Source: Planctomycetota bacterium | GTDB taxonomy: Bacteria; Planctomycetota; Planctomycetia; Pirellulales; PLA5 | DNA length: 64,000 bases | Assembly: GCA_003576845.1 (NCBI GenBank) | Contig: QEVJ01000010.1 | Span: 706-64,705 of the forward strand | Direction: 5' to 3' | Shown: positions 1 through 64,000 of the stretch, piece by piece | How positions within the stretch are numbered: position 1 is the first letter of the stretch | Layout of the letters: every line of letters starts with the position of its first letter | The notes under the pieces: model-generated | What the model saw: only the letters and a program-made list of their open reading frames with translations | Database searches by the model: none | Told to the model about the DNA's origin: nothing | Translations under genes and position numbers: made by a program

Positions 1-368
1 AGATTTGGTCGACTTCCTCGGGCAATGGTCGGCGAGCAGCATGCATGGGTCAAATGCCTGACTGGATCATTCGCGCTTCACGTAACGACGTATTTTTCAC
101 ACCCCCATAATCTTCGACTGTACCAACAAACCGCCGGGCTTCAAGCGTGTGGCGCGCGTGAATCGCCGGCGTTTTCGCCAGTCGCACGCTGCGACCGCTA
201 CGATCCGTTACATTGCCCGCAAACCCGCCGTTTTAACGCCCGGAGACGTGATCATTTCGTAAAGCGGCGCGAGAAAGAGGCGGACTAACGTAGCGCCCAA
301 CAGCGCAAGACAAACCGGAGCCAACAAACGCGAATCCATTCCCCGCCAGCGACACCGTCGGATCACCG

Positions 369-393
369 TCGGCGAAAGGATTCGCCTCCTACA
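369..393. repeat. Solo unit of the GGCGAAAGGATTCGCC REP-like element
   Basis: tcggcgaaaggattcgcctcctaca is identical to the arm at 3374-3398. It contains the internal hairpin ggcgaa-agga-ttcgcc. Confidence 0.8.
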
Positions 394-449
394 GTCGCAA
401 GCGAGGCGACACAAATCGCGCAATCGCTACGATCGCGCAACCTCCAACC

Positions 450-3302
450 TCACTCCTTCCGCACCGGCACGAACGCCATCGACGTTTGCAGCGCATGCGT
501 GCAGGAGCAGCCGGAACTCGTCTCGGGAGCGATGACGATGCCGCCGGCGGGAATGATTCCGAGCCAACAGCCGCTGCGGGCCGGAGCCATCTCGGTTTGA
601 GCGCGAGTGCGGATGTCGAACATCGTGTGATATCCGCCGCGATAGAACATGGCATGGAGCGAAGCGGCCTGGGCGCCGCAGCCATGTCCACGCGGCGGCA
701 AGCCGGGCAGCGGTTTGCCGTCGGACAGCGCAAAGGCTTGGAACTCGGTGTAAACGACGCCGCCGACCAGCACCGGATGTTGAATCGCCCCGCCGTGATG
801 GTCGAGCTTCCACGGGAATGTCTGCCGCCACTTGGTCGAGCCGGTCGCGGCGTCGAACGCGGCCACGCGGTAGTCGTCGTTCGAACCGGCGGCGACGAGC
901 GAGCCGTCGTGATAGCTCAAATACAACGCGCGGCGGCCCGTGCCGAAGTCGACGGGACTTTGCCAGAGCGGTTGTCCGGTCGCGAGATCGAGCGCAACGA
1001 GATAGGTATCGGCAAGCGCATCGTCGCCCAGGCGGCCGCCTGGCTTCCCGAGGGCGCGCGGACTACGCGACTCGACGAAGTATACGCGGCCGTCGCCGAC
1101 GGTAATCGTCGCGTTGAGCACCCGCCCGCCGCGATATTCCCAACGCTTCGCGCCCGTTGCCGCTTCGAGCGAAAACAGATTCTCGGCGACGACTTTTTCG
1201 GTTTCCCAGCCCGGCGGTCCGTCGTACCACTCGCCGCGGTCGGCGACATAGCGGGAATTGGGTCGCACTGCGGTTCCTAGAACGCGATCGCCAACGCGGG
1301 CGATGTAGCCCCAGTCGAACGGCTTGTCCTTCTCGGGCACGGGCGCCGCGACTTTCGACCGCAACTCGCCCGTTATCGCGTCGATCGTCAAACAATAACC
1401 GCCGAGCGCGACGTGTACCGCGTCCTTCCCGGCGGCCATGTTGCTCGCATCGCGCGGAACGTTCGACCGCCGCAGGTCGGGGATTTGGTACACCCAGCGA
1501 ATCGTGCCGTTGTAGGCGTCCATGCCGAACAGGATGCGGTCGCCCTCCACGTACAAGTTGCCCCCGGCGGCCAGCGGCGCGGGATTGCGTCCGCCGCGGT
1601 CGGGCATCGGCCGCGGGCCGGGCTGCCCGAACCAGAGCGGCCGCATGGCGCCCGCAACGAGATCGTCCTGGCTACACGACGCGTTGTCGGCCAGACCGTA
1701 CTGATGCGACCAATCGCCGCTGCCGGCGAGCTCGCCGCGCCTCAGCAACACCCAAGTGTCTTTGCCGCCGCCAATCAACTTCGTTTCACTCAGATCGCCC
1801 ATTCGGAGCGCAACGACCAGCGCATCGGCAACCGCTGCCCGGGCCGCTTCATCGCCGGTTGCGCCGAGCAACATGACGCCGCCGGCCGGCCGCAACATGC
1901 GCAGCCAACTCGTCGCCAGGCTTGCGGCGACCGCGGGCTTTGTCGCCCCGTCGAGCAGCTCCGCGGACACGATGACGTTTGCCATGTAGTCGGCATACGG
2001 CAGCTTGTCGAGCGGCCCGTGATGCACTGCTACGCGCCCGCCGTAGTAACCCGCCGCGCTGAGCAATCGCCGGGCCTCTGCCGCGTTGGCTTCGTTCGGC
2101 TCGACGGCGACGATTTGGAATTGGGTCCGCTTGGCGATTTCATACGCCAGCCTCCCGCGCGCGGAGCCAAGCACGAGGCAAACGCCTTGCTTCGCGCCGG
2201 CGTTTTCCGCGGCCCGCTCGGCATACTCGACAATTCGCGGCGTCGCGGCGTCGTCGACAAACGGCGACGGCTCGTCGGGCGGCGCGTCCTGCGTGTAGTC
2301 GAACGAGGCATCGAAGCTGTACGTGCGACCGGTTGCCACCGCGCTGCCTGCGGTCGGCACGAGGACGCGATACGTGTATTCCCCTTCTCGGCGAACGTCG
2401 GCGATTCGCACCTTGTGCCACGTCTTCTTGGCGTCGTCGCCCGTGCGACGCGGGGCCGCGCTACCCGGGCGATACTCAAGCAACGTCGGCACTTCGGCGT
2501 CGGTGCCCCACCCGATTTCCACCGTCGTATGATCGACGTGCCGCGCAATCGGCCCGATGGTCACGCGAACCGGCGCGATGAAATCCTGCCGTTTGGCCGC
2601 GAATCGCGCGGCGATTTCTTTCTCGCCAAGCGCGCGGTCATATACCGCCGCTGCGTGCAACATGCCGGGCCAGCGATAGTGCTCGTCGTCGTCGTGGTAT
2701 GCGGCGAGTTCGTAGAAGAACTTGGGCGGGTAGCGAATATCGCCGCTTTGCTCTTGCGACTTCGCCGCGAGCACGCCGTTGACGTAGAGCCGCATTTCGC
2801 CGCCGTCGAACGTCGCGGCGACGTGGTGCCATGCGCCCGGCTCAAACGGGGCATCCGCGACGAGATACGTGAGCTTCGCCGATTCTCCGGCACACAGGGC
2901 GAAACAGAAGTTCGTTTGCCGGAAACCGAGCAGCCAACCGCGCTCGAAGTCGCCGTTGTCTTGCAGGGCACTGACGATCCCGCCCCATTCGCGCGGCTCG
3001 GCCACGTTCACCCACGCTTCGACGGTCATTGCGCGCTTTGGAACGACGGGCGGCACAGGCGTGTTGGCGAGCGAAATCGTCTGCTTTTCGCCGTCGAGAA
3101 CGATCGCGCCGCGGGGCACGTCGTCCGCAATCGTCAATGGCCCGGCCACGACGGCGTCGTGCTTGCCGGCCCGAGCCTTCACGCGGCCGCCGGCTATGCT
3201 CGCCTTGTCGAAGACCCAGTGGCCGACAAGACCGGGCGGATCGTCGGCGCACGCCAGTGAAGCCGGAATCAAAGCGGCTAGCAACGCGAATCGCAAACGC
3301 AT
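450..3302 (-). CDS. Secreted multidomain protein: signal peptide, LamG/ConA-like domain, class-I SAM-methyltransferase-like Rossmann segment, PQQ-like (BamB-like) beta-propeller
   Basis: 950-aa ORF with ATG at 3302-3300. N-terminal MRLRFALLAALIPASLACA looks like a signal peptide. LamG-like segment 'WHHVAATFDGGEMRLYVNG'. MTase-like motif I/II 'VCLVLGSARGRLAYEIAK...IVAVEPNE'. The C-terminal half has repeated propeller-blade-like segments (e.g. 'LYVEGDRILFGMDAYNGTIRW', 'VYFVES...YLVALDLATGQPLW'). Confidence 0.8.
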   Translation of the reverse strand: MRLRFALLAALIPASLACADDPPGLVGHWVFDKASIAGGRVKARAGKHDAVVAGPLTIADDVPRGAIVLDGEKQTISLANTPVPPVVPKRAMTVEAWVNVAEPREWGGIVSALQDNGDFERGWLLGFRQTNFCFALCAGESAKLTYLVADAPFEPGAWHHVAATFDGGEMRLYVNGVLAAKSQEQSGDIRYPPKFFYELAAYHDDDEHYRWPGMLHAAAVYDRALGEKEIAARFAAKRQDFIAPVRVTIGPIARHVDHTTVEIGWGTDAEVPTLLEYRPGSAAPRRTGDDAKKTWHKVRIADVRREGEYTYRVLVPTAGSAVATGRTYSFDASFDYTQDAPPDEPSPFVDDAATPRIVEYAERAAENAGAKQGVCLVLGSARGRLAYEIAKRTQFQIVAVEPNEANAAEARRLLSAAGYYGGRVAVHHGPLDKLPYADYMANVIVSAELLDGATKPAVAASLATSWLRMLRPAGGVMLLGATGDEAARAAVADALVVALRMGDLSETKLIGGGKDTWVLLRRGELAGSGDWSHQYGLADNASCSQDDLVAGAMRPLWFGQPGPRPMPDRGGRNPAPLAAGGNLYVEGDRILFGMDAYNGTIRWVYQIPDLRRSNVPRDASNMAAGKDAVHVALGGYCLTIDAITGELRSKVAAPVPEKDKPFDWGYIARVGDRVLGTAVRPNSRYVADRGEWYDGPPGWETEKVVAENLFSLEAATGAKRWEYRGGRVLNATITVGDGRVYFVESRSPRALGKPGGRLGDDALADTYLVALDLATGQPLWQSPVDFGTGRRALYLSYHDGSLVAAGSNDDYRVAAFDAATGSTKWRQTFPWKLDHHGGAIQHPVLVGGVVYTEFQAFALSDGKPLPGLPPRGHGCGAQAASLHAMFYRGGYHTMFDIRTRAQTEMAPARSGCWLGIIPAGGIVIAPETSSGCSCTHALQTSMAFVPVRKE

Positions 3303-3327
3303 TTCGATGCCTCGTTGTTATTCCCAC

Positions 3328-3398
3328 TGTAGGAGGCGAATCCTTTCGCCGACGGCGCACGTTAGCCGTTCCATCGGCGAAAGGATTCGCCTCCTACA
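3328..3398. repeat. Paired-hairpin REP-like element between two co-directional propeller genes
   Basis: Arm 3328-3352 is tgtaggaggcgaatcctttcgccga. Arm 3374-3398 is tcggcgaaaggattcgcctcctaca. They are perfect 25-nt reverse complements. Confidence 0.9.
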
Positions 3399-3428
3399 AT
3401 TGACCGGCGCCGCGACAATTGGTCGTCG

Positions 3429-4799
3429 TCACTTGAAACACTGAATCGCGCCCACGTCCGTGCTCACGAACAGTCGGCCATTCGCGACGGCCAGGCCATA
3501 CGCCGCGCCGTCGACTCCGGCGCTCCAGATCTGCTTTCCGTCGCTTGCACTGTAGGCCGCGACTTCGCCGTCGCCGCCGGCAATGAGCACATCGCCGGTC
3601 ATCACGAGCGCGAGCGCCTGCGGACAGGACACGTCCCACTTCACGCATTTGGGGATCTCGGCGTTCACCTTGTTGAGTTCATTGCCCACCGCCGCCAGCT
3701 CGGTCGACATCTTGAGGCCCTCGGCGCTCGCCGCGCGGCGACCGAGTTTCTTGAGTTCTTCCGTGAGCACGTTCTTGCGGGCGGTCAAGTCGCGGCGCTT
3801 GCGGGCCAACTCGACATAGCGCACCTGATCGAGCGCTCGCAACCGATCGTTGGCGTGCAGAAAGAAAACACCGCCGGCGACGAGTATATGATTGCCGGCG
3901 AAGTTGGCGAGCTGCTCCGACTGGCCCGGCTCGACGACGCCGAGTTCGCCGGCCTTTCCGGGACCGAAAATGAGCGTGTCGCCGGTGAGCAGAGCGTAGG
4001 TTCCGCCCGCGCCCTGGACGGCCTGCAGCGCTTTTCCCGTCGCCCGCTCGTAGACCAGCGGATTCTCGCGCCCCGTCGGGACATACAGCCGCGTCGCCGA
4101 AGCGAGGAGATATCCTTGTGCCGGCCGATCGGCGCTCGCCGTGCGCCACACCGGCGAGCCGTCCGCTGAATCGATCGCGTTGACGAACACGCCTTCCTTG
4201 GGGAACAAGCCCGACGAGAAATATACCACGTCGCCGTCGACGACCACGCTGCTTCGCACGGCCCACAGCGAAATCACGCGGCCGTTCCCAGGCAGACGGT
4301 AATCTTTCTCCGGCGGATCGCGGCGCCAAATCTGTTTTCCGTCCTCGCGGGCGACGCAATACACGCGGCCATCGTCCGAGCCGAAGCACAGCCGCTCGCC
4401 GGCAATCGTCGGGGCGAAGCGCACCGGCGCCTCCGCAAAGAACGACCACCGCGCCTTGCCGGTCGCCGCATCGAGCGCATAGACCTGATCATCGGCGGAC
4501 GAGCCGAAGTAGAGGTCCTCGCCGGCCGCAACGACGTGGAACACTTTGTCGAACGTCATCCGCGGGCGCAGGTTCTGCACCTTGTTATACGGATCCTCCC
4601 GCGCGGGTCCGGGCCACGCCGGCTGAGGCTTGTGCCGCGCCCGATGCGTCCACGATTCGGCCAGAGGAAACGACGGCTTCTCGGCAGTCACGCCGCTGCG
4701 GGCATAATCGTGCTGATACGTCGGCCAGTCGTCGCCGCGGGCCAAAGGCAGCGGCAACAGAACGAAGACGACCGCGAGCCGCAGAGCCTTGAGAACCAT
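3429..4799 (-). CDS. Secreted PQQ-like beta-propeller repeat protein with an internal coiled-coil segment
   Basis: ORF 3429..5081 trimmed to the internal ATG at 4799-4797, which gives the signal-like N-terminus MVLKALRLAVVFVLLPLPLARG. 'DDWPTYQHDYARSG' is a typical start for this family. Repeated 'DG.VYA.DA.TGK..W' blades. Coiled coil 'LTARKNVLTEELKKLGRRAASAEGLKMSTELAAVGNELNKV'. Confidence 0.75.
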   Translation of the reverse strand: MVLKALRLAVVFVLLPLPLARGDDWPTYQHDYARSGVTAEKPSFPLAESWTHRARHKPQPAWPGPAREDPYNKVQNLRPRMTFDKVFHVVAAGEDLYFGSSADDQVYALDAATGKARWSFFAEAPVRFAPTIAGERLCFGSDDGRVYCVAREDGKQIWRRDPPEKDYRLPGNGRVISLWAVRSSVVVDGDVVYFSSGLFPKEGVFVNAIDSADGSPVWRTASADRPAQGYLLASATRLYVPTGRENPLVYERATGKALQAVQGAGGTYALLTGDTLIFGPGKAGELGVVEPGQSEQLANFAGNHILVAGGVFFLHANDRLRALDQVRYVELARKRRDLTARKNVLTEELKKLGRRAASAEGLKMSTELAAVGNELNKVNAEIPKCVKWDVSCPQALALVMTGDVLIAGGDGEVAAYSASDGKQIWSAGVDGAAYGLAVANGRLFVSTDVGAIQCFK

Positions 4800-5019
4800 G
4801 TCGCAATTCCAAACTCGACAACGGCGGAAACATTCGAGCGCCGCGATCCAATCCTCCGGTCGCTCGTTGTCGCTAGCATAAAACGCGGTTCGGCCAACCA
4901 CAAGAAACAACGCAGGAAATGCTTGGTCCCATCGAAACCGTCGCGACGAGTTACGGCGTCCGCAACAACGGCGTTGCAAACCGCTGTCCGCTCCTCGCCG
5001 CCCACTGCCCACCACCCAC

Positions 5020-6378
5020 TCAACCTGAACTTTGGTTTCCGCGAACGGCCGCTCGGCCGCACGTCTCGACGATCCGCGCAAGCCAAACGACGCTCAGCAT
5101 TCTCAGCGCCGCCGAGCCGAGAAAGAACAAGTCGTAGCGATCTTCGACGCCGGGAATCGCGCTGAGCCACTCGGGCGCCTCGGCCAGCTTCTCGAACCAA
5201 TGTCCGCCGACGAGCGACCCGGCGGCGAACACCACGCCCGTCGTCGCGAAGTACGCCGCGACGTGGTTCGCCGAGCCACCGGGCGCGAGATTGAGCATCA
5301 GTCGCGGCAATCCGACGTTGAGCCCGGCGTAAGCGATCCATGCGAGATGCGCCCCGGCGAACCACGCCCACGTTTCCGGCGTCGCCGCGTAAAAGAATAA
5401 CGTGCTCGACGCGACGATCGCCTGGCTCGTCATCATCATCGCCGTCGAACGCCCGCGATCCGCCACGCGCCCCAACATCGGGCTGATCGCCGACTGCCCG
5501 AGGCGCATTGCCGTCTGCATCACGACGACGGCGGTCAGAGTCAGATCCAGCACGCGCGTCTGAAACAGATATTGCGGCGCCTGCGCCAGCCCGTTGCAGA
5601 ACGAGAACCAGCATCCGAACGCCACGAGCGGGCGATAGCGCCGATCGACGAGCGGCGCGAGCATTGCCGCCAATGCCGACCACACACCAATTGCGTTCGG
5701 TCGCTGTGCTGCGTCGCCGCGCCGGCGTGGGTGCGGCATCTTCACAAGCGGAACCACCGCGGCAAGGAGAAACACGACACCCAGGGCGGCCGCGAGGGCG
5801 TACCCAATCCAATCGCTGGCTGCGTCCGCTTGGTGAGCCGCGACCCAGCGGTCGGCAATCTGCCCGCCGGCGAGCAAACCGACGATCCGCGCCAATGTCA
5901 GGGCCCGTTCGCGGCGTCCGATGAACCGCCCGCGAATCGGGCTCGGCACGAGATCGCCGAGCCACGACCACAGCGCCACGGTCGCCAGATACTCGAGCAG
6001 GTGATAGGCGCACCACAACGCGACGAGCGCGACGAGCGATTCGTCGGCATTTGCCAGCACGCCCGGCGCACAAACCACCGGCAAAGCGGCGAGCACCGCG
6101 CCGCTAGCCGCGTACATGGCCACGCAGAACCGCTTTCGTCCACCCCAGCGCCGAGCCAGGACCGGCGCAAGCAACCGCAGCGCTCCGGCGAGATGCGGCG
6201 CGGCCACGATCCAGCCGATCGCCACGCCGTCGGCCCCAAGCTGCCGCGCGAGATAAATCACCAGGGTCGTGCCGACGAGCCCATTGCCGATCGCCCAGAT
6301 CGCCGCGTTCCAATTCGCCAGGCGCATGGCCGAGCGACGCTCCGCGACGGTCAGCGACGAATCAACGCGCCGATTCAT
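5020..6378 (-). CDS. MFS-type transporter
   Basis: 452-aa ORF, ATG at 6378-6376. About 12 hydrophobic segments across the whole length. MFS-like loop 'LARRWGGRKRF' after TM2. Overlapping ORFs in other frames are Arg/Ala-rich junk. Confidence 0.7.
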   Translation of the reverse strand: MNRRVDSSLTVAERRSAMRLANWNAAIWAIGNGLVGTTLVIYLARQLGADGVAIGWIVAAPHLAGALRLLAPVLARRWGGRKRFCVAMYAASGAVLAALPVVCAPGVLANADESLVALVALWCAYHLLEYLATVALWSWLGDLVPSPIRGRFIGRRERALTLARIVGLLAGGQIADRWVAAHQADAASDWIGYALAAALGVVFLLAAVVPLVKMPHPRRRGDAAQRPNAIGVWSALAAMLAPLVDRRYRPLVAFGCWFSFCNGLAQAPQYLFQTRVLDLTLTAVVVMQTAMRLGQSAISPMLGRVADRGRSTAMMMTSQAIVASSTLFFYAATPETWAWFAGAHLAWIAYAGLNVGLPRLMLNLAPGGSANHVAAYFATTGVVFAAGSLVGGHWFEKLAEAPEWLSAIPGVEDRYDLFFLGSAALRMLSVVWLARIVETCGRAAVRGNQSSG

Positions 6379-6447
6379 GGCGGCGGCTACAAAACGCGAA
6401 GGATATGGATCGGACCGAAGGCGCGGCCGTTTTTCAACGCAGGGCCG

Positions 6448-6942
6448 CTACAGCCCGAGCAGTTCGATCTCGGTATCGAACCGCACGGCGATGACCGACC
6501 AGCTTCGCGTCGTGCTCGTCGCCGTCGCCGGGCGTTGGTCGCGGTAGAACGTGAAGTACCAGACGACGGGAAAGTTGTCGCACTTGTACAAGTATTTTGC
6601 GAGCAGCACGTCGGTTCCGATCCGCTTGGCTTCGATCCGCTCCGCGGCGCGAAACTGTCCGTAGCGCGATTCGAGGCCCGCCGACCGGGCGACGAGGGCT
6701 TCGATCGCCTGTTTCTTGCCCGCGAGCGGCCCGCCCTTGAGCAGCGCGTCGAACGTCTGTTCGACCGGGGTTTGCTTGTTCGACAGGTTGTCGAGAAAGG
6801 CCTTTGCCCGCAAATCGGCCGCGGCGACGATTTCTTCGGTGGTCGCGTCGGTCGCTTGAGCGGCAGCGACGCCATGCAGCCCGCATGCGACAAGCGCCAA
6901 CGCCGTGAACAGAACGCCGATGGAACGCAATGCACGCATCAT
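6448..6942 (-). CDS. Small secreted hypothetical protein
   Basis: Internal ATG ATG at 6942-6937 gives MMRALRSIGVLFTALALVACG (signal or lipoprotein-like). The rest is a balanced, non-junk composition. Same strand as folC and immediately downstream of it. Confidence 0.55.
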   Translation of the reverse strand: MMRALRSIGVLFTALALVACGLHGVAAAQATDATTEEIVAAADLRAKAFLDNLSNKQTPVEQTFDALLKGGPLAGKKQAIEALVARSAGLESRYGQFRAAERIEAKRIGTDVLLAKYLYKCDNFPVVWYFTFYRDQRPATATSTTRSWSVIAVRFDTEIELLGL

Positions 6943-7028
6943 GAAGTCTCCCGATGGTTTGACTGGCTCGGCCTTCGCGGTTTTGCGCAACGCGTCGCCG
7001 TGCAACGCACGGTGCCGCAGGTTGCCGA

Positions 7029-8459
7029 TTATAGCTCGCGGCTCGCCGCAGGGTCGGCATTGCAGCCGCCGGACTCGACGAGCGTCCGCACTTCCGCGGC
7101 GATGAAGAACGATCCCGTGACGCACACGAGGGCATCGCTCCCCGCGGATTCGCGCGCGGCTTCCCACGCCCCGAACGGCGTCGGGCAGGCGCGAACGCGC
7201 GTGGCACAGCCCGGTTCGATTGCTCGCAACAATTCCTCCGTCGGCACGCCGCGGGGATTGTTGCGATACCGCGTTACGATCACGTCGTCGAACCGCGGCA
7301 CGAGCCGGGCGAGCATCTCGCCATACTCTTTACCCTTGGTGGTCGCAAAGATCAGCACCCGCCGCCGCGCCGCAAAGCTTTCGTCGAGCGTTGCGAGCAG
7401 CGCATCGACCGCAGCGACGTTGTGGGCCGCATCGACGACGACCGTCGGACACCGCGCGACGACTTCGACCCGCGCCGGACAACGGGCCGTCACCAGCGCG
7501 CCGCGCACCGCTTCGTCCGGAACGTTCCAGCCGAGCTTTCTCAGTTCGCCGATCGTCGCCAGGGCGACCGCCGCGTTGGCCGCTTGATGCCGCCCGACCA
7601 GGCCCAACTCGGCATCGCGGATATCCCAGGCCGCTTCTCCGCACCGCCGAAAATCGATCGCGCCCAACCGCGGTTCGTCATCCAAGTCGCGCGGCGGGCG
7701 ATATTCCACGAAGAAGTCGCGGTCCAACTCGACGAGCGCGGACCCGCGCTCCGCCGCGACGCTGCGAATCACCGCTTGGGGCTCGTCGTTTGTCACGCCA
7801 CTCACGACGGGCACGCCCGGCTTGATGATGCCGGCCTTTTCCCGCGCGATTGCCGCGAGCGTGGCGCCGAGCTGTTCCATGTGGTCGAAGCTGATACTGG
7901 TAATGACGCTAACGAGCGGTTTGCAAACGTTCGTCGAGTCGAGCCGCCCGCCGAGTCCGACTTCGAGCACCGTGGCGTCGACGTTTCGCCGCACGAAATG
8001 GAGGAAAGCCATCGCCGTGGTGACTTCGAAATACGTGGGTCCGGTTCTACCCGCCGCCGCTTCCTCAACGTCGAGCTGCTCGACGATGGGCCGCACGAGC
8101 GCGACCAGCTCGACCAACTCCTCGGGCGAGCACGACACGCCGTCGACGGCGAACCGCTCCTCCACGCGATGCAAGTGCGGCGACGTATAGAGCGCCGTCC
8201 GGTTGCCGGCGCCCGAAAGCACTGCCGCGATCAGCGTGGCGGTCGAGCCTTTGCCCTTGGTGCCGGCGACGTGGACGATTCGCTGGCCGAGGTGCGGCGA
8301 ACCGAGCCGCGCGAGCAACTCGCGCATCCGATCGAGGCGAAAGTTGGCCTCGCGATAGGGCACGGCGACTTGCCGCTCGTAATTCACGCGGCCGTACAGA
8401 TAGTCGAGCGCCGCCCGATACGCGGTTGCCGCCGGAGCATCGACGAGAGCGGTAGCCAT
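7029..8459 (-). CDS. folC: Bifunctional folylpolyglutamate synthase / dihydrofolate synthase
   Basis: Mur-ligase P-loop 'HVAGTKGKGSTATLIAAVL' and 'YTSPHLHRVEERF'. Start set at ATG 8459-8457 (MATALVDAP...), where FolC-like sequence 'AALDYLYGRVNYE' follows shortly after. Confidence 0.85.
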   Translation of the reverse strand: MATALVDAPAATAYRAALDYLYGRVNYERQVAVPYREANFRLDRMRELLARLGSPHLGQRIVHVAGTKGKGSTATLIAAVLSGAGNRTALYTSPHLHRVEERFAVDGVSCSPEELVELVALVRPIVEQLDVEEAAAGRTGPTYFEVTTAMAFLHFVRRNVDATVLEVGLGGRLDSTNVCKPLVSVITSISFDHMEQLGATLAAIAREKAGIIKPGVPVVSGVTNDEPQAVIRSVAAERGSALVELDRDFFVEYRPPRDLDDEPRLGAIDFRRCGEAAWDIRDAELGLVGRHQAANAAVALATIGELRKLGWNVPDEAVRGALVTARCPARVEVVARCPTVVVDAAHNVAAVDALLATLDESFAARRRVLIFATTKGKEYGEMLARLVPRFDDVIVTRYRNNPRGVPTEELLRAIEPGCATRVRACPTPFGAWEAARESAGSDALVCVTGSFFIAAEVRTLVESGGCNADPAASREL

Positions 8460-8677
8460 GCGAATCGTCAGCCGCCGACACGACGCGCCGCCAGATCGTG
8501 GAGTTCGAGAGTGTGGCGTGATTCTACCGCAGTCCATTGCCGATGTCGCGGGGGTGGGAAAATGCTTGCCACGGCCTTGGCCAACGCGCATGATACGGGC
8601 GCGGGTGCCGGGCCACATTGGCCTTGCGCGACCCGCACACGACCCGCATCGCCACCGAATTCTTCAGGAGCCGAACG

Positions 8678-10966
8678 ATGTTTCGCCGCCTCTTTCGCGT
8701 CATCGTGGCCACCGTCGCCTGTCTTGCCGCATTACAAGCCGTCGTTCGGGCGGACGACTTGACCGTCGTGTCCGACGTGCCCGAGCAGCCGTTCGAGGCC
8801 CAGGTGAAGCGGGTCGTCGCCGCCCTCGAATTCGTCGGCTCGCCGCTCACGAAAAACAAAGCGGCGGCCGTCGACAAAGCGATCGAAGACAAAGATTCCC
8901 CCGTCGCGCTCCAGAAGCTGCTCGACTCGCTGTGCCTGGCCGAAGTGAACATCAATCCCGAGTCGCGGGTGAAAGTCGCACTTGGCCCGGCGGCGCAGAA
9001 GCTCGTTCAGAACGGATGGACCGTGTTCCTCGTCAAGGTTCACAACGAAGCGGGCGTCACGGCGAAACTCAATTGCACCAGCCCGAACGCCGCTCCGCTC
9101 TACAAACAATCGACCGGCAATCCTGACCCCAAGCCTTCCGTCAAAGAGAGCGACGTGCCGCACCGCTGGCTCGACGTGAGCATGCTCGACAAGCAACCGC
9201 TTAACGCGCGGCTCTCGGGTTTGTTGGTCGAATACCGCGTCATCGAGCTTTACGCCCGCACGCCCGGCAAGCACGAGGCGAAGCTCGCCTTCGACGTGGG
9301 CCAGGGCACGCAAGACCTCGGCTTCCGCAACGAAGCGAACATCTTGTTCGACGTGGCCAAGGCGGTCGACGTGCAACTGGAAATCATCGACGACGACGGC
9401 GAAACGACCACGGGGCAGTTCGTGTTTCGCGATCCGCGCGGCCGCGTGTATCCGTCCCGGAGCCGCCGCCTCGCGCCCGACTTTTTCTTTCATGACCAGA
9501 TCTATCGCCACCACGGGGAAAGCGTCTCGCTCCCGCCGGGGCAATATGAAGTCGAGTTTACCCGCGGCCCGGAATATGTGGTGCAGAAGCGCACGCTCGC
9601 GGTCGGCGAAACGTCGCCACAGAAGGAATCGTTCCGCCTCATGCGGTGGATCAAGCTCCGCGATCTCGGCTGGTATTCCGGCGATCACCACGTTCACGCC
9701 GCCGGCTGCGCCCATTACGAGGCCCCCGCCCAAGGCGTTCAGCCCGAAGACATGATGCGGCACATTTTGGGCGAGGACCTCAACGTCGGCTGCGTGCTGT
9801 CGTGGGGACCGTGCTGGTATCACCAGAAGCAGTTTTTCGAGGGCGCGGTGAGCAAGCTCTCGACGCCGCGGTATGTGATGCGCTACGACGTGGAAGTCTC
9901 CGGTTTTCCGAGTTCTCACGCCGGACATTTGTGCCTGTTGCGTTTAACCGAAGACGACTATCCCGGCACGACGCGCCACGACGAGTGGCCGAGTTGGGAC
10001 CAGCCCGTGCTCGCCTGGGGCAAGAGCCAGGGGGGCGTGGTCGGGTTTTCGCATAGCGGCTGGGGCCTGCAAGTTCCCGGGGATCACCTGCCCAATTACA
10101 ACATGCCTAAGTTCGACGGCATCGGGGCGAACGAGTACATCGTCAACGTGACGCACGACGTGTGCGACTTCATCTCGGCGGTCGACACGCCCATCGTCTG
10201 GGAGCTCAATATCTGGTATCACACCCTCAATTGCGGCTACACGTGCCGGATCAGCGGCGAGACCGACTTCCCGTGCATCTATGGCGACCGCGTGGGGCTC
10301 GGGCGGGCTTACGTGAAGCTCGACAAGGAAGGCGCGCTCGATTTCGACGCGTGGGTCATGGGCATCAAGAACGGCCGAAGCTATTGTTGCGACGGCCTCG
10401 CGCACCTGCCGGACTTCAAGGTCAACGGACTGGGTGTCGGCGAACAGGGCGCGGGCGGCAGGGCGAGCGTCGTGGCGGCGAAGAGCGGTGAAAAACTGAA
10501 GATCACGGCCCGCGCGGCCGGATTGCTCGCAGAGAAGCCGCGCGACGACATTCGCAAGCGGCCGCTCGATCAAAAACCCTATTGGCACATCGAGCGCGCT
10601 CGTGTCGGCGACACGAAGCGCGTGCCGGTCGAACTGATCGTCAACGGCCAGAGCGTGGCGAAGAAAGAAATTGACGCCGACGGCGGGTTGCACGACGTCG
10701 CGTTCGACTATACGCCGGAGCAATCGAGTTGGATCGCGCTCCGCATCTTTCCGGCGGCGCACACCAACCCGGTGTTCGTCGAACTCGACGGCAAGCCGAT
10801 CCGCGCGAGCAAGAAGAGCGCCGAGTGGTGCGCCCACGCGGTCGACGTCTGCTGGAACAGCAAGAAGAACGCGATCCGCGAAAGCGAACGCGAAGCAGCC
10901 AAAACGGCCTACGATGCGGCCAAGAAGGCTTACGAGAAGATTCGCGCCGAGTCGACAGCGGACTGA
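8678..10966 (+). CDS. Secreted protein with PHP/CehA-McbA-like metallohydrolase region (function tentative)
   Basis: ATG 8678 is preceded by AGGAG at 8666-8670. N-terminus MFRRLFRVIVATVACLAALQAVVRA looks like a signal peptide. 'YSGDHHVHAAGCAHYE' is an HxH metal-site-like motif. 762 aa. Confidence 0.7.
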   Translation: MFRRLFRVIVATVACLAALQAVVRADDLTVVSDVPEQPFEAQVKRVVAALEFVGSPLTKNKAAAVDKAIEDKDSPVALQKLLDSLCLAEVNINPESRVKVALGPAAQKLVQNGWTVFLVKVHNEAGVTAKLNCTSPNAAPLYKQSTGNPDPKPSVKESDVPHRWLDVSMLDKQPLNARLSGLLVEYRVIELYARTPGKHEAKLAFDVGQGTQDLGFRNEANILFDVAKAVDVQLEIIDDDGETTTGQFVFRDPRGRVYPSRSRRLAPDFFFHDQIYRHHGESVSLPPGQYEVEFTRGPEYVVQKRTLAVGETSPQKESFRLMRWIKLRDLGWYSGDHHVHAAGCAHYEAPAQGVQPEDMMRHILGEDLNVGCVLSWGPCWYHQKQFFEGAVSKLSTPRYVMRYDVEVSGFPSSHAGHLCLLRLTEDDYPGTTRHDEWPSWDQPVLAWGKSQGGVVGFSHSGWGLQVPGDHLPNYNMPKFDGIGANEYIVNVTHDVCDFISAVDTPIVWELNIWYHTLNCGYTCRISGETDFPCIYGDRVGLGRAYVKLDKEGALDFDAWVMGIKNGRSYCCDGLAHLPDFKVNGLGVGEQGAGGRASVVAAKSGEKLKITARAAGLLAEKPRDDIRKRPLDQKPYWHIERARVGDTKRVPVELIVNGQSVAKKEIDADGGLHDVAFDYTPEQSSWIALRIFPAAHTNPVFVELDGKPIRASKKSAEWCAHAVDVCWNSKKNAIRESEREAAKTAYDAAKKAYEKIRAESTAD

Positions 10967-10978
10967 ACAAACCATGCT

Positions 10979-11058
10979 GAAACACGGAGGCACGGAGAAC
11001 ACGGAGAATACGAACGAAAGTCGCCTGATTCTCCGTGCCCTCCGTGCCTCCGTGTTTC
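10979..11058. repeat. Paired-hairpin REP-like element (CACGGAG-type short repeats), between convergent genes
   Basis: Arm 10979-11009 is gaaacacggaggcacggagaacacggagaat. Arm 11028-11058 is attctccgtgccctccgtgcctccgtgtttc. The arms are reverse complements at 29 of 31 positions. Confidence 0.85.
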
Positions 11059-11070
11059 ATCAAACTGTCT

Positions 11071-13005
11071 TTAGACCGGAGCGTTCGGCGGGGTCGTCTC
11101 GTTCGGATCGACGATTAGGACGTTATCGCCGAACTCCTCGTCGTCTTCGTCGATCGCCCGGCCGCGATCGTCGAGTTTGGTGTCGGCTTCGGCCGTTTTC
11201 TTCTTTGCCAGGAGCATCAACTGGTCGTAGATCGCCTTGCGGTCCTGGTGGTTGATGTCGCTCACGGCGTTGGCGACTTCGCCGATATAGCGAAGAAAGA
11301 TATTGCGGCGTTCGCCTTCTTGGCGGACTTTGAGCCGGCGGCGCAGGTACATCCCGAGCTTGCGGCCGACGGCTTGCAGGCCGAGCCGAAGCTCCTTCTG
11401 AATCTCGGGATAGCTCGCGACTGCTTCCTTCGATTCGCTCGTGAACGGCACCCACACGCTGGCCATGTGGACCATGACGGAAATCGGCCCGCTGGGAAGA
11501 CCGCCGCGCGACTGGCTTAGACCGTAGCTCCGCCAATTGGTCTGAATGATCGTCTGGGTGATCGCGCAGGCGGCTTGTTGAAATTGCAGCGGCACGCGGT
11601 TGGCATACCGCATGACGTTCATTGTTTGGCCTTCGGTCAAGTTGACGTTGTGCAGGGCTGCGTGGAGCGCGTCGATCTCGGCTGCCTTGAGCTTGCCGGG
11701 CGAAACCCGCGTGCCGACTTTGGCCTCTTCGAGAATCTTGTCGGCCGATTCCGCGCCCAAGCCGCTGAACGTATTGATGAGGAACTGCCGCAGCGTGCGT
11801 TCGTCGCTTTGGGCAAGCAGCTCTTGCAGCGTGTCGCGGGGGACTCGCTGCGACGTGGGCGCGCCGCCGTACGCCAGCCCGACCTCGATCTGAAACGGAT
11901 TGCCGCGGTACACGGCCGGCGGGCGCGTCGCCGCGGCGTAGAATTCGCCGGGCACCACTTGCCGCAGGCCCTTGAGAATCAACTGTTCGCCGATCGGCGC
12001 GAGGCAATCGGTGAGCGGGCTGGGAATTCTCGTTTCCTGGATGGCGCGGAAGAGCGTTTCGGCTTCGTGCCTGCCGGCCTTTTTGGGATTCATGCGCGTG
12101 CTGACTTTGGCCGTTTCGCAAATCCGCCTGGCGATGGCGGGACTGATGCGGCTGAACGACGTGGCGAGAAACTGCGACACGGTCGGCGCGGGCGTTTGCT
12201 TGAGCATTTCGGCCAGCCGGCCCAGCTCGACGCCATAGGGATGCGGCTTGATCTCTTTCGGCTCCGGCGGCAGTTCCGTCGTCGCCCGTTCGTAGGTCCG
12301 CGTCTTGCCTTCGGGATCGAGATAGTGGAGCGTGACGTGCGGATTGGCGATGGCGGTGAGTTCGAGGTACTCGTCGACGCTGCCGCGGCCGCGCTGATAC
12401 TTGGCTTCGAGTTCGATCGTCACCCGCGTGCCGTGGTCGACGGAGTGGCCCTGCGGGTTCGTGTCGACCCACTCGATGCCGGCCTTCTTCATCTCGTCGA
12501 CGCCCTTCGCGCCCGGCGAAAGGTCGACGCCTTCTCCCTTGCCGTTGAGGATCTCGGGCTTGTTGTTCTTGGTGTCGATCTGGATCTCGTAGTAGTGCGC
12601 CGGCTTGCGCTGGCTTACTTTCGAGATGATCTTTACCGGCTTGCCCGTTGTGAGCACGCCATACATCCCGGCGGCGCTAATGCCGATGCCCTGCTGTCCG
12701 CGACTCATGCGAAGGCGATGAAACTTCGAGCCGTAGAGCAGCTTGCCGAAGATCAGCGGGATTTGTTTCTTGAGAATGCCGGGGCCGTTGTCCTGGATGC
12801 CGACCTTGTAGCGGTTCGGGCCGGTCGATTCGATGTGGACCCAAATCTCGGGGAGGATGCCGGCCTCTTCGCAGGCGTCGAGCGAGTTGTCGACCGCTTC
12901 CTTGACCGTGGTGAGGAGCGCCTTGCGGGGATTGTCGAAGCCGAGCAGGTGGCGGTTCTTGGCGAAGAACTCGCTGACGGAGATTTCCTTTTGACTGGCC
13001 GCCAT
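11071..13005 (-). CDS. top6B: DNA topoisomerase VI subunit B (GHKL ATPase)
   Basis: Bergerat-fold motifs 'EAVDNSLDA', 'DNGPGI', 'GQQGIGISA'. '[10 protein letters not shown]' and a C-terminal transducer-like region. ATG 13005-13003 gives '[23 protein letters not shown]', which matches the N-termini of archaeal Top6B as I recall them. The frame stays open up to a TTG at 13137. Confidence 0.85.
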
Positions 13006-13174
13006 CGACTCGGCCGTCGCGCGGCGGCGCTTGTGCGCGGTCGGTTCGGCGGCGTGGCCATTCAATTTGCCGTTGCCCGAGGCTTCGTGTTCGGCATCGT
13101 CCGTGTCGGCGGTTTGGGAAACTCTGACGGTGGACAAAACTGAGGCTCCTGCGATGTCCGTGCTGCAAAATAGA

Positions 13175-13284
13175 GAATGGTGAAGGGAAAATGGTGAATC
13201 GTGAATGGTGAACGGATTACGGCATGGCTGGGCCGCTGATGGAATCCTCGTTCACGATTCGCAACTCACCATTTTCCATTCACA
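13175..13284. repeat. AT-rich imperfect palindrome built from AATGGTGAA / TTCACCA units
   Basis: Direct copies gaatggtgaa (13175-13184), aaatggtgaa (13189-13198) and tggtgaa (13206-13212). Inverted copies ttcacga (13251-13257), ctcacca (13265-13271) and ttcaca (13279-13284). Confidence 0.7.
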
Positions 13285-13675
13285 ATTCCCAAGTCGCCGC
13301 CTGCGTCGAAATGCGATACACAGGCACACCGTGGCGGCGGTCGTGCCGGTCGGCGCGATTATAGCGGTTGTGTCGGTTATGCCCAGGCGAGGTCGCCGTA
13401 ATTGCCGTCAGAATAGGCGTTTATGGCACGTTCGTCACACAAAGATTCACCCGCGAAAGCGGAATTGCCGAACCTAAATTCTGGAGGCACGACGAAGCGA
13501 CGCGGCACGGTAGGACGGACTTGAAGTCTGCCCTGCGAGGCTTGCTGCCGAGTCCTCCTTCCCGCCTTTTTTCCCGCCCGACAACCCACGCCGCGGCCGA
13601 TCAGCAGCGATTCGGCAGCGGGCGTGCGGCCCGATTCGTCCCCACCCCGTTCGTAGCAAGCAAGGAGGAAATGCG

Positions 13676-14041
13676 ATGAACTGTCTGAATCTGCGCGCCG
13701 CGATGGCGGCGACCGTGATATTGCTCGGCGGCGCGAGCGCCGGCCTGGCGAACGACTACAGCTTCTACTGGCAAGAACCGTGGCGGCAAACGGCGCCGCC
13801 GGTCTTCCAGAACTATTACGTGCCGCCGCCGACCTGTGGACCGGGCGGTTCGATCACCGGCGCGGGTCTGCCGGCTCAGCTTTACGTCAGCCCGTTGCCC
13901 GTCCCGGCTTACGTCGGCCATACCTACGTGACGAACCAGGCGTTCATGCCGCACGAGTATTTGTACAAGCACCACCGCACGTACTACCGCTGGCACGACC
14001 GCGGCGGCAACTACACGAAAACCCGCGTCTGGTATTGGTAG
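13676..14041 (+). CDS. Small secreted Tyr/Pro/His/Trp-rich protein
   Basis: ATG 13676 lies 7 nt after AAGGAGG (13662-13668). N-terminus MNCLNLRAAMAATVILLGGASAGLA looks like a signal peptide. 121 aa, ends ...RVWYW. Confidence 0.6.
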   Translation: MNCLNLRAAMAATVILLGGASAGLANDYSFYWQEPWRQTAPPVFQNYYVPPPTCGPGGSITGAGLPAQLYVSPLPVPAYVGHTYVTNQAFMPHEYLYKHHRTYYRWHDRGGNYTKTRVWYW

Positions 14042-14171
14042 TCGCGGACGTTCGCGCTCGAATTGGAAGATCAGATGCGTGGACGTCAAACGTGCATAGT
14101 GGGACCGGTGGGCACAGCCCACCCTACGTCGCCAGCCCCTAGCCCCCAACCTCCAGCCCCTATTCCCTCCC

Positions 14172-14540
14172 ATGCGTTCCCTCCCCCTCCGCGCTACGTG
14201 TTTCGTGGCGGTTGCGGCCGCGGCAGTGCTTAGCGCCGCGCCGGCGCACGCCACCGTGCCCGACACGATTGCGCACAAGTACGCGATGCGTTTCCCGTGG
14301 CACGGACCGTACTATCATCCCGTCTATCGCCAGCCGATTGCCCTGGTCGTTCCGCCGACGGCGGGCAACACGAGCGAGTATGGCTGGGGTGTCGGTTCGT
14401 ACCGCATCACGCCGGTTTATCATCAGTTCGGCCGCCACTTTCCGGGCTATCCCGGCTACGGCGGCGCTTATTTGCACCCGCCCCAATGGCCGGCGGATAC
14501 GACGCATTTCGGCGTCCACTACATCCGCGGACCCTGGTAA
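14172..14540 (+). CDS. Small secreted Tyr/Pro/His/Trp-rich protein
   Basis: ATG 14172. N-terminus MRSLPLRATCFVAVAAAAVLSAAPAHA looks like a signal peptide. 122 aa, aromatic/Pro/Gly-rich mature part ending ...YIRGPW. Confidence 0.55.
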   Translation: MRSLPLRATCFVAVAAAAVLSAAPAHATVPDTIAHKYAMRFPWHGPYYHPVYRQPIALVVPPTAGNTSEYGWGVGSYRITPVYHQFGRHFPGYPGYGGAYLHPPQWPADTTHFGVHYIRGPW

Positions 14541-14764
14541 CGCGACACTCTCCGCCGCGCCAACAGGGAGGCCCTTGGAATGTTCCCGCCGTCTGAGAGA
14601 GGATGACTCCTTCTCCTCCTTGCTGCACGACCGCCCGGCGATTCCCCATCGTCGGGCGGTCGTTTTTGTTGGCAGGCTGGAGGCGGGAGGCTGGAGCGCA
14701 GTGGTTCCACGCGGGGAAGTGTGAACTAGCTTCCGGCTTTTTTCGTCGTAGGTATAATTACAGC

Positions 14765-15043
14765 ATGGAAATCCACCTCACCGACGAAATCCGACACGCC
14801 CTCGCTCAGAACCCTGGCGAGCCGGTGTACATTCGCGATGACGAATCGCAGAAGCACTACGTGCTGTTAGAGGCCACTCCGCCTCCGAAGGTTCTCCCCG
14901 ACTGGATTCGCGCGGCGATTGACGAAGGCGCCCAGGCGATTGAAGAGGGCCGCGTGTCCGAATGGAACCCGGAGGAAGTCATACGGCGTGGCCGCGAGCG
15001 ACTAGCCAAACGCATGCGGGATCAATGCAATGGCGCGAGTTGA
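14765..15043 (+). CDS. Type II antitoxin (ParD/RelB-like partner of the downstream ParE toxin)
   Basis: Internal ATG 14765 gives a 92-aa acidic protein (MEIHLTDEIRHALAQNPGEP...). It overlaps the downstream toxin gene by 14 nt. Confidence 0.65.
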   Translation: MEIHLTDEIRHALAQNPGEPVYIRDDESQKHYVLLEATPPPKVLPDWIRAAIDEGAQAIEEGRVSEWNPEEVIRRGRERLAKRMRDQCNGAS

Positions 15044-15338
15044 GGTATCCGATCCCGCAATCGCCGACATTGAGGACATCTGGAGCTACGTTGCCGTGCA
15101 TAACGAGCGAGCCGCCGATCGACTCGTCAGACGATTCAGTACCGTATTTGAGCGACTCGCTCGGATGCCGAGCCTGGGCGAGATGTATGCCGAGTCTCTT
15201 CCCGGAACGCGCACTCTGACGTCTGGCGCCTATGTAATCATTTATGTCGTGCGGGACGATCGCATCCAGATTTCGCGCGTCGTTCATTCGGCCCGCGACT
15301 GGCAATCGCTGCTCGATGCGCTTGACGACACCGAGTAA
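15030..15338 (+). CDS. parE: ParE/RelE-family type II toxin
   Basis: 102 aa. 'AIADIEDIWSYVAVHNERAADRLVRRF' and 'YVIIYVVRDDRIQISRVVHSARD' are the typical ParE plasmid-stabilisation toxin pattern. Confidence 0.75.
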   Translation: MARVEVSDPAIADIEDIWSYVAVHNERAADRLVRRFSTVFERLARMPSLGEMYAESLPGTRTLTSGAYVIIYVVRDDRIQISRVVHSARDWQSLLDALDDTE

Positions 15339-15352
15339 CTGCGCCTTGCTGG

Positions 15353-17011
15353 CTACAGCCACTGTTGCAAGTCGATCTCCAACGCCTCGCGTTCTCGGCG
15401 GGCGATCTCGCGGATGTCTTCGCGGACGGCGAAGAACGCTTCGATGACCTTGGCGTCCCACTGCTTGCCCGCGCCTGCTCGGAGAATGGCGTCGACTTTT
15501 TCGTCGGGCATTCCGGGGCGATAGGGCCGGTCGCTGCCCATGGCGTCGAAAGCGTCCGCGACGGCGACGATCCGAGCGAGCAGCGGCGTGTCTTCGCCGA
15601 CGAGTCCGTGCGGATAGCCCTTGCCGTCCCAGTTCTCGTGGTGATGCAAGACCACGGGTAGAACTTCGTCGAGCTCGTTGAGGTCTACCAGGATCTTGTA
15701 GCCCAACTCCGGATGGGTCTTGATGTGCTCGAACTCGGCCGGCGTGAGCGGACCCGGCTTGCGGAGCACATCGTCGTTGATGCCGATTTTGCCGATGTCG
15801 TGCAGCAAACCCGATAGATAGATCGTGTTGAGCGTCCGCGGGTCGAGGCCGAGGTGTTTGGCGATCCGTTCCGCCACTCGAGCGACGCGGTCGCTGTGAC
15901 CGCAGGTATACGGGTCCTTGGCGTCGATCGCGGACGTGAGGGCGCGGACAATGCCGGTGAGCAGCTCCGCCCGACGGCGATAAAGGTCGCTGTTGCCGCA
16001 GTGGATGCCGAGAATGCTGGCCACGCTCGCGAGCAGGTTGGCTTCGACCGTGCCGAGCTCTTTGCCCGAACTGTGGTTCACGGCCACGAGATAGCCGAAG
16101 CAGCGCGAGCCTTCGCACAGCGACACGACGATCAACTGCTGGACCGCGGGGAAGCGCCACGTTTCGCGGAGGGTCACGAGCTGGTTGAGGACGATTGGGC
16201 GGCGGGCTTCGCGCGCGCCGACCGTATTGAGCAGGTCGTTGAGCTGCGGCAAGGAAAGCGGCCATTCGCCTTCGGTCAAGAGCAGCGGTTCGCGGCGTGC
16301 TTCGCGGTTCGTAGGCGACAGATTCGGCGGCGGAAGCAACAGCGCCGCGATGCCCTGGATCGGCAGCGTGGCGCTCAGCCAGTCGAGCGCGATCCGGTTG
16401 AGCTTCTCGTCGTTGATGGCCAGCGACAGGTTCTGGGTCAGCCGGTAAAGCAGGCTGATCTCTTCGTAGGTCGACGAGATGTTCTGCGACAGTGCGGCGA
16501 CTTCGCTGCGGAGCCGGTTCGTGCGCTGATCGGCGGCGAGTCTGTCGGTTGCCAACCGCGCCATCCGCATCAACGCCTCGGGCGGCCAGACGGGTTGCTT
16601 GCCGAGCCAGATGCGGGCCGAAGTCTCGTCCATGTCCAGGAGCCGCGCAGCCGACGGGGCCTCTTCGTCGAGTCGCGCGTTCGACGTGACGAACGTCGCA
16701 AGCCCCACGAGCGCCGAACCGTCCGGCTCGATTTGGGGAATGGCGACGGTCAGCAGCGAACCCTCTTCCTCGATGGCTGCGGCTTCGCGGCGCTGTGCGA
16801 CTTGCTTTGCCAATTCCGCCCGAAGCTCGACATTTCCGCGCGGCATCGCCGGCGGGGCATAGGCGAGCGTCGCGCCGTCGCCGTCGTACACGCTAAACGA
16901 AATCCCGAACGACGCTTCCAGCGCGTCGGCCAATCGGCTGGCACGCTGCGGCAGCGACGAAATGCGATTCGATTCGGAAAGCGAAGCGAGCGACTCGTGA
17001 TAGACGGGCAT
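15353..17011 (-). CDS. GAF-domain HD-GYP phosphohydrolase (c-di-GMP phosphodiesterase family)
   Basis: 'GHSDRVARVAERIA', 'LLHDIGKIGI', 'HHHENWDGKGYPHGL' (HD-GYP signature). ATG at 17011-17009. Confidence 0.85.
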   Translation of the reverse strand: MPVYHESLASLSESNRISSLPQRASRLADALEASFGISFSVYDGDGATLAYAPPAMPRGNVELRAELAKQVAQRREAAAIEEEGSLLTVAIPQIEPDGSALVGLATFVTSNARLDEEAPSAARLLDMDETSARIWLGKQPVWPPEALMRMARLATDRLAADQRTNRLRSEVAALSQNISSTYEEISLLYRLTQNLSLAINDEKLNRIALDWLSATLPIQGIAALLLPPPNLSPTNREARREPLLLTEGEWPLSLPQLNDLLNTVGAREARRPIVLNQLVTLRETWRFPAVQQLIVVSLCEGSRCFGYLVAVNHSSGKELGTVEANLLASVASILGIHCGNSDLYRRRAELLTGIVRALTSAIDAKDPYTCGHSDRVARVAERIAKHLGLDPRTLNTIYLSGLLHDIGKIGINDDVLRKPGPLTPAEFEHIKTHPELGYKILVDLNELDEVLPVVLHHHENWDGKGYPHGLVGEDTPLLARIVAVADAFDAMGSDRPYRPGMPDEKVDAILRAGAGKQWDAKVIEAFFAVREDIREIARREREALEIDLQQWL

Positions 17012-17372
17012 GGCAGGCAGGCCGACTTGGGTGTCGTTGGTAAGTCGTTGCGATTCTTTGCGCGAAGGGCGCGACGCTGCGACGCGCCCCGCGGAACGAT
17101 CTCTAAAACCCTACTACACGGCGGCTTACGGGCGTGTGCGGACCGCCGCGAAGGCGGCGTTTGCGTGCCAAGCGGCCCTTGGCACTGGCGCGACCGGACC
17201 GAACGGCAAGATCGCACCCCCCGGCGGAGCGAATCACTTGCCGTCTTGCGCGCAGCGACCACGCTGAACGGGGGTGGCGAGGGCGGTCGCGGGGCGTTAG
17301 TGTGGCTAATTCGCCGCGTTCGTCAAACTTTCCGCCCGCCGCACGTCCGTCCCGTCGAAACAAGGCCGTTTC

Positions 17373-19097
17373 GTGAATTCGCCGCTTTCTGCAACTCGAT
17401 TGCCCAGCCGGTCCGGCGTGGCGGCGCTTGGGCCGCGGGTTGGAAGTGCCGTTGGAGCGTGGCGGGGATCGACCGACGACCTCGCAACCGGAAGCAGTAC
17501 GATTGCGCGGGCGGTGGCGAGTCTGGACGCGATGGTTTTTTTCGTTGAGCACCACGGCCAGCTTGCCGCGGCATCTTCTGGCTCGGCTTTGCTCGACGCG
17601 ACGGGGACGGCGCCGATTTCCGACGCCGAGTTTTCCAGCGGCACACCTTACGACTCCCTGCCATTGCGGGCCATCGTTCCGCCGCTGCCGATCGAGCGGC
17701 TCGGCGATCCCGCGTTTCTCGCCGCGCATCGCGTTCGGGCGGCGTACATGGCCGGGTCGATGGCCAACGGCATCGCCTCGTGCGAACTGGTCGAAGCGCT
17801 CGCCGGCGAGGGTCTGTTGGCCTCGTTTGGCGCGGCCGGGTTGACGGTCGCCGAGGTCTCGCGGGCAATCGACCGGCTCGGCGCGCTCGGAAACCGGCCC
17901 CGCGCATTCAATTTGATTCATAGCCCTAACGAACCGGCCCACGAGGCGGCGGTCGTCGACCTGTACTTGCGGCGCAGCGTGCGGCTGGTCGAAGCCTCGG
18001 CTTATCTGGACCTGACGCTGCCGGTCGTTCGCTATCGCGTCGCCGGCATCCACGTCGACGCGACCGGCCGAGTCGTGGCGCCGAACAAGATCATCGCCAA
18101 AGCGTCGCGCGTCGAAGTCGCCGCGCGCTGGTTCAGTCCGCCGCCGGAAAAACTTCTCGCCGAGTTGGTTCGCTCGGACGAGATCACGCCGGACCAGGCC
18201 GCACTCGCACGCCGCATTCCGATGGCTCAAGACCTGACCGCCGAAGCCGACTCCGGCGGGCACACGGACAACCGTCCCGCGATTACGCTGTTGCCGACGA
18301 TGCTCGCGCTTCGCGACCGGCTGCAAGCCGAGCAGGGTTACGAGGAACCGCTGCGCGTCGGCGCGGCGGGTGGCATCGCCACGCCCGCTTCCGCCGCCGC
18401 GGCGTTTGCGATGGGGGCGGCGTACATCGTCACCGGCTCGATCAATCAAGCCTGCATCGAGTCGGGCACGAGCGACACGGTTCGGAGGATGCTTGCCGAA
18501 GCGCAACAAGCCGACGTGATCATGGCGCCGGCCGCGGATATGTTCGAGATGGGCATCAAGCTTCAGGTTCTCCGCCGGGGAACGATGTTCGCGATGCGGG
18601 CCGCGCGGCTCTACGAACTCTATCGCACCCATAACGCGCTCGAAGAAATACCGGCGGCGGAGCGAGCCGCGCTCGAAAAGACGATCTTCCGCGCTCCGCT
18701 CGAAGAAATCTGGAGGCAAACGCAGGCATTCTTTGCCGAGCGCGATCCGGCGCAGGTCGAACGCGCGGCGGGCGACCCGAAGCACAAAATGGCGCTCGTT
18801 TTTCGTTGGTATCTGGGCCTATCCAGTGTGTGGGCGAACCGGGGCGAAGCTTCGCGGCAGGTCGACTATCAAGTCTGGTGCGGCCCGGCGATGGGCGCGC
18901 TCAACGAGTGGACGAAGGACTCGCCGCTCGCACTGCCGGAGAATCGAAACGTCGCGACTCTCGCCTGGAATCTCCTCTACGGCGCGGCGGTAACGACGCG
19001 GATCGCCGCGGCACGCAACCAGGGTGTGGCCTTGCCCACCGAAGCGACGCAAGCGCGGCCGCGCGGCATGGCAGAGCTGACGGAGCATCTGCCATGA
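17373..19097 (+). CDS. pfaD: PfaD-family trans-acting enoyl reductase (PUFA/polyketide synthase component)
   Basis: 'AYMAGSMANGIAS', 'FNLIHSP', 'AEADSGGHTDNRP', 'GAAYIVTGSINQAC', 'APAADMFEMGIKLQVL' and 'FRWYLGLSS' match PfaD throughout. GTG start at 17373. The N-terminal 'IARAVASLDAMVFFVEHH' region still resembles PfaD, so the long start is preferred. Confidence 0.85.
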   Translation: MNSPLSATRLPSRSGVAALGPRVGSAVGAWRGSTDDLATGSSTIARAVASLDAMVFFVEHHGQLAAASSGSALLDATGTAPISDAEFSSGTPYDSLPLRAIVPPLPIERLGDPAFLAAHRVRAAYMAGSMANGIASCELVEALAGEGLLASFGAAGLTVAEVSRAIDRLGALGNRPRAFNLIHSPNEPAHEAAVVDLYLRRSVRLVEASAYLDLTLPVVRYRVAGIHVDATGRVVAPNKIIAKASRVEVAARWFSPPPEKLLAELVRSDEITPDQAALARRIPMAQDLTAEADSGGHTDNRPAITLLPTMLALRDRLQAEQGYEEPLRVGAAGGIATPASAAAAFAMGAAYIVTGSINQACIESGTSDTVRRMLAEAQQADVIMAPAADMFEMGIKLQVLRRGTMFAMRAARLYELYRTHNALEEIPAAERAALEKTIFRAPLEEIWRQTQAFFAERDPAQVERAAGDPKHKMALVFRWYLGLSSVWANRGEASRQVDYQVWCGPAMGALNEWTKDSPLALPENRNVATLAWNLLYGAAVTTRIAAARNQGVALPTEATQARPRGMAELTEHLP

Positions 19098-22000
19098 GCG
19101 CCGCGCCGCACGACACGACTAACGATTCGCCGTCGCGGGACGTCTGGCGCGAACCGCTGGCCATCGTTGGCATCGGCTGCCTGTTTCCGGGCGCGGATTC
19201 GCTCGATTCCTATTGGGCCAACATCCGCGCCGGCGTCGATTGCATCACGGAAGTTCCGCCGACGCACTGGAACGCAGCGGACTACTTCTCGGCGGATCCG
19301 GCCGCGCCCGACATGACGTATGCCCGTCGCGGCGGGTTCTTGGACGCTTACCCGTTCGACCCGCTGCGCTACGGCATCAGTCCCAACAACCTCGAAGCGA
19401 CCGATGCGACGCAGCTTCTCGGCCTGGTCGTCGCGGAACAAGCCTTGCGCGACGCCGGCTACTCCACGGGCCGCGACGCGGCGGATGGCAGACCGTTCGA
19501 CCGCGACCGAACGAGCGTGATCCTCGGTGTGACCGGCACGCTGCCCCTGGTGATCCCGCTCGGCGCGCGGCTTGGGCATCCGCTGTGGCGCAAGGCGCTT
19601 GCCGAAGCCGGCGTACCCAAGGAGGTTGCCGACGACGTCGTTGCCCGCATCGCCGATGGCTACGTGCCGTGGCAAGAGAACTCGTTTCCGGGCTTGCTGG
19701 GCAACGTCGCGGCGGGGCGGATCGCCAATCGCTTCGATCTGGGCGGCACGAACTGTGTCGTCGACTCGGCCTGCGCCAGTTCGTTGAGCGCCTTGCACAT
19801 GGCCGCGATGGAGTTGCACGCGGGCCGGGCCGACATGGTGCTCTCCGGCGGGTTCGACACGTTCAACGACATCTTCATGTACATGTGCTTTAGCAAAACG
19901 CCGGCCCTGTCGCCCACGGGCGATAGCAAGCCGTTCGCGGCCGACGGCGACGGCACGATTCTCGGCGAAGGCCTGGGCATGGTGGTGCTCAAGCGCTTGT
20001 CCGACGCGCGGCGCGACGGCGACCGGGTGTATGCGGCGATTCGAGGCATCGGCTCGTCGAGCGACGGCCGCGGCAACGCGATCTATGCGCCGAGCGCCGC
20101 CGGACAGAAAAAGGCCCTGCGTTCCGCGTACCGCGTCGCCGGCGTTTCGCCACGCACGATCGAACTCGTGGAAGCTCACGGGACCGGCACGAAAGTCGGC
20201 GATCTCACCGAAACCACGTCGCTTGCCGAGGTCTTTCGCGAAGAAGGCGGCGGCGGAACCTGGTGCGCGGTCGGCTCGGTGAAGTCGATGATCGGCCACA
20301 CCAAAGCGGCCGCCGGCGTGGCGGGACTCATCAAAGCCGCGATGGCGCTCAACGACAAGGTGCTGCCGCCGACACTGAAGGTCGACGAACCGCTCGAACC
20401 GCTGTTGCCGGGCAACTCGCCGGCGTATGCCAACACGCTCGCTCGGCCGTGGGTCGCGTCCGAAAACCATCCGCGGCGGGCGGCGCTTTCCGCGTTTGGC
20501 TTCGGCGGCAGCAATTTTCATTGCGTCCTCGAAGAGGCCGAGCCCGCGCGGGCGACGACGCGGTGGGACGGCCGCGTGCAGATTCTCGCCTTCAGTGGCG
20601 CCACGCCGCGAGCGCTCGAAGACCAACTCGCTGCCATCGACGCGCAGGCTTCGTGGAAAGACATCCGCAACGCGGCGGCCCGCTCGCGAACGGTTTTCGA
20701 CGGATCGCAAGCGTGTCGGCTGACAATCGTCGTCGAACGCGACCGCACGGGCGTGGCCAAGCTGGTCGCAGGCGCTCGGAGAATGCTCGCCGCAAGGAAC
20801 GGGGAAGCAGACGAGTCGGCGCACCGGTCGACTCCCGACGGCGCGTATTGCGCTTCCGGTCCGCGGCGCGGGAAACTTGCGGTGCTGTTTCCGGGCCAGG
20901 GTTCACAATACGTCTACATGCAGCTCGAGCTTGCGTGTCAGTTTCCCGAAGCGCTTGCGGCGTTGGAAGCGATGGACCGCACATTCGGACGGGGCGAGCC
21001 GGGCGAGCGACTGCGCGACTATCTGTACCCGCCGCCGGTTTTTTGCGACGCGGATCGCGCGGCGCAGGACGAGCGGCTGCGTGCCACAGAGATCGCTCAG
21101 CCCGCGCTTGGTGCGGCGAGTCTTGGCGCGTGGCGCGTGATCGAGTCGTTCGGAATGTCGGCCGATGCTTTCGCGGGGCACAGTTTTGGCGAACTGGTCG
21201 CGCTGTGTGCGGCGGGGCGCATCGGGGAACGCGACTTTGGGCGGCTCGCCGTGGAGCGCGGCCGAGCGATGAGCGCCGCTTCCGCCGGTCGCGGAGCGAT
21301 GCTGGCGGTCGTTGCCTCGGCCGGCGCGGTTCGCGAAGCGCTCGCGGCGGCAAAGCTGAATCTCACGCTCGCCAACCACAACGGCCCCGCGCAGGTCGTT
21401 CTCTCCGGCGAGGCGGAGGAGATTGCCCGCGCCGCGGCCTGGTTCGGCGAGAGGAACATGCGCACGGTGAAGCTGCCGGTATCGGCCGCGTTTCACAGTC
21501 CACTGGTCGCCGGCGCGGAGGCCGTGTTTGCCCGCGCGGTGGCGGAGGTCGACTTTTCCGCCGGCACGACGGCGGTGTTCTCGAACACGACCGCGGCGGA
21601 ATACCCGCGCGAGGCGGAGGCGGCGCGCAAGCTGCTCGCCCGTCAACTCGCGCAGCCGGTGAAGTTCGTGGACGAGATCGAGGCGCTGTACGCGGCGGGC
21701 GTGCGAACGTTCGTCGAGGTTGGGCCGCAAGCGAAACTCGCGGCGCTCGTCCGGGCGATTCTCGGCAATCGTCCCCATGCGGCGGTGGCCACCGACAACT
21801 CGGCAGGCCGGCGTTCTGGCCAGTTCGATCTTGCCTGCGCGCTTGCGGAACTCGCGGTGCTCGGCGAGCGGGTTGAATTGGCGAAATGGGATCCGCAGAA
21901 GGTCGAACAAACACCGGCGAAGAAGCCCGGCCTGATCGTTCCGCTTACGGGTGCGAACTACGTCAAGCCCCGACCCGCGCGACCGAAGCGCGAAGGAACT

Positions 22001-25000
22001 TGGGATTCGGGAGTCGGGAGTCGGGATTCGGGGAGCGTGCATGGCGAGCCGCAACGCGCCGATAGGAAGACGCCGGTCGAACCCGTGCCGCACACCGAAC
22101 ACAGCATTCCATCCCCCGCGGTGCAGTCCCCAAGCCCGCCGCTCTCCGAACGCCCGCGCGTCCTCCCCGAATCCCGAATCCCGAATCCCGAATCCCTTCC
22201 AGACCGTCCCGCGCCCCTCACGCAGCCTGCCATGGAACTCGACCAAGCCTTGCGTCTCAACGAACAAAGCATCCTCGCGCTCGAGCGGATGCAGGAGCAA
22301 ACTGCGCAGCTCCACCGCCAATATCTCGAAGGGCAACTCATTGCCCAACGCACGGTCGAACAGTTGATCGAGCAACAGCAATGGCTGCTCGGGGCGGCGC
22401 TGGGTGGCTCGGGGCGCGGGACGCGGGACGCGGGGAGGATTCGGGATTCGGAATTCGGGACTCGGGATTCGGGGGCGTCGCTGCGCGACGGACAGGAGTC
22501 AGACCGGAGCCAGGCGTTGCCGGTCCCGGCGACTCGCGCGGCTCAGCCGATCGCCACGCGCCCGATAGGCACTGCACCCGCTCCGGTCGCTGCGGCGCCA
22601 GTAGCTGGCACGCCGCGCATCGCAACACCTGCGGCGCCCTCGGCTGTCTTGTTCTCCGTGCCCTCTGAGTCCTCTGTTGTCAAGGAACCAACTCACGATC
22701 TCGCAACGGCGCTGCTGGAAATCGTGGCCGAGAAGACCGGCTATCCGCCGGAGACGCTCGACCTGGATATGAGCCTCGACGCGGACCTGGGGATCGACTC
22801 GATCAAGCGGGTGGAGATCATGTCGGCCGTGCAGGAGCGATTGCCCGACGCGCCGGCGGTTCGCCCGGACGATTTGGGCCGGTTGCAAACCCTCCGCGAA
22901 ATCGTCGATTTCCTCGCTGCCAACGTGCCGCTAGGCGCACCGCCGCCGCCTTCCTCGGTGTCCTCTGTGATGCCCTCCGTGTCTTCTGTGTTTAAGGAAC
23001 CACGTCTCCCCGCGCGAGGCTTTACCGGCACGCTGCTCGAAGTCGTCGCCGAGAAGACCGGCTATCCGGTCGAGGCGCTCGAACTGGACATGAGTCTCGA
23101 CGCCGACCTCGGCATCGATTCGATCAAGCGAGTGGAAATTCTTTCGGCGCTACAGGAGCGGATGCCCGACGCACCGGCGGTGAAGCCGGACGACCTCGGT
23201 CGGCTGCAAACGCTTCGGCAGATCGTGGCGTTTCTCGACGACGGCTCGGCGGGCAATGGAACGAGCGCCGGCGCCGCGGCAAACCCTACTTTGCCGGCAG
23301 CGCCCGCTAGCGACGCAGCGCTGCCGGTGGAAGAGAACGTCGCTCCTGCCGCGGTCGGAGAATCCGCTGCGGAGAACCTCACGCGTCGCGTGTTGCGGCT
23401 TGCGCCGATTTCGACGCCGCGTCCGCCGATCGCGCTCGATCGTGCGGCGGAGTTTTGGATCGCCGGCGAAGGGGAGCTGGCCGAGGCATTGCGGCGCGAG
23501 TTGATTGCACGCCGCGTGGTGGCTCGTGTCGTTCCGCTCGACGCGGTGCTCGGCGACCGGCCAGTCTGCGGGTTATGCATCGTGGCTCCGGGCAAGGACG
23601 CCGCGACCGCGGTGAAGCACCGCCGCGGCAAGGCATCGTCTTCGTCCGCGGACCCAGGACGGTTCGTTGCCGAGGCGTTTGGGTTGTTGCAGCGGTCGGG
23701 ACCCGGGCTGCGCAAGACGGGGCGTACTTCCGCCGCCGTGCTGGCGACCGTGTCGCACCTAGGTGGCGGGTTTGCGATTGACGGCGCCGTGGGCGATGAG
23801 CCGATTACGGGAGCGCTTGCGGGATTGGTCAAGACGGCCGGCCTCGAATGGCCCGAGGTCCACGCCAAGGCGATCGACGTCGAAGACACACTTGACGTTG
23901 AAACGCTTGCGCGGCGAATCGCCGACGAGTTGCTGGTCGCCGGTCCGATCGAAGTCGGCATTGCGGGCGAGGGTCCGCTGTGCGTCGAGTTGGTTGGCGA
24001 GGCGCCGGGTCGATCGGGTCGGACGCCGCTGGGTTCTCGCGACGTGGTCGTTGTCAGCGGCGGCGCGCGTGGCGTCGCGGCAGAGTCCGCCGTCGCGCTC
24101 GCTGCCAAATATGGTTGCACGCTCCTGTTGCTCGGCCGCAGTCCCGAGCCGACGCCGGAGCCGACCTGGGCGACGGGGCTGGTTGCTGAAGTGGACATCA
24201 AGCGGGCGATCGTGAAGGAGCATGCCGGGCCGATCGCGCCCAAAGTGGTGGAGTTTCAATGCCGCCGTCTGCTCGCGAGCCGCGAGATCGCTCGCACGCT
24301 CGCTCGCATCGAAGCGGCGGGCGGGCAGGCGGCGTATCGTTCGGTCGACGTCCGCGATGCCGCGGCGTTGGGCGCAGTGCTGGCCGATGCCCGCGAGCAT
24401 CTCGGTCCGATCCGCGGCGTGGTTCATGCGGCGGGCGTGTTGGCCGACCGGTTGATCGAAGACAAGACCGACGAGCAGTTCGCGGACGTGTGGTCGACGA
24501 AGGTCGACGGCGCGCTCGCGTTGCTTGGGGCGACGGCCGGCGACGATTTGGCCGTGCTGGCGTTTTTCTCGTCGTCGACTGCGCGGTTCGGCCGCAAGGG
24601 GCAAATCGACTACGCCGCGGCCAATGAAGCGCTCAACAAGTTGGCCCAGCGCGAAGCGAGTCGCCGCTCCGGGTGCCGCGTCGTTTCGATCAACTGGGGA
24701 CCGTGGGACGGCGGAATGGTTACGCCGGCGCTTAAGAAACTCTTCGCCGCAGAGGGCGTCGGGGTGATTGGACTTTCGGCCGGTGCGCAATTCCTGGCCG
24801 ACGAACTCACGACCGCGCCCGGTGGGCCGGTGGAGATCGTCGTGCTCGGTCCGCAACCGGCAAGCGCGGACGCCGTTGCAACGCCCCATGCCAAGGCTAG
24901 TGCCGAATCGCTGCCGCAACCGCGCGAGGCCAAGCCCACCGCCGCGTTGCACCGGGCGTTCGAGCGCGAGTTGAGCGTCGACGCTTGCCCCGTGCTTCGG

Positions 25001-25789
25001 TCGCACGTCATCAATGGGCGCGCCGTGCTGCCGATGGCCCTGATGGTCGAATGGCTCGCCCACGCGGCGCTGCACGACAATCCCGGCCTCGAATTCCTGG
25101 GTCTCGACGATCTTCGCGTGTTCAAGGGGGTGATTCTCGAACCGGACCAGCGGCTTTTGCTCCGCGCGGTCGCGTCTGCGCCGGAAGCGCACGAAGGCGC
25201 GGAGATCGTGCAGGTCGAACTGCACAGCGGCAGTACGCTGCACGCGCGGGCGCGCGTCGTGCTCGGCGACGAGCGGGGGAGCGGCGCGCCGACGCTCGCA
25301 TTTGCCGGGGGCGGGGCGCTGGCCGATCCCAACGTCTACGACGGCGTGCGGTTGTTTCACGGCGGCGATCTGCACGGGATCGTTCGGGTCGAAACGTGCG
25401 GCGAGGCTGGAATCGTCGCGGACACGCTCACCGCGCCGCCGCCGGCCGCCTGGATTCGCGAGCCGCTGCGCAACCGCTGGCTCGCCGATCCGCTGGCGCT
25501 GGATGCGGCGTTTCAGTTGATGATCGTGTGGTGCTTCGAGCAGCGGGGCATCGGCTCGCTGCCGACGCGACTCGGGCGGTATCGGCAGTTCGTGCGTGCG
25601 TTCCCAGCCGCCGGCGTGCGGACGACGATTCGCGTCGATCGCCAAGGCCCGCACCAAGCCGAGGCGACGATCGAGTTTACCGATGCCGCGGGCAAGCTCG
25701 TCGCGCGGATCGAAGGCTACGAGTGCGTGCTCGATGCATCGCTCGGCGAGGCGTTCGCCCGCAACGCGCTGCCGGCCGAAGTGAGTTGA
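19094..25789 (+). CDS. pfaA: PfaA-like iterative type I PKS: KS-AT-(linker/coiled coil)-ACP-ACP-KR-DH
   Basis: ATG 19094 overlaps the pfaD stop (ATGA). KS: 'DSACASS' (Cys227), 'EAHGTGT', 'GHTKAAAG'. AT: 'FPGQGSQ', 'GHSFGE' (Ser697). Two ACPs: 'LGIDSIKRVEI' (Ser1236, Ser1343). KR: 'VVVVSGGARGVAAE'. PKS-type DH: 'HVINGRAVLP'. The part of the ORF upstream of 19094 overlaps pfaD and is junk-like. Confidence 0.9.
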   Translation: MSAAPHDTTNDSPSRDVWREPLAIVGIGCLFPGADSLDSYWANIRAGVDCITEVPPTHWNAADYFSADPAAPDMTYARRGGFLDAYPFDPLRYGISPNNLEATDATQLLGLVVAEQALRDAGYSTGRDAADGRPFDRDRTSVILGVTGTLPLVIPLGARLGHPLWRKALAEAGVPKEVADDVVARIADGYVPWQENSFPGLLGNVAAGRIANRFDLGGTNCVVDSACASSLSALHMAAMELHAGRADMVLSGGFDTFNDIFMYMCFSKTPALSPTGDSKPFAADGDGTILGEGLGMVVLKRLSDARRDGDRVYAAIRGIGSSSDGRGNAIYAPSAAGQKKALRSAYRVAGVSPRTIELVEAHGTGTKVGDLTETTSLAEVFREEGGGGTWCAVGSVKSMIGHTKAAAGVAGLIKAAMALNDKVLPPTLKVDEPLEPLLPGNSPAYANTLARPWVASENHPRRAALSAFGFGGSNFHCVLEEAEPARATTRWDGRVQILAFSGATPRALEDQLAAIDAQASWKDIRNAAARSRTVFDGSQACRLTIVVERDRTGVAKLVAGARRMLAARNGEADESAHRSTPDGAYCASGPRRGKLAVLFPGQGSQYVYMQLELACQFPEALAALEAMDRTFGRGEPGERLRDYLYPPPVFCDADRAAQDERLRATEIAQPALGAASLGAWRVIESFGMSADAFAGHSFGELVALCAAGRIGERDFGRLAVERGRAMSAASAGRGAMLAVVASAGAVREALAAAKLNLTLANHNGPAQVVLSGEAEEIARAAAWFGERNMRTVKLPVSAAFHSPLVAGAEAVFARAVAEVDFSAGTTAVFSNTTAAEYPREAEAARKLLARQLAQPVKFVDEIEALYAAGVRTFVEVGPQAKLAALVRAILGNRPHAAVATDNSAGRRSGQFDLACALAELAVLGERVELAKWDPQKVEQTPAKKPGLIVPLTGANYVKPRPARPKREGTWDSGVGSRDSGSVHGEPQRADRKTPVEPVPHTEHSIPSPAVQSPSPPLSERPRVLPESRIPNPESLPDRPAPLTQPAMELDQALRLNEQSILALERMQEQTAQLHRQYLEGQLIAQRTVEQLIEQQQWLLGAALGGSGRGTRDAGRIRDSEFGTRDSGASLRDGQESDRSQALPVPATRAAQPIATRPIGTAPAPVAAAPVAGTPRIATPAAPSAVLFSVPSESSVVKEPTHDLATALLEIVAEKTGYPPETLDLDMSLDADLGIDSIKRVEIMSAVQERLPDAPAVRPDDLGRLQTLREIVDFLAANVPLGAPPPPSSVSSVMPSVSSVFKEPRLPARGFTGTLLEVVAEKTGYPVEALELDMSLDADLGIDSIKRVEILSALQERMPDAPAVKPDDLGRLQTLRQIVAFLDDGSAGNGTSAGAAANPTLPAAPASDAALPVEENVAPAAVGESAAENLTRRVLRLAPISTPRPPIALDRAAEFWIAGEGELAEALRRELIARRVVARVVPLDAVLGDRPVCGLCIVAPGKDAATAVKHRRGKASSSSADPGRFVAEAFGLLQRSGPGLRKTGRTSAAVLATVSHLGGGFAIDGAVGDEPITGALAGLVKTAGLEWPEVHAKAIDVEDTLDVETLARRIADELLVAGPIEVGIAGEGPLCVELVGEAPGRSGRTPLGSRDVVVVSGGARGVAAESAVALAAKYGCTLLLLGRSPEPTPEPTWATGLVAEVDIKRAIVKEHAGPIAPKVVEFQCRRLLASREIARTLARIEAAGGQAAYRSVDVRDAAALGAVLADAREHLGPIRGVVHAAGVLADRLIEDKTDEQFADVWSTKVDGALALLGATAGDDLAVLAFFSSSTARFGRKGQIDYAAANEALNKLAQREASRRSGCRVVSINWGPWDGGMVTPALKKLFAAEGVGVIGLSAGAQFLADELTTAPGGPVEIVVLGPQPASADAVATPHAKASAESLPQPREAKPTAALHRAFERELSVDACPVLRSHVINGRAVLPMALMVEWLAHAALHDNPGLEFLGLDDLRVFKGVILEPDQRLLLRAVASAPEAHEGAEIVQVELHSGSTLHARARVVLGDERGSGAPTLAFAGGGALADPNVYDGVRLFHGGDLHGIVRVETCGEAGIVADTLTAPPPAAWIREPLRNRWLADPLALDAAFQLMIVWCFEQRGIGSLPTRLGRYRQFVRAFPAAGVRTTIRVDRQGPHQAEATIEFTDAAGKLVARIEGYECVLDASLGEAFARNALPAEVS
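22002..22475. repeat. Three copies of a GGGATTC-heptamer repeat element inside the pfaA linker (two direct, one inverted)
   Basis: 22002-22035 is gggattcgggagtcgggagtcgggattcggggag. 22163-22196 is ctccccgaatcccgaatcccgaatcccgaatccc, its reverse complement at 32 of 34 positions. 22437-22475 is ggattcgggattcggaattcgggactcgggattcggggg. Confidence 0.9.
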
Positions 25790-25803
25790 GTGTCAGAACG
25801 ACG

Positions 25804-26763
25804 ATGACCGCGCCGCGAACCGTCACCGTGACCGCCGGCAGCCGATTGCACTTCGGCCTGTTCGCGTTCGACGCGGCCGATGGGCCGAGCTACGGGGGCG
25901 TGGGCGCGATGATCGCTGAGCCGAAGCTGCAAGTCCGCGCCGAGCACGCCGCGAGCTTTTCCGCACGCGGACCGCTGGCCGAGCGCGCGGCGGCGGTCAC
26001 GCGGCTCGTCGAATCCGGGTTGGTTGCCGAAATGCCGCGGCGCCGCGTCGAAGTGCTTGCCGCGCCTGTGCCGCACTCCGGACTCGGCAGCGGCACGCAA
26101 TTGTCGCTGGCCGCGGCCACGGCGGTGGTCACGCTTGCGGGAGGCGCGTTGCCGAATGTCGCGGAGCTCGCCCAACGTCTCGGTCGCGGACGCCGATCGG
26201 CGATCGGGACCTATGGATTCGCCCAAGGCGGATTGCTGGTCGATTCCGGAAGATTGTCGGTGGACGCGGTTGCGCCGCTGGCCACGCGCGTTGCGCTTCC
26301 GGATGCTTGGCGCGTGCTGTTGTTGCTGCCGAGCCGCGAACAGGGCCTGGCCGGCGACGCGGAGGAACGGGCGTTTGCGCGGCTGGCGGCGGTGGCTGCG
26401 GCGACGACGGCGAAGTTGCGGCAACTAGCGCTTGAAGAAATCGTGCCCGCCGCAAGCGCGGCCGACCTCAATCGGTTCGCCGCCGCGGTGAGCCGCTTCA
26501 ACCGGCTCTCGGGCGAATGTTTCGCCGCTGTACAAGGTGGACCGTACTCATCGCCGCTGGCGGCGCGGTGGGTCGAGCGGCTCGGCGCGCTTGGGGCACC
26601 CGCCGGGCAGTCGTCTTGGGGGCCGACGCTGTTCGCGTTTGCCGCAGACGAGTTGCAGGCCGTTCGCGTGGCGGACGCGATTCGCGACGATGCCCGCGCC
26701 GACGGCTGGGCGGTTCGCGTCGTGCGACCGCTCAACGCCGGGGCAAGCATCGACGTGGGCTGA
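25804..26763 (+). CDS. mptG: Beta-ribofuranosylaminobenzene 5'-phosphate synthase (methanopterin biosynthesis, GHMP-kinase fold)
   Basis: ATG 25804, 14 nt after the pfaA stop. 'GSRLHFGLF', 'GGVGAMI', 'PHSGLGSGTQLSLAAA', 'RSAIGTYGFAQGGLLVD' are the family pattern as I recall it. Confidence 0.75.
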   Translation: MTAPRTVTVTAGSRLHFGLFAFDAADGPSYGGVGAMIAEPKLQVRAEHAASFSARGPLAERAAAVTRLVESGLVAEMPRRRVEVLAAPVPHSGLGSGTQLSLAAATAVVTLAGGALPNVAELAQRLGRGRRSAIGTYGFAQGGLLVDSGRLSVDAVAPLATRVALPDAWRVLLLLPSREQGLAGDAEERAFARLAAVAAATTAKLRQLALEEIVPAASAADLNRFAAAVSRFNRLSGECFAAVQGGPYSSPLAARWVERLGALGAPAGQSSWGPTLFAFAADELQAVRVADAIRDDARADGWAVRVVRPLNAGASIDVG

Positions 26764-26955
26764 TCCTGCAGACGCCAATAGACCGCACATTCCGCTCGAC
26801 TTGCGTAACCGCGTTTTCCGCCCAGGCCGTATCGCGCCATTGTCTGGACGCGGCGAGCCGAAAAATGCCACAATAGAATAGGCACGTTCGGCGACATCGG
26901 AACAAACCGCGCCATTTGCAACGCACCTCCCGCGCGCAGAGCCGCCCCGCACCGT

Positions 26956-29900
26956 ATGAGCACCCCGTTTTCTTACGACGAAGAGCGCACGCTGATCGCC
27001 GATCTGTTGACGCTGATCGCCCGACGAACGAAGGCGGAAGAGGAGTTAGTCCGCCGGTTCGAGAAGCGGAGCAAGGCGATCGAGGCCGAGTACCGCACAA
27101 GCCGGCAGCAGGTTACGGAAGAACACCAGAAGCACAAACGGCAGCTTCAGCAGGAATACGACGACGCCCGGCGGTCGCCGCTCGTCGAGTATCAGGCGAC
27201 GGAAACGGCGGCCCGCAAGGAATACGAGGCGGCGACGCGCGATACGAACGAGGAGATCGACGCGGCGGTCAAGGCAGCGCGGGCGAAGCACAAAGAAAAG
27301 CGGTGGGAGATCGCCACGCTCTTCGATACATCAAAGAATCAACCGGCGCAGCGCGAAGCGGCGGTCAAGAAGCGCGTGGCGGAAGCCAACAAGCAGATTG
27401 CCGAAACCGACGCGGCGGCGCAGAAAAAAATTGCCGAGCGAGCGCTCAAGATAACCGTTGCCGATCCGCCACCCGTTCCGCCCGCCGACGTTGCGGCCGC
27501 CCAGGCCAAGGTCGCCGAAAGCGTCGCCGCGGCGAAACAGATCGTCGCCCGCATCGACGCGATCCAGGCGGCGAAGTGGTGTACGGGCGGGATGCTGACG
27601 CTGGTGTTCTTTCTCGCGCTGGCGGTAACGGCCGGTCCCCTGGGATTTGCGCTGGGTTGGACGAACTTCGTGTGGCCGGTCGTCGCGTTGGTGCTGGCGA
27701 TGGCGGCGACCGTGGGCGTGTATGTCACGCTCAAGCCGCGCGCGGTCCGACAGGCGACCGAGGCCTACCAGGCGCTGCGGCAACTCGTCGTCGATGCGCA
27801 AGCGGCCGGCGCCCAATGGCAGACGGCTGCCGCGGCCGAACGCCAGCGCCAACAGGAAGAAGCCATCGCCAAGCGCGACGCGGCCATCGCCAAAGTCGAC
27901 CAGGAACTGCAAGCGACGCAACAAACTTCGAACGAAGATCGCCAGCGCCGCAATGCCGATGCGGAAGCTGCGCTCAAACCCAAGCTCGAAGCCGCCGAGA
28001 AGCGCCGCGACGAGCTGCTCGCCGCGGCGGAAGCAACGTATCCGCCCAAGCTCGTCGAATTCGACGCGACGTACCAGGCGGACATCGACCGCGTGGTCAA
28101 GCAACACGACGCCGACGTAGCCAAAAACGCGGCGGAGCGCGACCAGCTTCATAAGGACACGGTCGAGCGGTGGACGACCGGGATTGCCCGGTTCGAGCGG
28201 GGCGTCGGCGACTTGCGGCAAGCGAGCGACGAACTGTTCCTCGATTGGTCCAAGGCGGAGTTGGCGAAGTGGCTGCCGCCGCTTTCCGTGCCGCGGGGTT
28301 TGCGGTTCGGGCAGTTCGAGGTGAATCTTGCGCAGATTCGCGGCGGGATACCGGACGACGCGTCGCTGCGGCCGAAGCAAACGCGGTTTCAACTGCCCGC
28401 TTTGCTGCCGTTTCCCGAGCGCGGATCGGTCGTCATCAAGGCATCGGGCGAGGCGCGGTCGGCGGCGACCGCGGCGCTGCAAGCGGTGATGCTGCGGCTT
28501 TTGACGAGCGTTCCGCCGGGCAAGGTGCGGTTTACGATCGTCGACGCCCTGGGTTTGGGCGAGAACTTTTCGGCGTTCATGCACTTGGCCGACTACGACG
28601 AAGCGCTCGTGACGAGCCGCATCTGGACCGAGCCGGCGCACGTCGAGCAGCGTCTGGCCGACATCACCGAGCACATGGAGAACGTGATCCAGAAGTATCT
28701 GCGGAACGAGTACAAGACGCTCGAAGAATACAACCAGCAGGCGGGCGAAGTCGCCGAGCCGTATCGGTTTCTGGTCGTCGCGAATTTTCCGGCGGGCTTC
28801 AACGAGAATTCGCTCCGCCGCCTCGCGAGCATCGCCAGCGCCGGTCCGCGGTGCGGCGTGTTCACGCTCATCACGGTCGATACGAAGCAGGCGATGCCGG
28901 TCAACTTCCAACTGGCCGAGATCGAGCAATACGCGACGGTGCTCCGCTGGCAGGACGGGCGATTCCGCTGGAGTCACGCCGATTTCGAGAAACTTCCGCT
29001 GGAACTCGACGAGCCGCCGGCGGGCGAACGCTGCACGGAGATCGTCCGCGCCTGCGGTCAGGCGGCGAAGGAATCGAAGCGGGTCGAAGTACCCTTCGAG
29101 GTCGTCGCGCCGAAGCAGAACGCCTGGTGGACCGAATCGGCCGCCAAAGACCTCGAAGTGCCACTCGGGCGCGCGGGCGCGACGAGCTTGCAGAGCCTGA
29201 AGCTCGGCCGCGGCACGTCGCAGCACGTCCTCGTCGCCGGCAAAACGGGGTCGGGCAAGTCGACACTGCTCCATGCGCTCGTGGTCAACGCGGCGCTGCG
29301 GTTCAGTCCGCAGGAGGTCGAGTTCTATCTCATCGACTTCAAGAAGGGGGTCGAGTTCAAGGTTTACGCGACGCAACGCCTGCCGCACGCGCGGGTGATT
29401 GCGATCGAAAGCGAGCGGGAGTTCGGTTTGTCGGTGCTGGAGCGGCTCGACGGCGAACTCAAACGCCGCGGCGAGTTGTTCCGCGACGCCGGGGTGCAGG
29501 ACTTGCCGGGCTATCGGCAAGCGCGACCGGACGACGCCCTGCCGCGGACGCTTCTGGTCGTCGACGAGTTTCAGGAGTTGTTCGTCGAGGACGACAAGCT
29601 CGCGCAGGATTCGGCGCTGCTCTTGGATCGGCTCGTGCGGCAAGGGCGGGCATTCGGCATCCACGTGATTCTGGGTTCGCAGACGCTCGGCGGGGCGTAC
29701 TCGCTCGCCCGCACGACGCTCGGGCAGATGGCGGTGCGGATTGCGCTTCAGTGCAGCGAGGCGGACGCGCATTTGATCTTGAGCGAAGACAACACGGCCG
29801 CGCGGCTGTTGTCGCGGCCGGGCGAGGCGATCTACAACGACGCGAACGGGTTGCTCGAAGGGAATCATCCGTTCCAGGTCGTGTGGCTCGGCGACGATCG

Positions 29901-30897
29901 GCGCGAGCAGTATTTGCGGTCGCTCAATCGGCTGACGCAGGAGCGCGAGCTGGTCGTGCCGCCGCCGATCGTGTTCGAGGGGAACGTGGCGGCCGATCTG
30001 GCGCTCAATCCGATCTTGCGGAATTGGCTGGCGGCCGATGCGTGGCCGTCGCCGCCCGTCGCGCCGATCGCCTGGCTGGGGGCGGCGGTGGCGATCAAGG
30101 ACCCGACGGCGGCGGTGCTGCGGCGACAGAGCGGTGCGAACGTGCTCGCCGTGGGCCAGCAACCGCAAGCGGCGCTGGGCATTCTCGCGTCGAGCTTGAT
30201 TAGTCTTGCGGCGCAATATCCGCCGCATGGCGAAGGGGCCGCGGCCGCGAGGTTTTACATTCTCGACGGCACGCCGGCCGATTCGCCGGATTACGGGGCG
30301 CTCGGCAAGCTGGCGGGGCAGTTGCCGCACAACATTACGGTCGTCGCTCCGCGCGATTTGGCGGCGGCGATGGCGGAGATTGACGCCGTGGTGACGGAGC
30401 GGGAGAAGGATCGGCCCGAGGAAGCGCCGCCGGTGTTCGTGCTCATTTACGATCTTGGGCGGCTGCGCGATTTGCGGAAGGCGGACGATGACTTTGGGTT
30501 TTCGTCGTTCGGGAGCGAACCGAAGGCGGCCAGTCCGTCAAAGCTGTTCACGCACGTTTTGCGGGAAGGCCCGGCGGTGGGCGTGCATTCGCTGATCTGG
30601 TGCGACACGTACAACAACGTGACGCGGACGCTGGATCGGCATGCGCTCAAGGACTTCGAGATTCGCGTGCTGTTCGCGATGACGGGAGTCGATTCGAGCA
30701 ACCTGATCGACTCGGCGGCGGCGAGCAAGCTGGGGCCGCACCGGGCGCTGCTCTACACGGAAGAACAAGGCCGGCTCGAAAAGTTCCGGCCGTACGGCTG
30801 GCCGGCGGCGGAGTTGCTCGCGTCGGTGGTTGGACAGTTTTCGCAGCGCGGGGAAGAATCTCCGGCGGAAATTGGGGCGGCGGAACCGGAGGCGTAG
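26956..30897 (+). CDS. Membrane-anchored FtsK/SpoIIIE-family ATPase with long coiled coils and three P-loop-like domains (one canonical)
   Basis: 1313 aa. Coiled coil spans residues 1-205. TM hairpin from about W208 to L258 (nt ~27577-27730). A second coiled coil follows. Walker A 'GKTGSGKST' at residues 762-770 (nt 29239-29265). Walker B 'LLVVDEF' at residues 866-872 (nt 29551-29571). Flanking FtsK-like domains lack a Walker A ('RFTIVDALGLGENF...YRFLVVANFP' and 'ARFYILDG...VFVLIYDLGRL'). Confidence 0.85.
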   Translation: MSTPFSYDEERTLIADLLTLIARRTKAEEELVRRFEKRSKAIEAEYRTSRQQVTEEHQKHKRQLQQEYDDARRSPLVEYQATETAARKEYEAATRDTNEEIDAAVKAARAKHKEKRWEIATLFDTSKNQPAQREAAVKKRVAEANKQIAETDAAAQKKIAERALKITVADPPPVPPADVAAAQAKVAESVAAAKQIVARIDAIQAAKWCTGGMLTLVFFLALAVTAGPLGFALGWTNFVWPVVALVLAMAATVGVYVTLKPRAVRQATEAYQALRQLVVDAQAAGAQWQTAAAAERQRQQEEAIAKRDAAIAKVDQELQATQQTSNEDRQRRNADAEAALKPKLEAAEKRRDELLAAAEATYPPKLVEFDATYQADIDRVVKQHDADVAKNAAERDQLHKDTVERWTTGIARFERGVGDLRQASDELFLDWSKAELAKWLPPLSVPRGLRFGQFEVNLAQIRGGIPDDASLRPKQTRFQLPALLPFPERGSVVIKASGEARSAATAALQAVMLRLLTSVPPGKVRFTIVDALGLGENFSAFMHLADYDEALVTSRIWTEPAHVEQRLADITEHMENVIQKYLRNEYKTLEEYNQQAGEVAEPYRFLVVANFPAGFNENSLRRLASIASAGPRCGVFTLITVDTKQAMPVNFQLAEIEQYATVLRWQDGRFRWSHADFEKLPLELDEPPAGERCTEIVRACGQAAKESKRVEVPFEVVAPKQNAWWTESAAKDLEVPLGRAGATSLQSLKLGRGTSQHVLVAGKTGSGKSTLLHALVVNAALRFSPQEVEFYLIDFKKGVEFKVYATQRLPHARVIAIESEREFGLSVLERLDGELKRRGELFRDAGVQDLPGYRQARPDDALPRTLLVVDEFQELFVEDDKLAQDSALLLDRLVRQGRAFGIHVILGSQTLGGAYSLARTTLGQMAVRIALQCSEADAHLILSEDNTAARLLSRPGEAIYNDANGLLEGNHPFQVVWLGDDRREQYLRSLNRLTQERELVVPPPIVFEGNVAADLALNPILRNWLAADAWPSPPVAPIAWLGAAVAIKDPTAAVLRRQSGANVLAVGQQPQAALGILASSLISLAAQYPPHGEGAAAARFYILDGTPADSPDYGALGKLAGQLPHNITVVAPRDLAAAMAEIDAVVTEREKDRPEEAPPVFVLIYDLGRLRDLRKADDDFGFSSFGSEPKAASPSKLFTHVLREGPAVGVHSLIWCDTYNNVTRTLDRHALKDFEIRVLFAMTGVDSSNLIDSAAASKLGPHRALLYTEEQGRLEKFRPYGWPAAELLASVVGQFSQRGEESPAEIGAAEPEA

Positions 30898-31014
30898 GTC
30901 AGGCACTCCTGTGCCTGATGGAATTGTCGTACGACGCTCAATTCGGGTTTCGGCGCGTTTATCGACGCCGAGTCCAAGCACATCGTCCGTCAGGCACGGG
31001 AGTGCCTTACCTAT
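30894..31014. repeat. Paired-hairpin REP-like element (TCAGGCAC-type)
   Basis: Arm 30894-30921 is gtaggtcaggcactcctgtgcctgatgg and contains the self-palindrome tcaggcac/gtgcctga. Arm 30987-31014 is ccgtcaggcacgggagtgccttacctat, about 24 of 28 reverse-complementary. The element starts at the stop codon of the FtsK-like gene. Confidence 0.8.
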
Positions 31015-31020
31015 GGCTAG

Positions 31021-31239
31021 CTAACGCTTCAACTTCACGACGTCGGTTCTCGACGGCACGTATTCCCCCGACTTCTGGTCGTAAAGTAGGTGTGTGATCT
31101 CGGTGACATTCCCCTCCTCGTCGTGTTTGCATCGGACGTATTGTGTGCTCTGGATCGGCGTCATGGGAAGCATTCGCTCGACACAGCGACATCCAACAGT
31201 TGGAAGGAGCGCGACAAAGAAGACTAATTTGCGCCACAT
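31021..31239 (-). CDS. Small putative lipoprotein
   Basis: ATG 31239-31237 gives MWRKLVFFVALLPTVGC, a signal with Cys. 72 aa. Locally lower GC. No recognisable family. Confidence 0.4.
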   Translation of the reverse strand: MWRKLVFFVALLPTVGCRCVERMLPMTPIQSTQYVRCKHDEEGNVTEITHLLYDQKSGEYVPSRTDVVKLKR

Positions 31240-31402
31240 GGGAGGTCTCAAGCGCGGATGGTACTGGCGGGCTCCGAGACGATCAAGTCCAGCCTACTGA
31301 ACAAACGCACTCATGCAAGTGCCCGTTCGCCGACCCAATTGGCGAGAGAGGTCGCGTTCGGCATAATCGGCGGTGCGTCGCCGAGTTGGTCGGCGTGTTT
31401 GC

Positions 31403-31426
31403 GGACGGACTTCAAGTCCGTCCTAC
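31403..31426. repeat. Solo palindromic unit GGACGGACTT-CAAGTCCGTCC
   Basis: ggacggacttcaagtccgtcc is a palindrome, about 35 nt upstream of the fhcD ATG. A degenerate copy gtaggacggacttgaagtctgccc lies at 13510-13533. Confidence 0.75.
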
Positions 31427-31459
31427 GTGTCCTTGATTCTCGCCAGCCACTATTGCTCC

Positions 31460-32374
31460 ATGCCCGCCATCGTCGACGACACTTACGCCGAAGCGTTTCG
31501 CAGCATCTATGTCGAGTTTTTGATCACGGCCCGCGATCGGCGGTGGGTCGAGCATGCGGTGGCGGCGGCGACGGGGAACGCTTCGAGCACGATTCTTTGC
31601 GACTGCGAAGCGGGCGTCGATCGGTATGTCGGTCCGGGCGGAGATGAATCGGCAGCGACGCCGGATGGTCGGCCGGGGGCGATCGTGCAGCTTCATATTC
31701 CGCGGTTTCGCAAGGATCGCGTGCGGGCGCTCGAGATGGCGGCGCTTACGCGGATTAGCCAGAACGTGCTCACGTGTCCCACGGCGGCGTGTTTCAATCT
31801 GATCGACTCGGCGGACTTCTTTCGCATGGGGCGGAAGGTCGCTTTCTTCGGCGACGGGTTTCAGCGGCGCGTCGAGCGGTTCGGGCGGAAGATGTGGTGG
31901 ATCCCGATGCTCGGCGGCGAGTTTCTGATCGACCGGCGGCTGGGATATGCCGAGGGGCTGATGGGCGGGAATCTGTGGTACTTCGGCGAGTCGGTCGACG
32001 CGGCGCTTGCGGCGGCGGAGCGCGGCGTGGCGGCGATCGCCCGATGCCCGGGCGTTATCATGCCGTTTCCGGGCGGCATCGCGGGGAGCGGCTCGAAGGC
32101 GGGAAGCAAATATGCGTTCTCGATCGCCAGCACGTACGAAAAGTATTGCCCGCTGCTCCGCGACGATCCGCGGGCCGAGTCGCAATTGCCCGCGGGCGTG
32201 CAGTCGGTGATGGAGATCATCATCAACGGGCGGAGTCTGGATGCGATCGCCGAAGCGACGCAGGCGGCGATTCGGGCGTCGGTCGACACGCCGGGCTTGG
32301 TGCGCATCTCGGCGGGTAACTATGGCGGGCGGCTGGGGAAGAGTTTCGTTTATTTGCGGCCGCGTGCCGGGTAG
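31460..32374 (+). CDS. fhcD: Formylmethanofuran--tetrahydromethanopterin N-formyltransferase
   Basis: ATG 31460 gives 'MPAIVDDTYAEAFRSIYVEFLITA', an Ftr-type N-terminus. 'PMLGGEFLI', 'GGNLWYFG', 'PFPGGIAGSGSKAGSKY' and 'EIIINGRS' are consistent with Ftr/FhcD. Confidence 0.8.
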   Translation: MPAIVDDTYAEAFRSIYVEFLITARDRRWVEHAVAAATGNASSTILCDCEAGVDRYVGPGGDESAATPDGRPGAIVQLHIPRFRKDRVRALEMAALTRISQNVLTCPTAACFNLIDSADFFRMGRKVAFFGDGFQRRVERFGRKMWWIPMLGGEFLIDRRLGYAEGLMGGNLWYFGESVDAALAAAERGVAAIARCPGVIMPFPGGIAGSGSKAGSKYAFSIASTYEKYCPLLRDDPRAESQLPAGVQSVMEIIINGRSLDAIAEATQAAIRASVDTPGLVRISAGNYGGRLGKSFVYLRPRAG

Positions 32375-32445
32375 TGGGCAGAAAAAAGTGGGCAGTGGAC
32401 AGTGAACCGTGGGCAGGCAATCTGCCCGCTGTTCACTGCCCATTA
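32374..32445. repeat. GTGGGCAG-type short-repeat hairpin immediately after fhcD
   Basis: gtgggcag occurs 3 times in direct orientation. An inverted part follows: cagtgaaccgtgggcag-gcaat-ctgcccgctgttcactg. Confidence 0.75.
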
Positions 32446-32611
32446 TGCGCTGCATTCGCTGCTGGCATGGACTGCCCGGAAGACTCTTCGTGACCGGCAA
32501 ACTTCCCGCATTTCGTCGATTTTCTCGAATCGACTGAACCGGCAAGGTTTGCGTGGCCGATAAACGCGGCGCAGAAACCCGACCGTCTACCCATGCATCA
32601 GGAAGATAGGC

Positions 32612-35284
32612 ATGTCGCGTAAACTAGGAATCCTGGCGGGCGTATTGGCGAGCGGCTTGGGCGTGGCCGCGATCGTGAATGCCCAAAACGCGCGCCAAAC
32701 GCGGACGCCGTCGCTTTCGGACCGCCTGAGCCAGATTCGCGATCAACTGGTCGGCGAAGACGACGGCGCGGACGAGTCGCGGGCTGCGCCGGCGACGAAT
32801 CAGCGCCCCCCGACGGATTGGTCGGCGGGCCGCAAGTTCGGCGCGCCGAGCCGGCCGCGGGTGGCCGAAGAGGAATTGCCGGCCGCTCCGCGACATAATG
32901 TCCCAGCGCCGGCATACGCGAACGAGAACCAGGCGCAACGCCGCGCGGGGAACTCGGCTGTCGCGCCGCGCACGGCGACGCCCAACCGAGCGGCAAGCGA
33001 GGCGCCTGCTCGCAAGCCCGCCAGCACCTACGCGCTTCGCCCCGATGCAACGCGCGAGCCGAACAACGGGGCGGTTGCCGAAAGGGCGCCGGTGGAATCG
33101 ACCGCCGCGCCGCCGGCGATGAGCATGCCGAACACATCAGCGCCCACCTTAGCGCCGCGGGCCGTTGCACCTGGCGTCGCGACGGACAGCCCGCTGCGAA
33201 ACCGCTTGCAGGCACTTCGCGAAGAGCGCTTCGACGAAGCCGTGAGCGGCGACTCCGATTTGACCGCCCGATCAGCGCCCGCGACCAAGGAATCTTTGGC
33301 GATCAAACCAGACACGACGACGGCCGCCGACGCACAGTGGCGTTCGGCCGCGCCGGCGACGAAAGTGGAAGCGCCCTCCGCCGAAACGCCAGCCGCACCG
33401 GCGACGGCTTCGCGGTATCGCGAGGATCGGCCCCTGGTCGCCAAGACGGATGCCGCCGCGGCGGATTCACCCGCGTCGTCGACACCGGCGACCGCCACGA
33501 CCAAGACGCCCGCGGCTCCTAGCGGCGCGGGCCGTTACGCTAACGACCGCGCAGGCTCCGCGCCGAATGCGTCGGCCGCGGAAAGCACGACGCGCGAAGC
33601 GCCCGCATACGTCGCTCGCCGCGACGCCGTTCGCCCGAGCTATCGCGAAATCGCTCCCGGCGCCGCGAAGTCCGTTGAGTCGCCAAAGTCGACGAACGGC
33701 GATCCGTCGGAGAGCGAGAAAGGGGCTTTGCTCGCCAGCAAGAGCCCGATCTTGAGCGTCAAGACGGTCGGCCCACGGACGGTGACCATTGGCAAACCGG
33801 CGAAGTACGAGTTGCTGCTGGAAAACAGCGGCGACGCAGCGGCGAACGAAGTGGTCGTGACGGTGAAGCTGCCCGCGTGGGCGCAAATCGAAGGCGCGCA
33901 AGCGACGGCGGGGGCGGCGAAGGTCGCCGGCAAGAAGGGCGAGGGCGAAGCGAACGACGGCCTGCAATGGCGGGTGAGCCGTCTCGACGCCGGCGGCAAA
34001 CAGCGGCTCGTCATGCACGTCGTGCCGAAGCAGAGCACGCCGTTTCAACTCGCCGTGCAGTGGACGTTCGAGCCGGAAGTGGCCAAGACGGTCGTCGAAG
34101 TGCAGGAGCCGAAGCTGCAAATCGCCCTCGACGGGCCGAAGGAAATGCTCTACGGCGCGAAGGAAGCATATCGCATCACGATCTCCAATCCGGGCACGGG
34201 CGACGCGGAGAACGTCGCCGTGTTGACCAGCGGCGCCTCGCCCGCCGAGGGCATGAACAAGCTCGCCGTGGGCACGCTGGCCGCCGGCGCGACGAAAACG
34301 CTCGAACTCCACATCGCCGCCACGCAGGCCGGCACGCTGCACATCGCCGCGAAGGCCACCGCCGACGGGAATCTTTCGTCGCAGGCGGCCGCGGACGTGC
34401 TCGTGCGGCGTGCGGCGCTCAAGCTCGCGGCCGGCGGGCCGAAAGCGAACTACGCGGGCACGCAGGCCGCTTATGAAGTTCGCGTGGCCAACCCGGGCAA
34501 CGCGACCGCGGAGAACGTCCGCGTGGAAGCGACGCTGCCGATCGGGGCGAAGTTCGACAAGTGCTCGGCCGGCGGCGCGCCCGCTTCGGACGGCACGAAA
34601 GTCGTCTGGACCGTGCCCTCGCTCGCGGCGGGCAGCGAACGGGCGTTCGAGCTGACCTGCACGCTGATGGCGGCCGGCGCGAATCGCTTGCAAGTCGCGG
34701 CGGCGGCGCAAGGCCAGCTTTCCGATACGGCCGAAGTCGCCACGCGGGTCGAAGCGCTCGCCGATCTGAAGATGGAAGTCGCCGATCCGCGCGGACCGGT
34801 CGCCGTCGGCGCGGACGCCGTGTATGAAGTCCGCATCCGCAACCGCGGCACGAAGACGGCCGAGCGGATCAACGTCGTCGGGTTCTTCTCCGAGGGCGTC
34901 GAACCAGTCTCGGCGACGGGCATCAAGTATACGATCGAGACGGGGCAAATCACGTTTGAGACAATCGACGCCCTCGATCCAAACGAGGAGTTGCTCGTGA
35001 AGGTCACCGCCCGGGCGTCGGCCGCCGGCAATCACCTGTTCCGGGCGGAACTCGTATGCGAGAGCACGGAAACGCGGCTGGTCGTCGAAGAGACGACGAA
35101 GTTCTACGCGGACGGGCCGGTCAAGCCGGCGGCGTATCTCGAAGAGGCCGGCGACGGCGGCGCGGAAGGCGCGGTCGAACACGCCGGCGGGGCGGCGGCG
35201 AGCGACGACGACGCGATGCCGGGTTTCATTCCGCCGGCCGACGGCGAAGACGAGTTGCAGCCGCTCAATTTGCTCGACAAATGA
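32612..35284 (+). CDS. Secreted protein: long Ala/Pro-rich low-complexity region followed by DUF11/CARDB-like repeat domains
   Basis: ATG 32612. N-terminus MSRKLGILAGVLASGLGVAAIVNA looks like a signal peptide. About 350 aa are A/P/S/T-rich. Repeated units follow, such as 'GPRTVTIGKPAKYELLLENSGDAAANEVVVTVKLP', 'YRITISNPGTGDAENVAV', 'YEVRVANPGNATAENVRV' and 'YEVRIRNRGTKTAERINV'. Confidence 0.8.
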   Translation: MSRKLGILAGVLASGLGVAAIVNAQNARQTRTPSLSDRLSQIRDQLVGEDDGADESRAAPATNQRPPTDWSAGRKFGAPSRPRVAEEELPAAPRHNVPAPAYANENQAQRRAGNSAVAPRTATPNRAASEAPARKPASTYALRPDATREPNNGAVAERAPVESTAAPPAMSMPNTSAPTLAPRAVAPGVATDSPLRNRLQALREERFDEAVSGDSDLTARSAPATKESLAIKPDTTTAADAQWRSAAPATKVEAPSAETPAAPATASRYREDRPLVAKTDAAAADSPASSTPATATTKTPAAPSGAGRYANDRAGSAPNASAAESTTREAPAYVARRDAVRPSYREIAPGAAKSVESPKSTNGDPSESEKGALLASKSPILSVKTVGPRTVTIGKPAKYELLLENSGDAAANEVVVTVKLPAWAQIEGAQATAGAAKVAGKKGEGEANDGLQWRVSRLDAGGKQRLVMHVVPKQSTPFQLAVQWTFEPEVAKTVVEVQEPKLQIALDGPKEMLYGAKEAYRITISNPGTGDAENVAVLTSGASPAEGMNKLAVGTLAAGATKTLELHIAATQAGTLHIAAKATADGNLSSQAAADVLVRRAALKLAAGGPKANYAGTQAAYEVRVANPGNATAENVRVEATLPIGAKFDKCSAGGAPASDGTKVVWTVPSLAAGSERAFELTCTLMAAGANRLQVAAAAQGQLSDTAEVATRVEALADLKMEVADPRGPVAVGADAVYEVRIRNRGTKTAERINVVGFFSEGVEPVSATGIKYTIETGQITFETIDALDPNEELLVKVTARASAAGNHLFRAELVCESTETRLVVEETTKFYADGPVKPAAYLEEAGDGGAEGAVEHAGGAAASDDDAMPGFIPPADGEDELQPLNLLDK

Positions 35285-35325
35285 CAACTGGGAATGGGCA
35301 AGTATCTGCGAACCTCAGCAATTGC

Positions 35326-36288
35326 TCATTCCTGCGAATCGAGATTGCCGAGTTCGCTCCCACGAGGCTGGTCAATCGCAAGCAGACGCCATTGGACGTC
35401 CTCGGTGCCGGTAGAGTACTTAATTGTCGTTATCTTCCGAAGCGTCGCCGTGCAGCGAGCGGGCAGTTGCACCCGGTGGTCCTCATCGATGATCTCTGGG
35501 TCAAATAATCCGCGGATCAGCGGAAGATTCTTTCGTTTGAGCTTGAACTTGCTCGTTTCCACGTCGGCGGCAATGAGCTTTCCTTCTACCGTGACCGTTT
35601 GTTCGGTTACGGTGCTTGTCTCGTCAATCACTTTCCTGAGATGTGCCAACTCTCGCGGCTGAACAAACAAGGTTCCCTTGACCCGGCCGCCATGCCGCCA
35701 TTCGATTTCTGCGCCCAAGCCGTTATTGGCGTTACCAGCAGCCCACTCATAAAGCGCATTTATCGGACCAGGGCCAAGCCGATGAGCATGGTGCAGAACT
35801 TCGGAAGGATTCTTTGACTTGCTCATCGAGAAAACCGTGCTGATTGTGTCATCAAGGCCGGTCTCGAAAAGTTCTTGCGCGTTTCGGATGGTGAGCATAA
35901 TTCCGACAGAACCGTGAAAGCCAAATCCGAAATCGAACGCGGTCTCTCTAGCTACATGCTCTGGAATTGTCGCTCGTTGCTTGTAACCATGTTGCAGCGC
36001 TCCGTAGACGACTGATATGAGCCGCTGGAATTCCGCGATTGCACCAAACGCGGCAGCAGCCTTCGGTCGCTCGTATTCATCAAACGCGCGATACTGGCAA
36101 ACGTCGTGGCCAATCATCGCGGCCGCTTCAACGAATTGCTCCCTCAGCTTTTCTTGCAATCTGACTGCAGAATCGAGGTTCGCCGATATCGAAGGTAGCT
36201 CTGGGTGCTCGGCGAGAGCGCGCTCAAGGTGCAATACGCGAGCATCGGCACTTTCGATTTGTTTCTGTATTTCGAGCAATTGACTCAT
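35326..36288 (-). CDS. Hypothetical 320-aa protein (N-terminal coiled coil), partner of the upstream nucleotidyltransferase gene
   Basis: ATG 36288-36286 overlaps the stop of the upstream gene (ATGA). About 52% GC, against ~70% in the flanks. I recognise no family. Contains 'KQRATIPEHV' (R-x5-H). Confidence 0.7.
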   Translation of the reverse strand: MSQLLEIQKQIESADARVLHLERALAEHPELPSISANLDSAVRLQEKLREQFVEAAAMIGHDVCQYRAFDEYERPKAAAAFGAIAEFQRLISVVYGALQHGYKQRATIPEHVARETAFDFGFGFHGSVGIMLTIRNAQELFETGLDDTISTVFSMSKSKNPSEVLHHAHRLGPGPINALYEWAAGNANNGLGAEIEWRHGGRVKGTLFVQPRELAHLRKVIDETSTVTEQTVTVEGKLIAADVETSKFKLKRKNLPLIRGLFDPEIIDEDHRVQLPARCTATLRKITTIKYSTGTEDVQWRLLAIDQPRGSELGNLDSQE

Positions 36289-36779
36289 GGCATCACCGCA
36301 GGAATGGTGATTGTGACGATTCCTTTCGCCACGCCTTTTCGACTCGTTCCAAAGAATCTCGTCCAGTAGTTTCGGTCGTTCTCACTGTCAGGGAACAGTG
36401 GGTGTCCCGAATCGTATTCTATCCATTTGTACGAGTCGCAGTTGTGGCTGTCGCGGCGTTCTTCCTGGGATGCCCAGTCTACTGCATCGCGAACGCGTCT
36501 GTCATTGTCGTATAAGGCCGACGAAACGCGAATGAGGATATCCACGTCCTCAGGATCGATCTTCTCCGTTACAAAACTTCCGTCCAGCCAAACCTCCCCA
36601 ACGACGCCGTTTCGGTTGAGCCGTTCCACCAATCCGCAGAGCCCATCCATGATGCCACGGCGCGTGAGCGACTGCGGGAACGCGACGACGAACCGATCCC
36701 GTGCCTCGGCCAAAGTCATCGCGTAGAATCCGCGACCAAAGATCGGCGGGTACTCAAACTTAATCGAATTGGCCCCCAT
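36285..36779 (-). CDS. Minimal Pol-beta-superfamily nucleotidyltransferase (MNT / DUF6932-like)
   Basis: 164 aa, ATG 36779-36777. 'GEVWLDGSFVTEKIDPEDVDILI' has the G-S ... D-x-D nucleotidyltransferase signature. C-terminal 'FFGTSRKGVAKGIVTI'. About 52% GC. Confidence 0.7.
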   Translation of the reverse strand: MGANSIKFEYPPIFGRGFYAMTLAEARDRFVVAFPQSLTRRGIMDGLCGLVERLNRNGVVGEVWLDGSFVTEKIDPEDVDILIRVSSALYDNDRRVRDAVDWASQEERRDSHNCDSYKWIEYDSGHPLFPDSENDRNYWTRFFGTSRKGVAKGIVTITIPAVMP

Positions 36780-36879
36780 AATGGGAGCATGGTAGTTGCG
36801 GTGCTACAGCCGAGTCAACGCTGAACCACGAAAATAAGCAGTCGAAGGCTCGGGCCCGAATTCGCAGTGTCAGCCCGAT

Positions 36880-39800
36880 TCACAGTTGTCTGGTGTCAAG
36901 TCGCTGAAGCAGCGGGCCGGTTGATCGGGCTCGGCGCGCGGCAAATAGGCGGACGGAGGTGAGCGAGTCATCGCCGCCGGTGGCGTTCAGAATGCCGCGG
37001 GTTAATGCCTGATCTATGGCGCTTGTTCCATCGAGCATTGCCCCGGCTCGCGTGCGCTCGGGATAACGACGGATTGCTCGTTCTCCACGTTCGGTTCTAA
37101 TGCGAGCGGTCCGCAAATCCGCGGTGAGTTCGACAACGATCGCCGCGGGCGATTGTGCGGGCGGCGATGGAGCGGGTTCGCCGTTGGGTAGCGTCAAACC
37201 GATGTGGTTCCGCGTCAGCACGGCGTCGACGACGTTGACTAGGCCATTGCCGTCGATGTCGGCGGTGAGCGAATAGCTCGGCGCGGACGCGGTGCGAAAC
37301 GCGGATTTGATCGCGTCGGTCACGTCGGCGAGCGTCGTGCTGCCGCTGGCGTTGTTGTCGCCGGGGAGGATATTGAAGCGGAGGACGAAATCGCCGCCGG
37401 GCGTGCCGTCGCCGGAAGGATACGCGCCGCTCAGATCGCCGTCGAGCGCGACGCCCGCGAGGTTCGTCACGCCGGAGAGCCGCGCGAGCATCCGGTCGAC
37501 GGGGAGATTGGCGGCGGTGGTCCACGTGGCGGTGTTCGTTGCCGGGTTGTACGCGAAACCGCCGTCGCCCGCGCCGTAGTCGCTCGACAACAAGCCGTAC
37601 AGCGCGAGATCGTTCGCGGTGACGTTGACCGGCTCGCTGAACGTGATGCTGATCTGGTCGACGTTGTTCCAGGGCAGCGTCGGGGCGGCAGAGTTGGTGG
37701 CGGCGTGCGGTAAATCGTATCCGCCCGTGCCGAGACCGTCGGCCGCCATGCGGGCGAGAAACTCGGACGTCCAGACGCTGCCGCGGACTTGCGCGCCGAC
37801 GACGGTGGGCGGCGCCACGGACGGGAGCGTATAGGAAACGAGCAGTAGCGGCCGTACGCCGGCTGTCGCGCCTTCGGCCGACGTAAACTCCATCCCGCTT
37901 CCCGCAGTGGCGTCCGAGATGATTAACCCGTTGTTCGGCGCGAGACCGGAAACCCAATCGCCGACGAGCGCCGTGCCCGCCGCGTTGAGCGGGAAGGCGA
38001 GCCGCGCGGGCACCGTGCCGCCGAAGCCGACGCTCGCGAGGACGGTCGTGCCGCGATCGGCCGCGCCGCGAGCGCCCGGCGTTTGCCAATTAACGCCGGT
38101 GGCGGCGACGTTGAAGGTCGCCTGGCTTTCGTTCCATGCGCGGAGGGCTTGGTAGGCCTCGTAGGTGTTCGTCGTGCTGTCGATGATGTTGAGCACCAGC
38201 GAGGCGCGTTGCACTTGCGCCTCGGCCGGAATCGGCGCGAGGTCCCAGCGGATCAGGCCGAGCTCTTCGAGCGGGTTCTGGCCGTCGATGCTGATGGCAT
38301 TGTCGGCGCCGTTCTGCTGGGTTGCGTTGTTCTCGTTTAGCCACGTGTCGGCCGTACCTGTATACGCCCCGCCCGATGAAACGCCGTCTTGCAATTGGGC
38401 GATGTAGAGCGTCTGGCTTTGGGTGCTTTCGGCATCGTCGGCGTTGCGGGCCGACACGCGATATTCGGCGATCGACGCGGCCGAGACACTTACGTCGGTG
38501 TACGTCGGCGTGGTCACCGTGGCGACGAGCGTGCCGCCGCGATAGACACGATAGTCCTTCACGCCGGATTCGGCATCGACGGACGGCGACCAGGAGAGGA
38601 CGAGATTGACGTTGCCGCCGGCGATTGCTTCGGCGACCGACAGACCCGTCGGCACGCTCGGCGGCGTCTGGTCCGTGCCGATCGAGACGGGATCGGATGG
38701 GGCACTTTCAAAGCCATCGCCGTTGACCGCCGACACGCGGTACGCATAGCGGACGCCGGGCGACGCCGTCGGATCGCTGAACGCGAACGTCGGCGACGTG
38801 CCGAGGAGCACGCCGTTGCGATAGACGTTGTAGTGGTTGACGCCCGACTGAGGGTCGGTCGAGGCGTCCCACGTGAGGTCGTTGTGCGTAGGCGACACGG
38901 GCGTGAGCTGCAAGTTCTGCGGAACACCGGGCGGGGTCGTGTCCAGCGTCACGCCCGGCGAGGGCTGTGCGAAGAACTGATACGCCGTGCCTCCGTCGGG
39001 AAAGACGCCCTGCGATTGGTCGAGCCGCTGCGGGCCGTAGATTACGTGGTCGAGCCGCGTCGCGCCGTCGGTTGAGAACAGGCCGATTTCGCCCTGCTCG
39101 TGCGCGAGGCGGAAGCTGACGTGATCCGCGCCGCGATCGACGTCCTCGTCGGCGGTGAAGACGGTCGGCGAAAGCGGGGCGACGAAACTGAGCGGGGCGA
39201 TCTCGAACTTCGTCCGGCCGGCGACGATATCGTCCGTCAAGTGCAAACCACCGAGCGCGACTGGAAGCGTATCGGCGTTGTACAACTCGATGAAATCATT
39301 GGTATGGGGTTCACCGCCGAGCACGTACTGGCCCGCGGTGAACCATTCGTTAATGTTGAGGTTGCGCGCGTCGCCGGTTTGCTGGGCGACGTTGGCCGCG
39401 CCGAACGACGGTTGGGCAAGGCCCCAGTCGCCGTTGTGTCCGAGCCGGGCGATCGAATAGTCGGCAATTTGCACGCCGAACTCGACGCTGTCGACGAGAT
39501 CGCCGCCCGCGGCCGGCGCGGCGAACAGGTATACGCCGTCGCCCTCGTTGGCCTTGAGGCCGAAGCCCACGTGAATTTCGCCCGACGCGCTGGGCAAGTC
39601 GTCGCCATGAAGCACGAGGTAGGCGAGAGCGGGAATCGACGTTCCGGCGGGAAACACGAACTTCCGCGGATTGTTCGGATTGTCGCTGATACTCATGTCC
39701 GACAGATCGAACGCCGCGGCGCCGGGATTGTAAAGCTCGATCAAGTCGGAAGTCGTGCCGAGCGTGCCGGTGGCGTTGCTCGCGAGGACTTCGCTGAGCT

Positions 39801-42800
39801 CGACGCGGTGGAGCGAAGTGTCGACGGTCCACATTTTCGATGCGGTGGGATTAGTCTGTAACTCGCCGGCGAAATTGCGGCCGCGGACCTCGACGGTGTG
39901 CGGGCCATTCGATAGACCGGTAAGCGGCAGATCGACGATCCGCGTCTTGGCGGGATTGGAGAGGTTGGCGCGAGGATCGAGGATCGTGATTTCGTTGCTC
40001 CACGGCCCGCCGTCGACGCGATAGACGAACGACAGCACGCCGGGTCCGCCGATGCGGAGCGTGGCGCTTGTGGACGAGGTGATTGCCGGCGGCTCTCCCG
40101 AAATCGACGCGCCGCCGGGGACGAGCGCGCCCATGTCGATGCCATTTGGACCCGTGCCGATGGCGGGCGAGCCGGGACCAAGGCGATAGTCGCGGCCCGT
40201 ACGGTCCGAGAACCGCGGGTCGCCGACGACGTAATCGAACACGCGGCCTTGCTGGCCATCGGCGTTGGCGAGTACCGCGGCGTTCGGCACGAGCGTGTCG
40301 TGGACTTCGATTACCTGCGGCGTGAGGGGGTATTGGGTTTGATTGTTGTGTACGAAATCGACGTGTCCGAACACGGTTTCCGGGATGCCGACGAAGATGT
40401 TGCCCGCCGTGTACGTGCCTAAGCCGGGCGGCCAGTCGCGCGGTGCGCCGCCGGTTGGGTTCGTCTCATTCGGAATCAAGTAATTGATCGCCGAGAACTC
40501 GAGCATCCGCGAGGGCGGATCGGTCGGCAGCGACAACCGCGGCGCGGCGACGTCGACGACTGTGTTGTTCTCGAAGTAGCCGTAGGAACCGGTCTTGAAG
40601 TTCGCGACGTGGTCGATCTTGGTGAACTGATTGCGGACGATCATGGCGACGGTCGTTTCGGTGTCGCCGGTGGTGATGATGTTCGAGTCGCCGGTGCCGT
40701 CGTTGTCGATGTCCTTTTGGAAATCGCCGACGATGTTTGCCTCGAACAGGAAGTCGCCGCCGCCGTCTTGCGCTTCATCGCCCGTGCCGAGGAAGACGTT
40801 GTTGCGTATGACGAGAATCGGGTTGGGCCACTGCTCGCTGTCGACGTCGATGTTGTCGTTGTGCCCCCGGTTGCGGCCGATGACGTTGTTTTCGATGATG
40901 AAGTGTCCGCCGGCGGGGATTCCACCTTCGCCCTTGATGTGCTCGGCGATGTTGTCGATGGCCGGCGTCATCGATTGCGGATGCCCCGCCGGGCAATCGC
41001 AGTTCTCGAACATGTCGTAGAGCACGGAGTTGCGAATGATGATCGACGAGGCGTTGGCGTAGATCCACCGCAGGTGCGAGCCGAAGTTGGTGATGTCGTC
41101 GAGCACGAGTTGCCCGCCGCCCACGACGCCGATCGAGCCGTCGTTGGCCGCGGTGCTGGGTTGGGCGAATTCGAAGTCGGCGTGCGAAACGATATTCAGC
41201 GGCGAATTCGACCCGGCGACGTGCAGCCCGCCCCAGTGCGGCGGGGCGAGACCAAGCTCGGGGCGAATGTCGGCCACTTGCGCCGTGCCGGGAGTCGTCG
41301 AGAAGCGAATCCGCTGATGCGGCGTGCCCTGGGCGTCGATGATTCCGTTCACCGTCATCCGTACGCCGGCGTCAAAGAACACGCTCGTGCCCGGCAGGAT
41401 GTGGAGCGTCGATCCGGCGGGGACGGTGACGTTGCCGGTGACGCGGTAGGGCCCGTTCTGCGGCGACCAGGTGATGTCGCCGGTCAGGTTTCCGCCGGGC
41501 ACGATCGTGCCACCGCCGGCGGTGAGCTCCTGGGCGGTCATCGTGAAATCGAAGCTGACGTCCGAACTGCCCGGATCGTCCTGATGGACTTCGACGGCGA
41601 TCGTGTTGACGCCGTCGTGGAGCAGGTTGGCCCATTGCGGCAGCGAGAGATCGAGCGTGCGCGAAGATTGAGTGTTCTCGCCGCCGGCGCTCGCCGGAGT
41701 GGTGTTGCCGATCGCCGCGGGGGCTGCGGGCATGTTGAAGCGGTCGACTTCCGTGCCGTTGATGTAGACGACCGCGCCGTCGTCGTAAGTGATCGTGAAC
41801 GACAGTGAGTCGAACTTTGCCGCGTCGCCGGGGGCTATGTTGAACGCGTGGCGGAAGTAATAGGCGAGATACTTGTTGGTTTGCCCCGCGCCGCCGGGTG
41901 CGCATTCGTTGCCCGCAGCGGGACCGCAGTCGATGATCGTAGCCTGGTCGTTTTCACCGTAGCCGAGTTGGGCGGGACCGGATGCCCAAGCCGAATCGTC
42001 GTAATCGTCCTCGCGCCACGTGTCGCCCTGCGCGCCGTTGGGCGGAAGGATGCCGTCGTCGTGATATTTCCACACGGAGCCGAGCGGCACGCTGACCGAC
42101 GCTCCCGTGGCGCCGCTGGACGTGTCGTACCAGATGTCGATGTGCGTCGCGCCGATGCGGTTGCCCGTGCCGGCCGGTCCGTCGAACGCTTCGACGACGA
42201 CGCGGTTGACGCCCGGATTGAGCGGCACGCTGGGAGCGGACCACGTTCCCTGCCGCGTCGAGATCGTCGCCGGCGCTCCGTTGACCAGCACGCTGTACGT
42301 GTCAATTGCGTCGATCTCTCCAGAGAGCGCCGCGGTGTTGCTCGTGGTGCGGCGGAGCCGATTCCACGCCGAGTCGAGCGGCAACGTGCTGGCGACCGTT
42401 AGTTGCTCGTTGAGCTGCGTCGAGAAGATCCAGTCGATACGTGCCGCCATGAACGACTTCATGCCGTCGATCACGGATTGCGGCACGAACCCGCCGAGCG
42501 CGTTGTCCAACAGCGGCCCGAACTCGCCGGGCGAGAGGACCGTAGCCGCCAGATCGCGCAAATGCTGCAAATAGCGCGGGGCGAACGCGGGATGCGTGAG
42601 CAGCCGGTCGATCGCAGGCACGCCCGTCGCGCCCCAAATGCTGTTTTCGTCGGGATCGACCGGTGTGTTGCCGCGGCCAAGCAGCGTATCGAGATCGCGC
42701 GGCACGAGCTTGAACCGGGTGTCGGTCACGCCGCGATAGAGCGCGTAATCGTCGCCGATGCCGCTCTGCAAGCCGGACTCGTCATTCGACAACAGTGCAT

Positions 42801-45800
42801 CGAGTGCGAGGTATCGCAACCACTGGTCGACGTCGATGACTTGAGCAATGTCGGCGGCGAACGTCGCATCGGGCGCGTTTGTAAACACGTTGGTCAACTG
42901 GATCAGGTCCGCCCAATCGTCCTCGGCTTCGTTCGTGCCCTTGGGATAGACCTTGCGATAGGCGTCCGGATTCAGGCCCAAGTAGGCGAAGTCGGCTTCG
43001 ACGTCGGGGCTGGGCCGCACGTCGCGGACGGCGCGGTACAGATTGCCGTTGCCGTCGCTGGGGAAATGCTCGTCCGTAAGGTCGGCGTCGAACGCTTCGA
43101 GATGGATGTACGAGCCGTAGTGGGGCGCCTGGCCCGGCGTGAGCTGCGTCGTGCCGTTGATCCGCAACTGTACCGCGCGGGCGTCGGCGGCAACCAGGCC
43201 CGCGGCGGTCCAGAGCACGCTGCCGGCCAGTTGCGACTCGGTGTCGCGGGCGTTGAGCGTAATCGCCGAGCGGCCGTCGAGCGTGTTGTCCGTCGGCACG
43301 TTGACGCGGTAGTTGTTGTAGCGGTTTTGAGCGGGAATCGTCACCCGCGTGTTGTTGCCGCGGAGGCGGACGCCCGTCGTGTAGCGAACCTCGGTCTCGA
43401 CCGTGCTCGAAGCGATGAACGTGGCATTGAACTGGGCGTCACTACGGGCGTCGCACCGGGCGTTCAAGTCCATGATGTTGGCGCAGGTCGCCGGCGAACC
43501 GAGCGCGTCGAGTTCCGCCTTGTCGGCGGCGGTCATTACGATGCGATAGTACGGCTGGTTCGTGCCGTCGGTGATGTTGTCGATCTGATAGAGCGCGTTC
43601 GCCGATTGGGCCGTTGGCCCTCCGCCGTATGCGTTCGACGCGATGAGCGCGGCAAGTTCGGCCGCGGCGAGTGGGCCGTCGAAGATGTAGGCTTCGTCGA
43701 GTTGGCCCTCGAAACCACCGGCGGCGCTGCCCGATTCGCTCACCGTCGCGCCGAGCGTGGTCCGTTGCGTGCTTTCCCAGTTTGGCGTGCGGCCGACGAC
43801 GAGCGAGCCTTCGAGATTGCCGTCGAGGTAGAGCCGTAGCGTCGTGCCGTCGTAGCTCGCCGCGGCATGATGCCAGACGTTGTCGGTCACGGCGGTGCCG
43901 CCGATGAGCGGATGGTTTGTCCCGGGATTGGCGGTCGAAACGTGTTCCTCGAAGTCAGCGGCAAGGACCCAATTGCCGGCGGACTGCGTGAGGCCAAGGA
44001 AGTAGTTGATGTCGGAGAGCACGCCGTCGGCGTCATTGTCGCGGCCCTTGGCGATGAGCGGTTCGGCGACGATACCGCCCGTGCCGGTGCTGACAGTGAC
44101 GCCATTGCCCGTGCGGCGGAACCAGGTGGCGAGCGTGAACGCTTCCAGACCGAGCGGCGGCGTTGGTGCGACGCGCGGTTCGACCACCACCCGGTCGTCG
44201 CTGCCGTCGAGATTAACCGCGGCGCCGAACTGTCCGGCGGGCGTGAACGAGGCGCCGTCGGTGAGGCGACCTTCGTTGCCGTTGCCGGATAGATCGACCG
44301 TGCGCGTGCCGACGCCTTCGGAGAACGACCACTGGCCAACGACGTTCGGGCCGAGTTGCGCGGGGGCGGGCCACGTGCGGGCGTTCGACGCCGCATCGGT
44401 CGCGCGGACGTAATATTCGATCACGTCGAGGTCGACGAGCGATCGCGAAAAGTCGCCGCTGGCGAGTGGATTGAGCGTCGCGCCGTATTCGCCGTCGCCG
44501 GCCGAGCCGTCGCCGTGCAAGCCGTCATCGAACATTGGCTTGGACGCGAACGACGCCGCGCCGTCGATGCGATAGAACAGCGTCGCGGCGAGGCCGGTCG
44601 TCATTTCGTCGCTGATCCGGGCCGTGACCGTGACGATTTCCGTGGAACTTGGCACGGCGGGCGTTTGTTGCACGTTGCGGATGAGCGGTGCGACGTCGGT
44701 GTCGGCGGTCGAGTTGGCCGCGCCGGGCGTGCCGCCGCGCGTGCTCGCCGCCCAATTCTGGCCGTTGTTGTTCGACAGCGCGAGGCTGATGCGTTCGAGT
44801 GAACTGCCGCCGCCGTCGGCCGCAGTGTCCCAGATCCAGCCGCGGTGATTGTGATCGAGCGGACCGCGGCGGCGCACCGCCCAATCGCCTTCGTCGGCAT
44901 AGCGGACCTGGTCGATGCGGTCGCCGGCGGCGTTGCGGAGGTCGATTTGCTCGCCGGAGTTCGAGAGTTCGCCGGCCCAGCCGCCGATGACGTTGGCGAC
45001 GCCGGGACGAGCGGCCCCAAACGCGGCGACGTTCGCGGCCACGACGAGATAGCCGCCGGCGATGAGCGACGTTCCCGCGGGAAAAGTGTAGTCGGCGGCG
45101 TCGGCAAATCGCCATCCGGACAGGTCGACGGTTATGTTGCTGCGGTTAAAAAGCTCGACGTACTCCTCGCTCGGCGTGTTGCCCAGCGGATGGTACATGA
45201 TCTCGGTGATGACGACATCGGCGGTCGGGTCGCTCGTCGTGGGGCCGGCGTTTGCCGCGCCGGGCGTCGGCGCGAGGAAGTAGGTCTCGTCCGTCGTGCC
45301 GGTCACCAGGCCATAAGACACGTCGGCGTATTGCTGCGGAAACTGGCCGCCGGCGCTCGTGAACGCCTGCGCGATGGTCGCGGCGTCGGGCGCGACAAGG
45401 GCCAGAAACTCGCCGTCGTTGTCGAGGCGGAAGTTCGTGTGCAGCGGCTGGCCCGGATCGGCGCGGTTCTGGTTCGATGCGAACACGACAAGGTACGCCC
45501 CGGGATCGAGCATCACGGCCGGAAACGTCCACTTGCCGAGGTTGTTGTCGTTGTCCGTCAGATGCCAGCCGGCGAGGCTCAGCGGGGCCGGATCGGGGTT
45601 GTGGATTTCGATCCAATCGGAGAACGCGCCGTCGTTGTCGGCGAGCGTGGCCGTGTTCTCGGCCATGAACTCCGTGATGATCGGAGTGCCCGCGAGCAGG
45701 ATTCGCGGTTCCGGCGATTCAAGGAGGAGTCGACGCCGGCGGCGCGACGTGCGGCGAACGGCGGACTTGCGCGAGAGAGGGCGAGGCGTAGAAATCGAAC

Positions 45801-45834
45801 GCGAACCGTGAGGGAGAGGACTCTCGGCTGACAT
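36880..45834 (-). CDS. Giant secreted surface protein: lamin-tail (LTD) domains, LamG, CotH kinase-like domain, parallel beta-helix, FN3 repeats, C-terminal dockerin-like repeat
   Basis: ATG 45834-45832, with the frame open to TTG 45885. N-terminal 'RRRRRLLLESPEPRILLAG'. LTD: 'VITEIMYHP...EYVELFN', seen 3 or more times. CotH-like 'LEAFDADLTDEHFPSDGNGNLYRA'. 'NNVIGRNRGHNDNIDVD' suggests a beta-helix. FN3: 'PPGVPQNLQLTPVSPTHNDLTWDAS'. Dockerin-like 'DIDGNGLVNVVDAVLTRNHIG'. Confidence 0.85.
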   Translation of the reverse strand: MSAESPLPHGSRSISTPRPLSRKSAVRRTSRRRRRLLLESPEPRILLAGTPIITEFMAENTATLADNDGAFSDWIEIHNPDPAPLSLAGWHLTDNDNNLGKWTFPAVMLDPGAYLVVFASNQNRADPGQPLHTNFRLDNDGEFLALVAPDAATIAQAFTSAGGQFPQQYADVSYGLVTGTTDETYFLAPTPGAANAGPTTSDPTADVVITEIMYHPLGNTPSEEYVELFNRSNITVDLSGWRFADAADYTFPAGTSLIAGGYLVVAANVAAFGAARPGVANVIGGWAGELSNSGEQIDLRNAAGDRIDQVRYADEGDWAVRRRGPLDHNHRGWIWDTAADGGGSSLERISLALSNNNGQNWAASTRGGTPGAANSTADTDVAPLIRNVQQTPAVPSSTEIVTVTARISDEMTTGLAATLFYRIDGAASFASKPMFDDGLHGDGSAGDGEYGATLNPLASGDFSRSLVDLDVIEYYVRATDAASNARTWPAPAQLGPNVVGQWSFSEGVGTRTVDLSGNGNEGRLTDGASFTPAGQFGAAVNLDGSDDRVVVEPRVAPTPPLGLEAFTLATWFRRTGNGVTVSTGTGGIVAEPLIAKGRDNDADGVLSDINYFLGLTQSAGNWVLAADFEEHVSTANPGTNHPLIGGTAVTDNVWHHAAASYDGTTLRLYLDGNLEGSLVVGRTPNWESTQRTTLGATVSESGSAAGGFEGQLDEAYIFDGPLAAAELAALIASNAYGGGPTAQSANALYQIDNITDGTNQPYYRIVMTAADKAELDALGSPATCANIMDLNARCDARSDAQFNATFIASSTVETEVRYTTGVRLRGNNTRVTIPAQNRYNNYRVNVPTDNTLDGRSAITLNARDTESQLAGSVLWTAAGLVAADARAVQLRINGTTQLTPGQAPHYGSYIHLEAFDADLTDEHFPSDGNGNLYRAVRDVRPSPDVEADFAYLGLNPDAYRKVYPKGTNEAEDDWADLIQLTNVFTNAPDATFAADIAQVIDVDQWLRYLALDALLSNDESGLQSGIGDDYALYRGVTDTRFKLVPRDLDTLLGRGNTPVDPDENSIWGATGVPAIDRLLTHPAFAPRYLQHLRDLAATVLSPGEFGPLLDNALGGFVPQSVIDGMKSFMAARIDWIFSTQLNEQLTVASTLPLDSAWNRLRRTTSNTAALSGEIDAIDTYSVLVNGAPATISTRQGTWSAPSVPLNPGVNRVVVEAFDGPAGTGNRIGATHIDIWYDTSSGATGASVSVPLGSVWKYHDDGILPPNGAQGDTWREDDYDDSAWASGPAQLGYGENDQATIIDCGPAAGNECAPGGAGQTNKYLAYYFRHAFNIAPGDAAKFDSLSFTITYDDGAVVYINGTEVDRFNMPAAPAAIGNTTPASAGGENTQSSRTLDLSLPQWANLLHDGVNTIAVEVHQDDPGSSDVSFDFTMTAQELTAGGGTIVPGGNLTGDITWSPQNGPYRVTGNVTVPAGSTLHILPGTSVFFDAGVRMTVNGIIDAQGTPHQRIRFSTTPGTAQVADIRPELGLAPPHWGGLHVAGSNSPLNIVSHADFEFAQPSTAANDGSIGVVGGGQLVLDDITNFGSHLRWIYANASSIIIRNSVLYDMFENCDCPAGHPQSMTPAIDNIAEHIKGEGGIPAGGHFIIENNVIGRNRGHNDNIDVDSEQWPNPILVIRNNVFLGTGDEAQDGGGDFLFEANIVGDFQKDIDNDGTGDSNIITTGDTETTVAMIVRNQFTKIDHVANFKTGSYGYFENNTVVDVAAPRLSLPTDPPSRMLEFSAINYLIPNETNPTGGAPRDWPPGLGTYTAGNIFVGIPETVFGHVDFVHNNQTQYPLTPQVIEVHDTLVPNAAVLANADGQQGRVFDYVVGDPRFSDRTGRDYRLGPGSPAIGTGPNGIDMGALVPGGASISGEPPAITSSTSATLRIGGPGVLSFVYRVDGGPWSNEITILDPRANLSNPAKTRIVDLPLTGLSNGPHTVEVRGRNFAGELQTNPTASKMWTVDTSLHRVELSEVLASNATGTLGTTSDLIELYNPGAAAFDLSDMSISDNPNNPRKFVFPAGTSIPALAYLVLHGDDLPSASGEIHVGFGLKANEGDGVYLFAAPAAGGDLVDSVEFGVQIADYSIARLGHNGDWGLAQPSFGAANVAQQTGDARNLNINEWFTAGQYVLGGEPHTNDFIELYNADTLPVALGGLHLTDDIVAGRTKFEIAPLSFVAPLSPTVFTADEDVDRGADHVSFRLAHEQGEIGLFSTDGATRLDHVIYGPQRLDQSQGVFPDGGTAYQFFAQPSPGVTLDTTPPGVPQNLQLTPVSPTHNDLTWDASTDPQSGVNHYNVYRNGVLLGTSPTFAFSDPTASPGVRYAYRVSAVNGDGFESAPSDPVSIGTDQTPPSVPTGLSVAEAIAGGNVNLVLSWSPSVDAESGVKDYRVYRGGTLVATVTTPTYTDVSVSAASIAEYRVSARNADDAESTQSQTLYIAQLQDGVSSGGAYTGTADTWLNENNATQQNGADNAISIDGQNPLEELGLIRWDLAPIPAEAQVQRASLVLNIIDSTTNTYEAYQALRAWNESQATFNVAATGVNWQTPGARGAADRGTTVLASVGFGGTVPARLAFPLNAAGTALVGDWVSGLAPNNGLIISDATAGSGMEFTSAEGATAGVRPLLLVSYTLPSVAPPTVVGAQVRGSVWTSEFLARMAADGLGTGGYDLPHAATNSAAPTLPWNNVDQISITFSEPVNVTANDLALYGLLSSDYGAGDGGFAYNPATNTATWTTAANLPVDRMLARLSGVTNLAGVALDGDLSGAYPSGDGTPGGDFVLRFNILPGDNNASGSTTLADVTDAIKSAFRTASAPSYSLTADIDGNGLVNVVDAVLTRNHIGLTLPNGEPAPSPPAQSPAAIVVELTADLRTARIRTERGERAIRRYPERTRAGAMLDGTSAIDQALTRGILNATGGDDSLTSVRLFAARRARSTGPLLQRLDTRQL

Positions 45835-45977
45835 ACGTGGGACGTTCCTGGGGAATAGGCGGGCGTGAGCTTGCGCGGCAGGCAAGCGCGCCCGAGAGTG
45901 ATAATCAAAGCGGGACGGTCAAAGCGGGTCGGACAACGGCGGTCCTTGTGCGTTGTCGGGGCGCATTCTTGTGTCGG

Positions 45978-46063
45978 GCGCCACTGCCGGCTTGTCCAGC
46001 GGTGTGATTTGCAAGCGAACCTCAACCGGCAACTCTCACTGCTGGACAAGCCGGCAGTGGCAC
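45978..46063. repeat. Conserved double-hairpin element, copy 1 (CACTGC[CT]GG...CCAGC[AG]GTG type)
   Basis: Arm 45978-46004 is gcgccactgccggcttgtccagcggtg. Spacer of 32 nt. Arm 46037-46063 is cactgctggacaagccggcagtggcac. The arms are reverse complements at 25 of 27 positions, and each arm is itself a small hairpin. Confidence 0.85.
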
Positions 46064-46442
46064 CCCAATTCCCAATGTTGTCACTGCACCAGATACGGGA
46101 CGGCGCGTCGTGCGGCCGGCGTGCCGACGTTGGGTGGGGCTTTCCGAACCCCCGCGTGAGGCAACCGCAAGCTCGCTGCGTAGGGAAATGACCGATACAG
46201 ACGGCACGGTTTCCTTCATCGTAATTGGTTCGCAACGGAATCGTCAACTATTTCGAGCAAAAAGCGTGCGAAAAACCGTTGACTCTGGTTTTTCGAACAG
46301 ACTTCGCGCTGTCTCGGTAGCCGGGTGTCCTTTTCACAGTCGCGAGGTTCGTTGTTGCTTTATTGGGCGACCGGTAGAATCGACGCGACGGCGGGCACAG
46401 CGTCCTCCGTGCGGCAAGTCAAATCTTGGAGGAAGTCGGGCC

Positions 46443-46943
46443 ATGAAATCACTTGGATTTGCGATCATCGGTCTGGCGTTGGTCAGCAGCGTGCCGGTGA
46501 CCGCCGTCGCGGCCGACGACGCGCCCTCGAAGGAAGCGGTGGTCGGAACCTGGGACGGCAAGGTCGAAGTCGACCTCGATCTGCTCAAGTCCGACGAGCG
46601 GTTTGGAAAACTTTCCGCCGAACAAGCTGAAACCTTGCTCCGTGTGCTCAAGGACACGCTTACCAAGACGACGATGAGCATCACCTTTGCCGCCGACGGG
46701 AAGGCTACCGGCGAGCTCAACGGGCCGGGGATTGCGGCCAAGGATCGTCCCAAAAAAGGCACGTGGACGATCGACGGCGGTGCGATCAAGGTCAAGGCGG
46801 CGACCAAGGATGACGCCAACAAGGAGTCGCAACGCGACATGGTGTTTACGTGGGTCGACGCGAAGACGATGACGATGGGTTTCCCGGCGAAGGACGGCAA
46901 GGAATGGCCCAAGGGGATCGCGTTCAAATTCACGAAGAAATAG
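46443..46943 (+). CDS. Small secreted protein (lipocalin-like beta-rich, hypothetical)
   Basis: ATG 46443. N-terminus MKSLGFAIIGLALVSSVPVTAVAA looks like a signal peptide. 'VVGTWDGKVEVD' and 'GTWTIDGGAIKVKA' are beta-strand motifs. 166 aa. Confidence 0.65.
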   Translation: MKSLGFAIIGLALVSSVPVTAVAADDAPSKEAVVGTWDGKVEVDLDLLKSDERFGKLSAEQAETLLRVLKDTLTKTTMSITFAADGKATGELNGPGIAAKDRPKKGTWTIDGGAIKVKAATKDDANKESQRDMVFTWVDAKTMTMGFPAKDGKEWPKGIAFKFTKK

Positions 46944-47005
46944 GCCTTCGAGCAATCCGGTCGGCGTGCGAATTGGTTCGCGCGAAAAAATCTCGCGGCG
47001 GAGGC

Positions 47006-47033
47006 TTGACGGTTTAGTGTTTTTTTGTATAGT
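47006..47033 (+). promoter_or_regulatory. Near-consensus sigma70-type promoter upstream of the DUF488 operon
   Basis: TTGACG (47006-47011), a 16-nt T-rich spacer, then TATAGT (47028-47033). It sits in a local AT-rich patch, 67 nt before ATG 47100. Confidence 0.45.
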
Positions 47034-47099
47034 TATCCAGGTGCGAGCGAATGTGCCGCGCCGGACGTGAGGGACGGTAACTTTTTTGCGAGCCACGCG

Positions 47100-47735
47100 A
47101 TGGACGCGCAGCCGACGTTGCCCAACGCGAACCGCGAGCGACTCCCGGGGGAGATTCTTTCCGTCGGGCACTCGAACCACGCGACCGACGCGTTTATCGC
47201 CCTGTTGTGGCGGCACGGGGTGGAGGTGCTGTGCGACGTCCGCTCGCATCCGGCGTCAGCATACGCGCATCAGTTCAACGAGCCGCAGCTTCGCGCCGAC
47301 CTGGAAGCGGCTGGACTGCGCTACCTGTTCCTGGGGCACCAGTTGGGCGGCCGGCCCGTCGGCGACGAGTATTACGACGACGCGGGGCACGTTTGCTATG
47401 ACCGGTTGGCCGAATCGGCCGAGTTCTTAGCGGGGATCAAGCGCATCGAGCGCGAGGCGGCGGTGCGCCGCGTCGCGATGATGTGCAGCGAGGAAGACCC
47501 CGCCGGTTGTCATCGCCGGCTGCTCGTGGCCCGCGTGTTGGAAGCACGCGGCGTCGCGGTGCGGCACGTGCGGGCCGACGGCCGCGTGCAGACGGAGGCC
47601 GACGTGGTCGCCGAGGAGGTGCAACGTAAGCTAGGGAGTCAGCGGACTTTGTTCGACGTCGTCGAGGCCGCGCCGTGGAAGTCTATACGATCGGTTTTAC
47701 CCAAACGTCGGCAGCGGACTTTTTCGGCCGATTGA
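47100..47735 (+). CDS. DUF488-family protein (long form)
   Basis: ATG 47100. 'ILSVGHSNH' is the N-terminal motif, and 'MMCSEEDPAGCHRRLLVARVL' is the C-x-E-x5-CHR DUF488 hallmark. 211 aa. The tail overlaps the next gene by 61 nt. Confidence 0.7.
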   Translation: MDAQPTLPNANRERLPGEILSVGHSNHATDAFIALLWRHGVEVLCDVRSHPASAYAHQFNEPQLRADLEAAGLRYLFLGHQLGGRPVGDEYYDDAGHVCYDRLAESAEFLAGIKRIEREAAVRRVAMMCSEEDPAGCHRRLLVARVLEARGVAVRHVRADGRVQTEADVVAEEVQRKLGSQRTLFDVVEAAPWKSIRSVLPKRRQRTFSAD

Positions 47736-48112
47736 GGTCGGCCGGAGTGCGGCGGCTCGTCGACGTGCGGCTCAATAACTCGTCGCAATTGGCGGCGTTC
47801 GCCAAGCGCGACGACCTGGGCTTTTTCCTCCGCGAACTTTGCGGCGCAGACTACGTTCACGAGCCGCTGTTGGCCCCCACGCAAGACATGCTCGACGCCT
47901 ACAAAAAGCAGCGCGGCGATTGGGCCGAGTACGAGCGGCGATACCTCGACTTGCTCTGCGTGCGAAAGGTCGAGACGCAGCTTGGGCGCGACTTATTCGC
48001 CGGGCCGACCGTGTTGTTGTGCAGCGAAGCCGAGGCGACGCATTGTCATCGCCGCTTGGCGCTCGATTATCTCAAGGAGTTTTGGCGCGACATGGAGGCG
48101 AAACACCTGTAG
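47675..48112 (+). CDS. DUF488-family protein (short form)
   Basis: GTG 47675. '(M)EVYTIGFTQT' and 'LLCSEAEATHCHRRLALDYL'. 145 aa. Confidence 0.7.
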   Translation: MEVYTIGFTQTSAADFFGRLRSAGVRRLVDVRLNNSSQLAAFAKRDDLGFFLRELCGADYVHEPLLAPTQDMLDAYKKQRGDWAEYERRYLDLLCVRKVETQLGRDLFAGPTVLLCSEAEATHCHRRLALDYLKEFWRDMEAKHL

Positions 48113-48193
48113 GGGAAAGTTTCAAGGCTCAAGGTTCAAGTCTCGAAAAGCGCGTTGAAGGTGCTGCGAGCGGGACCGTTAGGGAGCGAGGTC

Positions 48194-49042
48194 ATGACGG
48201 CGATCGATCTCGTGTGTCTGGCCAATTCGCGGAAGCATGGCGGACGGTGCGTCGCGGGGTGGCGGCCCGACGGCGCCGGTTTCGTGCGGCTCGTGTCGCC
48301 GCTGGCCGATGGCACGCTCACGCCGATCGACCTGCGGCTCGGCGGCGGCGTCGACGGTGGCGCTGGCGGCGGCGACGAACCGCGGATGTTCGACTTGCTT
48401 CGCGTGGGAGTCTCTGCGCCGCGGCCGATGCCGCATCAGCGCGAGAATTGGGTGATCGACGAGTCGCCGTGGCGGCTGTTGCGGCGGCCCGCTCCGCGAG
48501 CGATGCTCGAACGCCTCGCGCCTTGGTTCGAGCGGGGACCCGCCATTCTCGGCAGCAAACGTCCCGCGATCCCCTACGACGATTGCGTGCGGTCGCCCGT
48601 GGCGGCGTCGCTCGCCGTCGCCAAAGTCGAGCGGACCGTTCTCGTTGTCGGCGAGCGCCTCGGCCGCAAGCGATTGCGGCTGCGCTTCGCGCTCCGCGGC
48701 GCGGCGTATGAGTTGACGGTTACGGATCCGCTTTGGGAACGGGCGGTCGAGCGCTGGGAATGCGGTGAGTACGCGTGGTGGAAGATGTTCCCGCGGGGAC
48801 GCGATCCCGTCGTGACGCTGAGTCTGACGGAGCCGTTCGGCGACGCCCGCGAGTGTTTTAAGATCGTCGCGACGCTCTGGCCGGCTCCGGAGATGCGCGG
48901 ATTCCGCTGGCCGAAGCCGCGGGTCGATCGCCGAAAAGCCGGCCGCACGGTCGTTGCGGCACGCACGCGGCGCGACGATTCGGCCGCGCGGCCGCTGCTG
49001 GTTGGCGAAACGGCGTCGCGAGGCAGGATCAAACCGAGGTGA
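48194..49042 (+). CDS. Conserved hypothetical protein, third gene of the DUF488 operon (possibly a dual-OB-fold type protein; weak recollection)
   Basis: ATG 48194 preceded by AGGGAG (48181-48186). N-terminal 'LVCLANSRKHGGRCVAGW' motif. 282 aa. Confidence 0.6.
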   Translation: MTAIDLVCLANSRKHGGRCVAGWRPDGAGFVRLVSPLADGTLTPIDLRLGGGVDGGAGGGDEPRMFDLLRVGVSAPRPMPHQRENWVIDESPWRLLRRPAPRAMLERLAPWFERGPAILGSKRPAIPYDDCVRSPVAASLAVAKVERTVLVVGERLGRKRLRLRFALRGAAYELTVTDPLWERAVERWECGEYAWWKMFPRGRDPVVTLSLTEPFGDARECFKIVATLWPAPEMRGFRWPKPRVDRRKAGRTVVAARTRRDDSAARPLLVGETASRGRIKPR

Positions 49043-49105
49043 TGCAAGTCAACTCGCGGTGACGCCGAGTGGTGTGCTTTCGCAGGGCCCGTTAGCAATG
49101 CTGCC

Positions 49106-49741
49106 TTAGCGTGTCAGGTGCTTCGCCGCGTGAGCGCGGATTTCCTCGGCCACCGAGTCGACGGATTGCGACGCATCGACGACGACGATCTTGGCGTTGC
49201 GTCGAGCTTCGGCGAGAAAACCTTCTCGCAGTTTGCGGCGATAATCGCCGCCCCGTTTTTCGAGCCGGTCGGCGGTCCCGGCACGCCGCGCGTCCGCGGC
49301 ATCGCTGTCCATGTCGAGCAGGAACGTAAGCGTCGGCTCGACGTCTGCGGTGGCGATGCGACCGACGCGCCACAGTTCGTCGACATCGAGCCCGCCGGCG
49401 TGCCCTTGATAGACGACGTTGGCCAGGAGAAAGCGATCGGAGACGACGATTTTGCCCGCCGCGAGCGCGGGTGCGATCACTTCGGCGACGAGTTGTGCGC
49501 GGGCGGCCATGTAAAGGAGCATCTCGGCCCGCGGGGCGAGCGGAATCTCTTCGCGATGCAGCAGGATGTCGCGAATCGCCTCGCCGAGCGGCGTGCTGCC
49601 GGGATCGCGGCACGGCACCACGTCGCAGCCCGACGCGCGTAGCCAGGCGACGAACCGCTCGATCTGCGTCGACTTGCCGACGCCGTCGATGCCGTCGAAC
49701 GAGAAGAACGGCGAATCCGGCATTGCGGAGAGAGAGCTCAT
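49106..49741 (-). CDS. tmk: Thymidylate (dTMP) kinase
   Basis: 'FFSFDGIDGVGKSTQ' P-loop, 'RDPGSTPLGE', 'DRFLLANVVYQG'. ATG at 49741-49739, with an alternative ATG at 49723. Confidence 0.85.
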   Translation of the reverse strand: MSSLSAMPDSPFFSFDGIDGVGKSTQIERFVAWLRASGCDVVPCRDPGSTPLGEAIRDILLHREEIPLAPRAEMLLYMAARAQLVAEVIAPALAAGKIVVSDRFLLANVVYQGHAGGLDVDELWRVGRIATADVEPTLTFLLDMDSDAADARRAGTADRLEKRGGDYRRKLREGFLAEARRNAKIVVVDASQSVDSVAEEIRAHAAKHLTR

Positions 49742-49798
49742 GCCGCGATTCTATCGGCGGTTGGCATTCGAGCGAAGTGCCAGGACGCGGAAGGGCGG

Positions 49799-50794
49799 CT
49801 ATTTGCCGCGTTTATACCGGGCGAGCATGCGTTTGGCGCGAGCGACGACGATCTCCGCGAGTTCCGGCGGTTCGAGCACGAGGGCCTGATCGCCGTAGCC
49901 GAGAACCCACCAGGAAACCTCGCCCAAGCCGGAGACGTTTACCTGAAAGTCGAGCGACCCGTCGGCGTTCCACGCGAGGCGCTGCGTCTTGTGCCACGCG
50001 ACGTCGGCGACGTTGCGGGCGACGAGCTTGCTGAAGCGAATCGAGACGCGGCGGTTGGGTCCGCGTTCGGGGATCATGTGCCAGGCGTTGCGAAGGTAGC
50101 GTTCGAGGTTGAAGCCGCGCGGAATCTGATACCCGTCGTCGAGTTGCACGAGCGACAGAATTCGTCCGAGGTGAAACGTTCGCGTCGCGCGATGAAGCGA
50201 CGACCGACCGATGACGTACCACGCCCGTCGGCTGAACCAAAGCCGATAGGGGCTGAGCTTCGTCGCGATTTGCTTCCGCTCGGTAAAGCTGTCGTAGCGA
50301 ATCCGCACGGCGCGGCGGCGGGCGATCGCGTCGACCAACTGTTGGTAGGTTGCACGTTGCGACGCGAGGTCCGTCTCGTCAACGGCGGCGGCCAGCGGAC
50401 CGAGGCGAATATGAATCGCCCGGGTCATGCGCGCGAGCTGTTCGCGGAGGGCTGCGGGCAGGCTACTTTCGAGCTTGGCGGCCGCGCTCTTCGCCGCGTC
50501 GAAAAAGGCGACCTGTGCCCGGTGGCCGACTTCGTGGCAGAGAACGATAACGGCGAGGGCCTCTTCGGTCGTGAAGTTAGTGGGGGGCAGGTAAAAGGTG
50601 CCGGGGATGCGAAACCGCTCTTCGGAGACGTCGTAGTGCAGGGGCACGCCCGCATCGCGGAGCAAATCCAGATCGCGGAAGATCGTGCGGCGGCTTACGC
50701 GGCAGAGATCGGACAAAGCTCGCGCGTTATGCCCCCGGCCCGTCTGCAAATGGCCGAGCAACTGCAGCAGTCTTCGGATTCGGACCAGGTGCAT
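49799..50794 (-). CDS. HTH + WYL-domain transcriptional regulator (YafY-like)
   Basis: 'RLLQLLGHLQTGRGHNARALSDLCRVSRRTIFRDLDLLRDAGVPL' is the HTH. 'LSPYRLWFSRRAWYVIG' is the WYL-domain core. ATG at 50794-50792. Confidence 0.8.
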   Translation of the reverse strand: MHLVRIRRLLQLLGHLQTGRGHNARALSDLCRVSRRTIFRDLDLLRDAGVPLHYDVSEERFRIPGTFYLPPTNFTTEEALAVIVLCHEVGHRAQVAFFDAAKSAAAKLESSLPAALREQLARMTRAIHIRLGPLAAAVDETDLASQRATYQQLVDAIARRRAVRIRYDSFTERKQIATKLSPYRLWFSRRAWYVIGRSSLHRATRTFHLGRILSLVQLDDGYQIPRGFNLERYLRNAWHMIPERGPNRRVSIRFSKLVARNVADVAWHKTQRLAWNADGSLDFQVNVSGLGEVSWWVLGYGDQALVLEPPELAEIVVARAKRMLARYKRGK

Positions 50795-53177
50795 CGGCGA
50801 ACGTGCGGTTGTCGGTGAATTGCGTGTGCGCCGGCGGGCGGAGCACGTTGCTCGTCGACTTCAAGGCTTTGGGCAGCGGAGCGGCGGCGGCGTTGTCGTC
50901 GCGCGTGTTCGCACCGGTACCGACCGTGCCCCAGTCGAACTTCGCCGGCCGCACGCCGTTGACCTTCGAGCCGCCGGCCTTGCGCGCCGGACTGGCGTGG
51001 TTCGGCACGGAGCGCTTCGCGCGGCCGTCGCTCTTCGGGCCGACCGGGGCCGCTGCGTAGCTCGACGCCCGAACGCCGCCCCGCGAGGCGGTCTTCGGCA
51101 TCGGCGCCGCGGCGTCCGTGTCGGTCGGTTTGTCCGACGGCGTCTCACCCTTGGGCATTTCCGCCGGCGCGGGCAGCGTGTGGATATCCTCCGGCGTGGC
51201 ATCGCTGGGAACTTCCTCCAGAGTAACCTCGCCGTTTTCTCCCTGCAAAGATTTCCCGCGGCTGACGACCTCCGGCTGCGTGATGCCGTAGTCGAGGAAC
51301 ACGCTGGCGTCGCGCTGGCGAGCGAGGCGATGGGCGTCGAAGTAGGCCTTGCCCGGCCAGGGGCCTTCGGCGAGATGCACGCCGTTGTATTCGAGCAGCG
51401 AGTTCTTGCGGAAGTGGACGTTGAGGATCGCCGTGTTGTAGTTGACGAGCGTGCGGTAATACTCGGTGTCGGCGTCGGCCAGCCGGCGCTGGGCATCGAG
51501 CACGAGGTCGACCGTCGCCTCGGCCGTGCCCGCCTCGAAGCGAGCCACGACGGCATCGACCTGTTGCCGGGCCGCGATGCGGCGGTTGTAGGCGGTCCGA
51601 GCGACCACGTGGAAACCTTCCAGCTCACGGACGGCGTCGGCCATCTGGTGCGAGACTTCGAGTTCCTGGTCTTCGAGCATCGCCCGTTCGCGAGCGAGCA
51701 GCAGTTCGTGATTGCGCACGGTGAGCATTTCGCGGCGTCGGCCGAGGGCCATGCTGAAGTTCACGCCGAGTTGCCACGACTGGAAGTCGCCGTCGGTCAG
51801 CCGCTCGAAGGCGGACGAGCCGGTCAGGGCACTCGAACCGGAACGCTCCGTGTCGAGCCACTGGTCGCCCAGGCCTTCCCAACGATAGCGGGCGACGCCG
51901 TTGAGCTGCGGCAGGAGCAGATTCTTCGCGGCGACGAGTTCCAGCTCGCGCTGCTTGATCCGCCACCGCTGTTGACGCAACTCGACGCTACGGGCGAGGG
52001 CTTCGGCATGCACGTCCTGCCAGTCGAACTTGACGAGGGCCGTGGTCGGTTCGTCGGCCGGCTTGATGAGCCGTTCGTCCGTCGCGGCGAGGCCCATGAT
52101 GTAGCGGAGCCGCGATTCGCTGCGGTAGATTTCGGTGAGCGCGTTCTCCATCAAGCCGCGGAACAGGTAATACTGCTCTTTCGCCTGGGCGAGGCTTTCC
52201 GCGTTGCCGCGAGCGTCGCCGGCCGAGAAGAAGGCGTAAATCTTCTGCCACGTCGCCAAGGCACTGTCGCGGCCGGCGCGGGCGGCATCGAGGTTGCGAT
52301 ACGAGAAATACAAGTTCCAGTAGGCGAGCTCGACGTCGTTGACGAGATTTCGCACGCCGGCTTCGAAATCGGCAAGGCGGATATCGGTGCGAATGCGGCC
52401 GATGATCACGCCGTTGAAGTTGCCGGGTTGTCCTTCGGGACCGGCAATGCGATTCCAATTGACGCCGCCGCCTTGGAGCAACGGCTGCTCGATGCGGATG
52501 CCGAAAAGCTGGTTCCAGTCGCTCGGCACTTCGCGCGACGGGATGTTGTTCTGCTCGTAGCGGGTCGTCACTTCGAGCTGCGTCAATGTGCCCGCGGCGC
52601 CGCGCTTGCTAAGTTGCAACTGGCCCGTGCCGAGATCCTGTTCGAACGTGTTGGCAAAGAAGCTTCCCAGACCGCCGGAGATCAGGTTGTTTCGCGGGTT
52701 GGAGTTCTTTTCCCAGAACAGGCTCGTGCCCAACTGTGCATCGAACGCGCCCAAGGCCCATTCGGCGCTACCGCCGGGTACGGTTTCCTGAATCGCCGCC
52801 ATGTAGACCGACGGTATCGCGTCGGGATTGCGGAGCAGCGTGTCCGGCGAAGGTCCGGAGTTGCCGGGAATGATGCGGCCGCCGAGTTGGCGGAAGACCT
52901 TGCTGTTGGCCAGCGATAGCGAGACGGCCTCTTCGAGCGAAAGCGCCCAGATTTCCTTGCCGCCGGCGTTGGTGAGCGAGCGCGGCGCGTCGGGGTGCAG
53001 CACCTCGGCCAAATCGCTGTCGCAGACGTCCGGGTCGTCGAGGTCGGTGGCGGTTCCGACGTAGTGCGAGAGGTCGCCGTCCTCGATGAGGTAGAACGGT
53101 TGCTGCGGATGACAGCCGGCAAGCGCGGTCGCCGCAACGGTGAGCAAGACGCCAACGAGGTGCAATCGCCGTCGCAT
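50727..53177 (-). CDS. TolC-family outer membrane efflux protein with a long disordered C-terminal extension
   Basis: Internal ATG 53177-53175 gives MRRRLHLVGVLLTVAATALAGC, a lipoprotein-like signal. 'LSLEEAVSLSLANSKVF' is a TolC N-terminal motif. Two coiled-coil/beta repeats. The last ~200 aa are A/P/G/K-rich. Confidence 0.8.
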   Translation of the reverse strand: MRRRLHLVGVLLTVAATALAGCHPQQPFYLIEDGDLSHYVGTATDLDDPDVCDSDLAEVLHPDAPRSLTNAGGKEIWALSLEEAVSLSLANSKVFRQLGGRIIPGNSGPSPDTLLRNPDAIPSVYMAAIQETVPGGSAEWALGAFDAQLGTSLFWEKNSNPRNNLISGGLGSFFANTFEQDLGTGQLQLSKRGAAGTLTQLEVTTRYEQNNIPSREVPSDWNQLFGIRIEQPLLQGGGVNWNRIAGPEGQPGNFNGVIIGRIRTDIRLADFEAGVRNLVNDVELAYWNLYFSYRNLDAARAGRDSALATWQKIYAFFSAGDARGNAESLAQAKEQYYLFRGLMENALTEIYRSESRLRYIMGLAATDERLIKPADEPTTALVKFDWQDVHAEALARSVELRQQRWRIKQRELELVAAKNLLLPQLNGVARYRWEGLGDQWLDTERSGSSALTGSSAFERLTDGDFQSWQLGVNFSMALGRRREMLTVRNHELLLARERAMLEDQELEVSHQMADAVRELEGFHVVARTAYNRRIAARQQVDAVVARFEAGTAEATVDLVLDAQRRLADADTEYYRTLVNYNTAILNVHFRKNSLLEYNGVHLAEGPWPGKAYFDAHRLARQRDASVFLDYGITQPEVVSRGKSLQGENGEVTLEEVPSDATPEDIHTLPAPAEMPKGETPSDKPTDTDAAAPMPKTASRGGVRASSYAAAPVGPKSDGRAKRSVPNHASPARKAGGSKVNGVRPAKFDWGTVGTGANTRDDNAAAAPLPKALKSTSNVLRPPAHTQFTDNRTFADAPGPNPKTAAVARPFADGPGA

Positions 53178-53300
53178 CTGGAATATCCCTGGCCGAGGGG
53201 TGTACGGTTTTCCCGCGCGGCGAGCGAGCCTGCGGCGCGCACAGCCGAACGGTCCGTTGCCACAAAGGTCTCTGATGCAACGTCTACACGGCGAATCCGG

Positions 53301-53385
53301 GTGCCACTGCTGGCTCGTCCAGCAGTGCGATTCGCGTGGCGACTCAATCGGCAATTCTCACTGCTGGACAAGCCAGCAGTGGCAC
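53301..53385. repeat. Conserved double-hairpin element, copy 2
   Basis: Arm 53301-53327 is gtgccactgctggctcgtccagcagtg. Spacer of 31 nt. Arm 53359-53385 is cactgctggacaagccagcagtggcac. The spacer resembles that of copy 1 (gatt.gc...gcga.ctcaa.cggcaa.tct). Confidence 0.85.
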
Positions 53386-53617
53386 CCAGTCCCAAACCGA
53401 GTCGTGACGATGCTAGGCCCCCCTAGGCCAGCCGGTTTTTCGCGGCGGCGCAAAGCGTCGACGCGCAAATACGGCAAGCGGCAAGTCAGGTATCGGAATC
53501 GCCGCCGGTAAACTTTGGGGAATCGTTACATTCGAGCGATTCCCGCTCGCCGATGGAAATGACGCAGATTCCGCAGATTGCCGTGTTTTTCTCCGCAGGG
53601 TCAATCGGTACGGGCGA

Positions 53618-53704
53618 CGAACCGCAATGAAGCAAAGACGCAAAGGAACTCGCCAACGCCGTTCGGCGCCCTACGACTTTGCGTCTTTGGTGCTTTGCGG
53701 TTCG
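53618..53704. repeat. Paired-hairpin REP-like element (CTTTGCGTCTTTG type) just downstream of leuA
   Basis: Arm 53618-53645 is cgaaccgcaatgaagcaaagacgcaaag. Arm 53677-53704 is ctttgcgtctttggtgctttgcggttcg. Two complementary blocks of 13 and 8 nt. It begins 32 nt past the leuA stop. Confidence 0.75.
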
Positions 53705-53735
53705 ATCGCCCGCACGATAACGTTCCGGCCGGCAG

Positions 53736-55283
53736 TTACGCCTGGGCCTTGATCGGCGCGGGCGCGTCGCGGTAGACGGCGATGCGGTTCATGGCGTTGA
53801 GAAACGCCTTGACGCTGGCTTCGATGCTGTCGGTCGACACGCCGCGGCCCTTGTAGGTCTGGCCGTTGTATTCGACTTCGACCGTCACCTCGCCCTGCGC
53901 ATCCTTGCCGACCGTGACGCTTTGCACCTGAAACCGTCGGCAAACGACGGACAGCCCGGTGATCTTCTCGACCGCGAGAAACGCCACGTCGACGGGTCCG
54001 TCGCCGCATTCCATCGTCTCGGTCCGCTCTTCGTTGCCGCGGCGGAGCGTGAGCCGGACCTTCGGCGTGTGCCCCGTGCCGCAGACGATCTCGTACGACA
54101 CGAACGACCAGACGTCGGCGATTTCGTGAATCTGCTGTTCGATCAGCGCCGCAATGTCCCCGTCGTAGATTTCCTTCTTCTTGTCGGCGAGCACTTTGAA
54201 CTGCTCGAACACGGTTTGCAGTTGCTCGCCGGAGAGCCGATAGCCAAGCGCTCGGGCCCGATCGGCGAGCGCCGCCCGGCCGCTATGCTTTCCGAGGACG
54301 AGGTCGGTCTTGGCGAACCCGACGTCTTCGGGCCGCATGATTTCGTAGGTGCTGCGCTCCTTGAGCATGCCGTCCTGATGGATGCCGGCCTCGTGGGCGA
54401 ACGCGTTGCGGCCGACGATCGCCTTGTTCCGTTGGACTTGAATGCCGGTGATATTCGCCACGAGGCGGCTCGTCGGCACGAGGCGTTCGGTCTTTACGCG
54501 CGTATCGACGCCGTAAAAATCCTTGCGGGTCCGTAGGGCCATGACGACTTCTTCGAGCGCGGCGTTGCCGGCCCGCTCGCCGATGCCGTTGATGGTGCAC
54601 TCGATTTGCCCCGCGCCGGCCTGCACGCCGGCGAGACTGTTGGCGACGGCCAGACCCAGGTCGTTGTGGCAGTGCATCGAGATCACCGCCTTGTCGATAT
54701 TCGGCACGCGCTCGACCAGTGTGCGAATCACCTTGCCCATGTGCTCCGGCGTGGCATAACCGACGGTGTCGGGAATGTTCACGGTCGTGGCCCCGGCGGC
54801 GATCGCCGCTTCGACGACCTGGCAGAGGAAGTCCGGCTCCGTGCGGGCGGCGTCCTCGGGCGAGAACTCGATGTCGTCGCAATAGCCGGCCGCACGCTTT
54901 ACCCCGGCTACCGCTCGGGCGACGATCTCGTCCTTGTCCATCTTGAGCTTGAACTGGCGATGGATCGCGCTGGTGGCGAGAAACACGTGCAGCCGGGGGC
55001 GATCCGCCAGCTTGAGCGCGTCCCACGCTCGGTCGATATCGGCGTCGTTGCAGCGGCATAGCCCGGCGATCGTCGGGCCGTGAATCACGCGGGCGATTTC
55101 CTGCACCGCCTCGAAATCGCCGGGCGAAGCGATTGGAAATCCGGCCTCCATGATGTCGACGTTCAGATCGGCGAGGGCCTGAGCGACTTCCAGTTTCTCG
55201 GCCAGGTTCATGCTCGCCCCGGGCGATTGCTCGCCGTCGCGGAGCGTGGTGTCGAAGATACGAATCGTGCGTTCGGCAGACAT
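53736..55283 (-). CDS. leuA: 2-isopropylmalate synthase
   Basis: 'IFDTTLRDGEQSPG', 'HCHNDLGLAVANSLAG', 'GIGERAGNAALEEV', and a C-terminal LeuA regulatory domain. ATG at 55283-55281. Confidence 0.9.
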   Translation of the reverse strand: MSAERTIRIFDTTLRDGEQSPGASMNLAEKLEVAQALADLNVDIMEAGFPIASPGDFEAVQEIARVIHGPTIAGLCRCNDADIDRAWDALKLADRPRLHVFLATSAIHRQFKLKMDKDEIVARAVAGVKRAAGYCDDIEFSPEDAARTEPDFLCQVVEAAIAAGATTVNIPDTVGYATPEHMGKVIRTLVERVPNIDKAVISMHCHNDLGLAVANSLAGVQAGAGQIECTINGIGERAGNAALEEVVMALRTRKDFYGVDTRVKTERLVPTSRLVANITGIQVQRNKAIVGRNAFAHEAGIHQDGMLKERSTYEIMRPEDVGFAKTDLVLGKHSGRAALADRARALGYRLSGEQLQTVFEQFKVLADKKKEIYDGDIAALIEQQIHEIADVWSFVSYEIVCGTGHTPKVRLTLRRGNEERTETMECGDGPVDVAFLAVEKITGLSVVCRRFQVQSVTVGKDAQGEVTVEVEYNGQTYKGRGVSTDSIEASVKAFLNAMNRIAVYRDAPAPIKAQA

Positions 55284-55488
55284 AGCGAATGGTCCTTGGA
55301 TTTAGAAATTGATCGAGGGCAAATGAAGTGGAATCGAATGGCAGTCGCGCTCAGGCCGACCTCGCGGTCGGCCGACGCAACGCCAATCGTGCCCTCGCGG
55401 CCGCAAGCGTCCGCGGCCGGTTGTGGATTCGCGATGTCGGGGGAATGGACTGCATGGAACGATAACGTCAGCGGTGCGTGCGTAAACG

Positions 55489-55522
55489 AAAAAACCCCGC
55501 GGCCGGTAAGGGCTGGCGGGGT
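55489..55522 (-). terminator. Intrinsic terminator in the leuA leader (attenuator terminator)
   Basis: The minus strand reads aaCCCCGCcaGCCcttaccGGCcGCGGGGtttttt: a 6+3 bp GC stem followed by T6. It lies 206 nt upstream of the leuA ATG. Confidence 0.65.
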
Positions 55523-55567
55523 TCGTATGATTTTCGGATTGTGGCGCGGAAAACGAACCCTCGGCCC

Positions 55568-55618
55568 TTACTCGGTAAGGCCCAACAACAGCAACAGGTT
55601 CGCAATCGCGGAGTTCAT
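55568..55618 (-). promoter_or_regulatory. Leucine-rich leader peptide ORF of a putative leuA attenuator
   Basis: Minus strand: ATG AAC TCC GCG ATT GCG AAC CTG TTG CTG TTG TTG GGC CTT ACC GAG TAA, translating to MNSAIANLLLLLGLTE*. Six Leu in 16 codons, five of them consecutive. Confidence 0.6.
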
Positions 55619-56035
55619 ATCGGCATTTGTGATTGATAACGGCGCGCGAGGGTCTCGCGCCACGTCACACAGACAAATCTAGCTGCGGCCCGGTTCGCAG
55701 TCAAGGAAGGTCCAGCCCACAGAACCGCGATGCCGCGATGAAACGCCGAAGCAGTGTCGATATTCCCACTAATTGCGAAGCGCGACCGAGCGCCAACAAG
55801 CGCGGAACCCATCCCAACGGGTGGCACGTCAAGCGGCATGGACCATCTTTGGACGGCTGAGTAAACTGAGGGACGTTGATTCCGGCGTGGGAGCCGGAAT
55901 CTCTGCCCGCCGCGAATCGCGTCCCCCTGCGAGTTGGCGCGCGACGGAACGCCGCGTTTTTTACTCGATCTGCCGCCCGACCGCCCTCCTAGCTTTCTTC
56001 GCCGGGCATTTTTCTCGCCGGAAGCCGCACCCGCC

Positions 56036-58777
56036 ATGAATCGAGCGACGTTTTATGGCCGCTACGGCCTGATCGTGCTGGCGATCGTGGTGTTCCTGCT
56101 GCCGTTCACGTTCCGCGGCGCGAGGATGGCCCTCAAGAGCAACCACAACGACGTCAAAGAGTGGCTGCCCGAGGAATACGTCGAAACCCAGGAATTCAAG
56201 TGGTTTCGCAAGTACTTTGCCGGCGAGCAGTTCGTGCTGGTCAGTTGGGAAGGCTGCACCCTCGACAACACGACCAAGCTCGAAACCCTCAAGGCCGACC
56301 TGCTCAAGCCGTCCCGCGACGAAGATGGCAACTTGATCTACCCGGAGCACGACCAGGACTGGCTGATCGCGAACATCGTCACCGGCCCGGACCTGATCGA
56401 CCAGCTCGAAGGCGGGACGCCGCCGCTGGAATATGCCGAGGCATTCAAGCGCCTCGAGGGCCTGTTCATAGGGCCGGACAAGAAGACGACGTGCATGGTG
56501 ATTACGCTCTCGAACTACGGGGCGGAACACCTGCGGGCGGCCGTGAACATCATCCGCGATCGGGCGAAAGAAGTCGCCGCGCTCTCGAAGGAAGACCTGA
56601 AGATGGGCGGACCGCCCGTCGACAACGTCGCCCTCGATGAGGAAGGCGAAAGCGCCCTGTATACGCTCGCGGCGTACTCGGTCCTCATCGGGCTCGTCGT
56701 CTCGTGGTGGTGCTTGCGGAGCATGCCGCTGGTGATGATGGTCTTCATCACGGGCGTGTACGGCGCCATGATCGCGCTCGCCGCCGTTTACTACACGAAC
56801 GGCACGATGAACGCGATCCTGCTCACGATGCCGTCGCTCGTGTACGTGGCCGCGACTTCCGGGGCAATTCATCTGGCCAATTACTATCGCGAAGGCGTGC
56901 TCGAACACGGCGTGGCGGGCGCGCCCGGGTTCGCCGTGAAGCACGCCTTGTTGCCGCTGGGACTCGCAACCGGCACGACCACGGTCGGCCTGCTTTCGCT
57001 CTATATCAGCGAGCTCGTGCCGATCAAGTCCTTCGGCTGGTACTCGGCCCTGGGCGTGACGGCGACGTTGTTCCCGCTGCTCGTCGTGCTGCCGTGCATG
57101 CTCGAATTGTGGCCCGTTACGCGGACGAACAGCTTCAAGGAATTCCTGCTCTTCTTTCCGACGCAGCTTGCCCGGCCGTTTCGGTATCTCTATCGCAAGC
57201 TGACGGGCCAGGCCGTGCACCACGAGCGCGTCGTCGACACGCGGCCGCAGCGCAATTCGTGGGTCAACCCGATCGAGTTGCTGCCGTGGAGCAAGGTGGG
57301 CCACAACATAATTACGTACAACCTGCTGTGGCTCGGGGCGCTTGCGGCCGTGATGGTCGTGTGCGGCTACGGCGTGACGAAATGCGAAACGTCGATCAAC
57401 CTGATGCGGTTCTTCTCGGACAACTCGAAGATCCGCCGCGACTATGCCTGGCTCGAACAGCATTTGGGACCGCTCGTGCCGATGGAAGTCGTCGTGCGGT
57501 TCTCGCCGAACAGCGACCTCAACATGCTCGAACGGATGGAGTTGATCGAGCACGTTCATCGCGAAGTGGAAAGCCTGGCGGAAGTGGGCAGCGCCATGTC
57601 GCCCGCGACCTTCGTGCCCGAGTTGCCCCGCGGCGCTGGGTTCTCGGCCGAGCGCGTCAGTTGGAAACGCCGTCTGGAGCGCGGCCGCGAAGAGCTCCTC
57701 GGCTCCGGCTATTTGACCGTCGGCCAGGGCGAGGATGCCGGCGAAGACATCTGGCGCGTCAGTGCCCGCGTGCAAGCGCTCAAGGACATGGACTACGGCG
57801 CGTTCGTCGGCGATATCCGCGCGAAGGTCGACCCGGTCATCGAAGCCGTCAACGCCAAGGCCATCGCCACGAACGTACAGCGCGAGTTGCTCGTGGCCAC
57901 GGGCTGGTTGGCGCCGCGAACCGCAAGCGCGGCCGATGGAGAAAAGAAGCCCGGTAATCCCGGCGCCGCAGCCGAGAGCAATCCGGGTGAGGGCGCGGTA
58001 GCTCAGCTCGCCGCCGCCTTCGAGCCGCCCATTCAAGTGACGTACACCGGTCTCGTCCCGCTCGTCTACAAGGCTCAGCGATCGTTGATGGAGGGCCTGA
58101 AGATTGGCTTCGTCGGCGACTGGATTCTCATCGCGATCGTGATGATGATCGTCGTCCGCGACGTGTCGGCCGGTTTCTTGCTGATGATTCCCAGCGCCTT
58201 TCCACCGCTCATCGTGTTCGGCGTAATGGGGATGATGGGCATCGTCGTCGACACGGGCACGGTGATGGCCCCGGCCGTCGCACTCGGCGTGACGGTGGAC
58301 GACGTCGTTCACTACATGCTCAAGTTCGCGGACAAGATTCGCGCCGGCGGAACGCGCCGCGAAGCGATCATGGCCGCCTATGCCCACTGCGCCCAGCCGA
58401 TCTATCAAAGTTGGGGCGTGATCGGGCTGGGCCTGGCCGTGTTCGCCCTGTCGCACTTCATGCCGACCCAGCGATTCGGCTGGATGATGGTCACCCTCCT
58501 CACGGCGTCGACGATCGGCAACTTGACGCTGCTGCCGGCGATTCTGGCCAGTCCGCTCGGTTCGATCTTCACCTGGAGCATCCGCCGCCACGCCCGCAAG
58601 AAGGCCGAGCGCGAAGGAAAGTCGCCGGCGGAATCGTCGGTCGAACCGGCGGCCTCGCACGAACCGCACGCCGAAGAAACGCCGGTCGAGCGGACGAACG
58701 GCCGGCCCGTGCTGCCGCACACGAAGCATCGCGACACGGCCGTCCGCCACGACGCGCCGCACTCGGGATCGCGGTAA
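56036..58777 (+). CDS. MMPL/RND-superfamily membrane transporter
   Basis: Internal ATG 56036 (MNRATFYGRYGLIVLAIVVFLL). Two blocks of about 6 TM helices, each following a large soluble loop. 913 aa. Confidence 0.8.
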   Translation: MNRATFYGRYGLIVLAIVVFLLPFTFRGARMALKSNHNDVKEWLPEEYVETQEFKWFRKYFAGEQFVLVSWEGCTLDNTTKLETLKADLLKPSRDEDGNLIYPEHDQDWLIANIVTGPDLIDQLEGGTPPLEYAEAFKRLEGLFIGPDKKTTCMVITLSNYGAEHLRAAVNIIRDRAKEVAALSKEDLKMGGPPVDNVALDEEGESALYTLAAYSVLIGLVVSWWCLRSMPLVMMVFITGVYGAMIALAAVYYTNGTMNAILLTMPSLVYVAATSGAIHLANYYREGVLEHGVAGAPGFAVKHALLPLGLATGTTTVGLLSLYISELVPIKSFGWYSALGVTATLFPLLVVLPCMLELWPVTRTNSFKEFLLFFPTQLARPFRYLYRKLTGQAVHHERVVDTRPQRNSWVNPIELLPWSKVGHNIITYNLLWLGALAAVMVVCGYGVTKCETSINLMRFFSDNSKIRRDYAWLEQHLGPLVPMEVVVRFSPNSDLNMLERMELIEHVHREVESLAEVGSAMSPATFVPELPRGAGFSAERVSWKRRLERGREELLGSGYLTVGQGEDAGEDIWRVSARVQALKDMDYGAFVGDIRAKVDPVIEAVNAKAIATNVQRELLVATGWLAPRTASAADGEKKPGNPGAAAESNPGEGAVAQLAAAFEPPIQVTYTGLVPLVYKAQRSLMEGLKIGFVGDWILIAIVMMIVVRDVSAGFLLMIPSAFPPLIVFGVMGMMGIVVDTGTVMAPAVALGVTVDDVVHYMLKFADKIRAGGTRREAIMAAYAHCAQPIYQSWGVIGLGLAVFALSHFMPTQRFGWMMVTLLTASTIGNLTLLPAILASPLGSIFTWSIRRHARKKAEREGKSPAESSVEPAASHEPHAEETPVERTNGRPVLPHTKHRDTAVRHDAPHSGSR

Positions 58778-58783
58778 GCCCGT

Positions 58784-58810
58784 TGTGGCCGGTCTCCCGA
58801 CCGAGCCACA
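58784..58810. repeat. REP-like hairpin (TGTGGCCGGTC...GACCGAGCCACA) between convergent genes
   Basis: tgtggccggtc-tccc-gaccgagccaca: an 11-bp stem with one bulge, 7 nt after the MMPL stop. Confidence 0.7.
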
Positions 58811-58843
58811 GCGTCGCGTGATAAGCCGATTCCCGCGTCCCGC

Positions 58844-59758
58844 TCAGTCCCATTCGTAAAGCTGCGCGATCGCTCGAATCAGATCGACGACTTCGCCCTT
58901 CCGCTTTACGCAAAGCATCGGCCGCGAAACCTTGCGGCACACCGCGTCGGCCACGTGCCCCAAGAGCAGCGCCGCCGGCTGCGTCCGACCGTGCGACGCC
59001 ACGACGACGAGGTTGGCATCGTATTCGTCGGCGCTTTTGGCGATCGCGTCGGGCACTTCCTCGCCGACGTGGAACATCGGCTTGCACGCGGCCCCGGCGA
59101 GGTCGACCTTCGGCAGCCACTCTTGAAACTCGCGTTCGGCCTCCGACTGCATCGTGGCGGCGGCGTGCTCGAAGGTCTGGCCGAGTTTGTGGTAGCCCAG
59201 CGGCGGCGCGAACACGTTGAGTGCCGCGATTTCGCTGCCGGGTTCCGCCACCCGCGCGGCGAGTTCCATCGCTTCGCCGCTGCGGCCCGAGTAATCGACC
59301 GCCACCAGCACGCGGTCGTATTCGACCGGCGCTCCGGCGGGAACGATCAACAGCGAGCAGGGAATCTTCCGCATCACGCGGACCGCGCCGCGGGTCGATT
59401 CGTCCGCCCGTTCGTCGACCGAGCGGCCCACCACGAGCAAATCGGCCGAAGACTTGCCGGCGTGTTTGAGCAGCGTGGGCACGGCCTCGCCGTGGGCCAC
59501 GACCGTTTCGACGCGAACGTTCGCGGGCAACGCCATCGCCGCGGCCAGCCCTTCGAGCTTTTCGCGGATCGGGGCATCCTCCGCCGGGCCGATCGCCGCT
59601 TGCGCCGCGCCTTCCCGCCCGCTCGGCTCGATCGCGTGGATCAGATACACCGTCTCCGGCGCGAACCGCGAAACGAGATACGACGCATGGGCCATCGTCG
59701 ACAGATCGCGCTGGTCGAGCGCGACGGCCACCATAATCGTCCGAATCGGCAACGTCAT
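58844..59758 (-). CDS. Tandem universal stress protein (two UspA domains)
   Basis: Internal ATG 59758-59756 (MTLPIRTIMVAVALD...). 'ADLLVVGRS' and 'ANLVVVASHGR' are Usp ATP-binding-like motifs, one in each half. Confidence 0.75.
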   Translation of the reverse strand: MTLPIRTIMVAVALDQRDLSTMAHASYLVSRFAPETVYLIHAIEPSGREGAAQAAIGPAEDAPIREKLEGLAAAMALPANVRVETVVAHGEAVPTLLKHAGKSSADLLVVGRSVDERADESTRGAVRVMRKIPCSLLIVPAGAPVEYDRVLVAVDYSGRSGEAMELAARVAEPGSEIAALNVFAPPLGYHKLGQTFEHAAATMQSEAEREFQEWLPKVDLAGAACKPMFHVGEEVPDAIAKSADEYDANLVVVASHGRTQPAALLLGHVADAVCRKVSRPMLCVKRKGEVVDLIRAIAQLYEWD

Positions 59759-60290
59759 AGCGAATCCCCCGCCGTGAAAGCCCAGCCGACGACACGAACC
59801 CCAATCACACGCAACGTGCATTATGGCGACCCCCGGCCCGCAAGGCCATCCTCCGCGCAATTTCGCACGCGAGTCCATTACGCCGAAGGCACGAGTGTTA
59901 TCCCCGCAAGCAGATGTCGTACGCTGCGCCGCGGGCCGTCCACGGACTTGGAAGCGATGCTGGCGCAATTCGCGGTCGTATCACCGCCGGGTCTGCCGGG
60001 CCATCCCGCATAGCAATTGCGCCAGCGCTCGCAATTTGCCATTCCCAATTCATCGGCGGCGGAATCGATCTATGCCTGGCCACAGGTATCGAAAGCCGCG
60101 CCCAACAACGAGTCGCACATCAAGACGATGAAACTCGACGGGGATTCCAGGCCAGCGTGCGTTCGACGGCCTGGCGCAGCTTGGCTTCGCGCGCAAGTAG
60201 GGCTATGCTGCTGGCATTGCTCAATCCGCGCGCTGCGGTCGACGTCCCGCATTTGCGTCACGGATAATCGGTCACAACGGGCGTGCAGCC

Positions 60291-62036
60291 GTGACGACCC
60301 CTGCGCCATCGGCGACCGACCTTAACGCGCGTCCGCTCCGGCGATTCGCCAGCATTTTGCCGATCGCGGCGTGGCTACCCGCCTATCGCCGCGAATCGCT
60401 CGCGCGCGACGCGATCGCCGGCGTCACGTTGGCCGCCTACGGCATTCCCGTGTCGCTCGCCTACGCTTCGCTTGCGGGCCTGCCGCCGCACCACGGCAGC
60501 TACTGCTATCTCGCCGGCGGCCTCGGCTACGCGCTGTTCGGCACTTCACGGCAACTCGCCGTCGGCCCAACCTCGGCCATCGCGATGCTCGTCGGCGCAA
60601 CGATCGCCGGCATGGCGGAAGGCGATCCCGCGCGTTGGGCCGCCATCGCGGCGCTCGCCGCCCTGCTCGTCGCCGCGCTCGGCGCGATCGCCTGGCTGTT
60701 GCGATTGAGCGGCCTCGTCAGCTTCATCGGCGAAACGATCCTCGTCGGTTTCAAGGCCGGCGCGGCCCTGACGATCGCCGCGACGCAGTTGCCGAAGTTG
60801 TTCGGCGTTCCCGGCGGCGGCGACCATTTCTTCGAGCGCGTGTGGCTCCTTGCAGGTCAGCTTGGCCAGACGAACGGTGTCGTCCTTACGATCGGCCTGG
60901 CGTCTCTCGCGCTGCTCGTGCTCGGCGACAAATTCCTGCCTGGCCGTCCGGTTGCGATCGCCGTCGTAGCGCTGGCGACCCTGGCCGTCGCTCTCGGCGA
61001 TCTGGCGCAGCACGGCGTCGCGACCGTCGGGTCGATTCCCAGCGGTTTGCCCGACCTGACCTGGCCATCGCTGCGGGCCAAAGACGTCGACGGCGCGGTT
61101 CCCCTGGCGGCTGCATGTTTCTTGCTCGCCTACGTCGAAGGAATCTCCGCCGCTCGGGCGATCGCCGAGAAACGCGGCTATGCCATCGATCCACGCCAAG
61201 AGTTGCTCGCCCTCGGCGCCGCCAACCTGGCCACGGCATTTACGCAGGGCTTTCCCGTCGCCGGCGGACTGTCGCAATCCGCGGTCAACGACAAGGCCGG
61301 CGCGCGGACGCCCCTGGCGCTCGTGTTCGCTTCGGCCACCATTGCCGCCTGTCTCTTATTCTTGACGAGTCTGCTGCGCGATCTGCCGATGGTCGTGCTC
61401 GCCGCGATCGTGCTCCTTGCCGTGCGCGGGTTGATCGACCTCGCGAGGCTGCGCCGACTTTTTCGCGTCAGCCGATTCGAGTTCGGCGTCGCGATGGTCG
61501 CGCTCTTCGGGGTCTTGCTGCTGGGAATTCTCAAGGGCGTGCTGCTCGCCGTCGTCGTGTCGCTGTTGATGCTGCTCGCGGCGGCGGCACGGCCCAACGT
61601 CGCGTTTCTCGGGCGAATTCCCGGCTCGCGCCGCTATTCCGATCTCGCGCGCCATCCCGACAACGAGCAAGTTCCGGGAGTCTTGATCTTCCGCGTCGAG
61701 GCCGCCATTCTGTACTTCAACGCCGAGCACGTGCGCAACGTCGTGTGGGCGAAGATCGAACGAACCGACGCACTGCGGCTCGTCGTTTGCGATCTCTCGA
61801 ACGCGCCGCGCGTCGACGTGTCGGGCGCGGCGATGCTGGGCAAGCTGCAAGCCGACCTCGCCGCCCGCGGAGTTCACCTTCGCCTCGTCGAGGCACATGC
61901 GCGCATCCGCGATTTGCTTCGCGCCGAAGGGCTCGAGCATCAGGTCGGCTATTTTGGCCGGCACGTGTCCGTCGACGCCGTCATCGAGGAATTCGAGGCA
62001 ACGCGCGGACCCACCAAGCCGCCTGGGCCATCCTAG
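60291..62036 (+). CDS. SulP-family anion transporter with C-terminal STAS domain
   Basis: GTG start 60291. 'DAIAGVTLAAYGIPVSLAYASLAGLPP' is a SulP signature region. STAS: 'VLIFRVEAAILYFNAEHV...LVVCDLSNAPRVDVSGAAML'. Confidence 0.85.
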   Translation: MTTPAPSATDLNARPLRRFASILPIAAWLPAYRRESLARDAIAGVTLAAYGIPVSLAYASLAGLPPHHGSYCYLAGGLGYALFGTSRQLAVGPTSAIAMLVGATIAGMAEGDPARWAAIAALAALLVAALGAIAWLLRLSGLVSFIGETILVGFKAGAALTIAATQLPKLFGVPGGGDHFFERVWLLAGQLGQTNGVVLTIGLASLALLVLGDKFLPGRPVAIAVVALATLAVALGDLAQHGVATVGSIPSGLPDLTWPSLRAKDVDGAVPLAAACFLLAYVEGISAARAIAEKRGYAIDPRQELLALGAANLATAFTQGFPVAGGLSQSAVNDKAGARTPLALVFASATIAACLLFLTSLLRDLPMVVLAAIVLLAVRGLIDLARLRRLFRVSRFEFGVAMVALFGVLLLGILKGVLLAVVVSLLMLLAAAARPNVAFLGRIPGSRRYSDLARHPDNEQVPGVLIFRVEAAILYFNAEHVRNVVWAKIERTDALRLVVCDLSNAPRVDVSGAAMLGKLQADLAARGVHLRLVEAHARIRDLLRAEGLEHQVGYFGRHVSVDAVIEEFEATRGPTKPPGPS

Positions 62037-62116
62037 CTCTGCCCGGATAGAGAACGCACGACCACGCCCGCAAGTGCGGCGAACTTCTACACCACACGTC
62101 GGAAAGGTTCCGCAGT

Positions 62117-62836
62117 ATGAACGCTCGCCGAGAACCCGCCGCGTCCACCGATACGATCAGCCTCGCGGACGAAGAGGCCGTAAAGCGCGTCCTCGTCGAC
62201 TCCGTGCTTGGTCTGTGGGACGTCGTGAACAATCTGACGCGCCTCCGCCCGTCGCGGCGCGATCGCTATCGCGTCACGATCTTCGGCTCCGCCCGCGCCG
62301 CGCCCGGGACGGTTGCCTACGAAGAAACCAAACGCGCGGCCGCGGCCCTTGCCGATCTTGGCTGCGACATCATCACCGGCGGCGGACCCGGGCTGATGCA
62401 GGCCGCCAACGAAGGCGCGGCGAGCAATCCCGACCGAGTGCAGTCGGTCGGAATTCGCATCGCGCTCCCCTTCGAGCAGAACGTCAACGCCTTCGTTACC
62501 GAAGCTTTCGAGCATCGCACGTTCTTTACCCGGCTACACCAGTTCGTGCTCACGTCGGATGCCTACCTCGTCGCTCCCGGCGGCATTGGCACCGTTCTCG
62601 AAACGATGATGATCTGGCAACTGCTGCAAGTCGGGCATTTGCGCGACGCGCCGTTCATCTTGGTCGGCCGCATGTGGCCCGGGCTCGTCGAGTGGGCGCG
62701 AACGGCGATGCTGTCGTTCGACCCGCCGCTGGCGAACGCCGAAGATCTCGCGCTGCCCCAGTGCGTTCCCGACGCGGACGCAGCGATCGCGATCGTCCGC
62801 GAGCACCTGGCCACACGCCGCACGCCTCCGACGTAA
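62117..62836 (+). CDS. LOG-family (TIGR00730) nucleotide phosphoribohydrolase
   Basis: 'VTIFGSAR', 'IITGGGPGLMQAANEGA', 'APGGIGTVLE'. Confidence 0.8.
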   Translation: MNARREPAASTDTISLADEEAVKRVLVDSVLGLWDVVNNLTRLRPSRRDRYRVTIFGSARAAPGTVAYEETKRAAAALADLGCDIITGGGPGLMQAANEGAASNPDRVQSVGIRIALPFEQNVNAFVTEAFEHRTFFTRLHQFVLTSDAYLVAPGGIGTVLETMMIWQLLQVGHLRDAPFILVGRMWPGLVEWARTAMLSFDPPLANAEDLALPQCVPDADAAIAIVREHLATRRTPPT

Positions 62837-62847
62837 CGCCCGAAAGC

Positions 62848-62880
62848 AAAAAAGCGGCACGGCCGCAGGGACCATGCCGC
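62848..62880 (-). terminator. Intrinsic terminator for the PEP-CTERM lectin gene (weakly bidirectional)
   Basis: Plus strand: aaaaaa-gcggcacgg-ccgcaggga-ccatgccgc-ttt. The stem pairs at 8 of 9 positions. Read on the minus strand it is followed by T6. Confidence 0.55.
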
Positions 62881-62931
62881 TTTCGATTACTTCCGCCGCG
62901 ACGGTCGCAGAGCCGCCGCGATATCGAATCG

Positions 62932-63987
62932 TTACTTCCGTCGGCGGCGCTTCGCCCACGCCAAGCCGACGATTCCCAAACCCGCCAAGGCATAGGTGGA
63001 CGGTTCCGGCACGGCAGCGAATTGCCAACTCACGATGTCGTGGTTGTTGAGCGCGCCGCCCGTTCCGGCCGTAAAGCCGACGAACAGGTCTTGCGCGCCG
63101 CCGAAGTGCGCCGACAGATCGACGATCGCGGTGACGTTCGGACTCGCCGGCTTTACGTCGACCGTGTTGTAATAAACTTTCATCTCCGTGCCGTCGTAAT
63201 CGACCCACACGTACTTGACGCCGCCGTCGTTGAACCGCGGCAGGCCCGGCATGTTCGACGGCGGATCCTGAGCGATGCTCGTCGCGCTCGTGTTCAGGTC
63301 GATGGCGATGTGCGTACCGTTCGTCGGAGCAAAGTCGTGCACGCCGCCGTTCCACGTGTCGAGTTCGACCGCCACGTATTGCCCGATGTCTTGCAGGCCC
63401 ATGCCACCGCCGGCCCAACCGAGCGCCTTCGGCGAAGCCGCTTGAATGACGAACGTCATCCCGTCGGCCCCGGCGCCGTCCGCGTCGCAGCAACCGACCG
63501 GCGTCGACAACTCGACGGCGAACTTCGTGCTGAACGCCAGGTTCGCCTGCGGGAAGTGGACCGTGCCGTTCAAGAACGCGCTGCCGGCCTGACCGCCGTG
63601 CGTCGACGTGGTTAACCGAATGCGGTCGTCGGTCGCGTCGCCGAGCGTGCCCATGTCGTGCTTGCCGGCGGTTCCGCGCATCATGAACCGCGACGCATCG
63701 CCGAAGTTCGCGAAGTCGAAACTGCTGCCTTGCGGCGTCGGAGCCGGAATGCCATTCGGGTCCGGCGCCAGGAACAAACCGACGGGCAGCACGCCCGAAC
63801 CCGGCAAACCTGGCTCATCGACGATAACCCGCGCTTCCCAGGCATAGCCGTTCCAGCGCTCCGAGTTGTTGTGTCCCACGCCGCCCAACCACATGAAGTT
63901 CGGCGCGAACGTGTCCAGCGTGCCCGTAATGCCCGTGAAGTTTCCCACGTTGTTGTAGTCGAAGAACACGTCGATCGTATCCGTCAC
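62932..63987 (-). CDS. PEP-CTERM-anchored L-type-lectin/LamG-like protein (5' end may lie beyond the window)
   Basis: C-terminal 'VPEPSTYALAGLGIVGLAWAKRRRRK' is a PEP-CTERM sorting signal. 'YVAVELDTWNGG' and 'HIAIDLN' are legume-lectin-like. The first in-frame start is GTG 63987, but the frame stays open to position 64000. Confidence 0.75.
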   Translation of the reverse strand: MTDTIDVFFDYNNVGNFTGITGTLDTFAPNFMWLGGVGHNNSERWNGYAWEARVIVDEPGLPGSGVLPVGLFLAPDPNGIPAPTPQGSSFDFANFGDASRFMMRGTAGKHDMGTLGDATDDRIRLTTSTHGGQAGSAFLNGTVHFPQANLAFSTKFAVELSTPVGCCDADGAGADGMTFVIQAASPKALGWAGGGMGLQDIGQYVAVELDTWNGGVHDFAPTNGTHIAIDLNTSATSIAQDPPSNMPGLPRFNDGGVKYVWVDYDGTEMKVYYNTVDVKPASPNVTAIVDLSAHFGGAQDLFVGFTAGTGGALNNHDIVSWQFAAVPEPSTYALAGLGIVGLAWAKRRRRK

Positions 63988-64000
63988 GTCGTTGAACGTC

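What the first reader, a model, noticed from the sequence alone, without database searches (positions are those of the whole stretch)
35326..36779. Low-GC, ATGA-coupled two-gene cassette: minimal nucleotidyltransferase plus an unrecognisable 320-aa partner (candidate TA/abortive-infection-type system)
Two minus-strand genes sit between the 3' end of the giant surface-protein gene and the convergent DUF11 gene. Hand-counted 60-nt lines give about 52% GC here, against about 70% in both flanks, so foreign origin is likely. The first gene (164 aa) carries a minimal Pol-beta nucleotidyltransferase signature, 'WLDGSFVTEKIDPEDVDILI' (G-S ... D-x-D), and a C-terminal 'KGIVTI'. I associate this with MNT/DUF6932-like proteins. 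Its stop overlaps the start of the second gene (ATGA at 36285-36288), which implies translational coupling. The second protein has an N-terminal coiled coil, a mixed middle region and a beta-rich C-terminus, and I cannot assign it to any family. It has one R-x5-H string (RATIPEH), but that is not enough to call it HEPN. Small NTases paired with a partner of unknown fold are the architecture of MNT-HEPN toxin-antitoxin and AbiE-like systems. A non-HEPN partner would be a new pairing.
Basis: partly seen in the sequence, partly recalled or inferred. Interest (0 to 1): 0.7.

Follow-up and report, generated by a model that had tools for sequence, protein, structure and literature searches.

The report
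Mobile nucleotidyltransferase two-gene cassette (PDC-M63)
This is a real, horizontally acquired two-gene operon (a small nucleotidyltransferase plus a 320-aa partner), but the pairing is already catalogued as the untested phage-defence candidate PDC-M63, so it is a divergent new member, not a new pairing.

Summary
Two minus-strand genes, A (36285-36779, 164 aa) and B (35326-36288, 320 aa), overlap by ATGA and form the lowest-GC stretch of the window (54% against 65.5% in the flanks; GC3 0.57-0.66 against 0.81-0.83).

A is a DUF6932 protein. Its Pol-beta nucleotidyltransferase signature (G67-S68, D78-x-D80, D115) is invariant across the family. B has no Pfam family, but the pair is not new. Both proteins match the PADLOC candidate system PDC-M63 (A 7e-26, B 3e-13, both full length).

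B's family has at least 1,366 clusters at 50% identity. A lies directly upstream of B in every independent locus examined, across four phyla and in phages. In lambdoid phages (mEpX1, vB_EhrS_59 and IMG/VR contigs) the pair follows the cI repressor gene, where lambda carries rexAB.

Seven planctomycete-type cassettes carry their own promoter 8-9 nt before A's ATG, which implies a leaderless mRNA.

B is not HEPN. Its predicted fold is a coiled-coil hairpin, an unmatched alpha/beta domain and an OB-like barrel, with only a Gly-Ser turn invariant.

A defence role is plausible but unproven. The one published test, a deletion in E. coli NILS69, showed no phenotype. The mechanism is inferred only.

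The parts
36789..36818 (-). Promoter-like element TTGACT-18 nt-TACCAT. It ends 9 nt before A's ATG and there is no Shine-Dalgarno sequence, which implies a leaderless or nearly leaderless mRNA.
   Evidence: Found by the promoter scan. The same architecture, TTGAnn-17/18-TAnnAT-8/9-ATG, precedes A in L001, L002, L009, L013, L098 and L099. The pattern occurs only once in the whole window on both strands.
36285..36779 (-). Gene A, 164 aa: a DUF6932 minimal nucleotidyltransferase (PADLOC PDC-M63A, phrog_9194).
   Evidence: Pfam PF22014 3.1e-24, with a weak NTP_transf_2 hit. PADLOC PDLC04744 6.9e-26. phrog_9194 3e-23. AF2 pLDDT 94. Best Foldseek PDB match is the putative NTase 2rff (E 0.016), followed by AadA, MNT antitoxins and Pol mu.
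36540..36581 (-). NTase active-site motif G67-S68-x9-D78-x-D80. The third carboxylate, D115, is at 36435-36437.
   Evidence: R40, W64, G67, S68, K73, P76, D78, D80, D115, Y138 and K152 are identical in 19 of 19 family members, including the phage copies.
36285..36288 (-). ATGA stop/start overlap between A and B (translational coupling).
   Evidence: Read directly from the sequence. A 4-nt overlap is conserved in 9 of 11 intact loci, including phages mEpX1 and vB_EhrS_59.
35326..36288 (-). Gene B, 320 aa: PDC-M63B family (related to phrog_6603), with no Pfam or NCBIfam family.
   Evidence: PADLOC PDLC04747 3.2e-13 over residues 1-305 of a 309-position profile, plus three further M63B models. 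43 of 45 relatives hit M63B. An exhaustive profile search found 1,366 clusters at 50% identity with E<=1e-3, nearly all 305-320 aa. No PDB match by sequence.
36115..36282 (-). B residues 3-58: a predicted antiparallel helical hairpin (coiled coil), probably an oligomerisation element.
   Evidence: AF2 secondary structure shows helices H3-27 and H32-58 with pLDDT 80-90. The only sequence matches in the PDB are designed or natural coiled coils, at non-significant E-values.
35908..35913 (-). B G126-S127: the only residues invariant across the whole B family. They sit at a beta-hairpin turn.
   Evidence: 18 of 18 sequences including the phage members. The model places the turn between strands 119-124 and 128-135. 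A similar 'GS plus hydrophobic strand' motif was seen by eye in the partner proteins of distant A-like genes in L110, L111 and L113.
35371..35616 (-). B residues 225-306: a C-terminal five-stranded barrel resembling an OB fold, so a possible nucleic-acid-binding domain.
   Evidence: Foldseek PDB matches are IF1, SSB, RPA and Stn1/Ten1, with probability up to 0.97 and TM about 0.5 on the target, but E-values of only 0.05-0.5. SSB-like matches also appear in BFVD.
35285..36879 (.). Low-GC segment that exactly fills the space between the stop codons of the two convergent host genes. This is the presumed acquired unit (promoter plus A plus B).
35273..35312 (.). Left arm of an imperfect 40-nt inverted repeat. 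The right arm is at 36861-36900. Together they bracket the cassette. Meaning unexplained.
   Evidence: 70% complementary. Local alignment score z = 5.3 against shuffles, but no counterpart in nine other loci.

Best explanation
The cassette is a divergent planctomycete copy of the two-gene module that PADLOC lists as phage-defence candidate PDC-M63. It is a self-contained, horizontally mobile operon with three parts: its own promoter giving a leaderless mRNA, a DUF6932 minimal nucleotidyltransferase (A), and a translationally coupled partner of about 310-320 aa (B).

Shown here: the family assignment, the intact NTase active site, the strict A-then-B pairing and co-divergence, the foreign composition, the mobility, and residence in the lysogeny modules of temperate phages.

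Inferred: the module protects its carrier (a cell or a lysogen) against infecting phages, by analogy with other repressor-adjacent prophage genes such as lambda rexAB.

Inferred mechanism: A is the only enzyme of the pair. B has only a Gly-Ser turn and a few Arg, Trp and Gly residues conserved, and has a coiled-coil hairpin and an OB-like barrel. I take B to be a non-catalytic, oligomeric, nucleic-acid-binding partner that senses an infection cue and licenses A. A would then transfer a nucleotide onto a macromolecular target (an RNA or tRNA 3' end, or a protein), halting growth or phage replication. Because A needs B to act, loss of either gene would be harmless. This fits the decayed copies found in nature.

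The confidence of 0.5 is for the statement as a whole. Taken separately, the identity as a PDC-M63 member is about 0.95, an anti-phage role about 0.55, and the sensor-licensed-NTase mechanism about 0.3.
For: Family assignment:
- PADLOC M63A 6.9e-26 and M63B 3.2e-13, both full length; Pfam DUF6932 86.5 bits against a cut-off of 27.

A is an active enzyme:
- G67, S68, D78, D80 and D115, plus R40, K73, Y138 and K152, are identical in 19 of 19 members.
- The model has the NTase fold (pLDDT 94), and the best structural matches are minimal NTases.

B looks non-catalytic:
- Only G126 and S127 are invariant. There is no conserved acidic or histidine set.
- The C-terminal domain is OB-like and the N-terminus is a helical hairpin.

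A and B are an obligate pair:
- A lies directly upstream of B in all 12 independent cellular loci and phage genomes that carry B, and in 9 of 9 strong A hits in IMG/VR.
- The 4-nt overlap is present in 9 of 11 intact loci.
- A and B identities co-vary (Mantel r 0.925, p 2e-4).

The cassette is mobile and foreign:
- Its GC is 5-17 points below the flanks in every host, and GC3 is 0.57-0.66 against 0.81-0.83.
- It sits at different loci in different Pirellulales.
- It lies next to an IS1595 transposase in three unrelated loci.
- Hosts span Planctomycetota, Nitrospirae, Dehalococcoidales and Enterobacteria, and it also occurs in a Streptococcus satellite phage.

It carries its own promoter:
- TTGAnn-17/18-TAnnAT-8/9-ATG precedes A in seven loci and is unique in the window.

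Defence-type context:
- In mEpX1, vB_EhrS_59 and IMG/VR contigs L105, L107 and L110 the pair follows the cI-like repressor gene, the slot of lambda rexAB.
- In L109 it lies between the repressor and HicAB plus an integrase. In L098 it lies next to an AAA_15/21 ATPase plus DUF4276.

Not an addictive toxin-antitoxin pair:
- L001 has a nonsense codon in A with B intact.
- L009/L010 have a frameshift in B with A intact.
- L100 has B split by an IS element with A intact.
- Phage MissE1 carries A without B.
Against: - No member of the family has been shown to defend against phage. Deleting the prophage-borne PDC-M63AB in E. coli NILS69 changed nothing against 10 phages (PMC12409345).
- In the window the neighbours are a surface-protein gene, FTR and FtsK, not a defence island. 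The nearest defence-like cluster is about 10 kb away.
- The OB assignment rests on Foldseek E-values of 0.05-0.5, and A's structural matches are also weak (best E 0.016).
- The sensor/effector split between B and A is inference from conservation patterns and a few decayed copies. Some of those copies could be assembly errors, or copies in which both genes are silent.
- No A:B complex model, ligand or target was obtained.
Confidence: 0.5

Rival explanations
1. Type VII toxin-antitoxin logic, as in MntA/HepT. B is a growth-inhibiting protein that acts by binding nucleic acid rather than cleaving it. A keeps B inactive by nucleotidylylating it, for instance on the invariant Ser127 or the near-invariant Tyr66. 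Infection stops this neutralisation.
For: - A resembles MNT antitoxins in size, motif and fold.
- The NTase gene comes first and is translationally coupled to its partner, as in MntA-HepT.
- MntA polyadenylylates HepT on a tyrosine (PMC7641770, listed; the residue is from my own knowledge).
- B has an invariant Ser in an exposed turn and a conserved Tyr66-Arg67 pair.
- B is disrupted with A intact in L009 and L100, and A stands alone in MissE1, as expected if B is the toxic part.
Against: - L001 has a premature stop in A, before D115, with an intact B. That should be lethal if B were a toxin held in check by A.
- B has no HEPN motif or fold and no conserved catalytic residues.
- No toxicity data exist.
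Confidence: 0.2
2. A is the toxin: a MenT/AbiEii-like NTase that blocks translation by adding nucleotides to tRNA. B is its protein antitoxin, inactivated on infection.
For: - NTase toxins of this kind exist (AbiEii, MenT; from my own knowledge).
- A's active site is invariant.
- B's OB-like domain could mimic or hold an RNA substrate.
Against: - A has no match to the AbiEii/DUF1814 family, only DUF6932, and is half the size of those toxins.
- In those systems the NTase gene is the downstream gene; here it is upstream.
- A is intact while B is split by an IS element (L100) or frameshifted (L009). A also occurs without B in phage MissE1.
Confidence: 0.08
3. The pair is not an immune system. It is an accessory module serving the mobile element itself, for example in lysogeny control, modification of the element's own nucleic acid or proteins, or counter-defence. 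In the planctomycete chromosome it is simply a hitch-hiking remnant.
For: - The only experimental test found no defence phenotype.
- The cassette is solitary in the window, away from known defence genes.
- Decayed copies in L001, L009 and L100 suggest weak selection in chromosomes.
- One B relative weakly matches an ocr-like anti-restriction PHROG (1 of 45, 2e-4).
Against: - Both genes are intact in the window with all invariant residues present.
- The family is large and its length is conserved.
- The repressor-adjacent slot is expressed in lysogens and typically holds exclusion genes such as rexAB; BstA is another example (PMC8585504, listed; its position is from my own knowledge).
- The pair also occurs in chromosomes with no prophage around it.
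Confidence: 0.15
4. The pair is made of native housekeeping genes whose low GC reflects amino-acid composition or expression level, not foreign origin.
For: The same locus arrangement is seen in three other assemblies, but they come from the same organism (100% identical proteins).
Against: - GC3 is 16-25 points below that of the neighbouring genes.
- The same GC deficit appears in every host.
- Genomic positions differ between Pirellulales.
- The pair is absent from 80 loci of related planctomycetes found through their FTR orthologue, although synteny is not conserved there.
- It is present in phages and next to IS elements.
Confidence: 0.02

Closest known systems
PDC-M63 (PADLOC-DB v2 'phage defence candidate', genes M63A and M63B), e.g. 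phage mEpX1 gp42/gp41 and the prophage-borne PDC-M63AB of E. coli NILS69
   Same: The two families are the same, in the same order, with the same 4-nt overlap and the same sizes (about 160 and 310 aa). Both window proteins match the PADLOC HMMs over their full length.
   Different: The window copy is very divergent from the enterobacterial phage copies: about 28-30% identity for A, and B is not detectable by tblastn. It sits in a planctomycete chromosome with no prophage around it, and it carries a leaderless-type promoter instead of being read from the cI operon. PDC-M63 itself is an unpublished, unvalidated candidate.
MntA/HepT (MNT-HEPN) type VII toxin-antitoxin systems
   Same: A small Pol-beta NTase with GS...DxD is encoded first and is translationally coupled to a second protein. 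MNT antitoxin structures are among A's fold matches.
   Different: The partner is not HEPN. It has no conserved Rx4-6H motif and no all-helical fold, and it is 320 aa with a coiled coil, an alpha/beta domain and an OB-like barrel. A belongs to DUF6932, not NTP_transf_2 (E 0.0087, below the cut-off). It also has an N-terminal extension of about 40 residues containing the invariant R40.
AbiE (AbiEi/AbiEii) and MenA/MenT NTase toxin systems
   Same: These are two-gene modules built around a Pol-beta-fold NTase and linked to abortive infection or growth arrest.
   Different: There is no match to the AbiEii/DUF1814 family. No wHTH AbiEi-like partner was found (no Pfam family for B). The NTase is upstream and about half the size. 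Copies with the partner destroyed but A intact exist.
Lambda RexA/RexB exclusion system
   Same: In lambdoid phages the M63 pair occupies the same slot, immediately downstream of cI and before N. It is therefore presumably expressed in lysogens.
   Different: There is no sequence relationship: hhalign probability is below 1% for B against RexA and for A against RexB. By inspection of the sequence (not a formal test) I saw no RexB-like membrane component.
CBASS / CD-NTase signalling systems
   Same: An NTase-fold enzyme paired with a second protein in a mobile module. CdnC appears among the weak fold matches.
   Different: A is far smaller than CD-NTases and has no SMODS/CD-NTase family hit. 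B has no recognised nucleotide-sensor or effector domain.

Membership tests
PDC-M63 (PADLOC candidate system) | A protein matching a PDC-M63A HMM | tested here: met
   PDLC04744, E 6.9e-26, residues 7-159 on profile positions 3-149 of 152.
PDC-M63 (PADLOC candidate system) | A protein matching a PDC-M63B HMM | tested here: met
   PDLC04747, E 3.2e-13, residues 1-305 on profile positions 1-308 of 309, plus PDLC04749, 04748 and 04751.
PDC-M63 (PADLOC candidate system) | The two genes are adjacent on the same strand | tested here: met
   They overlap by 4 nt at 36285-36288.
PDC-M63 (PADLOC candidate system) | Anti-phage activity | not testable with these tools
   The only published test, a deletion in E. 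coli NILS69, showed no phenotype against 10 phages.
DUF6932 (Pfam PF22014) | Score above the Pfam gathering cut-off | tested here: met
   86.5 bits against a cut-off of 27.
Pol-beta superfamily nucleotidyltransferase | hG[GS]-x9-13-Dh[DE]h motif plus a third carboxylate | tested here: met
   G67-S68-x9-D78-V-D80 and D115, all identical in 19 of 19 members.
Pol-beta superfamily nucleotidyltransferase | NTase alpha/beta fold | tested here: inconclusive
   The model is confident (pLDDT 94). The best PDB matches are NTases (2rff, AadA, MNT, Pol mu, ANT(4')), but with E-values of 0.016-0.3 and TM 0.3-0.45.
MNT-HEPN (MntA/HepT) type VII TA | Partner protein with a HEPN fold and a conserved Rx4-6H motif | tested here: not met
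   R105 and H111 are not conserved, and H111 is present in only 2 of 30 close relatives. The fold is mixed alpha/beta plus a barrel. There are no HEPN matches in Pfam, PADLOC or Foldseek.
MNT-HEPN (MntA/HepT) type VII TA | The NTase belongs to the MNT family (NTP_transf_2 / Polbeta) | tested here: not met
   NTP_transf_2 scores 16.9 bits against a cut-off of 21. Polbeta scores 11.9 against 26.9.
MNT-HEPN (MntA/HepT) type VII TA | The NTase covalently modifies its partner | not testable with these tools
   This needs mass spectrometry of co-expressed proteins.
AbiE / MenAT | AbiEii/DUF1814-type NTase toxin and AbiEi-type wHTH antitoxin | tested here: not met
   No such Pfam, NCBIfam or PADLOC matches for either protein.
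Lambda RexAB | Homology to RexA and RexB | tested here: not met
   hhalign probability 0.2% and 0.5%.
Classical toxin-antitoxin pair (addiction) | One partner cannot be lost while the other stays functional | tested here: inconclusive
   Natural copies exist with A broken and B intact (L001) and with B broken and A intact (L009, L100). This argues against addiction, but expression and sequencing accuracy are unknown.

The most novel reading that the evidence does not exclude
PDC-M63 would be a mechanistically new class of NTase-based immunity. A non-enzymatic coiled-coil/OB-fold protein with no solved relative senses phage nucleic acid and switches on a minimal DUF6932 nucleotidyltransferase. 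The logic would differ from type VII toxin-antitoxin pairs, AbiE/MenT and CBASS. The leaderless promoter would let the same 1.5-kb unit work across phyla, from E. coli prophages to Planctomycetes.
Probability: 0.3. Interest if true: 0.7.

Novelty: new member of a known kind. Interest (0 to 1): 0.38.

Why it matters
The pair is widespread: at least 1,366 clusters at 50% identity for B, found in several bacterial phyla, temperate phages and a satellite. It occupies the classic exclusion-gene slot next to the repressor gene in lambdoid phages. Yet neither protein has a known function, B has no solved structural relative, and the only experiment so far was negative.

This work adds several testable points:
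- A is the only partner with an enzyme-like conserved site.
- B has a single invariant Gly-Ser turn and an OB-like domain.
- Both single-gene losses occur in nature.
- The planctomycete-type cassettes carry a conserved leaderless promoter.

For the window itself, the finding is a routine horizontally acquired accessory cassette.

Tried and rejected
- HEPN partner: rejected. The motif is not conserved and the fold is wrong.
- Sequence matches of A or B to solved structures: none.
- NCBIfam: no match for either protein.
- Pfam for B and for 45 plus 9 relatives: only scattered noise, and no DUF6575.
- tblastn of B against the phage and plasmid collections: nothing, because B is too divergent. The link to phages came through A and the PADLOC and PHROG profiles instead.
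- The BFVD match of B to a 'DUF6575 domain-containing protein' (E 9e-12). DUF6575 occurs in one validated E. coli PD system (PMC9519451). I could not find out which system, nor confirm the link by sequence, so it stays a lead only.
- Empty-site test. A metagenome scan using the neighbouring FTR gene returned 80 related loci without the cassette. None kept the DUF11 or FtsK neighbours either, so the test is uninformative.
- Flanking repeats as insertion scars. No direct repeats were found. An imperfect 40-nt inverted repeat brackets the cassette in the window (z 5.3) but not in nine other loci.
- Rfam scan of 34-38 kb: no RNA family.
- RexA/RexB homology: none.
It was redone with the A alignment.
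- Look-up of the 277-aa database version of B: not on record.
Full report
**1. Observation**

A runs from 36285 to 36779 (164 aa) and B from 35326 to 36288 (320 aa). They overlap by ATGA at 36285-36288.

They lie between the stop codon of a 3001-aa surface-protein gene (36880) and the stop of a convergent 890-aa gene with PF01345 (DUF11/CLIPPER) hits (35284).

The GC dip is real. The cassette is 54.3% GC against 65.5% in the 5-kb flanks. It is the lowest-GC 1.45-kb stretch of the window (z = -4.3). Third-position GC is 0.655 for A and 0.573 for B, against 0.81-0.83 in four neighbouring genes.

**2. What the proteins are**

A scores 86.5 bits on Pfam DUF6932, where the cut-off is 27. It has only sub-threshold hits to NTP_transf_2 and Polbeta.

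Across 19 family members, including the phage copies, these residues are identical: R40, W64, G67, S68, K73, P76, D78, D80, D115, Y138 and K152. This is the hG[GS]-x9-DxD signature plus the third carboxylate of Pol-beta-type nucleotidyltransferases.

The AlphaFold2 model of A is confident (pLDDT 94). Its best PDB matches are a Sulfolobus putative NTase (2rff), AadA, MNT antitoxins, Pol mu and ANT(4'). The E-values are weak, 0.016-0.3.

B has no family in Pfam or NCBIfam and no sequence relative in the PDB.

The model of B (pLDDT 86, pTM 0.81) has three parts:
- a helical hairpin at residues 3-58;
- an alpha/beta region at residues 61-222;
- a five-stranded barrel at residues 225-306.

No PDB structure matches the whole protein. 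The barrel resembles OB folds such as IF1, SSB, RPA and Stn1/Ten1, with probability up to 0.97 but E-values of 0.05-0.5.

**3. The pairing is already catalogued**

Both proteins match PADLOC-DB models of one candidate system, PDC-M63. A matches M63A at 6.9e-26. B matches M63B at 3.2e-13 over its full length, plus three further M63B models. Of 45 B relatives, 43 also hit M63B.

PHROGs holds both families: phrog_9194 for A (3e-23) and phrog_6603 for 24 of 45 B relatives.

PDC systems are PADLOC's unpublished, unvalidated candidates.

The only paper in the library that names PDC-M63 deleted a prophage-borne PDC-M63AB in E. coli NILS69. It found no effect on ten phages, and it notes that the system had never been verified experimentally (PMC12409345). 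No paper in the library mentions DUF6932.

**4. Distribution and linkage**

An exhaustive profile search found 1,366 clusters at 50% identity for B with E<=1e-3, and 430 with E<=1e-30. Nearly all are 305-320 aa and align end to end. Every source name seen is 'hypothetical protein'.

A lies immediately upstream of B in every independent locus recovered. These cover:
- Planctomycetota and Pirellulales (window, L001, L002, L009, L013, L098, L099);
- other metagenome contigs of unassigned origin (L011, and L100, where B is split by an IS element);
- Nitrospirae (L003);
- Dehalococcoidales (L004);
- E. coli phage mEpX1, Erwinia phage vB_EhrS_59 and the Streptococcus satellite Javan304;
- 9 of 9 strong A hits in IMG/VR.

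The 4-nt overlap is kept in 9 of 11 intact loci. Pairwise identities of A and B co-vary tightly (Mantel r 0.925, p 2e-4).

More distant A-like NTases in viral contigs (L110, L111, L113) are also followed by partners of 278-346 aa. By eye these partners carry a 'GS plus hydrophobic strand' motif.

**5. Mobility**

The cassette is 5-17 GC points below its flanks in every host.

Its position differs between Pirellulales. In two MAGs it lies between dnaE and an epimerase gene (L008, L009). In the window it lies between the giant gene and the DUF11 gene. In other loci it lies next to IS1595 transposases (L011, L098, L099).

Seven planctomycete-type cassettes share the architecture TTGAnn-17/18-TAnnAT, followed 8-9 nt later by A's ATG, with no Shine-Dalgarno sequence. 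That pattern occurs once in the whole window on both strands. The unit therefore brings its own promoter and most likely makes a leaderless mRNA. The transcription start has not been mapped; this is an inference.

An empty-site comparison failed, because no sufficiently close relative with conserved synteny was found.

**6. Context that bears on function**

In mEpX1 and vB_EhrS_59 the pair sits directly after the cI repressor gene and before N. In lambda this interval holds rexA-rexB. The same repressor-then-A-then-B order is seen in IMG/VR contigs L105, L107 and L110.

Other contexts are also typical of accessory genes in prophages:
- L109 has the pair between the repressor gene and HicAB plus an integrase.
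- L108 has it next to an ImmA-like gene and an integrase.
- L103 and L106 place it at other moron sites.

The mEpX1 allele is present in 18 of 5,426 complete E. coli genomes at 99% identity or more.

RexA and RexB are not homologous to B or A, so the analogy is positional only.

In the window itself there is no prophage or defence island within 10 kb.

**7. Mechanism (inferred)**

A is the only partner with an enzyme-like invariant site. Family-wide, B keeps only G126-S127 at a hairpin turn, and nearly keeps R67, G236, W197, G172 and L48. This pattern is typical of a scaffold or sensor, not a nuclease.

Decayed copies exist in both directions:
- A has an in-frame stop before D115, with B intact (L001).
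- B is frameshifted (L009 and L010) or split by an IS element (L100), with A intact.
- Phage MissE1 carries A without B.

These anecdotes fit poorly with an addictive toxin-antitoxin pair in either direction. They fit better with a two-component module in which neither protein is harmful alone.

My preferred model is that B, oligomerised through its hairpin and binding nucleic acid through its OB-like barrel, senses infection and licenses A's nucleotidyl transfer to a macromolecular target. The main rival is MntA/HepT-like neutralisation of B by A, with Ser127 or Tyr66 as acceptor. Neither model can be decided with the tools available here.

**8. Verdict**

The NTase assignment, the foreign origin, the translational coupling and the non-HEPN partner are all correct.

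The pairing is not new: it is PADLOC candidate PDC-M63. The toxin-antitoxin or defence function remains unproven.

The window copy is a divergent new member of a known but uncharacterised kind. Interest is moderate, because the family is large, sits at the rexAB slot and has no known mechanism. It is not a surprise for a specialist who runs PADLOC.

Noticed in passing
window 47025-50794: Beyond the giant gene lies a cluster of five genes: two DUF488 genes (one of the 'active DUF488-N3a' subclade), a DuOB dual-OB-domain protein, a thymidylate-kinase-like gene and an HTH_11-WYL-WCX regulator. It looks like a WYL-regulated, nucleotide- or DNA-centred conflict system, about 10 kb from the cassette.
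   Followed up: partly
window 46110-46943 (+): A 277-aa ORF with low GC (0.59; GC3 0.67) and no Pfam match, just upstream of the giant gene's start. This area holds the second-lowest-GC stretch of the window.
   Followed up: no
window 35273-35312 and 36861-36900: An imperfect 40-nt inverted repeat (70% complementary, z 5.3 against shuffles) brackets the cassette. Its arms overlap the last codons of the DUF11 gene and of the giant gene. Nothing comparable is found in nine other cassette loci. It could be the two halves of an old bidirectional terminator, or element ends.
   Followed up: partly
L011 10956-11921; L098 9464-10435; L099 10547-11524: An IS1595-family transposase gene lies within 0.03-3 kb of the A-B cassette in three unrelated contigs. 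It may be the vehicle that moves the cassette.
   Followed up: no
L100 6402-9307: B is split by a DDE_Tnp_1 insertion sequence. Residues 1-149 lie before it and residues 145-306 after it. A remains intact.
   Followed up: yes
L001 9510-10003; L009 10001-10960: At the shared dnaE/epimerase locus of two planctomycete MAGs the cassette is decaying. A has an in-frame TGA at codon 108 in L001. By eye, the downstream sequence of L009 suggests that B is frameshifted near residue 286; the same 289-aa product is seen in an independent assembly, L010.
   Followed up: yes
L098 7545-9332: Next to one A-B cassette sits an AAA_15/AAA_21/SMC_N ATPase with a DUF4276 protein. On the other side lies an HSP70-like gene with two unknown genes. 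The neighbourhood looks like a defence island.
   Followed up: no
window 35326-36288: The public gene call for B (P0001, 277 aa) starts at an internal TTG (codon 44). The full-length ATG start that overlaps A's stop is supported by homologues of 305-324 aa aligning from residue 1.
   Followed up: yes
L016 3938-4969 (Streptococcus phage MissE1): Here a DUF6932 gene stands without a B partner. It is followed by a 55-aa ORF and an ImmA/IrrE peptidase gene and preceded by a RelE/ParE toxin gene, all in the lysogeny module.
   Followed up: partly

Follow-up and report, generated by a model that had tools for sequence, protein, structure and literature searches.

In a classical amino acid attenuator, a ribosome stalled on the run of regulatory codons masks region 1 of the leader transcript, and a ribosome positioned at the stop codon masks region 2. 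The enterobacterial leu leader (leuL; Rfam Leu_leader RF00512) and the trp, his, thr and ilv attenuators follow this logic, which is the same as that proposed for the Pirellulales leader considered here. Elsewhere among the bacteria, leader peptides and a so-called LEU element are described for actinobacterial leuA (Seliverstov et al., 2005; PMC1262725). Mutation of attenuator-like leuA leader peptides in Streptomyces did not reveal classical attenuator behavior (PMC1262725); resemblance alone is no proof. In Staphylococcus aureus, the ilv-leu operon carries a Leu-rich attenuator peptide (PMC5794164).

The locus described below lies on the minus strand of a 64,000-nt stretch of planctomycete DNA, referred to as the window. 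A first-pass annotation made from its letters proposed that leuA is preceded by a leader with the logic of classical leu-type attenuation, and that such a system was not known to have been described in Planctomycetota. The first proposal is supported by conservation in relatives and by the folding energetics of the window copy. With a probability that we place at about 0.85, the element is a ribosome-mediated (leader-peptide) transcription attenuator coupling leuA transcription to charged tRNA-Leu, and the case for it is made by sequence anatomy, by conservation and covariation in relatives, and by energetics in silico. On the second point, neither Rfam 15 nor the literature that could be searched yielded a description of a planctomycete leucine attenuator, with subscription-only papers, such as the attenuator surveys of the Lyubetsky group, lying outside our reach.

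Anatomy of the leuA leader in the window

The gene predicted to be regulated, leuA (55283-53736, minus strand), encodes a 2-isopropylmalate synthase of 515 aa with HMGL-like (1.8e-98), HCS_D2 and LeuA_dimer domains, the last being the allosteric domain. It is seemingly monocistronic, and LeuA proteins of relatives are 71-79% identical to that of the window. The Leu-run ORF that had been annotated upstream of it is present on the same strand at 55618-55568, with its ATG 335 nt before the leuA ATG (55283), and reads ATG AAC TCC GCG ATT GCG AAC CTG TTG CTG TTG TTG GGC CTT ACC GAG TAA. The product, MNSAIANLLLLLGLTE, is followed by the TAA stop at 55570-55568, and 6 of the 16 codons specify Leu, 5 of them consecutively. 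These are the regulatory codons 8-12 (CTG TTG CTG TTG TTG; 55583-55597, minus strand), and the sixth Leu codon is CTT at 55579-55577. TTG and CTT had been supposed to be minor codons, as indeed they are in the window's leuA (0 and 1, respectively, of 34 Leu codons), but TTG makes up ∼16% of the Leu codons in a rough set of the window's high-GC3 ORFs, and so is not truly rare. The window copy is atypical of its family, since its stop codon is shifted 8 nt upstream and its peptide has 16 aa. No Shine-Dalgarno-like sequence is present before the window's leader ATG; some family members apparently have a leaderless leader mRNA. Starting instead at the GTG at 55663, for a leader of 31 aa, is not favored because relatives point to the ATG and to a peptide of ∼19 aa.

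A sigma-70-type promoter is predicted at 55704-55676 (minus strand), comprising a -35 element, TTGACT (55704-55699), a 17-nt spacer and a -10 element, TAGATT (55681-55676), which would place the start of transcription at ∼55669, ∼50 nt before the leader ATG. The promoter scan returned this one site, compared with 0.2 expected in shuffled sequences, and in 42 of 52 relatives, compared with none of 1296 control windows, the 110 nt preceding the leader ATG contain the pattern TTGAC[CTG]-N16-18-TANNNT. One low-depth metatranscriptome contig spans 55656-55337, and other public runs yielded patchy low-depth contigs on both sides.

An intrinsic terminator lies downstream of the leader ORF, where it had been annotated. 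Its hairpin, CCCCGCcaGCCcttaccGGCcGCGGGG, occupies 55521-55495 on the minus strand (CCCCGC ca GCC cttacc GGC c GCGGGG; about -16 kcal/mol) and is followed by TTTTTT at 55494-55489. A simple terminator scanner missed it, presumably because the stem is interrupted, and terminators were located by a combined T-run and RNAfold scan instead. Since the gene upstream of the leader is divergent, the terminator cannot belong to that gene.

The segments that can pair in alternative ways are arranged as follows, all on the minus strand. Region 1, as conserved in the family, is GCGAACCT (55603-55596), an Asn codon plus flanking nucleotides immediately before the Leu run, and it includes a GAACC box that contains the conserved Asn codon (AAC). 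Region 2 (55571-55553) supplies the antiterminator with its 5′ strand and consists of G-TAA-GGGC, CGA and GGGTTCGT (55560-55553), and the leader stop codon sits within it. Region 3 (55526-55506) is composed of ACGAACCC (55526-55519) and GCCCTTAC (55513-55506), and has either region 2 or region 4 as its partner. The conserved pairings are GCGAACCT:GGGTTCGT and GGGTTCGT:ACGAACCC. In silico, the region 1 RNA, GCGAACCU (55603-55596), pairs with GGGUUCGU (55560-55553), and region 1 is predicted to serve as an anti-antiterminator by pairing with GGGTTCGT of region 2.

The first-pass annotation overlooked both conserved pairings. Its ORF, its terminator and its alternative 2:3 and 3:4 structures stand, including the complementary segment GCCCTTAC inside the downstream hairpin, but its region 1 and the second half of its antiterminator need amending. 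The small hairpin that it had taken for 1:2, formed by GGCCTTAC (55582-55575), a CGA loop and GTAAGGGCC (55571-55563), is present at 55582-55563 inside the larger 1:2 structure, but is weak (-7.7 kcal/mol alone) and was not seen in relatives by inspection, and it appears to be specific to the window.

Conservation of the leader among Pirellulales

A covariance model (R1) containing the 1:2 helix and the terminator, with 132 positions, was built from 52 relatives, the window being excluded. R1 matched the window at 55487-55618 over model positions 1-132 of 132 (62.1 bits, E=5e-11), and this was the single copy within the 64 kb. Matches were obtained in 64 of 80 Pirellulales-type genomes, counted at species level, and all 64 lay just upstream of leuA on the same strand. 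Scores of family members ranged from 30 to 110 bits, placing the window in the lower part of the range. R1 found no copy in the other 16 relatives, 2 of which have too little upstream sequence. When the mini-ORF was considered by itself, an ATG ORF with a Leu run was detected in 57 of 81 leuA upstream regions, compared with 0.9% of windows taken elsewhere in these loci and 2.9% of shuffled sequences; both the mini-ORF and the whole element are thus conserved in relatives. Metagenome matches to the core pattern were upstream of leuA in 5 of 6 cases, and in 5 of 5 when only true matches are counted.

Rfam 15, searched with the whole window at gathering thresholds, gave no relevant match, including to RF00512 and RF01743, and at E<=10 no leader, T-box or riboswitch family was found in 55200-56000. 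Weak matches to mir-6794 and to Bacillus ncr1175, the latter covering the terminator alone, were set aside as chance. The 'Rhodopirellula-1' motif (Weinberg 2010) was also checked, and is an unrelated repeat-like hairpin.

The leader ORFs of relatives are homologous ATG mini-ORFs with a median length of 19 aa (range 15-26 aa), and an ATG or GTG start is retained in that frame. Beyond the Leu run, the peptide shows little conservation. Across the family, Leu accounts for 36.6% of codons in frame 0, compared with 5.3% and 3.7% in the two alternative frames, and the run positions draw on all six Leu codons. Codons that are rare in leuA are 3- to 9-fold enriched in the leaders (CTA, 18% of Leu codons vs 2% in leuA; CTT, 19% vs 7%; TTA, 9% vs 3%).

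Each of 54 leaders has a hairpin of about -14 to -28 kcal/mol and a T-run 52-83 nt past the stop codon. Aligned across the family, the stem of the terminator shows 92% pairing, and 8 of its 10 pairs carry compensatory changes. In contrast, column-wise covariation in MAFFT alignments was only marginally above that of shuffles both for the antiterminator (72.7% paired cells vs 70.0%) and for 1:2 (71.3% vs 67.3%), because these columns are highly conserved and the alignments contain indels; covariation, which had been suggested as a check on the proposal, is therefore clear for the terminator stem and weak for the other two helices. When the partner strand was slid along the alignment, paired cells in 1:2 dropped from 71% to 25-61%. 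For the antiterminator, a per-sequence comparison of cognate with non-cognate duplexes is more informative than column-wise covariation. The cognate 2:3 duplex had a mean energy of -21.0 kcal/mol, compared with -17.6 kcal/mol for non-cognate and -12.7 kcal/mol for shuffled duplexes, and was better than non-cognate in 51 of 54 relatives (p=4e-10). The counterpart of region 2 in relatives is GGCCnTAGGGTTCG, with the stop codon within the helix (TAG in 43/54), and a stop codon lies inside the antiterminator strand in essentially all family members.

Predicted switching and alternative explanations

In the window, the energies of the three structures are -22.4 kcal/mol for 1:2, -26.1 kcal/mol for 2:3 and -15.8 kcal/mol for 3:4, so that 1:2 together with 3:4 beats 2:3, and 2:3 beats 3:4 once region 1 is masked. 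The antiterminator and the terminator are mutually exclusive, since they share 55521-55506. Accordingly, the folding energies favor the alternatives that had been proposed, and in equilibrium folding of the window leader the probability of the terminator was 0.99 with a ribosome footprint on the stop codon and 0.00-0.04 with a footprint on any of Leu codons 8-12. In equilibrium folds of the full-length leaders of relatives, with a ribosome on the Leu codons, the median probability of the terminator was ∼0.8, and a clear switch was seen in 7 of 54. Since most relatives keep the terminator at equilibrium, the switch must be kinetic (co-transcriptional), which goes beyond what such folding shows. 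As a proxy for co-transcriptional folding, we examined nascent transcripts, that is, leaders truncated before the 3′ arm of the terminator. Region 2 was paired with upstream leader sequence (P>=0.66) in 54 of 54 of these folds, and with a ribosome on the Leu run, 2:3 formed at P>0.5 in 48 of 54.

In the following scheme, the steps that we infer are leader translation, the site where transcription begins, termination in the T-run and the response to leucine. Transcription would start near 55669, at the conserved sigma-70-type promoter, and a ribosome would translate the 16-codon leader. With leucine plentiful, this ribosome would reach the TAA inside region 2 and occlude that region, leaving regions 3 and 4 to pair, and the terminator thus formed would stop RNA polymerase at the T6 run (55494-55489). 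With leucine scarce, the ribosome would stall on Leu codons 8-12, where its footprint would cover region 1 (GCGAACCU) and the small inner hairpin, and region 2 (GUAAGGGC...GGGUUCGU), now freed, would pair with region 3 (ACGAACCC...GCCCUUAC); the 2:3 helix would then block the terminator and polymerase would proceed into leuA. If the leader were not translated, regions 1 and 2 would pair and termination would be the default.

Although ORFs and hairpins are abundant in G+C-rich DNA, and the 141-nt stretch as a whole folds only slightly better than shuffled sequences (z=-1.85; equaled by 8 of 200), a chance ORF beside a chance hairpin is barely credible for an element that scores E=5e-11 against an independently built family model and whose mini-ORF has control frequencies of 0.9-2.9%; the mini-ORF controls and the covariance-model matches in the window and in 64 of 80 relatives refute it. 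We also consider very unlikely a reading in which the mini-ORF stands alone as a small gene that encodes a hydrophobic micropeptide and ends in a terminator of its own, and in which leuA has a promoter in the 205-nt spacer and no regulatory link to the ORF. The peptide is hydrophobic, the spacer is long and holds further conserved sequence, and the terminator is strong in most relatives, but the linkage to leuA is invariant (64/64 locus copies and 5/5 true metagenome matches), and the peptide varies between 15 and 26 aa and is poorly conserved outside its Leu run. In addition, scanning for promoters yielded no candidate site in the window's leader-leuA spacer, and in five relatives the T-run of the terminator starts 25-37 nt before the leuA ATG, so that there is no room for a promoter there. 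An independent gene would also leave the antiterminator and region 1 without a purpose.

Another reading accepts the terminator/antiterminator switch as real but has it sensed by a protein, a tRNA (in the manner of a T-box) or a small molecule, with the Leu-rich ORF as a by-product of pairing. RNA pairing does account for part of the conservation of the peptide: the GAACC box of region 1 includes the AAC codon of the conserved Asn, the UAG stop has a possible pairing partner in CUA, a frequent Leu codon, and the RRP at the C terminus mirrors GGCC. Moreover, the actinobacterial LEU element was judged likelier to be a protein-binding site (PMC1262725). However, each run position varies among five or six different Leu codons and yet stays Leu in 39-42 of 54 leaders, and Leu is 7-10 times commoner in frame than out of frame, which argues for selection on codon meaning rather than on sequence. 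The in-frame start, the stop codon held inside the antiterminator strand and the lack of any T-box or riboswitch match in Rfam even at E<=10 also speak against a sensor other than the ribosome, which we regard as improbable.

A second module, and comparison with known systems

The spacer between the leader terminator and leuA contains a second upstream ORF, MQSIPPTSRIHNRPRTLAAARARLALRRPTARSA (55455-55351, minus strand; TGA at 55353-55351). Within it are a conserved box, CGAGGGC (55397-55391), the Leu-x-Leu codons TTG GCG TTG (55386-55378) and, 5 nt after these codons, a hairpin, GGCCGACC gcga GGTCGGCC (55373-55354), that has no T-run. This module occurs in about half of the family, the window included (34 sequences), and in every case it follows the leader terminator and precedes leuA. 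Of 30 examined, 29 have an ATG ORF in the Leu-x-Leu frame. The hairpin shows covariation, and RNAalifold applied to the module detected the hairpin alone. A test for pairing of the Leu box or other parts of the module with the leuA ribosome-binding region gave no support, and pairing of the Leu-x-Leu box with variable downstream segments gave a weak signal only.

The second module probably belongs to the same 5′ leader as the attenuator. It is possible, though we put this forward tentatively, that leuA in many Pirellulales is controlled by a two-stage leucine sensor, in which the classical terminator-based attenuator is followed by a Leu-x-Leu uORF/hairpin stage acting by a different, undescribed route. 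At that stage, a stalled ribosome might melt the hairpin or block Rho loading, as in the tna operon, or the Leu codons might take part in a base stem, like those of the actinobacterial LEU element.

With this leader, a well-supported cis-regulatory RNA family that is absent from Rfam 15 is added to a phylum in which gene regulation has been little explored. Since attenuation of this kind works only with a ribosome close behind RNA polymerase, and since the architecture is under purifying selection, it argues for transcription-translation coupling in Pirellulales. The two-stage sensor, if true, would also be genomic evidence of such coupling in this branch of the Planctomycetota. Coupling bears on the older debate over whether planctomycete cells are compartmentalised. 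The promoter, leader and terminator together form a compact part of ∼220 nt that, if leucine-responsive as proposed, could be a reporter or tool for planctomycete genetics.

With leuL, the Pirellulales leader shares a short leader ORF with a rare-biased run of Leu codons, four regions arranged in alternative 1:2/3:4 or 2:3 pairings, and an intrinsic terminator before the first leucine-biosynthesis gene. Unlike leuL, to which it has no detectable homology in sequence or structure (no Rfam match at the gathering threshold or at E<=10), it occurs in another phylum and precedes a seemingly monocistronic leuA rather than leuABCD. Its family-consensus stop codon falls midway along the antiterminator strand, about half of the family carries the second Leu-codon uORF module, and some members are apparently leaderless, all in contrast to leuL. 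The Lactococcus Leu/Phe leader (RF01743) and the S. aureus ilv-leu peptide resemble it as Leu-rich leader peptides that act on branched-chain amino acid genes through premature termination, but they show no sequence relation to it (no Rfam match), belong to Firmicutes and regulate other genes. Like the LEU element, the Pirellulales leader places a Leu-codon uORF before leuA in a phylum other than the Proteobacteria. The LEU element lacks a terminator and has its Leu codons in a base stem, and in this it resembles the second Pirellulales module, with its Leu-x-Leu codons and a hairpin lacking a T-run; the first module, in contrast, has every component of a classical attenuator, counting its predicted promoter.

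Layout and conservation of the leuA leader

The first-pass annotation had placed a leucine attenuator upstream of leuA, and this observation was confirmed and its interpretation is supported by conservation and folding, although the anatomy had to be amended. The leader features lie between leuA (55283-53736, minus strand), whose product carries the Pfam domains HMGL-like, HCS_D2 and LeuA_dimer, and a divergent MMPL-family gene on the plus strand (from 55934). Every sequence element that had been quoted was found in place when the minus strand was read. On this strand, a promoter scan detected a promoter-like site, TTGACT-17-TAGATT (55704-55676), followed by the leader ORF ATG AAC TCC GCG ATT GCG AAC CTG TTG CTG TTG TTG GGC CTT ACC GAG TAA (55618-55568; MNSAIANLLLLLGLTE). 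Sequence reading then located GGGTTCGT (55560-55553), a linker of 26 nt, ACGAACCC (55526-55519), which overlaps the terminator hairpin CCCCGCcaGCCcttaccGGCcGCGGGG (55521-55495), and a TTTTTT run (55494-55489), separated from the leuA ATG by a 205 nt spacer. An in-frame GTG at 55663 would lengthen the leader to 31 aa. A 140-codon ORF (55615-56037, minus strand), whose terminal ATGA overlaps the leader ATG, is probably spurious, as it runs over the start of the opposite-strand MMPL-family ORF too, in DNA of 65% G+C. Next to the MMPL gene start, the divergent intergenic region contains a long imperfect hairpin, CAGGGGGACGCGAUUCGCGGCGGGCAGAGAUUCCGGCUCCCACGCCGGAAUCAACGUCCCUCAG (55864-55929, minus strand); its weak Rfam match to a microRNA family (E=0.59) is meaningless, and the hairpin could serve the divergent gene as an operator or as a structure in its 5' UTR.

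For comparison, 80 leuA loci were taken from species-representative genomes, all from Planctomycetota, most of them carrying the label Pirellulales, Pirellulaceae or Thermoguttaceae, with LeuA 71-79% identical to that of the window. Leu-run mini-ORFs, which the annotation had suggested seeking in relatives, are present: one with an ATG start, 10-32 codons and at least 4 Leu in 7, no more than 700 nt upstream of leuA, was found in 57 of 81 leuA loci, compared with 0.9% of windows of 700 nt taken elsewhere in these loci and 2.9% of dinucleotide shuffles, and several further loci have GTG-started leaders. In 54 leaders, a strong hairpin and T-run lie 52-83 nt 3' of the leader stop, with the consensus CGAACCCCGAGGCC-loop-GGCCUCGGGG-U6-7. 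A covariance model trained on 52 relatives, with the window left out, matched the window at full length (55487-55618, 62.1 bits, E=5e-11) and only once within its 64 kb. The same model matched 64 of the 80 loci, including 11 absent from the training set, always upstream of leuA and on its strand. Searching metagenome contigs for an exact pattern returned 6 matches, 5 of them upstream of leuA with Leu-rich leaders; the sixth, inside a coding region, is a chance match. In 14 relatives' loci (L029, L044, L051, L053, L056, L058, L059, L065, L066, L067, L073, L076, L077, L078), each with 589 nt or more of sequence upstream of leuA, no leader was found by the ORF scan or by the covariance model. Their labels include several Pirellula sp., one Planctomicrobium and one 'Kuenenia'; leuA is presumably under different regulation there, and the family may reach its taxonomic limit at these loci.

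Of the leader codons, 36.6% encode Leu when read in frame, compared with 5.3% and 3.7% when read in either of the alternative frames. Between positions -14 and -6 counted from the stop, with the exception of -12 and -7, 39-42 of the 54 leaders retain Leu, and five or six different Leu codons are used at each of these positions. Relative to leuA in the same loci, leaders contain more CTA (18.4% vs 2.0%), CTT (19.2% vs 6.7%) and TTA (8.7% vs 3.0%), and fewer CTG and CTC codons. The six Leu codons of the window leader comprise three TTG, two CTG and one CTT. The suggestion that TTG and CTT are minor codons was right only in part, because, although window leuA uses them in 0/34 and 1/34 of its Leu codons, TTG is not rare (∼16%) in a rough window-wide set. 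Part of the peptide conservation is RNA conservation, with the Asn codon lying in GAACC, CUA set against UAG, and the C-terminal RRP arising from GGCC.

Predicted alternative RNA structures

Four RNA regions would pair as an anti-antiterminator (1:2), an antiterminator (2:3) and a terminator (3:4). The conserved consensus of regions 1-3, including the GAACC of region 1, emerged from the family alignment and had been missed in the first-pass annotation. Region 1, (C)GAACC(U)(AC), is located at the Asn codon immediately preceding the Leu run, mimics region 3 and pairs with region 2. Region 2, GGCCnUAG-GGUUCG, has the leader stop codon (TAG in 43/54) in its middle, and region 3, CGAACCCC-GAGGCC, doubles as the terminator 5' arm.

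Covariation, which had been proposed as a check, was evident in the terminator stem, where pairing extended to 92.3% of cells, 8 of 10 pairs showed compensatory changes, and the five pairing measures all stood far above slid controls. Column-wise, the antiterminator excess was marginal (72.7% vs 70.0% in shuffles), because antiterminator columns hardly vary and the alignment contains indels. Mean 2:3 duplex energies were -21.0 kcal/mol for cognate partners, -17.6 for non-cognate ones and -12.7 for shuffled region 2, with the cognate duplex stronger in 51/54 leaders (Wilcoxon p=4e-10). Pairing of 1:2 reached 71.3%, vs 25-61% when the partner was slid. In transcripts ending just 3' of region 2, this region paired with the upstream leader in 54/54 (P at least 0.66). 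When the Leu run was covered by a ribosome footprint in transcripts cut off 5' of the terminator 3' arm, 2:3 formed at P>0.5 in 48/54.

In the window, 1:2 consists of an outer GCGAACCU:GGGUUCGU pairing that encloses the small hairpin noted earlier (-22.4 kcal/mol), and 2:3 and 3:4 have energies of -26.1 and -15.8 kcal/mol. The combination of 1:2 and 3:4, at -38.2 kcal/mol, is therefore the default state. With region 1 masked, a check of the kind that the annotation had proposed, 2:3 prevailed over 3:4; masking region 2 left 3:4 alone. Partition-function folding put the terminator probability at 0.39 when the RNA was free; a ribosome placed at the stop raised it to 0.99, and one whose A site was on Leu8-12 lowered it to 0.00-0.04. 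The covariance model alignment indicates that the window departs from the ancestral ...GGCC-TAG-GGTTCG, reading GGGCC-GAG-GGTTCG, with its TAA stop 8 nt further upstream than the ancestral TAG. The pairing GUAAGGGC:GCCCUUAC, already seen in the first reading, carries the window antiterminator into the terminator loop. At equilibrium, full-length leaders of most relatives keep the terminator despite a ribosome on the Leu codons, so that in these models the termination decision must be kinetic, although folding is not proof of this. In textbook attenuators the decision is kinetic.

Promoter, transcripts and a second module

In 42/52 relatives and in 0/1296 control windows, the 110 nt preceding the leader ATG contain the motif TTGAC[CTG]-N16-18-TANNNT. 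The end of the -10 box is separated from the leader ATG by 27-81 nt in most relatives and by 57 nt in the window, where no Shine-Dalgarno-like sequence is seen 5' of this ATG. The distance is just 6-10 nt in eight relatives' loci (L019, L031, L061, L063, L064, L069, L071 and one more), which suggests that their leader mRNA is leaderless, having neither 5' UTR nor Shine-Dalgarno sequence. A box reading GAACC/GCGAACC, a word that also occurs in RNA regions 1 and 3, adjoins the -35 hexamer, 5-16 nt upstream of it in relatives; it occurs no more than 22 nt upstream in 16/42 loci, against a background of 2.3%. In the window (gcgaacc, 55698-55692) and relatives L009 and L045 the box is just downstream of -35. 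It would not be part of the transcript, and could be a regulator site or the trace of a duplication. The predicted 5' UTR also has a G+C-rich hairpin with a 7-bp stem, GCGCGAG acc CUCGCGC (55644-55660, minus strand), between the inferred transcription start (∼55669) and the leader ATG.

Public runs holding the window sequence are sludge, bioreactor and soil metagenomes. One window-identical metatranscriptome contig (depth 2.7) spans 55656-55337, starting just 3' of the predicted transcription start and running on past the terminator; in this low-depth metatranscriptome 55680-55895 is uncovered. The remaining RNA-labelled runs give patchy, uninformative contigs on either side.

About half the family has a second conserved element in the spacer between terminator and leuA, with the consensus CGAGGGC-nnGG-TTG-GTG-TTG-CCC-GGG-CCGACC-nnGG-GGTCGGC, inside an ATG-started uORF in 29/30 cases. 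Synonymous changes (TTG, CTG, CTC, CTT, CTA) preserve Leu at codons 1 and 3 of its triplet, codon 2 can encode V, L, A, D or P, and the position of the uORF stop varies too. A hairpin with compensatory changes begins 5 nt past the last Leu codon, and no T-run follows it. A search with nhmmer across ∼580 kb detected the module in 34 sequences, each time at a distance of 78-191 nt on the 5' side of the leuA ATG and at no other place. In the window, the uORF MQSIPPTSRIHNRPRTLAAARARLALRRPTARSA (55455-55351, minus strand) contains TTG GCG TTG (55386-55378) and the hairpin GGCCGACC gcga GGTCGGCC (55373-55354). Pairing of the module with the leuA ribosome-binding region was tested and none was found. 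Pairing of the Leu box with a variable downstream segment gave a weak signal (cognate -13.3 vs -11.9 kcal/mol, p=0.003), reaching p≤0.05 against shuffles in 7/30 loci. By analogy, tna-like Rho control or a base stem resembling that of LEU elements are hypotheses for how the module might act.

Relation to known attenuators

Taken together, conservation and modeled folding argue for a leucine-responsive, ribosome-mediated transcription attenuator of leuA, with a probability of about 0.85. The remaining doubt arises because the basis is purely computational and because there is a look-alike precedent in Streptomyces, whose leaders resemble attenuators yet behave otherwise (PMC1262725). Actinobacteria have leader peptides or LEU elements (PMC1262725). 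By sequence and structure models, the window leader is not a member of the Rfam Leu_leader, Leu/Phe leader or T-box families. The searchable literature, which stops short of subscription-only surveys, yields no leu attenuator in Planctomycetota, in line with the first-pass annotation, whose author knew of no precedent. Because of these two results, the leader appears to represent a new sequence family within a known kind of attenuator. The family is clean, conserved and apparently undescribed, and would imply coupled transcription and translation in the Planctomycetota that carry it. Classical leu attenuators are known from Proteobacteria, and in function the window leader would be alike to these classical enterobacterial attenuators of the leu/trp type.
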